Source of the DNA: a virus
Lineage: Duplodnaviria > Caudoviricetes
Reading direction: 5' to 3' (one strand)
Virus record (IMG/VR): IMGVR_UViG_3300017739_003809
Location: 1 to 56,804 of that record
Length of the DNA stretch: 56,804 bases
Positions 1 through 56,804 of this stretch are shown piece by piece; position 1 is the stretch's first letter, and the number at the start of each line of letters is the position of its first letter. The translations under genes and the position numbers were made by a program. Below the pieces are notes generated by a model. The model was not told where the DNA came from, ran no database searches, and saw nothing but the letters and a program-made list of their open reading frames with translations.

Positions 1-837
1 GGAGAAGAAGTAGATGTTACTTGGTTTCAACCAACATCATGTTATCAACAAGCATTAGCCACTTGCATTTATGGATGCACAGATCCTAATGCTAGTAATT
101 ATGACCCTAATGCTGAATGGGATAATGGTAGTTGTGAGTACAATATTTATGGGTGTACTGATGATACTGCCCTTAACTACAACCCAGATGCAAACGTGGA
201 CGACGGGTCTTGTATTTACGACATACTTGGTTGTACAGATCCTACAGCCAACAACTATAACCCCTTGGCTACTATTAACGATGGAAGCTGCACTTATGAT
301 ATCTTGGGTTGTACTGACCCTAATGCACTCAATTACAACCCGGCAGCCAATGTTAATGATGGTTCTTGTGAATATCCTATACCTGGGTGCACTGACCCAG
401 CTGCCCTTAATTATAATGAATTCGCTACTATGGAAGATGGTAGCTGTGAATATATAGAAGGGTGCACAAATCCCGAGGCAATAAATTATAACTCACTTGC
501 TATTTTAGATGATGGGAGTTGTGTTTACCCCCCAGAAAACTGTGATGGTTCTTATTTTGCACCTAATACTTTTACCCCTAATAATGATGGGTATAATGAT
601 GGGTGGGCCGTAGTAGTAGCTGATCCCGACTGTTGGCGAACCTGGAATGTTCAGATTTATAACAGATGGGGTGGGTTAGTATGGGAAAGTAACCAAGTAG
701 GAGAAGTTTGGCAAGGTAGTGTACATAATGGAAATCACTACGTAGTAGACGGAGTTTATTTATATAAAGTAATCGGAGCAGGATGGGATCCTGCTATAAC
801 ATTTAAAACCACAGGACATATAACAATATTCAGATGA
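1..837 (+). CDS. Cys-rich GCTD-repeat protein with T9SS type B (gliding motility-associated) C-terminal domain; 5'-truncated by window edge
   Basis: Frame 1 is open from base 1 (GEEVDVTWFQPTSCYQQALATCIYGCTDPNASNY...). Six GCT(D/N)xxAxNY...DxGSC repeats. C-terminus FAPNTFTPNNDGYND...IYNRWG...DGVYLYKV...GHITIFR matches the type B CTD pattern. Confidence 0.88.
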   Translation, partial: GEEVDVTWFQPTSCYQQALATCIYGCTDPNASNYDPNAEWDNGSCEYNIYGCTDDTALNYNPDANVDDGSCIYDILGCTDPTANNYNPLATINDGSCTYDILGCTDPNALNYNPAANVNDGSCEYPIPGCTDPAALNYNEFATMEDGSCEYIEGCTNPEAINYNSLAILDDGSCVYPPENCDGSYFAPNTFTPNNDGYNDGWAVVVADPDCWRTWNVQIYNRWGGLVWESNQVGEVWQGSVHNGNHYVVDGVYLYKVIGAGWDPAITFKTTGHITIFR

Positions 838-1106
838 AAAATTTACTATTATTATTAGGAGTACTTCTCCTTACAGGTTGTTACAACCACATTCCACACA
901 AAGTTTATAAAAACCCTCAAGCTTATAGTTTTGATACTATGATTCCTTTAAATTGGGATGGAAATTACCCAGTTAAAAATTGGGAAGAAGAAATTAAATT
1001 AGGTAAACCTATTAAAGCTTGGAATGGTTTTACTTACATATTTGAACCCCACCCTACTAAAAAAGGTGTAATAATAATTAAAACGGACATAACTAAAATT
1101 AAATAA
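834..1106 (+). CDS. putative lipoprotein
   Basis: MKNLLLLLGVLLLTGC signal peptide with lipobox-like LTGC; ATGA overlap with upstream gene. Confidence 0.7.
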   Translation: MKNLLLLLGVLLLTGCYNHIPHKVYKNPQAYSFDTMIPLNWDGNYPVKNWEEEIKLGKPIKAWNGFTYIFEPHPTKKGVIIIKTDITKIK

Positions 1107-1291
1107 TGTTATCAAATTGGCTTATGAATTTTCTCCTTATGCTTTCGGCATTTGGAATTACACTCACCCCCGGCAGTGATGCATCAGAATTTGATTTTAA
1201 CGGAAATGGGGTTATTGATATTTTTGATATAATGGATATGTTATCTATGCAACCTTCTGTAGATGAACTTGGAGTTTACGAAGAAAAATAA
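1106..1291 (+). CDS. small exported/membrane protein with EF-hand/dockerin-like Ca-binding loop
   Basis: Hydrophobic N-terminus followed by DFNGNGVIDIFD loop; TAATG coupling. Confidence 0.6.
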   Translation: MLSNWLMNFLLMLSAFGITLTPGSDASEFDFNGNGVIDIFDIMDMLSMQPSVDELGVYEEK

Positions 1292-1312
1292 TACAATAAT
1301 AAAAAAAACTAA

Positions 1313-1984
1313 ATGAAAGTTACTTTATTAAATGTTACTCCAAATGCTGAAGACCACATTGTTGAGGTGGCACGTATATCTAGTTCACGTAAGAATAAGA
1401 AAGATAAACCAGAGGGCCTTCTTCGCTACTTGGTACAACACAAACACTGGTCACCGTTCGAGCACGGTCATGCGACGTTCGAGATTGAAACTTCCAAAGC
1501 AATTGGAATCCAACTCATCAGACACCGTTCTTTTGCTTTTCAAGAATTTAGTCAACGATATCAAGATGTTAATCGTTTGGAATCTATGTTCGAACCCATT
1601 GAACTACGGGCGCAATGTGAAGATAATAGACAAAGTTCAACAGAAATAATAAACCCAGCAATATCATATAAAGGTAATGATTTAACTGCGCAGGATTTAA
1701 TTAATAGACATTTAGAAAACTCTCAACATCTTTATAAAAGACTATTAGATAGTGGGGTAGCTAGAGAACAAGCTCGTATGGTTCTTCCTCTCACTACAGC
1801 AACTAAAATTCATATGACAGGTTCTGTTCGATCTTGGGTTCATTTTCTTGAATTAAGGGACGATGATCATGCACAAAAAGAAATCCAATTAGTAGCTAAG
1901 GAAATTAAGAATATATTTATTAAGGAATTTCCTATAATATCAAACGCTTTAAAATATGAATCAACCAACAAGACAACAAATTAA
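1313..1984 (+). CDS. thyX: FAD-dependent thymidylate synthase
   Basis: HWSPFEH, RHRSFAFQEFSQRY (RHRx7S signature), AREQARMVLP, RSWVHFLELR, HAQKEI. Confidence 0.96.
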   Translation: MKVTLLNVTPNAEDHIVEVARISSSRKNKKDKPEGLLRYLVQHKHWSPFEHGHATFEIETSKAIGIQLIRHRSFAFQEFSQRYQDVNRLESMFEPIELRAQCEDNRQSSTEIINPAISYKGNDLTAQDLINRHLENSQHLYKRLLDSGVAREQARMVLPLTTATKIHMTGSVRSWVHFLELRDDDHAQKEIQLVAKEIKNIFIKEFPIISNALKYESTNKTTN

Positions 1985-2564
1985 AACCGCAGTTAAAACT
2001 AAAGGCTATAAGTGGTTTGAAAATGGTAACTATAACCTTAATATAGTAGGAGTTAGAAACGGTGAAACAGGAAATGAAGTAACTAATAAATTTGACGATT
2101 TTTTAACCTTATCCTATAAAGTAGATGGGGAATGGAATTATCACTGTTTTGATGCTACTACGGATCCGGGAAAACACTGGGTTGAAAATATTATGAGAGA
2201 AGAAGGTGTTGCTGTTTTAAAAGAAAATCAATATAGAGGGTCCCATAAAATAGGATTACACCAGGGTAAGTATGAAGCATTACGTCAGCAAAAACCTGTT
2301 CAGGTATATCGCGATAATGATTTAGATGGTGATTATGATTTATTAGAAGAAAATGTTCAAGAAGGTATTTTTGGTATTAATATTCATAGAGCTACTAAAT
2401 GGGAAGGTAAGAAATCTACTCAAATAGATAAATGGAGTGCGGGATGTCAAGTAATTGCGGCTAATGATGATTTCCGTTTATTTATGGAAGTTTGTAATAA
2501 AGCTAAAGATACTTGGGGTAATTCATTTACTTATACCTTAATAAACTCTAACGACTTAGTTTAA
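1956..2564 (+). CDS. putative peptidoglycan-active enzyme, YkuD/L,D-transpeptidase-like catalytic motif (candidate endolysin)
   Basis: GINIH-x16-SAGCQV resembles the YkuD H-x14-17-(S/T)xGC motif; no signal peptide. Confidence 0.55.
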   Translation: MNQPTRQQIKTAVKTKGYKWFENGNYNLNIVGVRNGETGNEVTNKFDDFLTLSYKVDGEWNYHCFDATTDPGKHWVENIMREEGVAVLKENQYRGSHKIGLHQGKYEALRQQKPVQVYRDNDLDGDYDLLEENVQEGIFGINIHRATKWEGKKSTQIDKWSAGCQVIAANDDFRLFMEVCNKAKDTWGNSFTYTLINSNDLV

Positions 2565-2569
2565 GAAAC

Positions 2570-2600
2570 TTGGAAAACGCTATATTTTTACGTATATTTA
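2570..2600 (+). promoter_or_regulatory. early/host-sigma promoter TTGG-N17-CGTATATTTA
   Basis: One of six copies of the same bipartite motif; fits Bacteroidota -33 TTTG / -7 TAnnTTTG spacing. Confidence 0.7.
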
Positions 2601-2620
2601 GGACGTAAAAATTATGTGTT

Positions 2621-3175
2621 ATGAAAAAGTTATTATTATTATTTTTAACAGTTACGGTTGCAACTTTATCGCAAGCCCAATGTAGGTATAATTTTCATTT
2701 TGGTTATACAAACTATATTACTAAAGGCCAAACTAATTTAAATGGATTTAGAGCAACCTACTGGCCTAGACAATACAGATGGAATAATTGGAATACCTGG
2801 GGTTCTAATAGTTTAGCAAATATGGGTAGAACTACTAATCGTTATGAAAATAATAATGATGTAGGTTTATTTGGTGATTTTGTATTTACAGTACCAAATG
2901 AAGATAAATCCCAGGAATACCAAGCAGCTGTTTTAGGATTTATTATGCCCATATTTCCCCCAGCATTTAATATGCATTTAGGGTTTGGGACTAAATGGAA
3001 TAATGGTTTAGAAGATGAATTTCAATCTGAATTTATATCAACTTATGGAATAACTTTTATTGCACCTAATAGGGGTATAACGTTATCTGTAGGAAGACAA
3101 ACAAGGGCTAGAGAAATGTTTGCAAGAACTGGAGCTAATACAACTATTGGGATAGGATATACTATAAGACGATAA
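2621..3175 (+). CDS. exported protein, probable small outer-membrane beta-barrel
   Basis: SPI-type signal (MKKLLLLFLTVTVATLSQA|Q); alternating beta-strand pattern; ends IGIGYTIRR. Confidence 0.55.
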   Translation: MKKLLLLFLTVTVATLSQAQCRYNFHFGYTNYITKGQTNLNGFRATYWPRQYRWNNWNTWGSNSLANMGRTTNRYENNNDVGLFGDFVFTVPNEDKSQEYQAAVLGFIMPIFPPAFNMHLGFGTKWNNGLEDEFQSEFISTYGITFIAPNRGITLSVGRQTRAREMFARTGANTTIGIGYTIRR

Positions 3176-3177
3176 AG

Positions 3178-4932
3178 ATGCAAAAAGGAGCAGCGTATTG
3201 GATGGATCTTCGTCATTTTGATGATGAAGATCCTATCTTTTTAGCCCAAGTACAAAGGGGAATTACAAATTTTGTTAAGATTCTCACAGGAAAAGATATT
3301 CCTGTTGAGTATGCCACATCAGGTGATTCAATGACCGATGGAGAAACGGTATATATCGCATCAAATCTTAGAGAGGATACAATAGATTACACAGTGGGGT
3401 TAGCTCTTCATGAAGCTTCTCATGTTTTATTAACAGACTTTGCATACCTTAATAAAGAACGTGGGAAAGTATTAGAAACTAAATGGAACATACCTAAGGA
3501 AGATACTGATAATGTGTTTACTTTAATTAATTTTGTTGAAGATAAACGTATAGATCATTATGTTTATTCAACAGCCCCTGGGTATCAATTTTACTATGAA
3601 GAACTTTACCGTAAATCTTTTTATAATCAAATTGTAGATGATAATCTTAAAACAGATAATTTTACTACGCCAACTTGGGACGCATATTTTTTTAGAATAA
3701 TTAATATATTTAATCGTAATTCTGATTTAGATAAATTACCCGGGTTAAAAGAGGTACGTGATTTACTCACATATAATCAAATTAGTAAGTTAAAGTCTAC
3801 CCAGGACAGTATAAAAACTGCTGTTGAAATATATAATATTATTAAACAATATATCCAAGAAGAAGAAGAGGAAGAAGATGGAGAGAATAAACCATTAAAT
3901 AACCAAGAATATAAAACACGTGAACAGGTAGAACGCCAAAAGAATTTTATTAATTCACAATATAGAAAAAAACGTGTCCATAAAAAGGTAAAGGAACAAG
4001 TTAATAAGCTAGCTAATTCAGATACTAAAATTAATAATTATTCTTTATCTCAAAATACATCTATCCCCACTTTAATTACTAAAGATTGGGAAGAATATTT
4101 TACAGGTCCTTTTGGCCATAATGAAGAAGCAGTTAATAAGGGATTATTTTTAGGAAAACAACTTCTTAAAAAACTTAAAGTTAGAAATACGGTTAAGAGG
4201 GATATTTTTGAAAATCAAAAGAAAGGTAAATTAAATTCTTCTAAATTGTACCAGGCTCCCTTTAATGAAAATTTATTTTATAGGATAGAGAAAGAAGACT
4301 ATAAAAACACTTTTATTCACATATCATTAGATCTTAGTGGTAGTATGAGAGGAGAAAAATTAATACAAACCATCCAAACAGCAGTAGCTATATCTTATGC
4401 TGCTTGTAATATAAAAGGGTTTGATGTAGAAATTTCTTTAAGAGGTACTATTGATCCTAATAAATCCAAGTCTATGCATTCGTCTAATCAAGTTCCTGTA
4501 TTAGCCTATGCCTTTAACTCTAAAAAAGACTCTATAAAAAAATTACAAAGATTTAAAAAACTTATTACGTGTGGTATGACCCCGGAAGGTATTTGTTTAG
4601 ATCAAATTAGAAAAGATTTACCCTCTCCTTCCTATTATCAAGAAGTTTATTTAGTAAATATATCAGATGGGTTACCTAATATAAGTTCGGCCTCTTATAA
4701 TTTTAGTACTGCTATTAACCATACTGCTAAAGTAGTTAATGAATATAAAAAAGATAATATTGGATTATTAAGTTATTTTATCCATGATACCTGGGATAAA
4801 ACACAAAAGGCTGAGGGGACTTTTAAAACAATGTATGGGAAAAGTGCTAAATATATTGATATTAATAATGTATCTTTAGTAGCTAATACAATAAATAATC
4901 TTCTCCTTTCTAATACTATTAAGGTTTGTTAA
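3178..4932 (+). CDS. VWA-domain protein with N-terminal HExxH metallopeptidase-like region (CobT/MoxR-partner type)
   Basis: HEASH and VEDKRID in the N-terminal part; MIDAS DLSGS, TPEG and ISDG in the C-terminal part; acidic linker. Confidence 0.8.
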   Translation: MQKGAAYWMDLRHFDDEDPIFLAQVQRGITNFVKILTGKDIPVEYATSGDSMTDGETVYIASNLREDTIDYTVGLALHEASHVLLTDFAYLNKERGKVLETKWNIPKEDTDNVFTLINFVEDKRIDHYVYSTAPGYQFYYEELYRKSFYNQIVDDNLKTDNFTTPTWDAYFFRIINIFNRNSDLDKLPGLKEVRDLLTYNQISKLKSTQDSIKTAVEIYNIIKQYIQEEEEEEDGENKPLNNQEYKTREQVERQKNFINSQYRKKRVHKKVKEQVNKLANSDTKINNYSLSQNTSIPTLITKDWEEYFTGPFGHNEEAVNKGLFLGKQLLKKLKVRNTVKRDIFENQKKGKLNSSKLYQAPFNENLFYRIEKEDYKNTFIHISLDLSGSMRGEKLIQTIQTAVAISYAACNIKGFDVEISLRGTIDPNKSKSMHSSNQVPVLAYAFNSKKDSIKKLQRFKKLITCGMTPEGICLDQIRKDLPSPSYYQEVYLVNISDGLPNISSASYNFSTAINHTAKVVNEYKKDNIGLLSYFIHDTWDKTQKAEGTFKTMYGKSAKYIDINNVSLVANTINNLLLSNTIKVC

Positions 4933-4935
4933 AAG

Positions 4936-4943
4936 TATTTATA
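4936..4943 (+). promoter_or_regulatory. putative late promoter TATTTATA
   Basis: Recurrent intergenic TAT(T/G)TAT(A/T) motif. Confidence 0.5.
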
Positions 4944-4969
4944 TGTACTTTTGAAAACAAATTTTAAAG

Positions 4970-5143
4970 ATGGATATAACGGATATAATTTCTAGGTTAG
5001 AGGTTGTTATAGATAATATTGAATATGAAGATATTAATATAACAGAAATACAAGAAGCGTTAACATTATTAGTGAATGATTTAGAAACTTCATCAAATTT
5101 TGATGCAGATTTTGGAGATATTCAATTTAATGATCTCACTTAA
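4970..5143 (+). CDS. small acidic protein (57 aa), not in ORF track
   Basis: ATG 4970 to TAA 5143: MDITDIISRLEVVIDNIEYEDINITEIQEALTLLVNDLETSSNFDADFGDIQFNDLT; fills the gap behind a late motif. Confidence 0.7.
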   Translation: MDITDIISRLEVVIDNIEYEDINITEIQEALTLLVNDLETSSNFDADFGDIQFNDLT

Positions 5144-5150
5144 TATGTAT
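5144..5150 (+). promoter_or_regulatory. putative late promoter TATGTAT
   Basis: Variant of the recurrent motif, ahead of the 5204-11064 operon. Confidence 0.5.
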
Positions 5151-5203
5151 TAGTGTCTTAATAAATTAAATAGGTTGCTTTAAAATTAATGGAAGTAATC
5201 TAT

Positions 5204-5488
5204 ATGGCAAAAGAATTAAATGAAGATACGGGTTTTACAGTAAGTTTAAAAACCCTCGCAGGAATAGGAATTTCAATGGCCACAGTTATCAGTATGTGGT
5301 TTGTCCTGCAGGCTGATATAGCCGAAGCAAAAGAACTCCCAGCTCCACCTGATCCCGAAATTACAAGGATGGAATTTGACATGAAGGACCAATTAGTCCG
5401 TCAAACTATTATGTCAACCCAAGAAGATGTCTCAGAACTTAAAGAAGATCTTGACCGCATCGAAGCTAAAATAGATAAATTAAAGTAA
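5204..5488 (+). CDS. single-pass membrane protein with coiled coil
   Basis: TM segment LAGIGISMATVISMWFVL followed by heptad C-terminus; second ATG (5204) preferred over 5189. Confidence 0.7.
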   Translation: MAKELNEDTGFTVSLKTLAGIGISMATVISMWFVLQADIAEAKELPAPPDPEITRMEFDMKDQLVRQTIMSTQEDVSELKEDLDRIEAKIDKLK

Positions 5489-5490
5489 AA

Positions 5491-5862
5491 ATGAAATACT
5501 TAGTTGCAATTATATCGTTTTTACTTATTTCTACTAATGCAAGTAAACCCTTACTAGAAGAAAACTCCCCATTACCAACATGTGGAGATGATATATGTGT
5601 TGTACAGTTTAATGCAGCATTTAATTCAGCAAATGAAGTAACTTGGTTAAATGAATTAACCGATTGTTCTACTACTACAGTAGATATCATGGCTGATCCA
5701 AGTTTACCCCAAGATTATAAAATTGTTGTTGTACCTACTATTCTAATTTTAGAAGATGGAGAAGAAGTAGCGAGGTTTCAGGCTAACATTATGATGCAGA
5801 TGGAAGCTACCCGCAAAGAGGTACAAGGATCCATAGACGAAATCATAATGAGCAAATTTTAA
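5491..5862 (+). CDS. exported thioredoxin-fold protein lacking a canonical CxxC
   Basis: Signal peptide; VVQFNAAFN in place of FxAxWCxxC; YKIVVVPTILILEDGEEVARF is the Trx cis-Pro strand motif. Confidence 0.7.
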   Translation: MKYLVAIISFLLISTNASKPLLEENSPLPTCGDDICVVQFNAAFNSANEVTWLNELTDCSTTTVDIMADPSLPQDYKIVVVPTILILEDGEEVARFQANIMMQMEATRKEVQGSIDEIIMSKF

Positions 5863-8800
5863 TGAAACATTTATTAACTTCCCTTTTATTACTTATTGGC
5901 CTTACAAGTTTAGCACAACCTCCTATTTTTGAAGGTTGTACTGATCCTTCGGCCTTAAATTTTAACCCAATAGCTATAACACCCCCTAGTGGTCTTATTG
6001 TACCCGGAGGTAGTTGTAATCAAATTTCATGGAACCAAAATTACTTTGGTATTAGTCCTGAAGATTACAATGCAAACCCTTCATGGTGGGAGGCAGGTAC
6101 AGAAATTTTTATATCAGGACAACAATGGTTTGTAGATGGTGTTAACTTTCCTACAAACTGTAATGCTCCCGCTATATTAGTATATGTTGTACCCACAGCA
6201 GATCAGGCTGATGGGTTTACAGGAACATTTATACCAGGTCTTAATGTAAATGCCATAGTTGGAGAAACCTGGCAAAGTAATGGGGTATGTGAATACCCCT
6301 TTCCTGGCTGTACTGATCTAGAGGCAATTAACTTTAACCCAGAAGCTACATTTGATGATGGGAGTTGCATTGATAGTTGTGAAGGGGTACAAAATTTAAT
6401 AGGTGAAATAAATTGTTTTTCATTCTTTCCTAACCAAGGTGAAGTAAGTGTTAGTTGGGATCCAACTTTTCCTGCTTGTAATCCTATAGGTTTTTACGTA
6501 GGTTTAGATCTTGAAGACTTACAATTTATACCTTATGGTCCTTGGTTTGGAAACTATTTTTATGGTTATACTGAATCTACTCCGGTATCTAGTGATGAAT
6601 ATTATTTTATAGTTGAATCCCCAGGAGGGGTTTTGGATACCTTAATATTAGATAATCCTAACTGTGGAATAGGTTGTACAGATCCTATGGCCTCTAATTA
6701 TAACCCATTTGCAGGAATTGAGGATGAATTTAATCCCTCTTGTGAATATGGTTATGTATCGGAATGTGGAACTGATAGTACACAAAATGTTTACGTAAGC
6801 ATTACAGGTGATACTTTTTCCCAATATGAAACTAGCTGGGAAATATTAACTACGGATAGTGTACCTCAAATATTAGCAAGTGAAGAGATAGGTTTTTATA
6901 CTACTGCAGGAGTTACTGTAACTACTACGTATTGCATACCATTAGGTGTAGAATTTACATTTAATATCTATGATAGTTATGGTGATGGACTTGCGGGTTC
7001 TACAACGGGGGGTTCGGCTGATGGTGATGTTTTAATAACTACAGAGTGTGGTGATACTATTTATACTATATTACCTTTTGAGGGCCAAAATCCTAATTTT
7101 GGTTATGGGGCAACTAGCGTTCCTAACTTATTAAATCAATGCCCCCCAGATAATCCTCCTTTTGGATGTAAAGATCCCGATTATTTAGAATTTAATTCTT
7201 TAGCTGAAAATAACGATCAGTCTATGTGTTTAACCTTAGCTGTTCCGGGTTGTATTGATCCTAATATGTTTAATTACAATCCTGAAGCTAATACTATGGA
7301 TTTAATCCCATCTTGTGATTATACTCTAATGTTATTTGATGGAGGAGGGGATGGATGGGATAATTCATATTTAGGTGTTATCCAAGATGGAGAACCAATT
7401 GGTGCTTTTACCTGTACCGAACAAGAAGCTTTATACACAATAAACATCAGTTCACTTACTCATATTGAACTTACTTTTTATGATATATCGTTTGGTGGGT
7501 TTTTTGGAGAAGGTGGAACTACAACAGATGTTTCGCAATGTGGGTTTAAGTTAATTAATTCAAATGGTCAAGTAGTTTATCAAAAAGGTAATAATCCTTG
7601 GCTTAATCCTATTGAACCCGGTGAAACCTATACTCCCTACTTAAATTGTGGTAACTATTGTGTTCCTTTTATTGAAGGTTGTATAGATGAAGGAGCATAT
7701 AATTTTGATAGCTTAGCTAATACTGCAGATGAAAGCTGCGTTTACTTCCCTGGATGTACTAATCCCTTATATTTAGAGTATTTTGAGCAAGGATTTACAG
7801 CGGATGTAAATGATGGGTCTTGTAGTGTAGAAGTTGTAAATGGGTGTACGGATGAGGAAGCATTTAACTACAATCCAGAAGCTAACTTAGATAATGAAGG
7901 ATGTATTCCCGTACTACTAGGTTGTACAGATGAAGAAGCTTATAATTTTGATGTAAATGCTAATACTAATGATGGTAGTTGTGAACCATTTATATTTGGT
8001 TGTACTGATGCTACATCATTTAATTATAGTGAAGAAGCAAATACTGATGATAATAGTTGTATTTCTATAATATTTGGGTGTACAGATGAATCCCAATTCA
8101 ATTATGACCCATCAGCAAACACAGAATATGATCCTTCAAATTGTGAGCCCTTTATTTATGGTTGTTTAGATGAATCCGCATTTAATTTTGATGCACTAGC
8201 AAACACACAATTATTTGGTTCTTGTATACCTGTCTTGTTGGGCTGCACTGATGAAACAGCTTTAAACTATAATGAACTAGCAAACACAGATGATTTATCT
8301 TGTATTCCAGTATTACTGGGATGTACGGATCCTACGGCTACTAATTATAATGAATTAGCAAATACTGATGACGAATCATGTATACCCTTTATATACGGCT
8401 GTACTGATTTAACAGCATACAATTATAATGTGTTAGCAAATACTGATGATGGAACTTGTGAACCCATAGTATTAGGTTGTACAGATATAGAAGCTTACAA
8501 CTATAATGAACTAGCTAATACAGAAGATAATTCATGCCTTCCCGTAGTATTTGGTTGTACAGATCCTACAGCATTTAACTATAACATTGAAGCAAATACT
8601 GACAATGGATCTTGTGAAGAAGTAATATTTGGGTGTACCGATGAAACAGCATTAAATTATGACCCCGAAGCAAATACAAATAATGGATCATGTACCGAAG
8701 TAGTAGAAGGATGTATGGATCCCCTAGCACTTAATTATAATGAACTAGCTAATGTTGAGGATGGTAGTTGTATAGATGCTATTTATGGTTGTACTGACTC

Positions 8801-9413
8801 AACTGCTTTTAACTATAATGAATTAGCAAACGCTGATAATGGTACATGTATAGATGTAGTTGAAGGTTGTACAGATCCATCAGCATTTAATTACAATCCA
8901 GAAGCAAATACTGAAGACTTTAGTTGTATTGAAATAGTATATGGTTGTACTAATCCACAAGCGGCTAATTATGATGAATTAGCAAATACAGACAATGGTA
9001 CCTGTGAAACAGTATATGCTAATTGTACAGATCTAGTAGTAGAAACTTATAACTTATTAGGATTTGAAAGTGAGTGTTTTGCTTGGGTAATTGATGTTAG
9101 TCCAAGTTGCTGTAATAATGAATGGGCCGAAGGGTGTCAAACTTTATATAATTATTGTGATGAAAATACAGTAACTAATGTAGAAGAATTTGGCGAAACT
9201 CAAATTATAGTATTCCCTAACCCAACAAGAGACCGCATAAATATCGCAAGTAACTTACGTATAAACGCAGTACTCTATAATTCCATAGGACAGCCCGTAT
9301 TACGAGAAACTAACGTAAATAGTTTAGATTTAAGTCAATTTGAATCGGGTATTTATAATTTAATTCTAACTTATGATAACCTTAAGTTTACTAAAAAAAT
9401 TATTAAACAATGA
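5862..9413 (+). CDS. large Cys-rich GCTD-repeat surface protein with signal peptide and T9SS type A C-terminal sorting domain
   Basis: Signal MKHLLTSLLLLIGLTSLA|Q; about 22 GCxD repeats; DSYGDG and DGGGDGWD motifs; C-terminus VFPNPTRDRINI...LYNSIGQ...LDLSQFESGIYNLIL...TKKIIKQ. Confidence 0.9.
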   Translation: MKHLLTSLLLLIGLTSLAQPPIFEGCTDPSALNFNPIAITPPSGLIVPGGSCNQISWNQNYFGISPEDYNANPSWWEAGTEIFISGQQWFVDGVNFPTNCNAPAILVYVVPTADQADGFTGTFIPGLNVNAIVGETWQSNGVCEYPFPGCTDLEAINFNPEATFDDGSCIDSCEGVQNLIGEINCFSFFPNQGEVSVSWDPTFPACNPIGFYVGLDLEDLQFIPYGPWFGNYFYGYTESTPVSSDEYYFIVESPGGVLDTLILDNPNCGIGCTDPMASNYNPFAGIEDEFNPSCEYGYVSECGTDSTQNVYVSITGDTFSQYETSWEILTTDSVPQILASEEIGFYTTAGVTVTTTYCIPLGVEFTFNIYDSYGDGLAGSTTGGSADGDVLITTECGDTIYTILPFEGQNPNFGYGATSVPNLLNQCPPDNPPFGCKDPDYLEFNSLAENNDQSMCLTLAVPGCIDPNMFNYNPEANTMDLIPSCDYTLMLFDGGGDGWDNSYLGVIQDGEPIGAFTCTEQEALYTINISSLTHIELTFYDISFGGFFGEGGTTTDVSQCGFKLINSNGQVVYQKGNNPWLNPIEPGETYTPYLNCGNYCVPFIEGCIDEGAYNFDSLANTADESCVYFPGCTNPLYLEYFEQGFTADVNDGSCSVEVVNGCTDEEAFNYNPEANLDNEGCIPVLLGCTDEEAYNFDVNANTNDGSCEPFIFGCTDATSFNYSEEANTDDNSCISIIFGCTDESQFNYDPSANTEYDPSNCEPFIYGCLDESAFNFDALANTQLFGSCIPVLLGCTDETALNYNELANTDDLSCIPVLLGCTDPTATNYNELANTDDESCIPFIYGCTDLTAYNYNVLANTDDGTCEPIVLGCTDIEAYNYNELANTEDNSCLPVVFGCTDPTAFNYNIEANTDNGSCEEVIFGCTDETALNYDPEANTNNGSCTEVVEGCMDPLALNYNELANVEDGSCIDAIYGCTDSTAFNYNELANADNGTCIDVVEGCTDPSAFNYNPEANTEDFSCIEIVYGCTNPQAANYDELANTDNGTCETVYANCTDLVVETYNLLGFESECFAWVIDVSPSCCNNEWAEGCQTLYNYCDENTVTNVEEFGETQIIVFPNPTRDRINIASNLRINAVLYNSIGQPVLRETNVNSLDLSQFESGIYNLILTYDNLKFTKKIIKQ
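7677..9005 (+). repeat. tandem coding repeat, about 17 contiguous ~26-aa units (GCTDxxAxNYNxxANTDDGSC)
   Basis: Degenerate ~78-nt periodicity inside the 5862-9413 CDS. Confidence 0.9.
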
Positions 9414-10453
9414 AAAAGCTTTTAATTACTTTATTATGTTTTACACCCTTTTTATTACAAGCACAACAGCTTAAAGAATGGGGTCAACAACAATTAAAAT
9501 TTGCTACTTTCTATACAGCAGTAACTGGTAATAATTCATTAGCAGATGTAAGTATTTATTCTATAAATCCTACTACGGGGGTTTTAGAAGAAAATATTGA
9601 ATCTACTCCTTTTGATTATACTTTAGCTTTTGGGGTTAGAAAAATTGCACGTTTGGATTATGAAAATAGGAAAAATGTATTTTATAATGGTACTGAAACA
9701 TCAGTTTCGGATGCTGCCACTGTAGGTAACGTAGAGGGCTTAGAATATTTATTTGAATTTGACTATAAAAGACAACAAGGAAGTAAATTCGTTGATCAAC
9801 AACATTTTTTAAGATATGTACATGATCATTGGATTTTAAAAGTAGAATATGTTCAAGATGGGTTTGCTGATTTAAGATATTTTGAAGCATCTCAACGCTA
9901 CAGATATAACATAGCAAAAGAATTTTCTTTAAACGTTGGCTTAGTACAACGTTTTTCTGAACCCTATGGATTTGATCCCCTATCTGAGTTAGCGGGAGCT
10001 GATTTTACAAACATAGCTATTGAACAAGGTTATGGTACTAATTTTGAAGGAGAATGGCTTAACCCTAGTGGAGATATAATTGCTGAAAATAATATAGTAT
10101 GGAATGCTGTAGCTCTTCCTAGTGTATTAAATGAATATGTAGATCAAGAAAGATCTTTACTCCCATACCAGTGGAATCACTCATTAGTAATAGGATATGA
10201 TTATTACCATTACACTAAATCATTTTGGTTTCATTCTTGGGCTAGTGTATTACCACTTCACGTAAGTGCTAAAAATGAATACTCATATACTAATTTTGTA
10301 GATGGTAATACTTGGTTTGATTACACAGGTGGGTTAATTTTAGGATGGCAAGTAAATAAAAGATTAGGTCTTTTCTCAGAAGGAAAATACCATAAGTACT
10401 GGAATCGCGCATGGCATGATTTTTCAGTTGGTTTTAACTATAGAATAATTTAA
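9410..10453 (+). CDS. putative outer-membrane beta-barrel protein
   Basis: Signal peptide ending LQA|Q; aromatic-rich alternating strands; terminal strand FSVGFNYRII. Confidence 0.7.
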   Translation: MKKLLITLLCFTPFLLQAQQLKEWGQQQLKFATFYTAVTGNNSLADVSIYSINPTTGVLEENIESTPFDYTLAFGVRKIARLDYENRKNVFYNGTETSVSDAATVGNVEGLEYLFEFDYKRQQGSKFVDQQHFLRYVHDHWILKVEYVQDGFADLRYFEASQRYRYNIAKEFSLNVGLVQRFSEPYGFDPLSELAGADFTNIAIEQGYGTNFEGEWLNPSGDIIAENNIVWNAVALPSVLNEYVDQERSLLPYQWNHSLVIGYDYYHYTKSFWFHSWASVLPLHVSAKNEYSYTNFVDGNTWFDYTGGLILGWQVNKRLGLFSEGKYHKYWNRAWHDFSVGFNYRII

Positions 10454-10465
10454 AACAACAAAATT

Positions 10466-10684
10466 ATGGCATTTAAAGATATTTTTAAAGACGAAAACGA
10501 TATTAACGAAAAATCAGTAGTTGGTTTTTCAGCATTTACCATTATGGTAGTATTTGCTATAACTGATTTAGCAACAGGTTATTTTGGGCAAGATTTAGTA
10601 ATTAATGAAGCTATTTATAACTCATTTGTATTTGTAACCTTAGGTAGTTTTGGCATAGCAGGATTAGAAAAATTTGCTAAATAA
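10466..10684 (+). CDS. small two-TM membrane protein (holin-like topology)
   Basis: Two hydrophobic segments and a charged C-terminus (EKFAK). Confidence 0.6.
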   Translation: MAFKDIFKDENDINEKSVVGFSAFTIMVVFAITDLATGYFGQDLVINEAIYNSFVFVTLGSFGIAGLEKFAK

Positions 10685-11064
10685 TGTATGAATATAATGC
10701 TGTGTTAGATAGGGTAGTTGATGGTGATACAATAGATGTTACTATTGATTTGGGGTTTAATGTTTGGAAAAAAATAAGAGTCCGAATGGAAGGTATTAAT
10801 ACCCCTGAATCTCGAACTAGAGATTTAGAAGAAAAAAAACGTGGTTTAGCTGCAAAAGATAGATTAATAGAAATTTTAAAATTTAACGATAATAAATGTA
10901 GATTAAAAGTTTCTGGAGTAGGAAAATATGGTAGAGCCTTAGCCACTGTTTTTGTAGATTCTCTTTCCGCCTTAAATGGAAAGGATGGTATTACATTAAT
11001 TGATGTAAATAAACAACTTATAAAAGAAGGTCACGCAGTTGAATATTGGGGGGGAAAACGGTAA
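10684..11064 (+). CDS. thermonuclease (staphylococcal nuclease-like)
   Basis: RVVDGDTID, RMEGINTPE, GKYGRAL, VNKQLIKEGHA motifs. Confidence 0.9.
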   Translation: MYEYNAVLDRVVDGDTIDVTIDLGFNVWKKIRVRMEGINTPESRTRDLEEKKRGLAAKDRLIEILKFNDNKCRLKVSGVGKYGRALATVFVDSLSALNGKDGITLIDVNKQLIKEGHAVEYWGGKR

Positions 11065-11082
11065 TTTTCTATAATTTTTATA

Positions 11083-11090
11083 TATTTATA
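11083..11090 (+). promoter_or_regulatory. putative late promoter TATTTATA
   Basis: Recurrent motif 14 nt before the ATG. Confidence 0.65.
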
Positions 11091-11103
11091 ACAAAACTAT
11101 TCT

Positions 11104-11544
11104 ATGGCTAATAATAATTTTTACGGATATAAAAGAAACCCTAAAAAAGTTAATTTTGAAGGTGCTAGGGGATCTGTAGATTTAGAATTTGAATCTATGA
11201 ATCCCTATGAATTTAAAAAAGGTATGAATGTTGAACTTGCTAAATTAGGTACTGGTTTAAGAGAATCTAATGAAGAACAAAGAGAAAAAGCTACTGAATC
11301 AGTAATAAAAAATTTAAAAGATGTTCCAGCATATTATTCTATGATGGAACATTATGAAACTGTAACTAAAAATATAGAGGGTAGAAAACCCACTTTTAAA
11401 TCTTTTGTAAAAGAATTTAAAGACTATTCTATGAAAGAAATAAAAGGAAAATTTACAGTTGATAAAATGAAAGAAATTAAGCTCAGAGAGTCTGTTAGAA
11501 CTGAGGTTAGAAATATAATAAACGAACTTTTTAAAACAAAGTAA
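11104..11544 (+). CDS. hypothetical virion-associated protein
   Basis: EFKKGMNVEL...NLKDVPAYYS recalls a DUF5661-like phage module; C-terminal LRESVRTEVRNIINE. Confidence 0.6.
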   Translation: MANNNFYGYKRNPKKVNFEGARGSVDLEFESMNPYEFKKGMNVELAKLGTGLRESNEEQREKATESVIKNLKDVPAYYSMMEHYETVTKNIEGRKPTFKSFVKEFKDYSMKEIKGKFTVDKMKEIKLRESVRTEVRNIINELFKTK

Positions 11545-11545
11545 A

Positions 11546-11953
11546 ATGACTATTGAAGAATTAAACAAACTCATTCAAGAAGAGCTTAAAGCTTACTTAA
11601 ATGAAAATGAATTAGACAGTGTAGAAGAAGAAATGATGGAAGATGAGGATGATGATATTGAAGTAACTACTGATGAACCCGAAGAAGAAGGAGGTGAAGC
11701 AATGGCTACTTTAAGACAAATTTTTGATATGCTAAAACCTATTGTTGAACCCGAAGAAGAGCCTGAAATGGATATGGGTGATGAAGAAGACGATAATGAA
11801 GAGGAGGAAGAAATGGATGAAGCTGTCGGTTATCCTAACTATAAGGCCGATCAGGTCCAAAAAGTAAAAGCTGATGCTACAGATGTTAATCAGGGTCTTA
11901 ATGAATCTTTTGATGCTTCATCTAGATTTAAAAAACTTGCTAACATAAAGTAA
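11546..11953 (+). CDS. acidic candidate head-internal/core protein
   Basis: N-terminal LNKLIQEEL...LNE, Glu/Asp tracts, C-terminal LNES...RFKKLANIK. Confidence 0.65.
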   Translation: MTIEELNKLIQEELKAYLNENELDSVEEEMMEDEDDDIEVTTDEPEEEGGEAMATLRQIFDMLKPIVEPEEEPEMDMGDEEDDNEEEEEMDEAVGYPNYKADQVQKVKADATDVNQGLNESFDASSRFKKLANIK

Positions 11954-11954
11954 T

Positions 11955-12221
11955 ATGTCATTAGTTTATGCTCCCGTATCGTCATCTCACTCTACTTCTT
12001 ATACAGGTAGTATTAGTAAAATATTATCCTTAGGTGCGGATGAAGACCAAAACACGTTAGAGCGAATTGAATTTGGTACTTTTACTACCCCCGAAACTGC
12101 ATTTACTGCTTCCTCAATAGTGGATTCGATAGTCATACCTGCAGGCACATATGTAGAGGGACCCATAGGGAGAGTTAAAGTAGCCGCCTCTAGTGATTTT
12201 TTAATTTATTTTAACCAATAA
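11955..12221 (+). CDS. small beta-rich structural protein (possible head decoration)
   Basis: 88 aa, IPAGTYVEGPI motif, in a late operon. Confidence 0.5.
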   Translation: MSLVYAPVSSSHSTSYTGSISKILSLGADEDQNTLERIEFGTFTTPETAFTASSIVDSIVIPAGTYVEGPIGRVKVAASSDFLIYFNQ

Positions 12222-12232
12222 AACTCACTCTA

Positions 12233-13372
12233 ATGGTTAATATAAACGCTTTATTGAGCGAATGGGCATACCGATGCAAGAAGGGCTATCCAGACATGGA
12301 TAGCCCCTCTGATCTTAAGGTTCTTAAGAATATCCTTAAAGAACAGGATATTATTTTACCTCAATTACAAGAACAAGAAGAGGAAGAAAAAAAAGGACCA
12401 GATAAAAAAGAACTTATTGATTTAATAAATAAAAGTGAGTTAAATCCTAAAGTAATAAATAAACTATTTAAAGTAATAAAAGGCAGTGGCATTAGACCCC
12501 AATTTAAAGATTATCTAACTAAACAGGGATATACTGAAGATTCCTTCAAAAATGCAGATGCTGATATAGATAGAATTTTAAATGTTCTTACTAATACTGA
12601 ATCAGAAGAACTATTAAATTATATTAAGAGTCCTAAAAAATTATCGGATTTACCTATTAGAGGAAATTTAGCTAAAGAAGCAGGTTTATCTCAAACATTA
12701 TCTCAGGATTTAATTCAAATAGTAGGAGTAGATAAAGGTGGTTCTAATATAGGTAAAGTAGAATTATTTTTAGCCTTAATTTTTAGTGATGTAAGTAATA
12801 GAGGCGGTGGTGGTGATTTAGATTGGGAAGGAATAGGTAATTTAGAAGTTAAAGGTACTGGGGGAAGAATGGGACAACAAAGTGGTAGAGGTAATTATAT
12901 AAATGGGGTTAATATGTTAGCTGATAAATTTTTACCCGTTGGGGAAGAAAGAGAAGAATTTGAAGAAGACCCTAGTAACCAATACATAAATATTTGTATA
13001 CAAAATGCTTATAATGCAGCTATTAAAAATGATATTGATTCAAAAGAAGCTATTAGTTCTATACAAAATGTGTTAGATCAAGTATTTTTTGAAAAAGGAT
13101 TAGCTAAAAAATATTTTAATAATCCTGATGATTTTAAAGATTTAGCTAAAATGAGAAATAGTATATTTAAATTAAATATAGAATCATACGCCGAAAAAAC
13201 TAATGTAGATGCATTTTTATTTGCTACTTCAGCCACAGGTGAATATGCTATAGTGGATATAGATAAAGTAGGTGAAGCAGTAGATGGGGGTATAATAAAA
13301 GTAGCTGTTGATCCTAAGAAAGGATATTTTTGGCATAATCCTAACCCTAATATAAAATTAGGTAAAAAATAA
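12233..13372 (+). CDS. putative PD-(D/E)xK nuclease-like protein with N-terminal leader module
   Basis: GKVE...GDL-x7-LEVKG catalytic-like pattern; leader LLSEWAYRCKKGYPD ending at LKE/LQE. Confidence 0.55.
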   Translation: MVNINALLSEWAYRCKKGYPDMDSPSDLKVLKNILKEQDIILPQLQEQEEEEKKGPDKKELIDLINKSELNPKVINKLFKVIKGSGIRPQFKDYLTKQGYTEDSFKNADADIDRILNVLTNTESEELLNYIKSPKKLSDLPIRGNLAKEAGLSQTLSQDLIQIVGVDKGGSNIGKVELFLALIFSDVSNRGGGGDLDWEGIGNLEVKGTGGRMGQQSGRGNYINGVNMLADKFLPVGEEREEFEEDPSNQYINICIQNAYNAAIKNDIDSKEAISSIQNVLDQVFFEKGLAKKYFNNPDDFKDLAKMRNSIFKLNIESYAEKTNVDAFLFATSATGEYAIVDIDKVGEAVDGGIIKVAVDPKKGYFWHNPNPNIKLGKK

Positions 13373-13402
13373 TTTGGATTTTCATTTCTTCTTGTGTATC
13401 TT
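13373..13402 (+). promoter_or_regulatory. early promoter TTTGG-N17-TGTATCTT
   Basis: Same spacing as the other copies. Confidence 0.6.
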
Positions 13403-13454
13403 CCCTTACTGTAGGGGGTAAGGGGTTGAGTCGCACAGTTCGCACATTCGCATT

Positions 13455-13733
13455 ATGTCATTAAACAGTTTTTTCGATACATTAGATACGGACGCTAAAT
13501 TCGATGCTTGGCGTAAATCCATTAACTCAAAGTTAATTCATTTAAAAAATACTATTCCTATTGAGAATAGAGATGAACTTAACTATATAGGTGAAACCCT
13601 ACAATTATTAAGTCACTTAACTCTTTTAGATAGTAGTTATGTTTCTAATAACCCTGATACAGGAAATAAACAAGAATTAATAAAACGATTAAAAGTTTGT
13701 AATTCTTATTATAAAAAATTTGGAAACCGATAA
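13455..13733 (+). CDS. hypothetical protein
   Basis: ORF behind early promoter and GC-rich leader. Confidence 0.7.
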   Translation: MSLNSFFDTLDTDAKFDAWRKSINSKLIHLKNTIPIENRDELNYIGETLQLLSHLTLLDSSYVSNNPDTGNKQELIKRLKVCNSYYKKFGNR

Positions 13734-13750
13734 ATAGGTTCGTATATTAA
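13719..13750 (+). promoter_or_regulatory. early promoter TTTGG-N17-CGTATATTAA
   Basis: Recurrent bipartite motif. Confidence 0.7.
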
Positions 13751-13764
13751 ATAAAAATTTTATT

Positions 13765-13968
13765 ATGGCAAGATATCATAAACAACTAAATATAGCTCTT
13801 GAAAGATTAAATCAAGGACTATCACGTGTACATACTTTTGTAAAAAGGGGAGAAAACCAAAAAGCACTTTATTATATGGATAATGATTTAAAAGAATTAT
13901 ATATGGAACTTCAAAATATAATTAATATTGAACCTGGAGAACCAAATACTAGAATTGGAAATATATAA
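13765..13968 (+). CDS. hypothetical helical protein
   Basis: ORF coupled by TAATG to the next gene. Confidence 0.7.
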   Translation: MARYHKQLNIALERLNQGLSRVHTFVKRGENQKALYYMDNDLKELYMELQNIINIEPGEPNTRIGNI

Positions 13969-14750
13969 TGATAGGTGCAGAACAAATTAAAATTAATTTT
14001 GAAACTTTTAATGGAGTTTTAGAAGATAATTTTGAAGGTGAACGTTTAGAAAAGCTTAAAACCCTTACTGATTGTTTAAAAGAGCGAATGATGTTTGCTC
14101 CTGCATCTACTAAGGATTGGTTTAATAATGCATTTCCCGGAGGGTATTTAGATCATGTTTTACGCGTAAATAAAATAGCAAATCAGCTACATAAATTATA
14201 TGCATTTCATAATGCTAATGAATCTTATACAGGTGAAGAACTTAATTTTGTATCTTTATTCTGTCAATTAGGTAAATTAGGGGATTGGAATAATGAATAT
14301 TTTACTAAAAATGATTCGGATTGGCATGTTAAAAATTTAGGTATGGTTTATAAATTTAATGAACATGTGCCTGCTATGAAAATTTATGATCGTACTATTT
14401 ACCTCCTTCAGGATGCTGGTATTAAAATATCTCATAATGAATATTTGGCTATTCGTAACCAAGAAGGATTATTTGATGAAAGTAATAAGTTTTATTTTTA
14501 TAGTGGACAAAAAGAAACCAAATTTAGAACTCATTTACCTTTATTAATTCACCAGGCTATCCAAACAGCTCAAGAAATAGAATTTCAAATGTGGAGTTCT
14601 GGAAATTCGGTTATACAACAATCGTCTAAACCCGCTAATGCCTCCAAAGCAGATAAAACAATAAGGAAAGCTAAAGCGATAAACCCAGAAAATAATCCTA
14701 ACTTCAACGAAAAGACGAAGTCAATTATTGATTCATTCTTTACAGACTAA
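13968..14750 (+). CDS. HD-domain (YhaM-like) protein with degenerate metal ligands
   Basis: APAS...AFPGGYLDHVL scaffold intact, but the HD position reads CQ (LFCQLGK). Confidence 0.75.
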   Translation: MIGAEQIKINFETFNGVLEDNFEGERLEKLKTLTDCLKERMMFAPASTKDWFNNAFPGGYLDHVLRVNKIANQLHKLYAFHNANESYTGEELNFVSLFCQLGKLGDWNNEYFTKNDSDWHVKNLGMVYKFNEHVPAMKIYDRTIYLLQDAGIKISHNEYLAIRNQEGLFDESNKFYFYSGQKETKFRTHLPLLIHQAIQTAQEIEFQMWSSGNSVIQQSSKPANASKADKTIRKAKAINPENNPNFNEKTKSIIDSFFTD

Positions 14751-14998
14751 TGGAAATTATAATTGCAATATTAATAGCATTATTAATTATAGCTGGATTT
14801 GCTATTCGTAATCTTGTTCAAAAGAATGAGATATTAGAAGATTTTATAGCAAAACAAAGTGAAGCTATTGATTCATGTAATGAAAGATTAAAAACAGTAG
14901 ATGATAAAGGTTTTTTTATTGCAGATGATGAAATCGGTTGGTTTTTTACCGAAGTTAAGAAGATACAGGAGGCACTAAATGAATTTCGCCTCCGCTAA
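14750..14998 (+). CDS. membrane-anchored coiled-coil protein
   Basis: N-terminal TM helix; FIADDEIGWFF motif. Confidence 0.75.
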   Translation: MEIIIAILIALLIIAGFAIRNLVQKNEILEDFIAKQSEAIDSCNERLKTVDDKGFFIADDEIGWFFTEVKKIQEALNEFRLR

Positions 14999-15002
14999 TT
15001 AA

Positions 15003-15704
15003 ATGGCAAAAAAAAGAGGACGTAAAAGTAAAAGACAATACTTTACAGAGGATACGGAGCATGCAATAATAGAATATTTAGCAAGCGAAGATCAAGCAGC
15101 AAGAAATCGGATTTATAATTCACGAATTCATCATTCGTTTTATAAGTTAGCCGAAAATCTTATTCATACTTTTAAATTTTATTATACGGAAGTAGATGAC
15201 CTTGAAGATTTAAAACACGAGGTTATATGCTTTTTACTTGAAAAATTGCATTACTTTAAAGCAGGTAAAGGTAAAGCTTTTTCCTATTTTAGTATAGTAG
15301 GAAAAAATTATCTTATTCTTTATAATAATAAAAATTATGCTAAAAAGAAAGGTAAAGCGGATTTAATAGAAGTAGATACCGATAATACCATTTTAAATAA
15401 TTTTGAAAATAAAGAAAAATTAGCAGATAAAATTGATTTTTTAGATTTGTTTGTTGAAAAAATGGAGTTTAAACTACCAATAGTTTTTTCAAAACCTGAC
15501 GATTTAATAGTAGCGGATGCGGTTTTAACACTATTTAGAAAAAGAGATACATTAGAAATCTTTAATAAAAAAGCTCTTTATATTTATATAAGAGAAATTA
15601 CTGGTTGTGATACTCCCTCTATTACTAAAGTTACTAAAAATATGAAACAATATTATCTTAAGGCTTATAATCAGTGGGAATTAGGTAAACCAATAGTTTT
15701 ATAA
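15003..15704 (+). CDS. phage sigma factor, T4 gp55-like (late transcription)
   Basis: Region-2-like DLKHEVICFLLEKLHYF...KAFSYFSIVGKNYLI; C-terminal HTH-like IREITGCDTPSITKV. Confidence 0.7.
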   Translation: MAKKRGRKSKRQYFTEDTEHAIIEYLASEDQAARNRIYNSRIHHSFYKLAENLIHTFKFYYTEVDDLEDLKHEVICFLLEKLHYFKAGKGKAFSYFSIVGKNYLILYNNKNYAKKKGKADLIEVDTDNTILNNFENKEKLADKIDFLDLFVEKMEFKLPIVFSKPDDLIVADAVLTLFRKRDTLEIFNKKALYIYIREITGCDTPSITKVTKNMKQYYLKAYNQWELGKPIVL

Positions 15705-15709
15705 TTACA

Positions 15710-15716
15710 TATGTAT
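15710..15716 (+). promoter_or_regulatory. putative late promoter TATGTAT
   Basis: Recurrent motif heading the baseplate block. Confidence 0.5.
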
Positions 15717-15720
15717 GGGC

Positions 15721-16080
15721 ATGAGTAACCCACTTGATACAATATTATTTGATAGTAAATCATCTTCTGATGTATTTAAAGAAATATATAATAATAGTAA
15801 AAAAAAAGATAAACAAATTAATTCTTTAATTGCTGAATTAAAACCTTTAATACAAAATATAGGAGACGCACCAGTAGTAGTTCCCCTTATAAAAGAATAT
15901 TTGGAAGTAAGTGTTAAAAATGATGAACACTTGATAAAAATGATGGCAGTTATCCAAAGATTACAAAATAACACTACCACGGGTGGAGGAGATTCGTTAC
16001 TTACAGATGAAGAATTAAAACAACTTCAGCAAATAGCAGAAGAAGTAGCTAAAGATGAGCACCCGACAAATACAAAATAA
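15721..16080 (+). CDS. helical protein of unknown function (small-terminase-like role possible)
   Basis: Coiled-coil/helical; start 15721 preferred because 15715 overlaps the promoter motif. Confidence 0.65.
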   Translation: MSNPLDTILFDSKSSSDVFKEIYNNSKKKDKQINSLIAELKPLIQNIGDAPVVVPLIKEYLEVSVKNDEHLIKMMAVIQRLQNNTTTGGGDSLLTDEELKQLQQIAEEVAKDEHPTNTK

Positions 16081-17767
16081 TAACTCTAGTAATAGAGGAA
16101 TTAAACAATCTACTACACCTACTCTTATTAAGGGTAGGGTTTATAGTGTTATAATGGATGAATCACATCCATTTTTTGAAAAAATATTGGGTGAATTCGA
16201 TCCTACTTATATAGGTTATATTTTTTGGGGATCTTTAAATGATAAAGAGGGGGATATACAAAAAAATCCCTTAAAACTTTCTATGGCTAAACCATATTTT
16301 AATTGGTTAACTTATACCCCCTTTACCACAGAAATAGTAGATTTAGTAAAAGCCCCAAGCAATAATCATTATACTGCTTTAGGGGGTAATCATACTAACA
16401 TAGAATATTTTTATTACCCCCCTGTAAATATATGGAATAATTCAGCAGGAAACCCATTACCTAGAGAAACAGATATTAAATTAGCAAATGGCGAATTAAA
16501 TCTAGGAGATTATACAGATGAGAATAAAATTGCTGAAATAAAAAATATGGTACCCTTTGAGGGTGATATGATTTTAGAAGGTAGATTTGGTAATAGTATT
16601 AGATTTGGATCTTCTAATCCTCGAGGTAAAAATAATTGGTCTGAAAACGAGAGTGAAGGTGCCCCTATAACTATCATATCTAATGGACAATCACCCACGG
16701 GCGGAGGTGCCATAGAAAATATAAATAGCGATGATAGTTCTATTTATTTATGTTCTAATCATAATATAGATAATTTTAATATAGCTTCTAAAAACTATGA
16801 TTCTTTAAATGCTACTTTTAGTGAACCCCAATCTGGATTAGAACCCTTAGCTTCCTTTATAAATTCTAATACTTCTGTAGTAGAATTATTAAATCCCATA
16901 TCAATTACAGAAGCATCAACTTTTACAGATGCCCCATCACTTATTATAGAAGGTCAATCTGAAGCTCCACATGGGGATGATGAATCAGCACTTATTGGAG
17001 ATGATATAATACCTGTTATTGAAGGGGGATTTGAAGATTTAACTAAAATTCCAGGTAAATATGAAGATAATTCAAGAACTCTTCGCGAATTGTTTATAGT
17101 TCCTAAAAGATTTTCAAACGGAATTGTACTTGTAACAGATTCTTTAGCATCTCCCCTCATGACAATGCTTTTATCTGCAGAAAAGGCTGGTACGACTTTA
17201 ATAGTAAATAGTGGATTTAGACCACCTGTAGATGATATTTATTTAAATAATAACTTAATACAAAAATCTCAAAAAACCCTTAGATTATCTGCTTTAAAAA
17301 GTCAGTATAAAGGTAAGCTTAAAGAACCTTGGTTAAGAAATACTACAGTTATTCAACCCTTTGATGGATATCAAGTTGGGGATTCATATAGAACTTCTCC
17401 CCAAAAGAAACATTTTTCTCCCGTAACTGCTCCCTCATATCGATCTGCTCATGGTAGATCTAGAGCATGTGATTTTTCAACTGCTAGTGCTACTAGTGAT
17501 GGATATAAGTGGTTAGCCAAAAATGGATGGAAATTTGGTTTTATTAGAACTGTATCTAGTGAACCATGGCATTTTGGTTATAGACCAGATGTAGCAGAAA
17601 AAGGACCAACTGCTCTTTTACCATATAAGTATGAACCAGGTAAAGCCTATGCAAATACAACTAATAGATGGAATAATGTTTTTGGATCTATAGAACCCGA
17701 TTGGGCACAAGAATTAACAGCATTTCAAGAACAACAAGCACAACAATTAAATGATTCAAGCACCTGA
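16055..17767 (+). CDS. baseplate hub/spike protein (gp5-like N-part) carrying an M15 (VanY-like) Zn peptidase
   Basis: EGDMILEGRFGNSIRFGS gp5/VgrG-like motif; SGFR...SAHGRSRACDF...EPWHFGY are M15 motifs. Confidence 0.75.
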   Translation: MSTRQIQNNNSSNRGIKQSTTPTLIKGRVYSVIMDESHPFFEKILGEFDPTYIGYIFWGSLNDKEGDIQKNPLKLSMAKPYFNWLTYTPFTTEIVDLVKAPSNNHYTALGGNHTNIEYFYYPPVNIWNNSAGNPLPRETDIKLANGELNLGDYTDENKIAEIKNMVPFEGDMILEGRFGNSIRFGSSNPRGKNNWSENESEGAPITIISNGQSPTGGGAIENINSDDSSIYLCSNHNIDNFNIASKNYDSLNATFSEPQSGLEPLASFINSNTSVVELLNPISITEASTFTDAPSLIIEGQSEAPHGDDESALIGDDIIPVIEGGFEDLTKIPGKYEDNSRTLRELFIVPKRFSNGIVLVTDSLASPLMTMLLSAEKAGTTLIVNSGFRPPVDDIYLNNNLIQKSQKTLRLSALKSQYKGKLKEPWLRNTTVIQPFDGYQVGDSYRTSPQKKHFSPVTAPSYRSAHGRSRACDFSTASATSDGYKWLAKNGWKFGFIRTVSSEPWHFGYRPDVAEKGPTALLPYKYEPGKAYANTTNRWNNVFGSIEPDWAQELTAFQEQQAQQLNDSST

Positions 17768-18212
17768 TATATACCAAGGAAAACAAGTAATAATTACTTC
17801 TGATCGTTTAATATTTAATGCCCGGGAAGATACTGTATTTTCTTCTAATAATACTATAGCATTTAGTACTAATAAAGATTTTCATATTAATACTAATAGT
17901 AATTCTTCAGGTAAATTTGCTGTTAATAGCCCTAAAATACATTTAGGTATAGTTAAATCTGATAAATCATTAGCCAATAACCCAGCAGTTAAGGGTCAAG
18001 AATTAGAACAATTATTAATTGATATACTAGACCATTTAAATAAATTATATAATGGAGTACTACCTCTACTAAACCAAATTACAGTCTTTCCAGGTTTACC
18101 TACAGTACCTAGCCCTAGTAATATTGGAGTTATAAGTCCTTTAATTAGTGAAATAAATACTTTAAAAGGTAAGATTAAAAATATTAAAAGTAATAATGTA
18201 TACCTAAAATGA
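17751..18212 (+). CDS. baseplate spike C-terminal part (gp5-like beta-helix)
   Basis: QVIITSDRLIFNA...AVNSPKIHLG...PAVKGQEL...IKSNNV pattern. Confidence 0.6.
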   Translation: MIQAPDIYQGKQVIITSDRLIFNAREDTVFSSNNTIAFSTNKDFHINTNSNSSGKFAVNSPKIHLGIVKSDKSLANNPAVKGQELEQLLIDILDHLNKLYNGVLPLLNQITVFPGLPTVPSPSNIGVISPLISEINTLKGKIKNIKSNNVYLK

Positions 18213-19081
18213 GTGTAGAATTATTCAAAGCAGTACTCCCCACAGTTCAAAATGTATTTGAGGATGGTAGGCAACAAACTTTTTTTATAAAAGAACAGAT
18301 TCCTTTTGTAGAAGCACAAGTTACTGCTAATATTCCAACCCCTGAAAGTATATTAAATGTTTTACCTCCATTAACTACACCTAGCCAATTTAGAGAAATT
18401 CAAGCAAAATTTGTAAAGCTCAAAGAAGATTGTAAAAAAGTAGAAAGATTAATTGAAAGATTAATAAAACAAATAGATAGTGCCTTAGCAAAATTAGAAC
18501 AAATAGATAAAATATTTGGGACTATAGAAGGTTTTATGAGCCTATTAGCTGATTTAATTCCATTATTCAGAACTATAATAGGAATATCTCAAATAACCCT
18601 AGCAGGTCAAGTGTCATTTGCAGCAAGTGGTGTAGTTATTATTCGTGTAGGTGATGCTATTAAATTTTTAAAAGCTAAAATTAAAGAAATAAACGCTTTA
18701 AGAAAAATTACCCAACCTATAACTACACCTATCTTAAAAGAAACTAATGAGTTAAGAAACGAAGTATTATACCCAGTAAGAGCTAAACTCCAACAAATTC
18801 TTACAGAAATTAGGGCCAGGTGTTTTTATTTAGATTCAGTTTTAATAGAAAAACTTAAAGAATTAGAATTAGCTATGGCGCAAAATCCAGGGTCTGGAGG
18901 GGGCTTAGATGGCCCACAAGGGACTGGAATTTCTCAAAATACCGATGAAATAGTTAATCTTCTTTCTAGCCAAGTAGACCCCGAATTAATATTAGATAAT
19001 TTAGAAAATTCTAATAAACAAAAAGTTATAGAATATTTATACGAGAAAGGATTAACAGGATATCAAATAATTAGAAAATAA
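18209..19081 (+). CDS. coiled-coil baseplate-associated protein
   Basis: Long amphipathic helices with a central hydrophobic hairpin; lies between gp5-like and gp25-like genes. Confidence 0.6.
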   Translation: MSVELFKAVLPTVQNVFEDGRQQTFFIKEQIPFVEAQVTANIPTPESILNVLPPLTTPSQFREIQAKFVKLKEDCKKVERLIERLIKQIDSALAKLEQIDKIFGTIEGFMSLLADLIPLFRTIIGISQITLAGQVSFAASGVVIIRVGDAIKFLKAKIKEINALRKITQPITTPILKETNELRNEVLYPVRAKLQQILTEIRARCFYLDSVLIEKLKELELAMAQNPGSGGGLDGPQGTGISQNTDEIVNLLSSQVDPELILDNLENSNKQKVIEYLYEKGLTGYQIIRK

Positions 19082-19083
19082 TA

Positions 19084-19091
19084 TATTTATA
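19084..19091 (+). promoter_or_regulatory. putative late promoter TATTTATA
   Basis: Recurrent motif. Confidence 0.65.
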
Positions 19092-19103
19092 ATAAAGTAG
19101 ATC

Positions 19104-19460
19104 ATGAAATTAAATGCATTTGAAAAAATAATTAGAAAAGTTGTGCGTGAAGAAATTGATTATGCACTAAAACGTGAACTAACTTCTTTAAAAGAAGAAA
19201 TAGTTAAACCAAATCAAAATCTCCAGATTAAAGAATCTAATACATCTGAAATAAAAGAAGAATTTAGACAAAAAATCCAACAACAAATGCCTTCTTTTAA
19301 TACAGGCAATGGGACATTAGATTCATTATTAAATGAAACTGCTGTAACTCCCTCTTCTGAAGAAATATTTAATGTTAATGATCCAGTAAATCAATTTGCA
19401 AATAAAGATTATGGTCCATTAATGAAAGCTATGAATAAAAATAAAAATTTTAGGCCCTAA
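19104..19460 (+). CDS. hypothetical virion protein with IIRKVVREEI leader
   Basis: Leader resembles those of other late genes; LKE, IKE and LNE motifs. Confidence 0.7.
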   Translation: MKLNAFEKIIRKVVREEIDYALKRELTSLKEEIVKPNQNLQIKESNTSEIKEEFRQKIQQQMPSFNTGNGTLDSLLNETAVTPSSEEIFNVNDPVNQFANKDYGPLMKAMNKNKNFRP

Positions 19461-19873
19461 TGGCAATACGAAAAAAAATAGGATATAAAATTGATCCACT
19501 TGATTTAGATACGCGTAAAGCTATCGGAGTCAAAGTACCTTTTACTAAAAAAGGTATATTTCAATTTAATTATACTACAAAGGACCAAATTAAATCTAAT
19601 CTTATTAATCTTCTTTTAACTTCCCCAGGTGAAAGATATCATGAACCAACTTATGGAGTTGGGTTAAGAGATATATTATTTGAACCTAATTCAACTACGG
19701 CTCAAAAAATAAGTTCCTTAAAAGCAAGAATAGAACAAAACACATCTTTTCATATTCCCCAGATAGAAATAACTAATCTTAATGTTTCTCCTCAAGACAA
19801 AGAATTATTAGTACAAATAGCTTATAGAGTTTTATTAGATAATGATACAAACGAGATTTCTATAACATTATAA
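19460..19873 (+). CDS. baseplate wedge subunit, gp25-like
   Basis: QIKSNLINLLLTSPGERYHEPTYGVGLRDILFE. Confidence 0.92.
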   Translation: MAIRKKIGYKIDPLDLDTRKAIGVKVPFTKKGIFQFNYTTKDQIKSNLINLLLTSPGERYHEPTYGVGLRDILFEPNSTTAQKISSLKARIEQNTSFHIPQIEITNLNVSPQDKELLVQIAYRVLLDNDTNEISITL

Positions 19874-19876
19874 CAA

Positions 19877-21793
19877 ATGGCATATTCAAAAGTAAATAAT
19901 ACATCCGGTACTAATAAAAAAGATATTAAATATCTAAATAAAACGTATAATCAATTTAAGCAGGATTTAATTGAATTTAGTAAAAATTATTTTCCTGATT
20001 CATATAATGATTTTTCCGAAAGTAATCCAGGAATGATATTCCTTGAATTAGCTTCCTATGTTGGGGATGTACTATCTTTTTATACAGATACTCAAATCCA
20101 AGAAACTTTTATTGAATCAGCTCAAGAAAAATCAAATTTATTAGCTTTAGCTTATAATTTAGGTTATAAACCGGCTATAAGTAATCCTTCTTTTACTAAT
20201 GCTGATTTTTATATAACTATTCCGGCTAAAGGAACCGATCCATTTGAGCCAGATTACCAATACGCTATTACAGTTTTAAAAAATTCTATATTTGTTACTA
20301 GTGAAGCTATTCCAACACGATTTCTTCTTACTGAAGATATTAATTTCCAAAATAGTAGTTCACTTAACTCTACAGAAGTTTCATTATATACAAGAACAGG
20401 AAACCCTCAGATAAACGATGCAGGCAACCCAGAAAGTTACTTACTAAAAAAATCCGCTCGTGTTATAAGTGCTGAAATAAAAACAGCTACTTTTACATTA
20501 GGCCAATCCGAAAAGTTTTTAACTTTAGAAATTCCAGATGATAAAATAATAGGTATAGAATCCGTAATAGATTCTGATGGAAATTCATATTCTGAAGTAC
20601 CTTATTTAGCTCAAGATACAATATTTGAAGAAGTAAATAATGTAACAGAAAATAATCCTAATTTATCTACATATGGTGGAGATACTCCCTATTTGCTAAG
20701 ACTAAAAAAAGTACCTAAAAGATTTACTACCCGTTTTACTTCAAATAATATTCTACAATTACAATTTGGGGCTGGAAATACTTCAGGTGCAGATGAAGAA
20801 ATAATCCCCAATCCCGATAATGTGGGTTTAGGAGTAGCGGATAAAAGATCTCTAACAGATCTAGCCTTTGATCCTTCTAATTTTCTTTTTACTAAAGCAT
20901 ACGGAGAAGTTCCCTCTAATACTACTATTACAGTAAATTATTTAGTAGGAGGAGGAGTGAATTCTAATATTGAATCTAATGTACTTACTAAAACAGTAGA
21001 TGCTAAATTTTTTAGTGGAAATATTCAAGAACCTAATGGTATTATTACCAGTGTAAAAAATTCTTTCCAAATTAATAACCCCTTACCAGCAACTGGAGGT
21101 AGTGCCGGTGACTCAATAGAAGATATTAGACAAAATTCTATTGCTTCTGCAGGAGCCCAATTAAGAACTGTATCAAGGGAAGATTATATTATTAGAAGTC
21201 TTGCCATGCCTGCTAGGTTAGGTAGAATAGCAAAAGCTCATATCGTTAAAGACGATCAAATTACAGTTGAAAGTAGTGCAAAGATTTCTAATCCTAATGG
21301 ATTAAATTTATATACTTTATCTTATGATAAAAATAGAAACCTTACACAATTAAATCCGGCAACACGGCAAAATTTAATTAGTTATTTAGAGCAATATAGA
21401 ATGTTAACTGATTCTATTAATATTAAAGATGGTTTTATTATAAATGTAGGTGTAGAATTTGATATAGTAGCTTTTAAAAACTATAATAATGATCAAGTTC
21501 TTTTAAATTGCATTAATACCTTAAAAGATTACTTTAATATAGATAATTGGCAAATGAATCAACCTATAGTACTTAGTGAAGTATTTAATGTAATAGGATC
21601 AGTAGTAGGAGTACAAAATGTAGAAGATGTTAAACTAGTAAACAAAGCAGGAACTGCTTTAGGTTACTCTCAATATTCTTATGATTTTGACTCTGCGTTA
21701 ATTAATAATATTTTATATCCTTCTGTAGATGTAAGTATATTTGAAGTTAAATATCCAGATCAAGATATAGTAGGAAGAATAGTAAAATACTAA
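19877..21793 (+). CDS. baseplate wedge subunit, gp6-like
   Basis: YNDFSESNPGMIFLELASYVGDVLSFY, LAYNLGYKP, LQFGAG, GGSAGDSIEDIRQN, QLRTVSREDY. Confidence 0.92.
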   Translation: MAYSKVNNTSGTNKKDIKYLNKTYNQFKQDLIEFSKNYFPDSYNDFSESNPGMIFLELASYVGDVLSFYTDTQIQETFIESAQEKSNLLALAYNLGYKPAISNPSFTNADFYITIPAKGTDPFEPDYQYAITVLKNSIFVTSEAIPTRFLLTEDINFQNSSSLNSTEVSLYTRTGNPQINDAGNPESYLLKKSARVISAEIKTATFTLGQSEKFLTLEIPDDKIIGIESVIDSDGNSYSEVPYLAQDTIFEEVNNVTENNPNLSTYGGDTPYLLRLKKVPKRFTTRFTSNNILQLQFGAGNTSGADEEIIPNPDNVGLGVADKRSLTDLAFDPSNFLFTKAYGEVPSNTTITVNYLVGGGVNSNIESNVLTKTVDAKFFSGNIQEPNGIITSVKNSFQINNPLPATGGSAGDSIEDIRQNSIASAGAQLRTVSREDYIIRSLAMPARLGRIAKAHIVKDDQITVESSAKISNPNGLNLYTLSYDKNRNLTQLNPATRQNLISYLEQYRMLTDSINIKDGFIINVGVEFDIVAFKNYNNDQVLLNCINTLKDYFNIDNWQMNQPIVLSEVFNVIGSVVGVQNVEDVKLVNKAGTALGYSQYSYDFDSALINNILYPSVDVSIFEVKYPDQDIVGRIVKY

Positions 21794-21795
21794 TT

Positions 21796-22941
21796 ATGGC
21801 ATATCATTTTTTATACCCCGAAAAAGACTCTACAATATATTCTCATCCTAATAGAAGAGATTTAAATACAGGTATTGTAGAAACTTTAGCATTAGATTCT
21901 GAAAAAGGGATTAATGATAGTTTATATTATCCTCCTAGAATACTTTTACAATTTAAGGATTCAGAACTAAAAACAGTACTAAAAGATAAAGTATCTGGTA
22001 ATTTTTCGGCTAGTTTAAAATTATATGCTACTGAGTTTAGTAAAAATTTACCCATAACCCAAACAGTAGAACTATATCCCCTATCAGAATCATGGAATAA
22101 TGGTACACAAAGGTATAATGACCATCCTAACTTTAATGGGATTATTAGTAATGGATGTTCATGGTTATATAAAGATAATGGAACAGATAAAACCTCATGG
22201 GGTACTTTAACTACAGGAGTAACTGGGAGTTTTTCGGGTAGTGCTATCCCTTCTGGTGGTTTATGGTATACAGGTAGTGGTTTTGAAACCACCCAATCTA
22301 TAGGCATAACTAATAATTTTGATTTAGATTTTAATATTACCAACCAAATTAAAAAGTTTTCTTCAAGCCTATTTTTATCACAAACATACCCTGATGGCAT
22401 TCCTAATAATGGATTTATTCTCTTAAGAGAAAACGATATATTTAATAATTCAACAGATCAGGGGTGCCTAAAATACTTTTCAGTAGATACTCATACTATT
22501 TTTTCTCCTACTTTAACTATTAAGTGGGACGATTCCAGTTATGTAACAAGTAGTGGAGCAACTGCACTAGACAGTGGTAAAATACAAGTAAGCATTAATA
22601 ATAATAGAGGAGAATACAGACAAACGGAAGAAAAAACTTTTAGGATTAGTTCTAGAAAACAATATCCTACTAGAACATTTACAACTTCTTCAAACTTTTT
22701 AAATGTAAATTATTTAACAGCTAATTCATATTATAGTATAGAAGATTATACATCTAAAGAAACCATTATACCTTTTGATACTAGTTATACTAAATTAAGC
22801 GCAGATTCTGAGGGAATGTTTTTTAAATTAAATATGCAAGGTTTACAACCTGAAAGATATTATAGAATTTTAATCCGCCATGATAATAATGATGGAATTC
22901 AAATTTATGATGACAATTATTATTTTAAAGTAACTAGATAA
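21796..22941 (+). CDS. baseplate/tail structural protein
   Basis: Beta-rich; EKDSTIYS...ESWNNG...PTLTIKWDD pattern; context. Confidence 0.7.
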   Translation: MAYHFLYPEKDSTIYSHPNRRDLNTGIVETLALDSEKGINDSLYYPPRILLQFKDSELKTVLKDKVSGNFSASLKLYATEFSKNLPITQTVELYPLSESWNNGTQRYNDHPNFNGIISNGCSWLYKDNGTDKTSWGTLTTGVTGSFSGSAIPSGGLWYTGSGFETTQSIGITNNFDLDFNITNQIKKFSSSLFLSQTYPDGIPNNGFILLRENDIFNNSTDQGCLKYFSVDTHTIFSPTLTIKWDDSSYVTSSGATALDSGKIQVSINNNRGEYRQTEEKTFRISSRKQYPTRTFTTSSNFLNVNYLTANSYYSIEDYTSKETIIPFDTSYTKLSADSEGMFFKLNMQGLQPERYYRILIRHDNNDGIQIYDDNYYFKVTR

Positions 22942-23732
22942 TGGCTCAAAATATTTCTATAAGAAAAAATATTTATGATAGTTCTAAATTTAAAGAAGTA
23001 GTTAATACTAATTTTTCTGAATTATTTAATTCACAAGATAATTTTAATATTGATGATTTTTTTAATCAGTATAATAGATTATTCACTGAAATACCATTAA
23101 CTGGTCAATCTAGCCATGCTGAATTAATTAGAAGAAGTACTGAATATTTAGGCCCTGTAGGACCAGATGCTAAAGATCAACAAATTAGTAGTTTACAAGA
23201 CCAAATAAAAGATTTATTAGAACAGCTTCAGGAAGCTAATCAACCAGATGTTTCTACTGTAAGAGAACATCCTAGATTTTCTAATGGTTCTGTTATAAGA
23301 AGAAGCGAAAATAGCGCTGCAGGGTGGCCTGATGTATTTGTTATGGACCAGGGTTTTAAAAGGGCTTTATTCTTTTCAGGTGATCCTGAATTATATAGTT
23401 CTTTCTTAAAATTGTCTGGTTATACTTCAGATAACCCACCCCCAAGAGTACCAGATATTATAATTGATGATATCCCCACAGGTGAACCTTTAACTGAACA
23501 AAATTTCAATGATGAGTTTAGACCGCCAAAAGGAAGTTTTGAAGCTGAAGAATTTAGAATTTCTCTCGATCCTACAGATGCTGCTTTAAATTTTGATAAG
23601 TATGATGGAGACGTAGAAAGATATAGAGATGCATTAAATAAAGATTTTGACGAAAAAACTAGTTTAATTATAGCCCTAGAAGAAAAAATTGAAGACTTTA
23701 ACAAACAAATTCAAAGTATAGCAGGAGGATAA
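22941..23732 (+). CDS. baseplate-region structural protein
   Basis: Coupled ORF in the baseplate operon, with coiled coils. Confidence 0.65.
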   Translation: MAQNISIRKNIYDSSKFKEVVNTNFSELFNSQDNFNIDDFFNQYNRLFTEIPLTGQSSHAELIRRSTEYLGPVGPDAKDQQISSLQDQIKDLLEQLQEANQPDVSTVREHPRFSNGSVIRRSENSAAGWPDVFVMDQGFKRALFFSGDPELYSSFLKLSGYTSDNPPPRVPDIIIDDIPTGEPLTEQNFNDEFRPPKGSFEAEEFRISLDPTDAALNFDKYDGDVERYRDALNKDFDEKTSLIIALEEKIEDFNKQIQSIAGG

Positions 23733-24343
23733 TGGCAAGAAAAAACCCAAATAGTCCAGTATTTAAAGAAACTATAGTTCTAACTGAAGAACAGGAACAG
23801 GCTATAGTTGACCTTAAAGCTGAAAGAGAAATATATAAAGAACAACTTAAAAGGGCTAGAAGAAAAAGAGGCAAAATAAAAGATATATTAGATAATTTTG
23901 AAGCCGTAGTAATTGGTGATGTTTTATTAGATGTTTTACCAGATGAAAATGCGGACGAAATTGTTAATTCAGTAATTATATCTAAAACCGACATTATAAA
24001 CGTATTAAATGGTTTTGATACTACAGAAATTACAGAAGAAGTCACAACTACTACCTTTGGTAGCACAACTACAAATGAAATAGTAGTAGGTACAGTATCT
24101 GGATACAGTGAAGGGCAAATTAATAGTGCTAAAGGTACATTAGATAGAATATTTAATAGTAGTACTATAAGAGAATTAATTAGTTTATCACCTATTTTAA
24201 ATGATGGTGAATTATACTCCCCTATTTATTTTCAAAGAATAAATGAAGTTGATGGAGGTCCAAATGGTAAAGAGTTATTAAGAGTAATTATAGAAGATAT
24301 AGAAACAACAACTAAAGAACCAACTACATCCTCAGCTACATGA
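23732..24343 (+). CDS. hypothetical structural protein
   Basis: Coupled ORF (TAATG and ATGA overlaps). Confidence 0.65.
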   Translation: MARKNPNSPVFKETIVLTEEQEQAIVDLKAEREIYKEQLKRARRKRGKIKDILDNFEAVVIGDVLLDVLPDENADEIVNSVIISKTDIINVLNGFDTTEITEEVTTTTFGSTTTNEIVVGTVSGYSEGQINSAKGTLDRIFNSSTIRELISLSPILNDGELYSPIYFQRINEVDGGPNGKELLRVIIEDIETTTKEPTTSSAT

Positions 24344-27300
24344 CTGTTACTTCAACTCAAATATTAGAACAAGTTAAACCAGAAGATAAAAGTTTACTTA
24401 AAAGTAAAACTTTAGTTAGAACTTTTGGAAAGGAAGAAGACTGTGTTGAATTACATGTATATGACTTAAATAACAATCTTCTAACATCAAATTATAATTT
24501 TGATAGTTATGAAATTCCCGATATAGACAATGAAGAAGGTTTATTTAGTGAAATTACTTTTAACCCTGATAGAGCATTAAGAAAATTAGGCTTTACTACA
24601 GGTAAGTATAAACTACAAATAAATTTTCACAGAAAACAAATATTAAATACTTCTGATAATTTATTTTTTATTGAATCTATTTCTCCTAATAGGACAGAAT
24701 TAAAAGTAAAACTTAAAGATGCAGATAACTTATCTTCATTATTATTTGCGGTAAATAACTTTATTGCGCTATTAGGTGATACTATTGAGGGCGTTTCTTA
24801 CTTTAAGGATTTTGCATTAAATCTTAATAATAATGTAGTTTTAACTGGAGTTAATTTTATAGCTGAGGAAGGAGTTAGTAACAGTTTTTTTATTAAACTT
24901 TACGAACCTTTACCTAATACCCTAAATGAAAAAACCCAATTTAGAGTTATTGAAGAACTTACGGATCCAATTGAATATATAATAGATTTAGGAGCCCCCG
25001 AAATTACTATAGATTCAACTGAACTAAGAGGACCTAATTTAAGAATAGATACACGTTTAAATTCGAGTACTCCTACTCAATATAGGGCCTATAATGATAT
25101 ATTATCATATGAAACAACTTCATCTTTAAATAATGTATTAAATGCACTATCCTCTAGTATTCCCATTTCTATAGAATATGATAATCCCATTACTGATTCA
25201 GGTTATACTTTTGAAAAATTTATACACTTTAGTTCTGCCGAAGAAAGATTAAGAAATTTTAAATATAAATTAGAATTAATAGAATTATATGACTCTAAAA
25301 GTGTTTTTTTAGAAACAAACGATTTACCTCTGCTTTCAAATGAAAAAGAAACAAATCAAGCTCTTAAATCTAAGATAATTAATGATTTTGATGGGTATGA
25401 AAGATTTTTATATTTTGAAAGTGGTACTTATGCTTGGCCTAAAAGTAATAATTTGGCTCCTTATAATTTAAAGTCTGTAACCTCTTCAGAAGCACTATCT
25501 TGGTTTGGAAATTTAAATGATATAGGATTATATGCGGGGGGGCAAATAACTAGTGCTTCCCAATTTGATGATGAAAATCCATATATTTTAAGAAATACTC
25601 TTCCCCAGTATATTATAGATAATAACCAAAATGAACAGTTTGTAACGTTTATTGATATGGTGGGTCAACACTTTGATAACATATGGTTATATATAGAAAA
25701 TATTACAGATAAAAATATTGCTCATAATAGTTTAAATGAAGGAATTTCAAAAGATTTAGTATTTAATGCTTTAAAAGAAAAAGGAATACCCGCATTTAAT
25801 CAATTTGAAAATTCAAATTTATTTAATTATTTTATAGGTGATAAAGGTATAGGTATATTAGGTGAATCTTCTGAAATTGCATTTCAGAATGTAGGTGATG
25901 TTCTTGATGAAGAAAGTGGCCTTCCTTTAACTTTTCCGGTAGATGTAACTCCTACTATTGTAAGTGCTTCAAACGAAAGAACCCCTTTACAGGATATAAG
26001 TAAGGAAGTATGGAAACGTTTATATCACAATGCTCCTTATTTATTAAAAACTAAAGGTACTGAAAGAGGTATTAAGGCTTTAATGGCGTGTTATGGAATA
26101 CCTGAAAGTATTTTACATGTTAAAGAATATGGGGGCCCTAATGCTGATAAATCAGGATTTAGAACCTTTAAATACCCAAAATCAACACAAGGTTTAGATA
26201 TTACTGGTGTAAATATTCCACAAAAATTAGAATTCACACACTTACCTCATAGCAATGCTACTGATACAGGTCCCAGAACTGTAGAATTTACAATAGTTCC
26301 TAACCATTATCTTGATGTTAATAATGGAAGAAATGTTATTATTACTGACAGGGCTGAAAGTAGTAATTATAGTTTAACCCCACACTTTAATTATTCAGGA
26401 TCAGGTAAATTTGATTTTGAAGATTTAAGTGGGTTAAAAGCTAGAGCATTAGATGAATATTCTCCTTGGTACCACGGGGGCCCTTTTACAGTATTTATGG
26501 ATACTACTAGTAATAATCATATCTTTGATATTAAAGTAGCTACATTTGTAGACAATGAATATATTGAAAATAATGATGCTGCTGCTACATTTTCAACCTT
26601 AGGAGATGACAGCGCGGGAAAAGCATTTGGTATAGGGGTAAATGGTGAAGTTCAAGCATTACTAAACATATCTTCTAGTTTTACTGTTCAACACTTTAAA
26701 GTTTACACTAGTTCATTAAGTCTAGAAACTAGAAAAATACATACTAAAGACCCTTCTATAATTGCGGGTAATGATACTTCTTCTCTCTTTGATAAGGAAT
26801 TACACTATTATAACCCGTTAGGAGGAAATTTAATCACAGAAAGCATAGGAACTCCAACAAACGAATCTCCCTATCATTTTAAAAACTATGCTATTAACCA
26901 AACGGCTGATGGAGCTGCGGGTACTATAAAAGCCATTAGTAATGTAGATTATAAATTTGTTACATATGATCATCATATAACAACTCCAGATACTGTAGGT
27001 TCTTCTATGGCATCTGAAAAAATTAGATTTGATCAAGGTACTATTCAAGATAATATATTATCTCCCTATATTAAAGCCGAAGAATCAGCTTTAGATAGAC
27101 AACCCCCTGATTTTTCTCACTTAGGTGTATTCTTTTCTCCTACATTTGAAATTAATGAAGATATTATATATAGTTTAGGAGGATTTAGATTAGATGATTT
27201 TATAGGAGACCCTAGACATTTAAATAGTAGTAGTTATACTGATTTAAAAAAAGTTAAACATGACTATTTTAAAGAAAAAGTAAAAGACAGATATAACTTT

Positions 27301-27642
27301 TTTGATTACTTAAGAACTATACAATTTTTTGATCATACTTTATTTAAAATAATTGAAGAATTTGTACCTGCTAAAGCCAACTTAAAAACAGGCTTAGTAG
27401 TAGAACCTCATTATTTAGAAAGAGATAAATTTACTTATGCTAATACAGATTTTTCTTCTATATCTTTTCCTGATATAAATTATACTTCAACATCTGGAAG
27501 TTTATCTGGAGAATATATATTATATACAAGTTCTATTAATGTAGAAGAAATCTTTTCAGATGTAACTGGGAGTTTCGAAAATAATTTTGTACATAATGCG
27601 ATTAGCAGCAAATATTTTAGAATAGCAGAAAATAGACAATAA
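24340..27642 (+). CDS. large baseplate wedge protein (gp7/P2 gpI-like motif)
   Basis: MVGQHFDNIWLY and LLKTKGTERGIKALMACYGIP wedge motif; FVPAKANLKTG. Confidence 0.75.
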   Translation: MTVTSTQILEQVKPEDKSLLKSKTLVRTFGKEEDCVELHVYDLNNNLLTSNYNFDSYEIPDIDNEEGLFSEITFNPDRALRKLGFTTGKYKLQINFHRKQILNTSDNLFFIESISPNRTELKVKLKDADNLSSLLFAVNNFIALLGDTIEGVSYFKDFALNLNNNVVLTGVNFIAEEGVSNSFFIKLYEPLPNTLNEKTQFRVIEELTDPIEYIIDLGAPEITIDSTELRGPNLRIDTRLNSSTPTQYRAYNDILSYETTSSLNNVLNALSSSIPISIEYDNPITDSGYTFEKFIHFSSAEERLRNFKYKLELIELYDSKSVFLETNDLPLLSNEKETNQALKSKIINDFDGYERFLYFESGTYAWPKSNNLAPYNLKSVTSSEALSWFGNLNDIGLYAGGQITSASQFDDENPYILRNTLPQYIIDNNQNEQFVTFIDMVGQHFDNIWLYIENITDKNIAHNSLNEGISKDLVFNALKEKGIPAFNQFENSNLFNYFIGDKGIGILGESSEIAFQNVGDVLDEESGLPLTFPVDVTPTIVSASNERTPLQDISKEVWKRLYHNAPYLLKTKGTERGIKALMACYGIPESILHVKEYGGPNADKSGFRTFKYPKSTQGLDITGVNIPQKLEFTHLPHSNATDTGPRTVEFTIVPNHYLDVNNGRNVIITDRAESSNYSLTPHFNYSGSGKFDFEDLSGLKARALDEYSPWYHGGPFTVFMDTTSNNHIFDIKVATFVDNEYIENNDAAATFSTLGDDSAGKAFGIGVNGEVQALLNISSSFTVQHFKVYTSSLSLETRKIHTKDPSIIAGNDTSSLFDKELHYYNPLGGNLITESIGTPTNESPYHFKNYAINQTADGAAGTIKAISNVDYKFVTYDHHITTPDTVGSSMASEKIRFDQGTIQDNILSPYIKAEESALDRQPPDFSHLGVFFSPTFEINEDIIYSLGGFRLDDFIGDPRHLNSSSYTDLKKVKHDYFKEKVKDRYNFFDYLRTIQFFDHTLFKIIEEFVPAKANLKTGLVVEPHYLERDKFTYANTDFSSISFPDINYTSTSGSLSGEYILYTSSINVEEIFSDVTGSFENNFVHNAISSKYFRIAENRQ

Positions 27643-27643
27643 C

Positions 27644-28381
27644 ATGCCACCAATTCAAACACCACCAACTTTTAATGCTGTTACTACTGGGTCTAAAGAA
27701 TTTTCAGTAGAACTTAATGATGCTGTTTTTGATACTAAGGCGTGGAGAACTAGTAGATATGATGGTAGTATAACTAAAACAACTACTATAAATAAAATAG
27801 ATATATCTAATGATATAACTTATGGTAAAACTACAGCAATTCAAAAATATTCTAGAAATATATATATTGGAACTAATATAGTAGGTATGGATAGTGAATT
27901 ATCACAAGAAGATAGTACATTAACTACTTACCCTAATTTTTCATATGCACAAACTAATGCTTTTATTACTATAGATGAAGATAATGAAGTAAATAAAACA
28001 GAAATAGAAGCTAATTTAAGTAATCCGGATGCTAAAAGAGGTTTTTATAGATCATTTCATGAAGATTTTCCTGAAGGGAATACATGTAAAATAATTATAT
28101 TAGACGAATCATTAAAACAAAACTTAGAAGATTTTTATTCTATATATTTTAATGGAGGAAGACTACAACACTTAGTTAGATTTGACTATGGGGGAGAAGG
28201 TTATAATGCTAATTATAATAAAACAGATAATACATTTATATATGCTACTAGTAGTGGTTTAATAAGTGCTAGTTCAGATATCATTAATAAAGATATACTT
28301 ATTGATGAATTCTTTACGGGATCATTAATTGAAAATGTACTTCTTTATGCCGGAGACCCACAATCACCACTTGGTAAATAA
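27644..28381 (+). CDS. tail/baseplate structural protein
   Basis: Operon context. Confidence 0.65.
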   Translation: MPPIQTPPTFNAVTTGSKEFSVELNDAVFDTKAWRTSRYDGSITKTTTINKIDISNDITYGKTTAIQKYSRNIYIGTNIVGMDSELSQEDSTLTTYPNFSYAQTNAFITIDEDNEVNKTEIEANLSNPDAKRGFYRSFHEDFPEGNTCKIIILDESLKQNLEDFYSIYFNGGRLQHLVRFDYGGEGYNANYNKTDNTFIYATSSGLISASSDIINKDILIDEFFTGSLIENVLLYAGDPQSPLGK

Positions 28382-28391
28382 TTAGAATATT

Positions 28392-29006
28392 ATGGCAACA
28401 TCACAAACATCTCTTCCTCAGTCGACTTCTACTAGTGGTATTACAGCGGGTTCTTTTGGAGAATTTTTTGATGCTGCATTTTCTTTTAGGGATAATGCTT
28501 TATATAGGGGGAATAAAAGATTTTTTATAACTTTCACCCCTACAGGAAGTTTCTTAGCAATTAGAACCACAGCAACAGGTAGTATTCCTAATGGAGAATC
28601 AGGATTACTTACTAGAAATTTAGCAGAATTATCTACAGGAGAATTATCTAGTATTAATAAAACTAGTTTTACTTTAAATCTTTCTGAAAAAACTCCCTTA
28701 AACCAAAATTACCAAGCTACAGGATCTGTAGATATTTCTCCCAATACAAAACCTAGCCCCCCATTATTTGAATCGGGCAGCTATGTAATCTCAAGATTAA
28801 ATGATTCGGTTCCTTCATTATTAATTAATTTACCTAAAAATCAACATTTATCTGATGGGTTAGGGGGAAGAGGTTTTATTATAATACCCGAAAATTTACA
28901 CCCTCATATAAAACGTAACTTAGTTCATTTTTTAGCTAAAGCTGGAATATCACTAGGGTTAGATCAGATACCCGCTTTAGATAGAACTTTTGAAAAATTA
29001 AAATGA
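28392..29006 (+). CDS. tail/baseplate structural protein
   Basis: Operon context; GFIIIPENL motif; TGS-rich. Confidence 0.65.
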   Translation: MATSQTSLPQSTSTSGITAGSFGEFFDAAFSFRDNALYRGNKRFFITFTPTGSFLAIRTTATGSIPNGESGLLTRNLAELSTGELSSINKTSFTLNLSEKTPLNQNYQATGSVDISPNTKPSPPLFESGSYVISRLNDSVPSLLINLPKNQHLSDGLGGRGFIIIPENLHPHIKRNLVHFLAKAGISLGLDQIPALDRTFEKLK

Positions 29007-29023
29007 TTTTTTGAATTTAATTA

Positions 29024-29031
29024 TATTTATA
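29024..29031 (+). promoter_or_regulatory. putative late promoter TATTTATA
   Basis: Recurrent motif. Confidence 0.65.
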
Positions 29032-29042
29032 CAAAAACACCA

Positions 29043-29732
29043 ATGGGATATTTAGACAATCAAAGTATTATAGTAGATGCGGTTCTTACTAAAAAAGGAA
29101 GAGAAGCATTAGCTAGGCAAGACGGTTCTTTTAAAATTACTCAATTTGCCTTAGGAGATGATGAGATAGATTATACACTATTTAATGAAAATCACTCAAA
29201 TGGGTCTTCTTTTTCCGGGGAAGCTATTGAAAATCTTCCTTTATTAGAAGCTATTCCTGATGATCAAGCAATATTGAAAAGCAAATTAGTAAGTTTACCT
29301 AGAGGTACTTCAGCAATGCCTGTTGTGACAGCTAATGTTGCTAAAATTACTCTTTCATTAGGATCTACAACAGTAGTTAATCCTACTACTCTTAACTTTA
29401 GTGGTCAAGCTAATTTAAAAGAACCTAATGGGTATATAGCAACTATTGCAGACAGAAGATTATTATCTAAATTTACAGCTACTACCCAACAAGGAGCTTT
29501 AGCTAAACAAAGACCTTATTCTAATGTTGCTATAGCAGAGACCGCAATAGGATCTTCTTTTACTATGACTGCTATTAATTCCCAAACTTTATTTGGAACT
29601 GCTACTAAATTATTAACTCAATTAGTAATTGAGGGTAGAGATAGTGGTGCTCGAATAACAGTTCCTGTAGAAATTTCTAAAGAAGTATTAGCAACTACTA
29701 CAACACAGGATGTAGAAGGTGTAGTAAGATAA
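29043..29732 (+). CDS. baseplate/tail-fibre attachment protein
   Basis: DAVLTKKGREALA...ITQFALGDDEIDY resembles the N-terminus of tail-collar/fibre domains. Confidence 0.7.
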   Translation: MGYLDNQSIIVDAVLTKKGREALARQDGSFKITQFALGDDEIDYTLFNENHSNGSSFSGEAIENLPLLEAIPDDQAILKSKLVSLPRGTSAMPVVTANVAKITLSLGSTTVVNPTTLNFSGQANLKEPNGYIATIADRRLLSKFTATTQQGALAKQRPYSNVAIAETAIGSSFTMTAINSQTLFGTATKLLTQLVIEGRDSGARITVPVEISKEVLATTTTQDVEGVVR

Positions 29733-29742
29733 AATTTAAAAC

Positions 29743-30777
29743 ATGGCCACATTTACAAGATTTTCCCCCGACGACGTAGTAATCACTACCGAAAAAGTAT
29801 TTACATCTACATGGACTAATAATACTAATGCTTTAACCCCCGCAGCTGCTCATTTTGGATCTTTAGGAAACCAAGCCGCCGATTATACTCATGCAACTAG
29901 CAGTACTGCTCACCATGTAGTATGCTATAATGGAACCGCTACTAATACTAGTTTTGATCCCCAATTTTCAGTAGCTTATGGGCATAAAGCAGGAAGTGGA
30001 TCCTTATTTTATACTACAACAGATACGGGGTTTGCAGGTTCTAGATCTGTATATGGGCAGTATAGATCATTAGTGTTTGGGGACGAAACTCGTAATTTTA
30101 CATTTAATGGCCATGAACCTGAAGATATTTATATTATAAATGTAAATAGAGGTAGATATAAACAGTCTTTAAGAGTAGGATCTTTAAATCTTACACTAGG
30201 ATCTACTGAAGTAAAACTAACTGATGATTCAGTTTCTAAATCGGGTAGTGCTGTTTTTACAAATGTAGGGAGACAATTTAATATAGTATCTGGTTCTAGT
30301 GGAACTATGTCAGGATCAAATTTATCTCAAACTATTAGTGGAAGTTATGGTTTATTTTACCCAGATGCTGGTTTTATAGTATTAAACCCAGATGCTTTAA
30401 GACATGGCGGAGCCGCTGCTATAACAGCTCTTCCCCCTAGAACTTCTAATGTATCTATTACAGGATCTCATAGTTTATTAACATCATCCTTAGTATTAGG
30501 TAATAATTTTGAAATTGATAGTGAAGAAAAAATATCTTCTCAATTTTATTTTGTAAGAGCTAAAAATAAAGAATTTAATTATACTACTAATCCATCTTTT
30601 ATAGATGGAAATGGTAATTTAAACTTTACTTCTATGATAGATAACCCAGTAGTTTATATTACAACTATTGGCTTATATAATGATGCTAATGAATTATTAG
30701 CTACGGCTAAGTTAAGTCAACCTATAACTAAAGACTTTACTAAAGAGGCTTTAATAAAAGTTAAACTTGATTATTAA
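29743..30777 (+). CDS. tail collar/baseplate protein
   Basis: C-terminal YITTIGLYNDANELLATAKLSQPITK motif. Confidence 0.7.
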   Translation: MATFTRFSPDDVVITTEKVFTSTWTNNTNALTPAAAHFGSLGNQAADYTHATSSTAHHVVCYNGTATNTSFDPQFSVAYGHKAGSGSLFYTTTDTGFAGSRSVYGQYRSLVFGDETRNFTFNGHEPEDIYIINVNRGRYKQSLRVGSLNLTLGSTEVKLTDDSVSKSGSAVFTNVGRQFNIVSGSSGTMSGSNLSQTISGSYGLFYPDAGFIVLNPDALRHGGAAAITALPPRTSNVSITGSHSLLTSSLVLGNNFEIDSEEKISSQFYFVRAKNKEFNYTTNPSFIDGNGNLNFTSMIDNPVVYITTIGLYNDANELLATAKLSQPITKDFTKEALIKVKLDY

Positions 30778-33700
30778 TGTTTATATACAAAAAGCTGAAA
30801 GCTTCAGATGTTGGTATAACAGCGTTTGAGGCCCATAAAGAGTTTAATGTAAATAAGGATAATACTTCATCCTTAGGCATTTCTCTTATAGACAGCAGTT
30901 TTAGTTCAGCTAGTAGAGATTCTTATTCAGGATTACTTGTTGACACTAATAATCATAAAAAATATTTTCAATTAGATCATTTATTTTATAATGATGCTAT
31001 ATTTAATTATGGTAATTTATTAGGAGGGTTAGAATATAACCAACAAGAAAAAAGACTCTACAATAAAGCAACTATTATATCTATATCCCAGAAAAATTTC
31101 GGTAGTGGAATACAAAAGGGAACATTTGATTTTAATAACAACTATATAGATGATTCAAAAGGAAATTTATATAGTAAAACTTCTAATTTAGATAATTTTC
31201 CCAAAGATAAAGAAAGACCATTTTATTTAGGACCAGTAAAAGGCCATAAATATTTTGATTTAACTAGAAATTCTGATACAGGAGAAAAAATTGTTAATTT
31301 TTCTTCAACATTTAGCGATATTAAATTAGATGATTCCTTATATACAAACATTATTGAATATATTAGCTGTTCATTTAGTGAAGATACAGTATTAAACTGT
31401 CCAGTAATAACATTAGATAATGGTTATATTAAAGCACCCCATAGTAAAAATTATAATTTTGGAAACGAAAATTTTACTATAACTTTTTGGTATAAACCTA
31501 CTTCAACTAATGGACCTAAATTTATTTTAGGAAAATCTAAAACTAAAACTATAGTAGAAACCCCTGAATCTAGTACAAATGGAAATTTATCTTCAACTCA
31601 TGGTTCTGCTAGTTTTTTACAACCAAAAGAAGTAGACGCAGGCAGAGCATTTCCTTTTGAAGTATTATTAGATAATTCTAATAAAATTAAATTTTCCAGA
31701 TCAGATCAGGACAATAACTCAAGTATTACCTATGATGCTGCTTTAACTAATAATACTTTTTCTCACGTTGCTGTAAGAAAAAAAGATAATGAGTTAAAAA
31801 TATTCATAAATGGGAATTCTGGATCTAATTCCACTATTGATTCTACTGATTTATGTAAAAACGAAGCAGATTTATTTATTGGTTCTCAAGGAGGAACTAG
31901 AGAAAACATTTCCTACAATAAGGAACATAAAATTTCTCAAATAATGATCTTTAATAAAGGTCTAACCCATGAAGAAATTAAAAACGTATCATCTTCAATA
32001 TCTGGAACACCTTTTGTTGGTAATATATTTTATGAACAGGGTATTGCTACATTAACATCACCTACTGTTAATAACAATACTTTAACCACTTTACAAAACC
32101 AAACTGAAACTATTACATTATTGCCTACTTCATTTAATGTGGGTGAAGAAACTATAAATGACTTTCCCGAAGAATTGACATTTAGTGGATCTAATTTTAC
32201 TTTTGTTTCCCCTCAAGAAACTCTTGGAATATTCACTGCACAAAATATTTTTGATAGTTTAAATTTTGATACTACTAAAGTAAGCGCTAGTTTTGATACA
32301 GGCAATAATAAAATAAGTTTAGTTTCTCTACCCACTTCATCAGTAGCTTCTTCTGATTTTTTACTTACTATAAAAAGTTCATCCTTAGAATTAAATCTAG
32401 ATAGTACATCAGATTTTAGTACAGCTGATCTTTTTACTTCTTCTAATGATACTGTAAATAATAGAGATAACGATTCTCTTACACAAACGACCTCAATAGT
32501 CGGGGGAAGACAAGTTTCTCTAACTAATCCTAAAACATTTACAGCATCTTTTACTATTGACCCTGTAACACCTACTACAATTACTGATGAAAGGTGGACT
32601 GAACCAGAAGAGGTAGCGCTTGGTGGTGGTAGTGGTGGTAACCCATTTAATTTCAATGGTGTAGACGATTTAGATGCAGATACTATATTTCAAATACAGG
32701 GTGCATCCGGATTTACTGCGGTTAACACAGACCCAAATAATGGTATAGCTTCTGCTAATGGAGATGGTGAAATAACCTTTAGTGGTTCAGCAGGGATGGT
32801 TGCTCCATTTTTTGTAGGAGATTTACCTCGTGTTGAAATGGCTATGAATAGCGGTGTTGTAAATACATTTACAATGAATACAAGCCAAAAAACCCAAAAT
32901 TTATTTGGAGCAGATAATAATTTAGGCAGTTCTATTTCATTTAATAATGGGACCCATGGCGAAGTTTTAAATGCCGCAATGCCTTCAACTACTAAGTATG
33001 AAGATTTTTATGGACCCGAGGGAAACGATACTATTGGTTTTAATAGAGCAGATGTTTACTTTAATGCTGGTACTTTTGGAAATAATGATAATGATGAACA
33101 AGGCACATTCCAATTAGGCCACATGGCTAAGAATGGAAATAGTAATAAGTTTTTTGCTAGATATTCTAGATCCCCACTCAATATAAAATATAGATTTTCT
33201 TTTGAAGGTTTTAAAACAAGTGGTACAAGTAACACAATTATAATTGAATTACAAAGAAGAATTTTAAAACACGATGGTTCAGTATTATCAGGCTTTACTG
33301 AAGTAAGTGAATTAGATGGCAATGCTAATGCATTTTCACTTACTACTACTAATAACACATATAATATAGATTATAGATTTGGACTATCATCTACCGATAA
33401 TCAATTCCTTACAAATGAACATTATGGGGGAAGTGATTCCAATAATTTAAATTTAGGTCCTAAAATACAATTTAGATTCGTTGTTAAAAAAGTTGGTGGA
33501 GGAAACACCACTATTCAATGTGGCCCACCTAAAATAAACGTAATAGATCAGGGTAGAAACGCCGGATTTTACAGTACTCATAAAGTAAGAACTAACACTA
33601 CGGATAACCCTATTACAGCTAAACCTGGTGAAATAATTAAATACACTGTAAATGGTATAAAAACTAAACAAGCAGGCACTGGAAATAACTTAAACTTTAG

Positions 33701-36368
33701 CAACACAGCAAATCGTTTAACATCAGGAAGTTTTAATACTGCTGGTAATAACCCTTCAAATAGTCAGTTTGAAGCTGCAAGGCTTTACATTATGCTCTTT
33801 AGGCAAGATGAAACAATAGGACAATTTGGGCCTAATCTTGACCATGAACTTTTAAATATTCATGAATTTAAAAGTGAAGATAATTCTTACCAATCATCAA
33901 CCTCAAACTCAGATGAAGATTTAATAGGACATTATGTAGTACCTAGTAATATTGTTCAAAATAATGATAATAATACTAAGTTCTTTTTACAAATAATGGT
34001 AGGGGGAGATATAGACCCAATAAATAACCAACCTAATATTTTAAGAGTTCCTCAATCTCATGGGTTTTCTTTAAGAAATATTTTAATAGAAAAATTTAGT
34101 ATACCTGATAATTATACTATTTCTAATATAGTAGGAACACCCCCTCTAGTCAGTTCAAATAAAATTCATAAACAATTAGGTAACTCTTATCTTGAATTAG
34201 TAATAGCTAATACAGAAGAAAATCTTTTAAAATCAAATATTATTCCTAATTTAGGACTTACATTTGATAGTGATTTAATCCAAAATGCTAATTTAGGAAA
34301 TAATCAGACCCAAATAGCTGGAAATTTTCTTAACCCTAATTTTATTGAAACTGTTGAAAATTTAGATGGAAGTTTTGGAAATAAAGTAAGATTTGGTAAC
34401 ACCACTGATACATTAAATGAGGGTACAACCTCAGGAATATTAGTAACCGAATCTATGGCTTTTACAGCAAGTATTGACATACAGGCTAATGTAGAAGTTA
34501 CTTCAAGCTTTACACCACCAAATAAAGGATTATATACAATTAATAATGTAAATTTAACTACTTTTGCATTAGGTAGTAGAAATAAAGTAGCAGTACAAGT
34601 TTTTAAAAATGGTGTTTTATATCCTAATAGCAGTACTGGTGGTAATGATGGTGGGACTAGATTAGCCCCACATCTTTTAGATGATGTTAATATCTTCAAT
34701 GAAAACCCATTAACTTTAGGAGTATTAGAAGAGACCGATAATATTAGTTTTGTATTTAAATCAGTATCGGCTTCAAGTGAAATTGAAGCTCTGGGTGGAG
34801 GTACATTTGCGGCTTCATTTGAGTCTGGGGGCTTTAGTAAAAACCCATTTGCGGGAGTTGGAACTAATACTTTTGATATAAATAAAATTAGTATAACTAA
34901 ATTAAGCAGCTCAAACGAAATTACTCTTGCAAATGGATCTACTTTTACAGAAGATAATGGAATAACAGCAGGTCATTTTGTAGAAATATCTTCATCCCAT
35001 GTAGATCAGGGTACTGCTAATTACCCATTTAGTACTGGTCAATCTACGGCTAGTATAATTAGTATATCAGATGATGGAGTAACAGCTACTTTAAATACAG
35101 ACTTTTTTATAACAAGCTCAATAGCAGTACAACCTTTTATTACTAATTTCTTTGAAAAAGGGCCTTTCCAAATTAGTGCTTCATTTACACCTCCAGGGCT
35201 AGATGCTTTTATAGCTAGTAAAGTTTATACTGTAGCTACTAACGTCACAAGTGTAACAAATACAAACGATCCAGGATTAAACTTAGGGCTTGGATATAAA
35301 ATAGATAAAACTAGTGGATTTAATGCTGGAACTTTAGCTGAAGAGTTTTTTGATAACGCGGGTTCCCAAGCAGTAAATGCAGAATTTAGAATACCTAATA
35401 CCCCTGAAATAGATTCTATAACTTTTAAATATTTTGTAAGTGGAACATTAAGTAATGATTATCCTAATGGGACAGTAACTGCTTCTTTAAATTACACCCA
35501 AAGTTTTAATCCCCTTATAGCACTTGCTGCTATTTCGGGTTCGAATATATCTAGTGGTCCTACTATTTCAGCAGGTGAATTTAGTCCGTTTACTAGTTTT
35601 TCTAGTAATAAATTAAAAATTACTTCGTCACATACTTCTAATGAGGGAATTTTAGGTTTACAGTTTACAACAGGTAAACAAGATATAGGTATAATAGATA
35701 GAACAAGTGATGGAAAGATAGAAATAGACCAAGTTTTATTCATAACAGGCTCTTCACAGGCAACTGGTTCATCTCCATCATCATCTGTTACTCCGGGAGA
35801 TATAACTTTTAATGCCACTAATTTAGTAGATGCTGTTGGAGTAACAGAACAATTAGTCGGAGGCACCTTTACTTTTGATAATTTTGCTACCCAGGCAACT
35901 GACCCTGAAACTTATATAATTCAAGATATATTAGGAGTATCTGATCAAAACCCAAATGCTAATATTATTCAAATATCTAATCAAGATGGAGGTAGTAGCA
36001 ATATTCAAACTATAGATGAAAATGATTTAGATGGAACTACAAGTGTTGAAGTAGATTTCCTTACCCAAGTACCTAATGAATTTACGTTAGATTTTAAAAA
36101 TAACCATCTTATTTTTGAAAACGAATATCACTGTACAGTAGATGAACATGAATATAACTTTACATTAAATCCAACAGTTAGAAAACTAAAATCTATTACT
36201 GATGGTGAATTAGCTAATTTTGCTACAGGTTCGAAATTTAAACCATATGTAACAACAGTAGGGTTATATAATGATGAAGGAGAGTTATTAGTAGTTGGAA
36301 AATTAGGTCAACCAGTTAGAATGAGTGATAAAACAGATACAACATTTGTTGTAAGATATGATACATGA
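30777..36368 (+). CDS. very large tail-fibre/baseplate protein with LamG-like domain (candidate receptor-binding protein)
   Basis: NFTITFWYK...FSHVAVRK...KIFING...LFIG...ISQIMIFNKGLT LamG pattern; C-terminal PYVTTVGLYNDEGELLVVGKLGQP paralogous to the upstream gene. Confidence 0.75.
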   Translation: MFIYKKLKASDVGITAFEAHKEFNVNKDNTSSLGISLIDSSFSSASRDSYSGLLVDTNNHKKYFQLDHLFYNDAIFNYGNLLGGLEYNQQEKRLYNKATIISISQKNFGSGIQKGTFDFNNNYIDDSKGNLYSKTSNLDNFPKDKERPFYLGPVKGHKYFDLTRNSDTGEKIVNFSSTFSDIKLDDSLYTNIIEYISCSFSEDTVLNCPVITLDNGYIKAPHSKNYNFGNENFTITFWYKPTSTNGPKFILGKSKTKTIVETPESSTNGNLSSTHGSASFLQPKEVDAGRAFPFEVLLDNSNKIKFSRSDQDNNSSITYDAALTNNTFSHVAVRKKDNELKIFINGNSGSNSTIDSTDLCKNEADLFIGSQGGTRENISYNKEHKISQIMIFNKGLTHEEIKNVSSSISGTPFVGNIFYEQGIATLTSPTVNNNTLTTLQNQTETITLLPTSFNVGEETINDFPEELTFSGSNFTFVSPQETLGIFTAQNIFDSLNFDTTKVSASFDTGNNKISLVSLPTSSVASSDFLLTIKSSSLELNLDSTSDFSTADLFTSSNDTVNNRDNDSLTQTTSIVGGRQVSLTNPKTFTASFTIDPVTPTTITDERWTEPEEVALGGGSGGNPFNFNGVDDLDADTIFQIQGASGFTAVNTDPNNGIASANGDGEITFSGSAGMVAPFFVGDLPRVEMAMNSGVVNTFTMNTSQKTQNLFGADNNLGSSISFNNGTHGEVLNAAMPSTTKYEDFYGPEGNDTIGFNRADVYFNAGTFGNNDNDEQGTFQLGHMAKNGNSNKFFARYSRSPLNIKYRFSFEGFKTSGTSNTIIIELQRRILKHDGSVLSGFTEVSELDGNANAFSLTTTNNTYNIDYRFGLSSTDNQFLTNEHYGGSDSNNLNLGPKIQFRFVVKKVGGGNTTIQCGPPKINVIDQGRNAGFYSTHKVRTNTTDNPITAKPGEIIKYTVNGIKTKQAGTGNNLNFSNTANRLTSGSFNTAGNNPSNSQFEAARLYIMLFRQDETIGQFGPNLDHELLNIHEFKSEDNSYQSSTSNSDEDLIGHYVVPSNIVQNNDNNTKFFLQIMVGGDIDPINNQPNILRVPQSHGFSLRNILIEKFSIPDNYTISNIVGTPPLVSSNKIHKQLGNSYLELVIANTEENLLKSNIIPNLGLTFDSDLIQNANLGNNQTQIAGNFLNPNFIETVENLDGSFGNKVRFGNTTDTLNEGTTSGILVTESMAFTASIDIQANVEVTSSFTPPNKGLYTINNVNLTTFALGSRNKVAVQVFKNGVLYPNSSTGGNDGGTRLAPHLLDDVNIFNENPLTLGVLEETDNISFVFKSVSASSEIEALGGGTFAASFESGGFSKNPFAGVGTNTFDINKISITKLSSSNEITLANGSTFTEDNGITAGHFVEISSSHVDQGTANYPFSTGQSTASIISISDDGVTATLNTDFFITSSIAVQPFITNFFEKGPFQISASFTPPGLDAFIASKVYTVATNVTSVTNTNDPGLNLGLGYKIDKTSGFNAGTLAEEFFDNAGSQAVNAEFRIPNTPEIDSITFKYFVSGTLSNDYPNGTVTASLNYTQSFNPLIALAAISGSNISSGPTISAGEFSPFTSFSSNKLKITSSHTSNEGILGLQFTTGKQDIGIIDRTSDGKIEIDQVLFITGSSQATGSSPSSSVTPGDITFNATNLVDAVGVTEQLVGGTFTFDNFATQATDPETYIIQDILGVSDQNPNANIIQISNQDGGSSNIQTIDENDLDGTTSVEVDFLTQVPNEFTLDFKNNHLIFENEYHCTVDEHEYNFTLNPTVRKLKSITDGELANFATGSKFKPYVTTVGLYNDEGELLVVGKLGQPVRMSDKTDTTFVVRYDT

Positions 36369-36790
36369 TAATACCAGAAAGTTATGAACAATTCCCCGAA
36401 GGCACATATGGATACGTTTACCAAACAACTCACATACCTTCAGGAAAAAAATATGTAGGCAAAAAAGCCTTAATTTATAATCAAAAGAAAAAAATTGGTA
36501 AACGTGAAGCCGCCCTATGGGAGGGTAAAGGTAGACCACCAGTTTATAAGCAAGTCCAAAAAGAAAGTGATTGGAAAACCTATTATGGTTCTCACCAATT
36601 TATTAAAGAAGAAATTAAAAGTGGTAATCAATCACATTTTGAACGTATAATTTTGCAATTAGCCTACTCTAAAAAAGAATTAACTTACTTAGAAAATAAA
36701 GCATTATTTAGTTTAGGCGTATTAGAAACTAAAGATTATTTAAATGATAACATCGAAGGAAGATACTTTAAGAGGGATTTTGGCCTTTGA
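36365..36790 (+). CDS. GIY-YIG (Seg-like) endonuclease domain protein
   Basis: YGYVYQTTHIPSGKKYVGKK, WKTYYGS, LTYLE, YLNDNI. Confidence 0.8.
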   Translation: MIIPESYEQFPEGTYGYVYQTTHIPSGKKYVGKKALIYNQKKKIGKREAALWEGKGRPPVYKQVQKESDWKTYYGSHQFIKEEIKSGNQSHFERIILQLAYSKKELTYLENKALFSLGVLETKDYLNDNIEGRYFKRDFGL

Positions 36791-36809
36791 CCTTTCTTTC
36801 GTATATTTA
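36779..36809 (+). promoter_or_regulatory. early promoter TTTGG-N16-CGTATATTTA
   Basis: Recurrent motif, 4 nt before the primase ATG. Confidence 0.7.
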
Positions 36810-36813
36810 GGGG

Positions 36814-37734
36814 ATGAAGGAAGATCGCCTTATATATTTGCTAGAAAGTCTATTAGGAAAAAGCAAAAGCGCACGAGGAGGAGACGAGGCCGTATTTAGT
36901 TGCCCTAATTGTAACCACCATAAGAAAAAACTTACACTAAATAAATTAACCCAAAAATACCAATGTTGGGTTTGTGGTTTTAAAGGTGCAAGAGCACTAC
37001 AACTCCTTAAATTCATTAAGGCTCCTTATACAGCATTCCAAGAATTAAAAGAAATTGATGCTCAGTATAATTTTAAAACAACACATGTAGAAAAACCTAA
37101 AGACCAACTTCAATTACCCGAGGGATTTATTACACTACTTAAAAGTAAAGGTTTAACTAGAGATAAAGCATATCACTATTTAAAATCCCGAGGAGTTACA
37201 GCCCAAGATATAATAAAATATAATATCGGATATATTGAAGAGGGTAAATTAGCTAATTTTATAATAATACCAAGTTATGATAGACAAGGAATCCTCAATT
37301 ACTGGGTGGGTCGCTCGTTTGATCCGCAAGCTTATCACAAACACAAGCTTCCGCCAACATCAAAAGATATTATTGGCTTTGACATGCTTTGTAACTTTAA
37401 TATTCCTATTATCATTTGTGAAGGTGCCTTTGATGCAATTGCAATCAAACGAAATGCCGTGCCCTTGTTTGGAAAACGAATCAGCAAGTCACTCTATAAA
37501 GAACTCGTTAGAGGACGAGTAAAACAAATATACCTTGCACTTGACCAAGATGCTATAAATGATTCCCTTAAGTATGCTAAAGAACTTATGGCATATGGTA
37601 AGGAAATATTTTTATTAGAACTTGATGGTAAAGATCCAAGTGATCTAGGATTTAAAGAAATGACTCGTGTATTACAAAACGCAAAACCACTAACATTCCA
37701 AGGATTAGTAGAAAAGAAAATCTTATATCAGTAA
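36814..37734 (+). CDS. DNA primase (DnaG/gp61-like)
   Basis: Zn finger CPNC...CWVC; YLKSRG; GRSF; Toprim CEGAFDA and LDQDA; KDPSD. Confidence 0.93.
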   Translation: MKEDRLIYLLESLLGKSKSARGGDEAVFSCPNCNHHKKKLTLNKLTQKYQCWVCGFKGARALQLLKFIKAPYTAFQELKEIDAQYNFKTTHVEKPKDQLQLPEGFITLLKSKGLTRDKAYHYLKSRGVTAQDIIKYNIGYIEEGKLANFIIIPSYDRQGILNYWVGRSFDPQAYHKHKLPPTSKDIIGFDMLCNFNIPIIICEGAFDAIAIKRNAVPLFGKRISKSLYKELVRGRVKQIYLALDQDAINDSLKYAKELMAYGKEIFLLELDGKDPSDLGFKEMTRVLQNAKPLTFQGLVEKKILYQ

Positions 37735-37738
37735 GCTA

Positions 37739-37746
37739 TATGTATA
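37739..37746 (+). promoter_or_regulatory. putative late promoter TATGTATA
   Basis: Recurrent motif. Confidence 0.65.
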
Positions 37747-37762
37747 ACAAACTGCAGTTTAT

Positions 37763-40700
37763 ATGAAAGTAGCCCTTTTACCAGGTGGGTTTAAACCACC
37801 TCATCTTGGACATTATAATATGGCAAAATATCTTGCAGATTTTGCTGATAACGTTATAGTAAGAATTGGGTCAAAAGAACGAGAAGGTATAGGGTCCAAA
37901 TTAGCTTTAGAAATTTTTAATTATTATAAAGCATCTGACCCGGATCCAAGAGCACAAAAACTTACTATTAGTTTAGCACAAGCAGCTTCTCCTGTAAAGG
38001 ACGTTTACGATTTTGTAGAAAAAATAGCCCCCGAGGGGTCAGAGCTAATTTTAGGGATAGGAGAGAAAGACGCTAAAGACGGAAGATATAACAGTATTCC
38101 TAAATTTGCAGAACCTCGCAATATTAAGGCTAAAATTAAATTAGTACCACCTCAAGCAGGTGGTATTTCAGGTACGCGTATGCGTGAGATTATTAAAAAT
38201 AATAATAAAGAAGAGTTTTTTAAGTTTATCCCCGAATTTTTACCTGAAGAAATTAAAGAAGAAATTTGGACCAAATTATTAGATACTACTATGCCTACTG
38301 ACATAGATGAGATGATGGGTGGTACAATGAATAAACAAGAAATGGATAAACATAACGCTAACATGAAAAAATTACGTAAAGTTTTATCTAAAGTTAATTC
38401 ACAAGGTGATATGGTAGAAGTACCTAGAAATTTAACTAAAGGATTGCGCAGAAAACTATACGAAGGACGTTATGACCAAGAAACCCTAATGCAGTCTAGA
38501 TTTATAGTAAATGTATTTAAAGCTAATTTTGGTAAACCCACTGAAGAAAGTAGTGAAGGTAATATAGGGGGAGTTGAATATGAATTAGATTATATATTTG
38601 AACCTAATATCGAAGAAGTAGGACCACTACCCTTTATAATTGATGGCGAGGCTGATAATGATACTTTACAAATTAAAATTAAGTATAACCCAGATAAATT
38701 TCCAGAGGCATATACTGAATTAATCCCTGAAATTAAAGATACAATTCGCCATGAATTAGAACATATAGCTCAATTTAATTTCTCTAAGGGAGTTAATCCT
38801 AATTCTCAAAAATTAAGCCAATATACTTGGTTTCAGTATTTTACATTTGACTATGAAGTGCCTGCTTTTGTGCAGGGTTTATATAAAAGGGCGAAAACTA
38901 AACGAATTTCATTTACCGAGGCAGTAAATGAATTTTTAATTAATTATCTTGATGTATTAACAGATGAAGAAGAAATTAAAGTAAAACAAACTTGGATGGA
39001 TTATGCTCGTAAAAACCTACCCGCGGCACAAATAGATGAAAAACGTGACCCTAAAGTAGGTACAGGTAAAAAACCTAAAGGATCAGGACGTAGACTTTAT
39101 ACAGATGAAGACCCTACAGATACAGTAAAAGTTAAATTTAGCACTAGGCAAGATATAGTAGATACTTTATCTAAAAAATCATTTAAAGCTAAATCACACG
39201 CTCGTCAATCACAGATTATTAATTTAATTCACCAAAGAGTTAGAGCAGCCTTAAATAGGTCTAAAGACCCAGCAGTAAAAAAACGACTACGCTCCGCTTT
39301 TGAATATATTAAAAAACGTAAAGAAGCTTCTAAAAGGAAAACACAACGTTTAAAAAAAGAAGGTATGTACCCTCCTTACAAAGCTAATCAAGTCCAACAA
39401 ACTAGATATAAGGCAAGCGACACATTTACTAGAGACCCCAAAAAGTCTAAAAAATTAGGATATTTAGAAGATAATATAGGCGAGGGAGATACTTATGAAA
39501 AAATGGCTGCTAAAGGTAAAAAAGCAGGTAATTTAAAACAAGGTACAGTTAGAAAAAGATTACGTATTCCTAAGGGCGAAAAAATACCTTTATCATTAAT
39601 TAATAAAGAAATATCACGTCTTAAAAAAATGGAAAAAAGAAGTCCTAAAAATCAAAAATATTATAAGGCACTTACTTTAGCTAAAACCTTAAAAACAACA
39701 ACTAATGTTAATGAAATGAAATTATTTTCAAAAGAATGGTGGTCAGATGTGATTATCGAAGAAATATTAAAAGAAGGTGGAGCAGCGGGCCATATGGCAC
39801 ATCCATTTGATTTACCTAACGTTACCAGTGGTAAGGATTTAATTAAATCATTTGAACAAGCTGCCGATAGTCTTAAAAAAACACCCGGTAGCGTTAAGAT
39901 AGATGGCGTAAATGCGTCAATTAGATTAATTAACTTAGGCGATAAAAAGGAATTCGCCATGGACCGTGGCTCAAAAAAGGCACTCGATTTAAAGGGTGTT
40001 ACTAAAGCAGATTTAGAAGATAGATTTGGACCCGGCCACGGTATGATTAAGTCTGGGGGCGATGTATTAGATATTTTTAATAGTGCTTTACCTTCAATCC
40101 AAGAAGAATTAAACGCATTAGGTTTATTAAATGACTCTAATGTGATGTTTAATATGGAGTATGTTAGTGGTAAATCTAATGTACAAGACTATGGTAAAAA
40201 TTTCTTAGCAATACATGGTTTATTAAGTGTAGAAACTAAAGAGGTACAAGGTGCTCGTAAAATGTTAACAAAGCGTATTACTACTGAAAAAACATTTGAT
40301 AAAGCAGATATGGACGAGTTACTTAAAAAATTAGAGCCGTTTGCTAAAAAGAAAGGATTTGAAATTTATGGTTCAGTACCCACTACATTTACTAAAGACC
40401 CAGATTTTAATAAAGCATTAAATACCCGTTACACTGTTGATTTTGCAGAAGGAGACCAAACTAAAACATTAGGCCAATGGTTATCTACAGTTACTAGTAT
40501 ACCTAAAACGGATCGCCTAAAGTTAAATATTGAAGGTATTCCCCACGGTGGAACTAAAGATGTAGGAGCCCTAAGTAAGCAAGTATATTTTGCAATATTT
40601 GGGGGTGAAAATGTAGATGATTTATTTGATGATGAGCAAGAAAAACAAAAAGCACTTCAAGGAGCTATAACCTATTTAGCAACAGAAAAATTAGGTGATG

Positions 40701-40849
40701 CAATTTTAGATGTATTAGATTCGCCTATGGGTTCTGTTAATGACCATGAAGGTGTAGTTATACGTGATGATAAAATCTCACCTAAACCATTTAAAGTTAC
40801 AGGTAAATTTATAACAGGAGGTGTATCCTCAGATTTTCAGAAAAAATGA
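37763..40849 (+). CDS. multidomain protein: HxGH nucleotidyltransferase + HExxH zincin-like + basic modules + ligase-like (KxDG) domain
   Basis: GGFKPPHLGH and ISGTRMR; IRHELEH; Lys/Arg-rich modules; VKIDG...MEYV...HEGVVIR...FKVTG. Confidence 0.8.
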   Translation: MKVALLPGGFKPPHLGHYNMAKYLADFADNVIVRIGSKEREGIGSKLALEIFNYYKASDPDPRAQKLTISLAQAASPVKDVYDFVEKIAPEGSELILGIGEKDAKDGRYNSIPKFAEPRNIKAKIKLVPPQAGGISGTRMREIIKNNNKEEFFKFIPEFLPEEIKEEIWTKLLDTTMPTDIDEMMGGTMNKQEMDKHNANMKKLRKVLSKVNSQGDMVEVPRNLTKGLRRKLYEGRYDQETLMQSRFIVNVFKANFGKPTEESSEGNIGGVEYELDYIFEPNIEEVGPLPFIIDGEADNDTLQIKIKYNPDKFPEAYTELIPEIKDTIRHELEHIAQFNFSKGVNPNSQKLSQYTWFQYFTFDYEVPAFVQGLYKRAKTKRISFTEAVNEFLINYLDVLTDEEEIKVKQTWMDYARKNLPAAQIDEKRDPKVGTGKKPKGSGRRLYTDEDPTDTVKVKFSTRQDIVDTLSKKSFKAKSHARQSQIINLIHQRVRAALNRSKDPAVKKRLRSAFEYIKKRKEASKRKTQRLKKEGMYPPYKANQVQQTRYKASDTFTRDPKKSKKLGYLEDNIGEGDTYEKMAAKGKKAGNLKQGTVRKRLRIPKGEKIPLSLINKEISRLKKMEKRSPKNQKYYKALTLAKTLKTTTNVNEMKLFSKEWWSDVIIEEILKEGGAAGHMAHPFDLPNVTSGKDLIKSFEQAADSLKKTPGSVKIDGVNASIRLINLGDKKEFAMDRGSKKALDLKGVTKADLEDRFGPGHGMIKSGGDVLDIFNSALPSIQEELNALGLLNDSNVMFNMEYVSGKSNVQDYGKNFLAIHGLLSVETKEVQGARKMLTKRITTEKTFDKADMDELLKKLEPFAKKKGFEIYGSVPTTFTKDPDFNKALNTRYTVDFAEGDQTKTLGQWLSTVTSIPKTDRLKLNIEGIPHGGTKDVGALSKQVYFAIFGGENVDDLFDDEQEKQKALQGAITYLATEKLGDAILDVLDSPMGSVNDHEGVVIRDDKISPKPFKVTGKFITGGVSSDFQKK

Positions 40850-41181
40850 AACTAAAAGATATATTAAACGAAATTACTATTAGCCGCAATATTGAAATTA
40901 ATATTGTAGGTAATGATATTATGATAAAACAGGGCGACCGTATAAATGGTAAACTGATTGAAGTTAATATTGCTACCCGAGGATTTTCTGATCGTATTTA
41001 TAGAGGTTATTTATTTGTAGATAGTGGTGAATCTGGACGTCAACAAATAAATCTTGATGGGGGTGAAAGGGGCTTATTTGAGTTTTATGATGCTGTAGGT
41101 GCAGGTAGGGGAGTTGAAGCAAGAGAATTTTTTAAAAAATATGGAGTTAAACTTACCTCTTCAGAATTTGATGTAAGTTAA
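40846..41181 (+). CDS. hypothetical protein with MKLKDILNE leader
   Basis: ATGA coupling; leader ends in LNE. Confidence 0.75.
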   Translation: MKLKDILNEITISRNIEINIVGNDIMIKQGDRINGKLIEVNIATRGFSDRIYRGYLFVDSGESGRQQINLDGGERGLFEFYDAVGAGRGVEAREFFKKYGVKLTSSEFDVS

Positions 41182-41190
41182 TTTTTGACA

Positions 41191-41198
41191 TATGTATA
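41191..41198 (+). promoter_or_regulatory. putative late promoter TATGTATA
   Basis: Recurrent motif. Confidence 0.65.
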
Positions 41199-41229
41199 AC
41201 CACAAATAATAACATAAAAACAATTAATC

Positions 41230-41439
41230 ATGGCCGGATTATTAGACTTATTTCAAAATGACAAAACTACCCTAGGACAAAGGTTATATGCTTCTGGTCA
41301 CTCTAGAAAAAACGCGGGTGACTCTATTGAGGTAGAATTTGTTAATTATAATGTAGTAGGTGCTGCTCAAGAATTATTTACCAATATTTCTGCTCCACTC
41401 CCCTACACTAAGCAATCGATTGATACTCAATCTAATTAA
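41230..41439 (+). CDS. small monocistronic late protein (69 aa)
   Basis: Own promoter, A-rich leader, followed by a strong terminator. Confidence 0.75.
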   Translation: MAGLLDLFQNDKTTLGQRLYASGHSRKNAGDSIEVEFVNYNVVGAAQELFTNISAPLPYTKQSIDTQSN

Positions 41440-41457
41440 TCATTAATTTTGCTTTAT

Positions 41458-41492
41458 AAGGGCCTCTTCCTACACTAGGGAGAGGCCTTTTT
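41458..41492 (+). terminator. intrinsic terminator
   Basis: GGCCTCTTCCTA-CAC-TAGGGAGAGGCC (12 bp with one G.U) then TTTTT. Confidence 0.85.
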
Positions 41493-41505
41493 ATATATAT
41501 AATCG

Positions 41506-42090
41506 ATGTTAAATAAAGAATTTAAAAGAAAAGACGTAGAACGTATGCGTAACCTTATTAAGGGTAAAGCAAACGATTCTGCAGAGTTACAAGTTGGTTA
41601 CACGACTAAAAAAGAAAGTTATAAAGAAGGTGATATTTGGGAAGAAGGAGGTAAAAAATGGACTATTAAAGATGGTATTAAACAAACTTATACTAAGTTA
41701 GATAAAGCTAGGAAAGAAGCTACTTTACCTTTATTTTGCCCCGAATGTGGATCTTTAATGAAACGAAGTATTGATACTAAAATGTATAATATTCATAAAA
41801 AATGTTTTGATTGTGTTGTAAAAATGGAACATAAATTACAAATAAAAGGTGAATATGAAAAATATGAAAGGGATACTATAGCTAATAATACAAATGATTA
41901 TGTTGATCATTTAGAATCCTATCTTATAGAAGCTATAAATTCATCTAATACACAATTTGTTTCTGAAAGAGGAGAAATAGAAAGATGGAAAGGAGGATTA
42001 GATAAAAAACAATTATCTAAAGATATTAAAAAATCAGTTTTAATAGCAAAAGAAAATATTGAAAAATATAGGAATAATGATAAAACTTAA
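41506..42090 (+). CDS. Zn-ribbon protein
   Basis: CPECG...CFDC; KEGDIWEEGGKKWTIKDG. Confidence 0.75.
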   Translation: MLNKEFKRKDVERMRNLIKGKANDSAELQVGYTTKKESYKEGDIWEEGGKKWTIKDGIKQTYTKLDKARKEATLPLFCPECGSLMKRSIDTKMYNIHKKCFDCVVKMEHKLQIKGEYEKYERDTIANNTNDYVDHLESYLIEAINSSNTQFVSERGEIERWKGGLDKKQLSKDIKKSVLIAKENIEKYRNNDKT

Positions 42091-42685
42091 AGAACTTTTA
42101 TTTGGTAAAAAAGATTGTGGGTGCACGAGTACTACAGGTACTACACTTAATGAAGGAGTTAAAGTATCTGAAAATTTACAATACCATTTAGATAATAAAA
42201 TCCCTCTAGGTGAATCAATTTTTAGGATTAGTTCTAATGCCCATGTAAAATTATTTGCAGAAACTAGAAAATTATGGGAATTAGATAAAATCCAATTATC
42301 TGAAGCAGATGAATATTACATGCATACAGATGCGGGTCGTCAAGGAATATATGAAGGTAAATTAGTACCTCTTGATTTACCATATATTATGGAAGCTCCT
42401 AAAAAGAAAAAGAAAAACCCACCATTAAATAAACCAAAACGAGGAGGTCCTAAAGCATACTATGTTTATGTAAGAGATCCCAGAACTAAAAAAGTTAAAA
42501 AAGTTACATTTGGTTCAGGTGGATTAAAAGCAAAATTAGGAAATAAAAAAGCATCACAAGCATTTGCAAAAAGACATGATTGTAAAAATAAAAAAGATAG
42601 GACTAAAGCTAGTTACTGGAGTTGCAACCTGCCTAGATATCACAAACAATTGGGTCTTGCAACTCCTGCCTCAACTTTCTGGTAA
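42077..42685 (+). CDS. modular basic virion-type protein with MIKLKELL leader
   Basis: ATG 42077 preferred over TTG 42059; C-terminal KAYYVYV...KKVTFG...FAKRHDC...ASYWSC module. Confidence 0.75.
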   Translation: MIKLKELLFGKKDCGCTSTTGTTLNEGVKVSENLQYHLDNKIPLGESIFRISSNAHVKLFAETRKLWELDKIQLSEADEYYMHTDAGRQGIYEGKLVPLDLPYIMEAPKKKKKNPPLNKPKRGGPKAYYVYVRDPRTKKVKKVTFGSGGLKAKLGNKKASQAFAKRHDCKNKKDRTKASYWSCNLPRYHKQLGLATPASTFW

Positions 42686-42956
42686 GCCATATACTGATAT
42701 TATAGAATCGGATAGTACTATAAGTCGTTTATTCCCTGCTACAACTAAACCCGAAGATTTAAAATGGCATATGGATGATGAAGATAGAACTATTACAGTT
42801 CTTAGTAACACTAATTGGCAATTTCAATTTGAGGATCAATTACCTGTTTCTTTAAACAGTCCTATATTTATTAGGAGACACCAATGGCATCGTCTTATAA
42901 AAGGAGATGGGTCATTAATGATTAGTATATTTAAACCATGCAAGAACGCAAACTAA
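42576..42956 (+). CDS. cupin-like protein (start uncertain)
   Basis: LKWHMDDEDR...WQFQFEDQLP...IFIRRHQWHRLIKG His/Asp cupin pattern; no ATG adjacent to the domain start at about 42684. Confidence 0.65.
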   Translation: MIVKIKKIGLKLVTGVATCLDITNNWVLQLLPQLSGKPYTDIIESDSTISRLFPATTKPEDLKWHMDDEDRTITVLSNTNWQFQFEDQLPVSLNSPIFIRRHQWHRLIKGDGSLMISIFKPCKNAN

Positions 42957-43945
42957 CAAAACCTGAAGCTAAAGCCAAAGAGCGTATAGTTAAAGACTTA
43001 AAGGGAGCTAAAGCTGATTTTAAAAAACGCTATGGTGATGATGCCGAAGCAGTTATGTATGCTACTGCAACTAAAAGAGCTAAAAAAGTAGCACAAGAAG
43101 GATCTTGTGGTTATAATGAAGATGCTAAAACAGGTAAAAAATTAAAAACTCCTGGTGGTTTAAATGAAATAATAAATGAACTAATCGAAGAATTAGTATA
43201 CGAAGAATTATGTAAGCGTGGTAAAGCCTATATAGCTGCACGTAAAAGAGCCGGAGAAAAATCATCTGCTTATCTTTCGGGACGTGCTGTAAAAGTATGT
43301 AAAGGACAAATTAAAGGAGCAGGTGGTAAAAGAAAAAAATCTTATAGAAAGAAAAAACGCAAACGTAGAACTAATGAAGCGTTATATCAACAATTAAGAA
43401 CCCAAACTTTAAGACATTTAGAAGAAACATTATTTAATGACCCACATTTTGCTATAATAGCAGAATATGAAAATATTAATGAAGTATCTCGTAAAGCAAT
43501 ACCTATTACTATTAAGGGAAAAACTTATTCCTCTATGGGAGATATATATGCTAAAAAAGCTTTAGCAAAACTAAGCCCCGAAGAAAGAAAAAAAGCTATA
43601 GAAAAAGCTATGAAGGATCATGGGGCATCTAAACAATCAATTGACCCAAAAGATTTTAAATTTTTAGATGGTATAGATTTAGGAAATCCTGTAGACGAAA
43701 GTTTAAGAAATTGGTTTAAAAAAGAAGATTGGGTTAGAATTGACACCCAAGGTAACATAGCGGGTAAGTGCGGAACAATGCCTAAGGGTAAAGCAACACA
43801 ACGCTGCTTACCTCGTGCTAAAGCCCAATCACTTACTAAAGCCCAACGTAGAGCTACAGCTAGAAAAAAAGTTAGAGGTAGTAAAAAGGGTAAACAATTT
43901 GTTAGAAACACTAAAAAAGCTAAGGTTAGCTTTAAAAAGAAATAA
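42938..43945 (+). CDS. modular Lys/Arg-rich virion-type protein (DUF5872-like modules)
   Basis: YATATKRAK, LCKRG...[14 protein letters not shown] and ESLRNWFKKEDWV...CG...CLP modules, separated by xxE sites. Confidence 0.75.
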   Translation: MQERKLTKPEAKAKERIVKDLKGAKADFKKRYGDDAEAVMYATATKRAKKVAQEGSCGYNEDAKTGKKLKTPGGLNEIINELIEELVYEELCKRGKAYIAARKRAGEKSSAYLSGRAVKVCKGQIKGAGGKRKKSYRKKKRKRRTNEALYQQLRTQTLRHLEETLFNDPHFAIIAEYENINEVSRKAIPITIKGKTYSSMGDIYAKKALAKLSPEERKKAIEKAMKDHGASKQSIDPKDFKFLDGIDLGNPVDESLRNWFKKEDWVRIDTQGNIAGKCGTMPKGKATQRCLPRAKAQSLTKAQRRATARKKVRGSKKGKQFVRNTKKAKVSFKKK

Positions 43946-43947
43946 TT

Positions 43948-44262
43948 ATGGCAAGAAAAGTAAATGTAAAAACCCAAGTTAAAAAACTTCTTGATAAAAC
44001 TGAAGTTGATGAAAAGTTATTAGGTAAAATTAAAGAAGCCTTAGAAAAAACAGACGTTGATGATAAAATTTTAGACGCCTATGCTGATGCTAAAGAATCT
44101 GGTTTACTAGATAAAATTAAGTGTTATGTTAAGTGCTATGGAGGATATGTATTAGCAGTAGGAGCGGGTTGCTTATTTGGAGTTAATGGCTGGTGGGCTT
44201 TAGGATTTTTAGTCGCATCAGGTGTTTGGGCAAATAAAGTAGCAGCTTGTAAATTTAAATAA
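43948..44262 (+). CDS. membrane protein
   Basis: Internal repeat L(D/E)KT(E/D)VD(E/D)K; two C-terminal TM segments. Confidence 0.75.
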   Translation: MARKVNVKTQVKKLLDKTEVDEKLLGKIKEALEKTDVDDKILDAYADAKESGLLDKIKCYVKCYGGYVLAVGAGCLFGVNGWWALGFLVASGVWANKVAACKFK

Positions 44263-44271
44263 AATAATAAC

Positions 44272-45408
44272 ATGAGCTTTTTAGACGAAAATATGGTAGT
44301 CACTGACGATCCCGCTAAGGCAGAAGCTTTAGCAAAAAAAGGGGTTATGGTTAAATTAGTAGATTCTGTTGATGAAAAACTTGATCCAGTAGGAAAAGAA
44401 GACGATGACATCAATAATGATGGTAAAGTTAATAAAACAGATAAATATTTAGCTAATAGAAGAAAAGCGGTAGCCAAAGCCATGAAAAAAGAAAATCTTG
44501 AGGAAGGTAAATTAGCTAATGCTCTAGGTGGTGCTGCTATGCTTGCAAGTCTATTATTAGTAAATAAAATTAATTCTAGTGATCCTGTTGTTCAACGTTT
44601 AAAAGCCGAATATGAACAAGCAGAACCTGCTAAACAAGATTCTATTCAAAAATTATTAACTAAAAGACTAATCTTTTTAGATACAGGAAAATTTGATAAT
44701 GCTACCCCAATGAGAGAAGGTGAAAAAGAAGAATTTAAATATAAAGCCCCTAAAGATAAAGATAAGGATGATATTAGAATAGATCCTGATACTAAATTTA
44801 AAGTTGATTTAAAGCACCTTATCCAAAAACACATGAAAGAGGGTAAATCTAGGGATGAAGTAATTAAAATCACTAAAGCATTAATGGCAAAACTTCATAA
44901 TAAAGGTAAAGTTGAAATTGACGGTACTACACTTTTATTTAAAGAAATTAAAGACATTAGAAATATCAAAGCCATGATTTCAAAAGCCAAAATGGAAAGA
45001 GATAAGGCCCTTAAAGATGGCAACGGTGGCTTAGCCGATAAAATCGAAGGAAGACTAAAAGTAAAACTTGATAACCTCAATTACAATTGGAAAACTGATC
45101 CCGATGCGATGGAGGTATTAGGTGATTTTCTTGAAGAAGCTGATTTAGATATTAGAGATATGCAAATGGAATTACCTCAACCAGATGCACCTGATTACTT
45201 GGGCGACGATGGTATGGATTACGAAGGTGGGATGGCTAAAAGCCAAATGCTTAAAATGAAAAAATATGCTGTTGCTCTTTGTGATATGATTGAAGATGAA
45301 TCCCAATTAGAATCATGGGTTCAAGCTAAATTAACTAAAGCTTCTGATTATATGTCTTCAGTTTTTCATTACTTAGATTATCAAAGATCTAAAATGAAAG
45401 AAGAATGA
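44272..45408 (+). CDS. modular virion-type protein with EF-hand-like [12 protein letters not shown] module
   Basis: Modules bounded by LDE, LEE, MRE and MKE; C-terminal [15 protein letters not shown] module. Confidence 0.75.
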
Positions 45409-45656
45409 ATAATATATTAAGAGAATATATTAGACAATATTTAGATGAAGCATTATGCAAAAGAGGATACGCTTATATAGCTAAAAGAAAACGACAAGGT
45501 GAAAAACATAATCCGTTTTTAATGGCTAGAGCAGTCAAAGTATGTAAGGGACAAATAAAAGGAGTAGGTGGTAGACAGAAAAAAGATTTTAGACCAGGTA
45601 AAGGAAAAAAACGATCAGCACAAGGTAGAAAACCAGATATAGTATCTAACAAATGA
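45405..45656 (+). CDS. small basic protein, paralogue of the LCKRG...VKVCKG module
   Basis: Leader [12 protein letters not shown] followed by a module similar to 43208-43340. Confidence 0.75.
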
Positions 45657-46087
45657 AACAATTAATTAGAGAACATATTAGACGTAAAGTTAGACAATTA
45701 GTCGAAGAACGTGAATATCAACTTCGTCAACTATCTCCGGGTGCTTATGATGCCTTAGGCCCGGGTACTTTAGGAATTCCACCTTCTGCTATTTCTGATG
45801 TTAAAATTATTAAAGCACCTAGACCTGTTTTTAAATGTTTTCTTGATAATGGTCAATCATTTAATATTATAGACAATGGTGATTTTATGCAGGCCGATAT
45901 TAACCGCATTTTATTTGATTTAGATAGAGAAGATGATTTAAATGGTGCAAAATATGAGCTTGAAAAATTAATGCAAAAAGGCAGTATTAAATCAGATGAA
46001 GAACCTGAAACAGATATTCCAGTCGCTAAACCAGATACACCTGCTGCAGAACCTGTAGACGAACCCGCAGACGAACCTGAAGTATAA
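45653..46087 (+). CDS. hypothetical virion-type protein
   Basis: Leader LIREHIRRKVRQLVEE; acidic Pro-rich tail. Confidence 0.75.
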   Translation: MKQLIREHIRRKVRQLVEEREYQLRQLSPGAYDALGPGTLGIPPSAISDVKIIKAPRPVFKCFLDNGQSFNIIDNGDFMQADINRILFDLDREDDLNGAKYELEKLMQKGSIKSDEEPETDIPVAKPDTPAAEPVDEPADEPEV

Positions 46088-46482
46088 TGAATAATAATCC
46101 GGAATTTCAACAAGCAGCAGCAGGTATTTATCAAGATGCGGTTAAAAAATTTAACATACGCACTACACCTAAATTATTCCTACGTCAGGATAAAGAAAAT
46201 GGTGCTATGACTTTAGGCAGGACTGCTTTTTATGATCCTTCTGAATTAAAAATTGTATTATTTATATCAGGTCGTCATCCTAAAGATATACTTAGGTCAT
46301 TTGCTCATGAATTAATTCATCATGTACAAAATGAACGTGGTGATTTACAATTAGGTGATTCGAGTGATCCTCAATATGCCCAAAAAGACGATCACTTACG
46401 TAAAATGGAAATGGAAGCATATTTAAAAGGTAATATGCTTATGAGAGACTTTGAAGATAATTTTAAGTATCAACAAGAATAA
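46087..46482 (+). CDS. HExxH zincin-like metallopeptidase
   Basis: RSFAHELIHHVQ followed by EMEAY. Confidence 0.8.
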   Translation: MNNNPEFQQAAAGIYQDAVKKFNIRTTPKLFLRQDKENGAMTLGRTAFYDPSELKIVLFISGRHPKDILRSFAHELIHHVQNERGDLQLGDSSDPQYAQKDDHLRKMEMEAYLKGNMLMRDFEDNFKYQQE

Positions 46483-46500
46483 TATATGTAATAACGTATA

Positions 46501-46570
46501 GACTGATTCATAGCCAGTCGAAAAATTAGAACTGAGAGCTGTGGCCTCCATTTGGAGGCCACACTTTATG
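46501..46570 (+). other. structured intergenic element: hairpin/pseudoknot plus terminator-like hairpin
   Basis: GACTG-ATTCATAGC-CAGTC; TGTGGCCTCC-ATTT-GGAGGCCACA followed by CTTTATG. Confidence 0.65.
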
Positions 46571-46582
46571 TTCGTATATTTA
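46551..46582 (+). promoter_or_regulatory. early promoter TTTGG-N17-CGTATATTTA
   Basis: Recurrent motif; its upstream box lies in the hairpin loop and arm. Confidence 0.7.
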
Positions 46583-46600
46583 AATAACTTAAGTTTAAAC

Positions 46601-47917
46601 ATGGAAAAACTAGTAATCATAGGAGCCGGTGTAGCGGGCGTAAACGCTGCAACAAAATTAGTAGATAATGGTTATCCTGGTGATTTAATTACCATTATTG
46701 ATATGGGTAATGATCCATATAAGCGTAAACCAGAAGAAGTAATGACTGGGTTTATGGGCGCAGGAGGCTGGAGTGACGGCAAGTTAACATATCATACTTC
46801 AATTGGGGGGCATATGTCCAAATATTGCGGTGAAGATAAAGCTATGTCGTTATTTAGCGAGGTAATTGAAAATTTTAAACGATTCCATCCTAAACCAGAA
46901 GCGGTGCAGTGTTCAAACCCCGTTGCAGAACCTGAATTTATTAAACCATATTTTGGGTTACGTTTATTTCCAGTATGGCACGTGGGTACTGATTACTTAC
47001 ATGAAATTGGTAAAAACTGGTATGATTTCCTTTGTAATAAAGGTGTTAATTTTTACTGGAATACTAAAGTAACTAAAGTATTTTTTGAAGATAATAAAGT
47101 TGCCTTTGAATATGTTAATAGAGATCGTAAAGGTGGAGGTACTCTTGACTATAATCGTTTAATTTTTGGTGTAGGTAAATCAGGTATTGATTTTGGTAAG
47201 CGTTTAGCGGAACATTATGAATTACCAACTGAAGCAAAACCAGTACAAATTGGTGTACGTTTTGAAGCACCACAAAAACATTTCCAAAAATTGATTGATA
47301 TCAGTTATGACTTTAAATTATATCGTAAATTTGAAGATAAGGGTGTATCATTAAGGTCGTTTTGTACTAATAATAATGCAGCTTATGTAGCTGTAGAGGA
47401 AACATATGGTGATCACAGCTATAATGGCCATGCTAAAAAAGATGAAGCATATCGCAATGATATGACTAATTTTGGTATTTTAATGGAAATTAGAGGTATT
47501 GATAAACCATTTGATTGGTCACGTGAAGCGGTTAAAAAACTTCAAATTGATGGTACGGGTACTTATTATTCACCTAGCCATAGAGTACCATCTAAAACGA
47601 GTGAGGGCGAATATGTTAAAACTGAAATTGTAAATAGTTTGGATCCATTATATGATGCTATTGGTGATAATGCTGTTTATATTGAAGATTTTATTGAAGA
47701 TATGACTAAAATATTCCCTACGTTAGGAAATGATTGGGGTGTTTATATGCCAGAAGTAAAATATTTATCACCAGAACCACTTGTAGATTATGATAATTTA
47801 TCACTTAAAACAAGACCAAATGTCCACTTTGTAGGCGATGCTCTCTCAGCAAGAGGTATTACAGTAAGTGGAGCACAAGGTACATATGTTGCAGAATCAA
47901 TTTTAAATAATGGATAA
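46601..47917 (+). CDS. FAD-dependent oxidoreductase (uncharacterised dehydrogenase family, COG2509-like)
   Basis: VIIGAGVAG Rossmann motif, GAGGWSDGKL, IGVRFE, RSFCTN, PEVKY, VGDALSARGI; ATG 46601 preferred. Confidence 0.88.
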   Translation: MEKLVIIGAGVAGVNAATKLVDNGYPGDLITIIDMGNDPYKRKPEEVMTGFMGAGGWSDGKLTYHTSIGGHMSKYCGEDKAMSLFSEVIENFKRFHPKPEAVQCSNPVAEPEFIKPYFGLRLFPVWHVGTDYLHEIGKNWYDFLCNKGVNFYWNTKVTKVFFEDNKVAFEYVNRDRKGGGTLDYNRLIFGVGKSGIDFGKRLAEHYELPTEAKPVQIGVRFEAPQKHFQKLIDISYDFKLYRKFEDKGVSLRSFCTNNNAAYVAVEETYGDHSYNGHAKKDEAYRNDMTNFGILMEIRGIDKPFDWSREAVKKLQIDGTGTYYSPSHRVPSKTSEGEYVKTEIVNSLDPLYDAIGDNAVYIEDFIEDMTKIFPTLGNDWGVYMPEVKYLSPEPLVDYDNLSLKTRPNVHFVGDALSARGITVSGAQGTYVAESILNNG

Positions 47918-48218
47918 AGAAGAAAAAAGACTTAAAGAAGTACAAGCTATTGAAGAACAGAATAGAGCTAGAGGAGTAGAAGATTTTCCTAAATCTAAAA
48001 AGTTAAAAACTCCTGAAGGTACTATAGCATACTATTGGGATAATAAACTTCATAACTGGGAAGGACCAGCTCTTATACCAGAGGGTGATAACCGTAAGAG
48101 AGAGTATTATATTTATGGTATACAATATTCTGAAGAAGAATGGAAAGAAAGAAAAAGAGATGGTAAGGGTTTACCATGGTATAAAGACCCAAGATTTAAA
48201 GGTAGAAACGCAGGATAA
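47910..48218 (+). CDS. hypothetical protein with LHxxxGPAxI repeat unit
   Basis: NKLHNWEGPALI...EYYIYG. Confidence 0.75.
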   Translation: MDKEEKRLKEVQAIEEQNRARGVEDFPKSKKLKTPEGTIAYYWDNKLHNWEGPALIPEGDNRKREYYIYGIQYSEEEWKERKRDGKGLPWYKDPRFKGRNAG

Positions 48219-48739
48219 TGAAAATAGGTTTTTGTGGAACAATGAGTGTAGGTAAAACTACACTAGTTAAAGCTCTTCAGGAGATTCCTGAACTAAAAAA
48301 TTATAATTTTGCTACTGAACGTAGTGCATACCTTAATTCATTAGGTATACCTCTAAACCATGAAACAACTATAGAGGGACAGACAGTATTCTTAGCAGAA
48401 CGTGTAAGTGAATTAATGCAACCTAATATAGTTACAGATAGAACTATTATAGATGTAATGGCATTTACTAAATGTGCTAGAAAAACTAGTATAATAAATG
48501 GAGAAGCTTTTGAAGCATATGCTCAACGTTTTGTTTATTTATACGATTATTTATTTTATATTTCTCCAGAAGGCATGGATATGGAAGATAATGGTGTAAG
48601 GGAAACTAATTTAGAATATAGAAATGAAATTGACGTATGTATTCAAGAATTATTAAAAAAACATCGTCGTTTTTATACAACAATTAAAGGTTCTACAGAA
48701 GAACGAATTAAACAAATATTAAAAACAGTAACATTCTAA
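48218..48739 (+). CDS. P-loop ATPase/kinase (NadR/AAA_28-like)
   Basis: GTMSVGKTT Walker A; DRTIID; EDNGVR; IKGSTEERI. Confidence 0.85.
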   Translation: MKIGFCGTMSVGKTTLVKALQEIPELKNYNFATERSAYLNSLGIPLNHETTIEGQTVFLAERVSELMQPNIVTDRTIIDVMAFTKCARKTSIINGEAFEAYAQRFVYLYDYLFYISPEGMDMEDNGVRETNLEYRNEIDVCIQELLKKHRRFYTTIKGSTEERIKQILKTVTF

Positions 48740-48741
48740 TC

Positions 48742-49032
48742 ATGAAATTATGGAAATGGATAATAGGATTACTTGCAATGCTTGGTGGTGCGGCAGCAGT
48801 AGCTTCTACTCAAAAGAAAAAAGAGCACGACAAAAAGGTTAAAGAAACCCAAGATAAAATTAAAAAAGTTAGGGTTAAAACTAAAAAAGTAGAAGCAGAG
48901 CGTGCTGAAACTAAAAAAGCAATTAACACACAAAAGAAAAAAGTTGTTAAAGCTAAAACACAGGTTAAAAACACAGGTAATGCTAAGAAAGTAACAGGTG
49001 ATTTTAAGAAAAAATATAGAAGAAAAAAATGA
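48742..49032 (+). CDS. membrane-anchored basic coiled-coil protein (i-spanin-like topology)
   Basis: N-terminal TM followed by Lys-rich heptads. Confidence 0.6.
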   Translation: MKLWKWIIGLLAMLGGAAAVASTQKKKEHDKKVKETQDKIKKVRVKTKKVEAERAETKKAINTQKKKVVKAKTQVKNTGNAKKVTGDFKKKYRRKK

Positions 49033-49412
49033 AAAATTTATTATTAATTTTATCTTTAGGTTTATCTAGTATTTTTTATGCTCAACAAGATACTTTAAAA
49101 ATTCCTGCGGATGAGTTAGAGGAATTTTTTCTTGCTCTTGATACCCTTGAAATACAAGACTCGGTTAAAGCAGCTTTAATTCAAGAATTAGAATTTGAAA
49201 TCAAGCTACACGAACAATTAGCTAAACAAGATAGTCTTATAATTCTATATAAGGACCAAGAAATAAAATTATTAAACGAAGAAATTGATTTATACATTTA
49301 CCGCTTAGACAGAGTTGATAAGTGGTATAATAGACCGTGGGTAGGTGTAGCAGGGGGATTTATAGGTACTATAGTTTTAATAAATACTATGAATTATACA
49401 TTGCCTGACTAA
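49029..49412 (+). CDS. exported acidic coiled-coil protein with C-terminal TM
   Basis: Signal peptide ...FYA|QQ; C-terminal WYNRPWVGVAGGFIGTIVLI. Confidence 0.65.
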   Translation: MKNLLLILSLGLSSIFYAQQDTLKIPADELEEFFLALDTLEIQDSVKAALIQELEFEIKLHEQLAKQDSLIILYKDQEIKLLNEEIDLYIYRLDRVDKWYNRPWVGVAGGFIGTIVLINTMNYTLPD

Positions 49413-49420
49413 GTTTTATA

Positions 49421-49428
49421 TATTTATT
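49421..49428 (+). promoter_or_regulatory. putative late promoter TATTTATT
   Basis: Recurrent motif. Confidence 0.6.
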
Positions 49429-49454
49429 ATTGTTAACAACAATATTTTTGCAAA

Positions 49455-50663
49455 ATGAATAAAACTGATATCAAGCAGATTATACTTGAAGAAATTGAAG
49501 CTACTCTAGAGGATATGAGAATGTCCCCTGAAATGATGGCTGCCCAATCTTTTATAGACGATGAAGAATTGGATGATAAAAGAGCTGCAGATGCTGAAGG
49601 GGAAGATTTTTCTCTTGAGGATGAAATGGAAATGGTAAGAGATTTTAATGATGAACAAGATGCTATATTTGGTAAACCTAGCTTTGTAGAGGAAGAAGAG
49701 TTAGAAGAAATGGCTCGCACATCTAATGTGTTCAAAATAAGCCAAGAAGCTGATTTAAAACAAGTTCTTCAATTTATGCAGCGCGTAAATAATGTTCTTA
49801 AAACATTTAAATCTCCAGGACAAAAACGCCCCAAAAAGCGGTTTACCCCAGAAGAAATAAAAGCCCTAGCTACAGCAATGCTTAAGCCCGAGGGCTTTAC
49901 TTCTAAGGATGTAATTGCTGCTACCTCTTATAGTAGCCCGGCCCAAGCAAATAAGTTCTTAAAAGCGCTTGAAATGAAAGGTTTAATTACATTAACTTCT
50001 CAACTTAAAAAAGCAATGGAACCAACTCGCGATCCAAATGCTCCTGAAACTAGAGGTAGAAAGAGAAGAGACGCAGAATTTGATATGTCAGACGATCCAA
50101 TGGCTGACTTAGATGCCTTAGGCTTAGGAGGCAGCATTGATCTAAGCGACCCATTAGCAGAAAACAACAACACCATGAGTGAATTAGAAAAATACATTAA
50201 ACAAGTAATTAAAGAAGCTAAAAGCCCATTAGCTAAAAAGATGAAAGAAATTGAAAATCAAGGGCGTATTGCAGCTCTTGAAACCAAATTATCAGCTATT
50301 GCTGAAATGATTGAAGAAACAGAGGGTCGTCTAACTCGCATTGATGAAGATAATGAGTTTAGAGACATGATGGATAAAAATGCCGTTAAAGAAGTTCGTA
50401 AACAACTTAAAGAACTTGAAAAGGCTAAAGCTAAGCTTGAAAAAGAAAGATCTAAAATGGAGGGTAAAGTAGAAAAAAAAGAAGTAGTTGATGAAGATTT
50501 ACCTGTAGCTGAAGACGCAGTAGAAGAAGATGCTATTGACGCAGCTATTGATGAAGTTGAATTAGAAGAAGATGATATAGCACTTAACGAATCTACACTT
50601 CGCTTTCAAAAATTAGCTGGTTTAATCACTGAAAGTGATATTCAAAAAAAAACTAAGTCTTAA
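49455..50663 (+). CDS. acidic candidate head-internal protein with winged-helix-like and RGRK modules
   Basis: Leader IKQIILEEIE; FTSKDVIAATSYSSPAQANKFLKALEMKGLI; TRGRKRR; LNESTLRFQKLAGL. Confidence 0.75.
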   Translation: MNKTDIKQIILEEIEATLEDMRMSPEMMAAQSFIDDEELDDKRAADAEGEDFSLEDEMEMVRDFNDEQDAIFGKPSFVEEEELEEMARTSNVFKISQEADLKQVLQFMQRVNNVLKTFKSPGQKRPKKRFTPEEIKALATAMLKPEGFTSKDVIAATSYSSPAQANKFLKALEMKGLITLTSQLKKAMEPTRDPNAPETRGRKRRDAEFDMSDDPMADLDALGLGGSIDLSDPLAENNNTMSELEKYIKQVIKEAKSPLAKKMKEIENQGRIAALETKLSAIAEMIEETEGRLTRIDEDNEFRDMMDKNAVKEVRKQLKELEKAKAKLEKERSKMEGKVEKKEVVDEDLPVAEDAVEEDAIDAAIDEVELEEDDIALNESTLRFQKLAGLITESDIQKKTKS

Positions 50664-50931
50664 CGAAAGTAGAGAAAAACTTATGAGTATGCTTTCTGGA
50701 GTAGCTAAAGACATGGTAGAAGATGGCAGTTTATTACCAGAAAACCCAGGAGGAGGCCCATTTAATGTCACAGGTAATTCTGAAGGATTTGAACCTCGAC
50801 AAATTGCTGCTCATAATCAAATTAAAAATGCTGTTAAAGAATTAGGTGGATCTGTAAACTATAAAGTCGATGGTCTTTCATTTACATATATGGTTAAAGG
50901 AGACGATTTATTTGTAAGAACAGACGATTAA
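50635..50931 (+). CDS. probable C-terminal continuation of the 49455 protein in the +1 frame (or separate small gene)
   Basis: A9 run at 50644-50652; removing one A fuses ...LITESDIQKK to LSLNESREKL... Confidence 0.6.
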   Translation: MIFKKKLSLNESREKLMSMLSGVAKDMVEDGSLLPENPGGGPFNVTGNSEGFEPRQIAAHNQIKNAVKELGGSVNYKVDGLSFTYMVKGDDLFVRTDD

Positions 50932-50961
50932 AGAAGTTTAACTTAACTAAGTATAAAATTT

Positions 50962-50988
50962 AAGGGGACTTCGGTCCCCTTTCTTTTT
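50962..50988 (+). terminator. intrinsic terminator with C(UUCG)G loop
   Basis: AAGGGGAC-TTCG-GTCCCCTT then TCTTTTT. Confidence 0.92.
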
Positions 50989-51003
50989 AGCTACGTATAT
51001 ACG

Positions 51004-52596
51004 ATGGCAGATATTAAAGCAATTATAAAGCAGGAATTTGTCAAATCAGCAAGCGATCCTGTTTATTTTATGAAAAAATATTGTTGGATTCAACATCCAA
51101 CAAGAGGTAGAACACAGTTTAATCTATACCCATTCCAAGAAAAAGTATTAGGGCTACTAAATAAACACGATAAGTCAGTAATTCTAAAATCAAGACAACT
51201 TGGTATTTCGACACTTTCAGCAGGTATAGCTTTACACATGATGTTGTTTCAAAAGGATAAAAACATCCTTGTAATAGCAACAAAACAAGAAACAGCTAAA
51301 AACCTAGTAACTAAAGTACGATTTATGTATGATCAGTTACCTAGTTGGTTAAAATTACCCACAGTAGAAAATAACCGATTATCACTACGACTTAAAAATG
51401 GATCCCAAATTAAAGCAGTATCTGCAGCAGGCGATGCTGGTAGATCAGAAGCAATTTCACTCCTAGTAATTGATGAGGCAGCATTTATTGAAGAAAATAG
51501 AATTGAAGAAATTTGGGGTTCAGCACAGCAAACACTTGCTACTGGTGGTAGGGCAATTATATTATCTACACCAAATGGTACTGGTAACTGGTTCCATAGA
51601 CAATGGGCTAAAGCACAAGATGGCACTAGTGGATTTACTCCTATTAGATTACCATGGACGGTGCACCCAGAACGAAATCAAGAGTGGAGAGATAAACAAG
51701 ATGATGAATTAGGGGATAGAATGGCAGCACAAGAATGTGACTGTGATTTTACTACCTCAGGAGATACAGTATTCCCACCTGAAGTAATAAATCATATTGA
51801 AGCTACAATGTTAAAAGACCCTTTAGAAAAAAGAGGTATAAATAGTAGTTTATGGGTTTGGGAATATCCTGATTATACTAGGCAATATATGGTTGTAGCT
51901 GATGTAGCAAGAGGTGATTCAAAAGACTATTCAGCATTTCACATTATAGATATTGAAACTTGTACCCAAGTAGCTGAATTTAAAGACCAAATCCCAACTA
52001 AAGATTTTGGCCGCATATTATTTAATATAGCAACTGAGTATAATAAAGCGCTACTTGTAATTGAAAATGCAAATATTGGTTGGGCTACTATACAAGAAGT
52101 AATTGATATGGGTTATGAAAATTTATATTATAGCCCTAAAGACGAAAAGTTTACTCGTGATGCAGAAGCATATATTGCTAAGGGGTATGATTTAATAGAT
52201 AAATCAAAAATGGTACCTGGTTTTACTATGTCACTTAGAACTAGACCATTAACAATTGCTAAACTAGATGCATATATTAAAGAACAAAGTATACAAATCC
52301 AGTCGAGACGCACATTAGATGAATTAAGAACATTTGTTTGGAAAAATGGTAGACCTGAAGCCCAAACAGGATATAATGATGATTTAACTATGTCTATAGC
52401 TACAGCATGTTATGTTAGAGATACTGCATTAAAGTTTGCCCAACAAGGAGTAGATTTAACCCGAGCTATGCTTAATAATACTACTAAGGCTTCATATAAC
52501 CCATTTTTTAGTTCAACTAAAATTAATGATCCTAAACAAGCATATAAAATGAAAGTAGGAGGAAAAGATGAAGATTTGTCTTGGCTTTTAGGTTAA
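51004..52596 (+). CDS. terL: terminase large subunit (gp17-like)
   Basis: LYPFQ, KSRQLGIST (Walker A), LLVIDEAAFI (Walker B), STPNG, nuclease ADVARG...IENAN...NDDL. Confidence 0.96.
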   Translation: MADIKAIIKQEFVKSASDPVYFMKKYCWIQHPTRGRTQFNLYPFQEKVLGLLNKHDKSVILKSRQLGISTLSAGIALHMMLFQKDKNILVIATKQETAKNLVTKVRFMYDQLPSWLKLPTVENNRLSLRLKNGSQIKAVSAAGDAGRSEAISLLVIDEAAFIEENRIEEIWGSAQQTLATGGRAIILSTPNGTGNWFHRQWAKAQDGTSGFTPIRLPWTVHPERNQEWRDKQDDELGDRMAAQECDCDFTTSGDTVFPPEVINHIEATMLKDPLEKRGINSSLWVWEYPDYTRQYMVVADVARGDSKDYSAFHIIDIETCTQVAEFKDQIPTKDFGRILFNIATEYNKALLVIENANIGWATIQEVIDMGYENLYYSPKDEKFTRDAEAYIAKGYDLIDKSKMVPGFTMSLRTRPLTIAKLDAYIKEQSIQIQSRRTLDELRTFVWKNGRPEAQTGYNDDLTMSIATACYVRDTALKFAQQGVDLTRAMLNNTTKASYNPFFSSTKINDPKQAYKMKVGGKDEDLSWLLG

Positions 52597-52597
52597 A

Positions 52598-52605
52598 TAT
52601 TTATA
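52598..52605 (+). promoter_or_regulatory. putative late promoter TATTTATA
   Basis: Recurrent motif. Confidence 0.65.
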
Positions 52606-52626
52606 CACACACAATAAATAATAAAT

Positions 52627-54474
52627 ATGGCAGATACTAGCTTATTTACAAGATTAAGACGATTGTTTTCTAACGATGTTATCATAAGAAACATTGGGGG
52701 AAAACAATTAAAAGTAATGGATGTTGATCGTATTCAAAAATACGGTAATTTAGAATCCAATTCATTATATGATAGATTTACAAGATTACATAGACCTGTA
52801 GGTTCTTCTTTACAATATAACCCCACACTTAATTATTCATCTATGCGACTTCAGTTGTATAGTGATTATGAGGCAATGGATTATGATTCATTAATCGCAC
52901 CTGCACTTGATATTATTTCAGAAGAGGCAACTCTTAAAAATGAATATGGTGATGTTTTAACTATTAAATCATCTAATGAAAATGTTAAACGTGTACTTCA
53001 TAATTTATTTTATGATGTATTAAATGTTGAATTTAATTTACCTTCTTGGGTTCGTCAAATGTGTAAGTATGGAGATTTTTATTTACACCTTCAAATTTCA
53101 GAAAAATTTGGTGTTTATAATGTTTTACCTCTTTCAGTATATCAAGTAGTAAGAGAAGAAGGTGCTGATCCCGAAAATCCTAACTATGTACAATATATTT
53201 TGGATCCTAATGGTTTATCACAATCTAATACTTACAGTGCCCGAAGAAGTGATCAAATGAAATTAGAAAATTATGAGGTAGCCCACTTCAGATTATTATC
53301 TGATGCCGCATATCTTCCTTATGGCCGTTCTTATCTTGAACCGGCTCGTAAAGTATTTAAACAACTTATTTTAATGGAAGATGCGATGCTTATTCATAGA
53401 ATTATGCGTGCACCAGAAAAAAGAATTTTTTATATGAATGTGGGAGGTATTCCCCCGAATGAGATTGATTCGTTTATGGAAAAGACAGTACGTCAAATGA
53501 AAAAAACACCATATGTGGATCAAAATACAGGTGACTATAACTTAAAGTTTAATATCCAAAATATGACTGAGGATTTTTATATCCCGGTTAGAGGTAATGA
53601 TTCATCTACTAAGATTGAAACTACAAAAGGATTAGATTATGATGGCACTACGGATATTGAATACTTAAAAAATCGAATGTTGGCTGCCCTTAAAATACCA
53701 AAAGCATTTTTAGGATATGATGAAAATCTTGAAGGTAAATCTACATTAGCGGCAATGGATATTCGTTTTGCTCGTACAATTGAACGTTTACAAAGAACTA
53801 TTGTATCAGAATTACATAAAATAGCATTAGTACATTTATATACACAGGGGTTTACTGACGCCGATTTAGTGGATTTTGAATTAGAACTAACAGGTCCTTC
53901 AATTGTATTTGAACAAGAAAAAACTGAATTATATAAATCAAAAGTTGAATTAGCTAATTCTATTTCAGATAAAAAGATATTATCTTCTGATTTTATATAT
54001 AAAAATATATTTAATTTATCAGAGGCAGAAATAGATTTTGAAAGAAATAAAGCACTAGATGATGCCGCTCATATATTTAGGCTTAATCAAATAGAAAACG
54101 AGGGTAATGATCCTGTAGAATCAGGTGAATCATATGGTACTCCTCACGATTTAGCAGGTTTATATTCTACTAAAAGAGATAAAACAATTAAAGATGTTCC
54201 TGATGGGTATGATGAAGAAAAACCAGGAAGACCCGCTATAAAATTAAGCCGTTATGATACTGATCAAGCCAATACAGGTAGAGATCCATTAGGTAAAGCA
54301 GGTTTAACTGCTGATGATACTCCTAATAGAACTAATGATGTTTCTACTTTTGCCCTAGAAGAAAATTCTAGAATTTTAAAAAAACTATCTTTAAGTAGAC
54401 TTAAAGGGAAAAAAGTTCTAAATGAAGAAAGTAAAAATTCTTTATTAGATGAAGAAAATATTATAAAAGAATAA
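52627..54474 (+). CDS. portal protein (T4 gp20-like)
   Basis: SYLEPARK...LMEDAMLIHRIMRAPEKRIFY, EDFYIPVRG, DIEYLKNRMLAALKIP, DIRFARTIERLQ. Confidence 0.95.
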   Translation: MADTSLFTRLRRLFSNDVIIRNIGGKQLKVMDVDRIQKYGNLESNSLYDRFTRLHRPVGSSLQYNPTLNYSSMRLQLYSDYEAMDYDSLIAPALDIISEEATLKNEYGDVLTIKSSNENVKRVLHNLFYDVLNVEFNLPSWVRQMCKYGDFYLHLQISEKFGVYNVLPLSVYQVVREEGADPENPNYVQYILDPNGLSQSNTYSARRSDQMKLENYEVAHFRLLSDAAYLPYGRSYLEPARKVFKQLILMEDAMLIHRIMRAPEKRIFYMNVGGIPPNEIDSFMEKTVRQMKKTPYVDQNTGDYNLKFNIQNMTEDFYIPVRGNDSSTKIETTKGLDYDGTTDIEYLKNRMLAALKIPKAFLGYDENLEGKSTLAAMDIRFARTIERLQRTIVSELHKIALVHLYTQGFTDADLVDFELELTGPSIVFEQEKTELYKSKVELANSISDKKILSSDFIYKNIFNLSEAEIDFERNKALDDAAHIFRLNQIENEGNDPVESGESYGTPHDLAGLYSTKRDKTIKDVPDGYDEEKPGRPAIKLSRYDTDQANTGRDPLGKAGLTADDTPNRTNDVSTFALEENSRILKKLSLSRLKGKKVLNEESKNSLLDEENIIKE

Positions 54475-54492
54475 GCTTCAGAACTCCTTACA

Positions 54493-54500
54493 TATTTATA
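54493..54500 (+). promoter_or_regulatory. putative late promoter TATTTATA
   Basis: Recurrent motif. Confidence 0.65.
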
Positions 54501-54521
54501 TAGGAATAAAAATATTCATGC

Positions 54522-55361
54522 ATGAAACCTAAGCACTCCAAGTACAAAAATACGGGGATACTATTTGAATTGTTAACTAGACAAATTACGTCTGAAACTA
54601 TTGCTAATAGGTCTCCTAAAGCTGTAGGTATTTTAAAAAACTTTTTTAGTAGCAATTCTACTCTTTTAAAAGAATATCAGATATATCATGCTTTATTAAA
54701 TAAAAAATTTGATAAAGAAGCAAACGCTACAGTTTTAATCGAAACATTAGCTAATGCCCATAATAAATTAAATAAATCTGTTTTAAGAAGAGAAAAATAT
54801 AATTTAGTTAGAGAAATAAAAGATAATTATAATTTAGAAGATTTTTTTAAAGCTAAAATCCCAAATTATAAAGTATATGCTAGTGTTTATAATTTATTAG
54901 AAAATCAAACAGCAAACCCATTGCATATAGTTGATTCTAAAGTTATAATATTAGAACACATTATAGGTAAAGGCCTTCCTAATAAACCCAAAAAAGATAT
55001 GGTTATGGAAGAATATGAGAAGTTTGATAAAGAAACTAGGGCTCTTACTTATAAAATGTTAATGGAAAAATTTAATGAAAAATATTCTAGGTTAAGTAAT
55101 AGTCAAAGAAAATTATTAAAAGAATATGTTTATAACATTTCTAATAGCCCTAAATTAAAGCGTTTTATTAATGAAGAAATTAATAAAGTAAAAGCTGAAA
55201 TTAAAGAATTATCTAATAATACAGATAAAGTTACCCAAATTAAATTAAATGAAATAGTAGGTTTAATAAAACCTCTATGTAAAAAATCATCTGTTCATGA
55301 TGATAATGTAATTAACCTTTTAAATTATTATGAATTGGTTAATGAATTAAAATCATTATAA
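54522..55361 (+). CDS. head-assembly-region helical protein
   Basis: KHSKYKNTGILFELL N-terminus; lies between portal and protease. Confidence 0.8.
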   Translation: MKPKHSKYKNTGILFELLTRQITSETIANRSPKAVGILKNFFSSNSTLLKEYQIYHALLNKKFDKEANATVLIETLANAHNKLNKSVLRREKYNLVREIKDNYNLEDFFKAKIPNYKVYASVYNLLENQTANPLHIVDSKVIILEHIIGKGLPNKPKKDMVMEEYEKFDKETRALTYKMLMEKFNEKYSRLSNSQRKLLKEYVYNISNSPKLKRFINEEINKVKAEIKELSNNTDKVTQIKLNEIVGLIKPLCKKSSVHDDNVINLLNYYELVNELKSL

Positions 55362-55519
55362 TGAAAATAGATGAACTTAGGAATATTATTCGCGAACTCA
55401 TTAAAACAGAGTTAGAAGAAGCTAGTACATTAGGAACTGGTGCTTCTTTTAATCCTGGATCTTCTGAAGCTTACAGTACTCCTTTTGCATTCGGAAAAAA
55501 AAGAAAACGTAAAAATTAA
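55361..55519 (+). CDS. small protein (52 aa), not in ORF track
   Basis: TAATG coupling; MKIDELRNIIRELIKTELEE-ASTLGTGASFNPGSSEAYSTPFAFGKKRKRKN. Confidence 0.8.
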   Translation: MKIDELRNIIRELIKTELEEASTLGTGASFNPGSSEAYSTPFAFGKKRKRKN

Positions 55520-55524
55520 TAGTT

Positions 55525-55665
55525 ATGCCAAGAAAAATTAATGCCTTTGATTTTAATAAAAACAATAGTAAAGTAAATAGACCAGGTATTCATGCTAAAA
55601 CTAAGCATAGTAACCATAAAAGCTCTAAAAATTATAGAAAATTAAATAGAGGACAAGGAAGATGA
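55525..55665 (+). CDS. small basic RGQG-terminated protein (46 aa), not in ORF track
   Basis: MPRKINAFDFNKNNSKVNRPGIHAKTKHSNHKSSKNYRKLNRGQGR; ATGA overlap with the protease gene. Confidence 0.75.
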   Translation: MPRKINAFDFNKNNSKVNRPGIHAKTKHSNHKSSKNYRKLNRGQGR

Positions 55666-56266
55666 AACAATTACTTATAGAACACATGCCATTTAAAGTA
55701 GATAAACTCTTAGTTGAGCAATCTATTAAAGAAAATAGACCCCTTAGAGTAAGCGGTATTATCCAAAGAGCTGGTGTTAAAAACCACAACGGTAGAATCT
55801 ATGAGCAAAAAATTCTTGAAAGAGAAATTAAAAAATATATTAATGGCCCCGTTAGGGAAAAAAGAGCCTTAGGCGAATTAGACCATCCTGAATCTTCTGT
55901 AATTAATTTAAATAATGTATCTCATAATATAGTAGAAGTTACTATGAAAGGAAATGATGTGCACGGTGTAGTAGAAATATTAACTACACCTGCTGGAAAT
56001 ATTTTAAAAGAATTATTCCGTTGTGGTGTTACAGTAGGAATATCCTCTAGAGGAATGGGCTCAGTAGAAGAAAATTCGGACGGAATATTAATGGTACAAG
56101 AAGATTTTGATTTACTTTGTTTTGATATGGTATAACCCCATCAACTCCCGGTGCCTATATGTCCCCTATGAATGAGGGAGTAAGTACCCCCACTAAAGAT
56201 TATACTAAAGTTAATAATGTTATTAGGGATATTATCTGTGATAATACTGGGGTGTGTAAGTGTTAA
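55662..56266 (+). CDS. prohead protease (T4 gp21-like), interrupted by an apparent 1-nt deletion at about 56133
   Basis: NHNGRIY, ALGELDHP, VSH, TPAGNI, GISSRGMGS; the conserved xPSTPGAYM continues in the -1 frame after GTA TAA, to TAA 56266. Confidence 0.88.
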
Positions 56267-56445
56267 TCCTTACCAAAGTATCCTCTAATAAAATTAATAA
56301 TAAAGATAGCCGATGCTAAAGGCCATCCTAATACAACCCAAAATCTATCCATCCAATCCATAGGATATCCTGCTTTTACAATAGCTCCTTCAAGAAGAGC
56401 TGATGTTATAACCCCAATTAAAAAGTATTTTGCTAATAAAATCAT
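56263..56445 (-). CDS. small two-TM membrane protein; the only supported minus-strand gene
   Basis: 60 aa hydrophobic ORF in a gap, with a full early-promoter motif on the minus strand; stop overlaps the protease stop (TTAA). Confidence 0.75.
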   Translation of the reverse strand: MILLAKYFLIGVITSALLEGAIVKAGYPMDWMDRFWVVLGWPLASAIFIINFIRGYFGKD

Positions 56446-56465
56446 AATATAAATAGTTTTGCCCC

Positions 56466-56495
56466 AAGATACGAAAAAATTTTTTGGTTTCCAAA
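56466..56495 (-). promoter_or_regulatory. early promoter TTTGG-N17-CGTATCTT (minus strand)
   Basis: Reverse complement reads TTTGG AAACCAAAAAATTTTTT CGTATCTT. Confidence 0.7.
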
Positions 56496-56504
56496 TTTAC
56501 TTTA

Positions 56505-56512
56505 TATTTATT
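56505..56512 (+). promoter_or_regulatory. putative late promoter TATTTATT
   Basis: Recurrent motif heading the scaffold/capsid leader. Confidence 0.6.
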
Positions 56513-56522
56513 TTTGAAACAT

Positions 56523-56612
56523 ACACTATCCTAATATAGTGTCCCTGGATTTTAAAACAAATCCCTATTAGAGATATTAAAATCTCTATTTCCCGTACAC
56601 AATTTACTGGAA
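56523..56612 (+). ncRNA. putative structured 5' leader (four tandem hairpins) of the scaffold gene
   Basis: ACACTAT/ATAGTGT, GGATTT/AAATCC, TAGAGAT/ATCTCTA, TTCCcGTA/TACtGGAA. Confidence 0.55.
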
Positions 56613-56636
56613 GCCAATTAAAACTTAAAAAACAAA

Positions 56637-56804
56637 ATGGCTAAAGAATTACTAAAGGAGGCAATCGCCGATGCGAAAGCCGTTAGAGAAGTAGCTTTAG
56701 AAAATGCTAAAATGGCATTAGAAGAAGCTTTCGACTCTAAAATTAAAAACATGCTCTCAGCTAAATTAGCTGAAGAGTTAGAAGAGGATGTTGAACTCGA
56801 AGAA
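56637..56804 (+). CDS. prohead core/scaffold protein (gp22-like), 3'-truncated
   Basis: MAKELLKEAIADAKAVREVALENAKMALEEAF...; follows the protease gene. Confidence 0.8.
   Translation, partial: MAKELLKEAIADAKAVREVALENAKMALEEAFDSKIKNMLSAKLAEELEEDVELEE

Follow-up and report, generated by a model that had tools for sequence, protein, structure and literature searches.

The DNA studied here, called the window, is a stretch of 56,804 nucleotides (positions 1 to 56,804 of IMG/VR virus record IMGVR_UViG_3300017739_003809). It is a phage fragment, carrying genes for terminase, portal, prohead protease and baseplate wedge, and its closest cultured relative is Flavobacterium phage immuto, a relationship that points to a host among the Flavobacteriia. 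The phage is an uncultured marine Flavobacteriia myovirus. Between positions 5144 and 10684 lie five genes, all on the + strand; three of them, coding for the coiled-coil protein cc99, a thioredoxin (Trx)-like protein and a beta-barrel, are referred to below as the trio, and the large T9SS-tagged protein as the cargo. The features needed for the argument are the following.

1..837, + strand: second T9SS cargo gene, 3' part, its 5' part truncated by the contig end (TIGR04131, PF13585)
1956..2564, + strand: endolysin-like protein, phrog_3000 / phrog_33083 (lysis-family match)
5189..5488, + strand: cc99, small putative inner-membrane coiled-coil protein, 99 aa (ORF, alignments)
5491..5862, + strand: Trx-like, predicted exported protein, 123 aa (family profile against thioredoxins)
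5862..9413, + strand: T9SS type A cargo, 1183 aa (ORF, CTD models, homologues)
7680..9005, + strand: tandem array of 17 two-Cys units of the cargo (Cys positions, motif scan)
9210..9410, + strand: type A C-terminal sorting domain (CTD) of the cargo (TIGR04183, PF18962)
9410..10453, + strand: predicted outer-membrane beta-barrel, 347 aa (AlphaFold2, VIA, Foldseek)
10466..10684, + strand: tm72, two-TM holin-like candidate, 72 aa (ORF, alignment, identity to immuto_79)

Our results show that the five genes are tightly coupled within 5189-10684, as an earlier note on this DNA had described from the letters alone: a gap of 2 nt separates cc99 from the Trx-like gene, the latter overlaps the cargo gene by 1 nt, cargo and barrel genes overlap by 4 nt, and 12 nt lie between the barrel gene and tm72, which in turn overlaps a staphylococcal-type nuclease gene by 1 nt. 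The late-type motif that the same note saw in front of the operon could not be recovered. The sequence TATAAATA, which we take to be the T4 late-promoter consensus, occurs in the window 21 times against 21.8 expected, and was not found on the + strand near 5144-5188. The stretch upstream of the operon showed no conservation among 13 relatives, and Sigma-70-like sites were not enriched over shuffles (26 observed against 34.7).

Host DNA misassembled into the viral contig, which the note had itself considered, is ruled out as far as the present data go, and we regard it as extremely improbable. The CTD of the cargo is a host-type sorting signal, but G+C is even along the window, which has a single coding strand, and 79 other viral contigs have these genes too, flanked by the same phage genes. 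Among about 185,000 species genomes the barrel family turned up in no more than 10, each time on MAG contigs, and these came from unrelated taxa; the repeat array of the cargo was found in just one of 201 Flavobacteriaceae-family genomes, a MAG that also holds a trio locus (L084).

The cargo was described in the note as a protein with a signal peptide, about 22 two-Cys repeats and a type A CTD, and each of these elements was found. The signal peptide (residues 1-19, with a putative end between GLTSLA and QPP) is followed by a variable head (20-606), the array (607-1048), a Cys-rich knob (1055-1099) and the CTD (1117-1183). The proposed HMM check gave 42.1 bits with TIGR04183 on the protein and 45.1 bits on the DNA (curated cut-off, 23 bits), and 37.1 bits with PF18962 (cut-off, 27 bits), both protein matches covering residues 1117-1183; a CTD above the cut-off is also present in 27 of the 30 cargo homologues tested. 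An N-terminus resembling a signal peptide was seen in 39/39 cargos, 38 of 39 full-length proteins having a hydrophobic stretch followed by a small residue and Gln, where the calls come from a crude home-made rule, not from SignalP. These features suggest that the cargo is tagged for two steps, Sec export followed by passage through the host T9SS. Its 64 cysteines include those of 22 two-Cys units, 17 of them in tandem with a 26-aa period (G-C-T-D-x2-A-x-N-Y-N-x2-A-N-T-D-D-G-S-C, Cys-x19-Cys) and five scattered in the head, which also has four domains without assignment. Among relatives the cargo ranges from 663 to 1269 aa and differs greatly in the number of its repeats and in its head domains, and some members bear an N-terminal MAM domain that is absent from the cargo of the window. 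The second cargo gene codes for at least six units of the same two-Cys type and then for a type B CTD (TIGR04131, 45.6 bits; PF13585, E 2.7e-15).

In the single array-bearing MAG, the repeat match lies on a different contig from the trio locus, and the contig with the trio is read as a mis-binned phage contig.

The fourth gene had been put forward as an outer-membrane barrel candidate, and the models agree with this. An AlphaFold2 model built with 81 sequences (pLDDT 79.4) has 14 strands and a helical insert of 70 aa between strands 9 and 10; in VIA it comes closest to outer-membrane barrels (Z 8-10.9, among them CymA at 10.9 and EstA at 10.6), and the Foldseek matches are likewise outer-membrane barrels. 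The most conserved motif of the family lies in residues 79-109, between strands 4 and 5, where residues 82-106 are modelled at low confidence, and this segment probably faces the periplasm. The protein gave no sequence match in Pfam, NCBIfam, PHROG or PDB, and is very highly conserved between phage lineages. Its family comprises 411 representative clusters at E<=0.001, the nearest 30 Atlas clusters are all viral, a gene for a relative occurs on at least 587 viral stretches, and 80 of 81 barrels have an N-terminus like that of a signal peptide.

The other two members of the trio also correspond to what the note had read from the sequence, a membrane coiled-coil protein and an exported thioredoxin-fold protein without CxxC. 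Since relatives of cc99 start at its second ATG, position 5204 is likely the true start, which would give a protein of 94 aa. In alignments of 42 and 77 relatives a short N-terminus, predicted to be cytoplasmic, leads into a single predicted TM helix, after which a Pro-rich linker connects to a putative periplasmic coiled-coil helix of about 40 aa; the conserved motifs are MWFxLQADIxEAKELP...RMEFDMKD...KID; there was no match in Pfam, NCBIfam or PHROG, and against solved structures only coiled-coil noise was obtained (E>0.03). The Trx-like protein as a single sequence reaches 20 bits with PF00085, below the cut-off of 23.5, but the profile of its 81-member family retrieves 247 solved Trx-type sequences at E<=1 (best E 7.4e-11), and by this profile it has the thioredoxin fold. 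The W-C-G-x-C of thioredoxins is aligned with W-N-x-x-N, so that CxxC is replaced by N-x-x-N throughout the family, whereas the cis-Pro loop is retained (invariant P82/T83, cis-Pro-Thr). Residues F40, N45, N48 and the C-terminal F123 are near-invariant, and the terminal Phe, together with export, further distinguishes the family from thioredoxins. A hydrophobic, signal-peptide-like N-terminus is found in all 81 members and a conserved Cys in none, so the Trx fold cannot make or shuffle disulfides.

How are the trio and the cargo related? The earlier note read the operon as a T9SS display system with its own folding helper and outer-membrane anchor. Spelled out, all four proteins would form one system, in which the Trx fold would chaperone the cargo in the periplasm, the barrel would hold or guide it at the outer membrane, acting like PorV (for type A cargo) or like the PorP/SprF-like barrels (for type B), and cc99 would anchor the helper. 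In Flavobacterium johnsoniae, SprB is a cargo with a type B CTD and SprF its cognate PorP/SprF-like barrel, and the phage locus resembles this pair in having a large surface-protein gene followed directly by an outer-membrane barrel gene. It differs in that the cargo is of type A, and the phage barrel also exists without a cargo and does not match the PorP/SprF model (TIGR03519), for which no match was found in the window at E<=1, nor among 16 barrels at E<=10. PorV, the T9SS shuttle barrel for type A CTDs, is a 14-strand outer-membrane barrel like that of the phage, but the two have no sequence match; the comparison with PDB 6H3I chain F gave Z 7.7 and 8.3 (rmsd 5.5 over 172 residues at Z 8.3), no better than unrelated outer-membrane barrels and within their spread.

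The distribution of the genes bears on the same question. Start and stop codons overlap from the Trx-like gene through the cargo to the barrel, and in 67 of 79 related loci BLASTP finds a cargo homologue beside the trio, the remaining 12 ending where the cargo would lie, so that the co-conservation the note had asked about was found. The cargo keeps its place beside the trio in three gene orders and down to 45% barrel identity. In the barrel tree, loci with a cargo form one side of a single branch (SH-aLRT 100%; 56 rows, 51 with a CTD and five cut off or under threshold), and none of the 76 rows on the other side has one; the branch is long (1.1 changes per column), and 10 of the 12 conserved barrel positions that switch with the clade lie in strand 9 and the helical insert (binomial 2e-5). 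A real link between cargo and barrel fits this steady adjacency, and these switched positions, better than a chance neighbourhood does. On the other side, the trio is complete at 68 of 80 viral loci that are more distantly related, and a home-made CTD profile found a CTD protein within 7 kb of the trio in 0/80; the scan covered 7 kb on each side, and such a gene might be present farther away in these genomes. TIGR04183 likewise matched none of 26 proteins neighbouring distant trios, and at L090 and L091, which are more remote again, a gene for a 3000-aa protein that lacks a CTD lies upstream of the barrel. In the gene order barrel-cc99-Trx-cargo the cargo is apart from the barrel, in loci L074 and L079 a gene for about 1950 aa separates the two, and, as weak evidence, the longer proteins included no fused version of the barrel. 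Together with the absence of conserved Cys in the Trx fold, of a PorP/SprF match and of any special likeness to PorV, these distant loci speak against the Trx fold and the barrel as the cargo's own helper and anchor, and a single display system of this kind seems to us unlikely. Judged by its distribution, the trio is a phage-only set separate from the cargo, and the cargo is a gene that, on the same grounds, joined one lineage of it. The note knew of no characterised phage system of this design, and this stands for the trio, which was found neither in GenBank records of cultured phages nor in the published literature; it does not stand for a phage-encoded T9SS cargo, which has already been described (PMC7468147).

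The neighbours of the trio point to lysis. In 55 of the 80 distant loci at least one trio gene has a member of an endolysin or holin family no more than 3 kb away, and in 31 the distance is 300 bp or less, while PHROGs lysis matches occur within three genes of the trio at 18 of 23 loci; in the near set, where many loci are short, a recognised lysis gene was found within 3 kb in only 24/80. Relatives have the cargo between endolysin and holin, as in the order amidase-cargo-barrel-cc99-Trx-holin (L030), or start with endolysin-cargo (L035) or endolysin-tm72-cargo (L029), and three others have an endolysin directly after the Trx gene (L062, L063, L086). The only lysis-family match in the window is the endolysin-like gene at 1956..2564, outside 5144..10684, 2.6 kb upstream of the trio and with three other genes in between; homologues of its product adjoin the trio in five loci (L010, L098, L105, L116, L149), and neither a phrog_3427-type holin nor a phrog_894 endolysin was found in the window. 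The two-TM protein of the note corresponds to tm72, with two hydrophobic TM helices and a charged C-terminus (...EKFAK(K)). It matches no Pfam, PHROG or holin family model, but is 51% identical to immuto_79, whose gene immediately precedes those for a GH19 endolysin and a Phage_holin_4_1 holin, and its homologues adjoin endolysin genes in L029 and L084. From its sequence and its company, tm72 looks like a holin-like candidate that travels with lysis genes, and often with the trio.

Two-component spanins of the lambda Rz/Rz1 type consist of an inner-membrane coiled coil and an outer-membrane partner, and their genes lie near those of holin and endolysin. The trio is similar in its lysis neighbourhood, in having an outer-membrane partner, and in cc99, whose predicted N-terminal TM helix and periplasmic coiled coil match the layout of an i-spanin. 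Known i-spanins are, in contrast, much longer than cc99, and the trio shares no sequence similarity with spanins; the outer-membrane part is a 14-strand barrel and not a lipoprotein, no lipobox Cys being conserved in the signal peptides of the barrel or the Trx-like proteins, which end in A/G/S-Q; and the trio has a third, periplasmic Trx-fold protein. Since the barrel is no lipoprotein and cc99 is short, the analogy is one of position and topology only. Two reports mention spanins annotated in some Bacteroidota phages (PMC10367356, PMC10136315), so phages with the trio may carry ordinary spanins as well.

The same lysis linkage would also suit a device that ruptures no membrane, in which the trio times lysis as a periplasmic sensor chain or acts as an envelope exclusion system against superinfection, adjacency to the lysis genes arising only because both groups are late envelope genes. 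The periplasmic regulators RI (an antiholin) and Sp of T4 offer an analogy, all parts of the trio are predicted to be exported and one to span the outer membrane, and the holin-like tm72 is often adjacent. We consider this improbable, since no similarity to known antiholin or exclusion proteins was found and conservation as strong as that of the barrel suits a structural part no less than a sensor.

As for the cargo, it might be an unrelated moron inserted in a permissive late-gene spot and functionally unconnected with both the trio and lysis. Its wide variation in length, repeat number and heads, and the second cargo elsewhere in the same genome, would agree with this, as would the variable T9SS type A cargo genes described in Cryophage (Bellas et al. 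2020, PMC7468147). T9SS sorting-domain proteins also appear on crAss-like contigs (de Jonge et al. 2019, PMC6949934). Those genes resemble ours in combining a type A CTD and a presumed use of the host T9SS with variation between phage variants, but Cryophage has its cargo genes on variable islands, and they code for enzymes or PA14 proteins. The cargo of the window phage has a stalk of two-Cys repeats, is fixed beside the trio and the lysis genes, and has a type B sibling in the genome. Its persistence beside the trio through rearrangement and divergence, and its position between endolysin and holin in relatives, make a mere passenger quite unlikely.

We therefore favour, with a probability of about one half, a composite reading in which a lysis-linked trio with tm72, possibly spanin-like, has gained a T9SS-exported cargo in one lineage. 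From the gene content, families, export tags, co-occurrence, lysis linkage and one-lineage distribution described above, we infer every functional step that follows. The trio would be an old self-standing set of phage-only envelope proteins, chaining both membranes through cc99 in the inner membrane, the Trx fold in the periplasm and the barrel in the outer membrane; the Trx fold would have lost its redox cysteines and kept the peptide-binding cis-proline. Acting late in infection alongside holin and endolysin, the trio would, most likely and by analogy with spanins, perform or aid the final step, the breach of the outer membrane. One trio lineage would have acquired the gene of a protein tagged for Sec and T9SS, and would have retained it next to the trio through several changes of gene order. 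Expressed late together with the lysis genes, this cargo would pass through Sec and afterwards through the host T9SS; its disulfide-clamped repeats may form a stiff stalk that carries the variable heads, on or off the surface of the infected cell, where the cargo could bind something, either masking receptors or serving in adhesion. A bolder version, which we hold to be rather doubtful, would make the trio a new three-part outer-membrane breach that replaces lipoprotein spanins in Bacteroidota phages, with the cargo recruited as a working fourth part; the cargo might then engage the host's giant SprA translocon or the surface insert of the barrel at lysis, or alternatively cover the dying cell and thereby keep progeny from adsorbing to it again.

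Little work has addressed how phages of Bacteroidota, whose hosts are among the most abundant bacteria of the sea and the gut, get past the outer membrane when they lyse the cell, and a phage-only set near holin and endolysin, spread over hundreds of clusters and hundreds of viral stretches, is a concrete candidate for this step. The barrel, which would insert in Bacteroidota outer membranes, and the 26-aa disulfide-clamped stalk module are possible tools. A T9SS-tagged cargo in the lysis neighbourhood, together with its type B sibling, suggests that both branches of the host T9SS may be used late in infection, and such use would bear on receptor masking, on aggregation on particles and on marine carbon flow.

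Our results show that the stretch is a composite, in which an old, phage-only trio found in company with lysis genes is combined with a T9SS cargo kept in one lineage. The trio comprises cc99 (an inner-membrane coiled coil), a thioredoxin (Trx)-fold protein and an outer-membrane barrel; the cargo, which carries a type A C-terminal sorting domain (CTD), is coded between the last two, and tm72, a holin-like candidate with two TM helices, lies directly 3' of the barrel gene. The window, a 56.8-kb IMG/VR virus record estimated by CheckV as about 38% complete, has an even G+C throughout and carries nearly all its genes on the + strand, among them those for the large terminase, portal, prohead protease, baseplate wedge, primase and ThyX. 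The nearest record among GenBank phages is Flavobacterium phage vB_FspM_immuto, a 160-kb myovirus; the terminases of the two are 58% identical. No tRNA genes were found in the window. The only blastn matches of the region were to the tm72 gene of phage immuto and, over one short stretch, to a marine single-cell virus. The features discussed here are the following:

1-837 (open at contig start), + strand, second T9SS cargo gene (TIGR04131 45.6 bits; PF13585)
2621-3175, + strand, 184-aa protein, signal peptide ending in ...SQA followed by Q, C-terminal ...GYTIRR
3178-4932, + strand, 584-aa protein with a DLSGSM (MIDAS-like) motif and an acidic linker
5189-5488, cc99 (start in relatives 5204, giving 94 aa)
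5491-5862, Trx-fold exported protein, 123 aa
5862-9413, cargo, 1183 aa
9410-10453, barrel, 347 aa
10466-10684, tm72, 72 aa
10684-11064, + strand, staphylococcal-nuclease-type endonuclease gene (PF00565, phrog_452)

The earlier note had placed the five genes from cc99 to tm72 behind a late-type motif. All five are present as described (5189-10684), their junctions having gaps of 2 and 12 nt and overlaps of 1 and 4 nt; the motif is not borne out, as neither a T4-type late promoter nor a shared upstream motif was found ahead of the set. Just upstream of cc99, the related loci L007, L010, L011, L012 and L015 share a hairpin, AAAGGTTTC...GGAACCTTT, with a T-rich stretch after it; this looks like the terminator of the preceding gene in that subgroup and is absent from the window. 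In marine metatranscriptomes (three runs, two studies), each of the five genes is partly covered by short contigs 90–99% alike, and similar ones occur in a further run whose RNA nature is only guessed; DNA may be present in these libraries, and such contigs say nothing on transcription, strand or co-transcription. Around the set, the start of the nuclease gene overlaps the tm72 stop by one base, and this order is kept in all close relatives. The 584-aa protein, whose sole match is phrog_1576 (unknown function), is conserved in close relatives upstream of the module. The 184-aa protein resembles a small outer-membrane barrel; it had no match in Pfam, NCBIfam or PHROGs, and locus L005 has a homologue of 40% identity in the same position.

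The barrel had no match in Pfam, NCBIfam, PHROGs or the PDB sequences, the last also searched by profile, and at E≤10 Pfam gave chance matches only. Modelled from 81 sequences (pLDDT 79.4), it has 14 strands, with a 70-aa helical insert between strands 9 and 10, and in structure it comes closest to outer-membrane barrels drawn from many unrelated families (CymA, Z 10.9; EstA, Z 10.6), in agreement with the barrel candidate proposed before; PorV reaches a Z of only 8.3. The nearest named Atlas clusters (autotransporter, Phage_OMP and OmpG, score 0.93–0.94) serve as leads only. The family's most conserved motif, G-x-R-K-I-x-R-x-x-Y-E ... G-T-E, occupies residues 79–109 between strands 4 and 5 (window positions about 9644–9736), a segment modelled at low confidence in residues 82–106. 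Given the usual barrel topology this segment would face the periplasm, and the motif may serve to bind a partner there. In BFVD, the model matched A0A516LKJ4, a 342-aa unnamed viral UniProt protein (TM 0.69, E 1.4e-25, 23% identity) that looks like a member of the barrel family; therefore, a family member may lie in a deposited virus genome. A tblastn search of GenBank phage records with the window barrel, two distant barrels and cc99 returned nothing. No fused barrel forms were found among longer proteins, which is weak evidence.

Taken alone, the Trx-fold protein is below the Pfam thioredoxin cut-off, and a profile of 81 family members matches solved thioredoxins down to E 7.4e-11. The redox W-C-G-x-C of thioredoxins aligns with W-N-x-x-N in the family, which has an invariant cis-Pro-Thr, a nearly invariant C-terminal Phe and no conserved cysteine; the exported thioredoxin fold without CxxC was thus correctly recognized. 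In cc99 a single TM helix is joined by a proline-rich linker to a second helix, some 40 aa long. The 'FliL-like' immuto_76 (99 aa), at the same relative place in phage immuto, shows no similarity to cc99; the 57-aa neighbours, compared likewise, are not similar either. In the barrel, Trx and cargo families the N-terminus is usually hydrophobic and followed by a small residue plus Gln, a pattern consistent with the 'Q rule' for signal peptides of Bacteroidota that is mentioned in PMC10367356.

The C-terminus of the cargo scores above the cut-off of both CTD models, with 42.1 bits for TIGR04183 (curated cut-off 23) and 37.1 bits for PF18962 (cut-off 27), so that the type A CTD read from the sequence is upheld. 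The protein has 64 cysteines. Seventeen tandem 26-aa units with Cys-x19-Cys spacing fill residues 607–1048, and five further two-Cys units are dispersed among four unassigned domains of the N-terminal half, which gives the about 22 repeats counted earlier; a Cys-rich knob stands ahead of the CTD. Neither residues 20–294 nor 295–606 matched Pfam at E≤1, the latter had no usable match in the Atlas, and phmmer against the PDB gave weak CTD matches only. The homologues of related loci range from 663 to 1269 aa with widely varying repeat number, and some have an N-terminal MAM domain that the window cargo lacks; 27 of 30 passed the TIGR04183 cut-off, one being just below it and two without a match. 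The second cargo, at the contig start, combines no fewer than six 26-aa two-Cys units of the type seen in the first with a type B CTD behind them. Its full-length versions, of 685–1107 aa, are found a few kb away from the module in L011, L012, L015, L021 and L023; these phages therefore encode cargo of both CTD types. Despite the type B cargo, no PorP/SprF-like gene was found in the window. In a sample of 201 Flavobacteriaceae genomes the two-Cys repeat array occurs in one, a MAG that also holds the trio locus L084 on a different contig from the repeat match; we read the L084 contig as mis-binned phage.

Metagenome protein sets hold more than 2000 close barrel homologues, while 185,579 species genomes yielded the barrel in only 10 MAG contigs of unrelated taxa, which we also read as mis-binned phage. 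Close relatives (45–97% identity) were found on 79 viral contigs. By BLASTP, a cargo homologue is beside the trio in 67 of them, and in the remaining 12 the locus ends where the cargo would lie, so that the expected synteny across related phages is seen. Three gene orders, cyclic permutations of each other, occur: cc99-Trx-cargo-barrel, cargo-barrel-cc99-Trx and barrel-cc99-Trx-cargo.

The earlier note saw in this arrangement a phage operon in which the Trx-fold protein and the barrel are the dedicated folding helper and outer-membrane anchor of the cargo. The genes, the CTD and the co-conservation stand in its favour; the helper-and-anchor wiring is weakened because trios occur without cargo, although it may still apply within this lineage. 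Searched against 1.84 billion representatives, the barrel profile found 411 clusters at E≤0.001, and an alignment of the distant barrels led to at least 587 further viral stretches, from which 80 loci were kept. Of these, 68 have the complete trio and 25 have tm72. A custom CTD profile had no match within 7 kb on either side in the 80 loci, TIGR04183 matched none of 26 proteins neighbouring distant trios, and only in 4/80 loci does a protein share a few two-Cys units. Two MAG contigs filed under Woesearchaeota (L090 and L091), probably mis-binned contigs of a different phage group, have barrels only 27–30% identical to the window barrel, directly 3' of a 3000-aa protein that in one of its copies includes a DNA-methylase stretch; in L091 the barrel is followed by cc99 and Trx.

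When 132 barrels were placed in a quick maximum-likelihood tree, a branch with 100% SH-aLRT support set the cargo loci apart from the rest. Of the 56 rows on the cargo side, 51 have a CTD and 5 are cut off or under threshold; the other side has 76 rows, none with a CTD. The two sets were sampled in different patterns, so the gap between the sides may be partly a sampling effect. Twelve barrel positions are conserved in both groups with differing residues, ten of them in strand 9 and the helical insert. This hints that the barrel may have changed where a surface partner could touch it; as the groups are related and the topology rests on inference, it is a hint only.

Lysis genes accompany the trio. 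Of the 80 distant loci, 55 have a gene of an endolysin or holin family no more than 3 kb from a trio gene, and in 31 the distance is at most 300 bp. When 115 neighbouring ORFs were scanned with PHROGs, a lysis-annotated gene was within three genes of the trio in 18 of 23 loci, and none was found in L101, L104, L132, L156 and L165. For the cargo-bearing loci, 95 neighbour ORFs were picked from 20 loci and 55 were scanned, near-duplicates and homologues of window genes already scanned being omitted. In L030, L035 and L029 the gene immediately 5' of the cargo encodes an amidase or endolysin, as does the one immediately 3' of the Trx gene in L086; L062 and L063 have an endolysin 3' of Trx. The set is immediately flanked by a phrog_3427-type holin in L030, L034, L038, L041, L054 and L060, with weaker matches in L064–L071. 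The window itself has no such flanking holin or endolysin, only an endolysin-like gene (1956–2564) and tm72, whose homologue in phage immuto immediately precedes the genes for a GH19 endolysin and a holin.

Phage-encoded T9SS cargo is already known in print, being described for 'Cryophage' in passages of PMC7468147, and passages of PMC6949934 note T9SS cargo on crAss-like contigs. Among the papers searched in full text, none was found that describes the trio of barrel, cc99 and Trx fold. Most likely, the trio would connect the inner membrane with the outer one and play its part at lysis. It would best be compared with a spanin in which a barrel replaces the lipoprotein and a dead thioredoxin is the middle piece. 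In one lineage the cargo joined the trio and then stayed; the host T9SS probably exports it late, as a stalk for binding.
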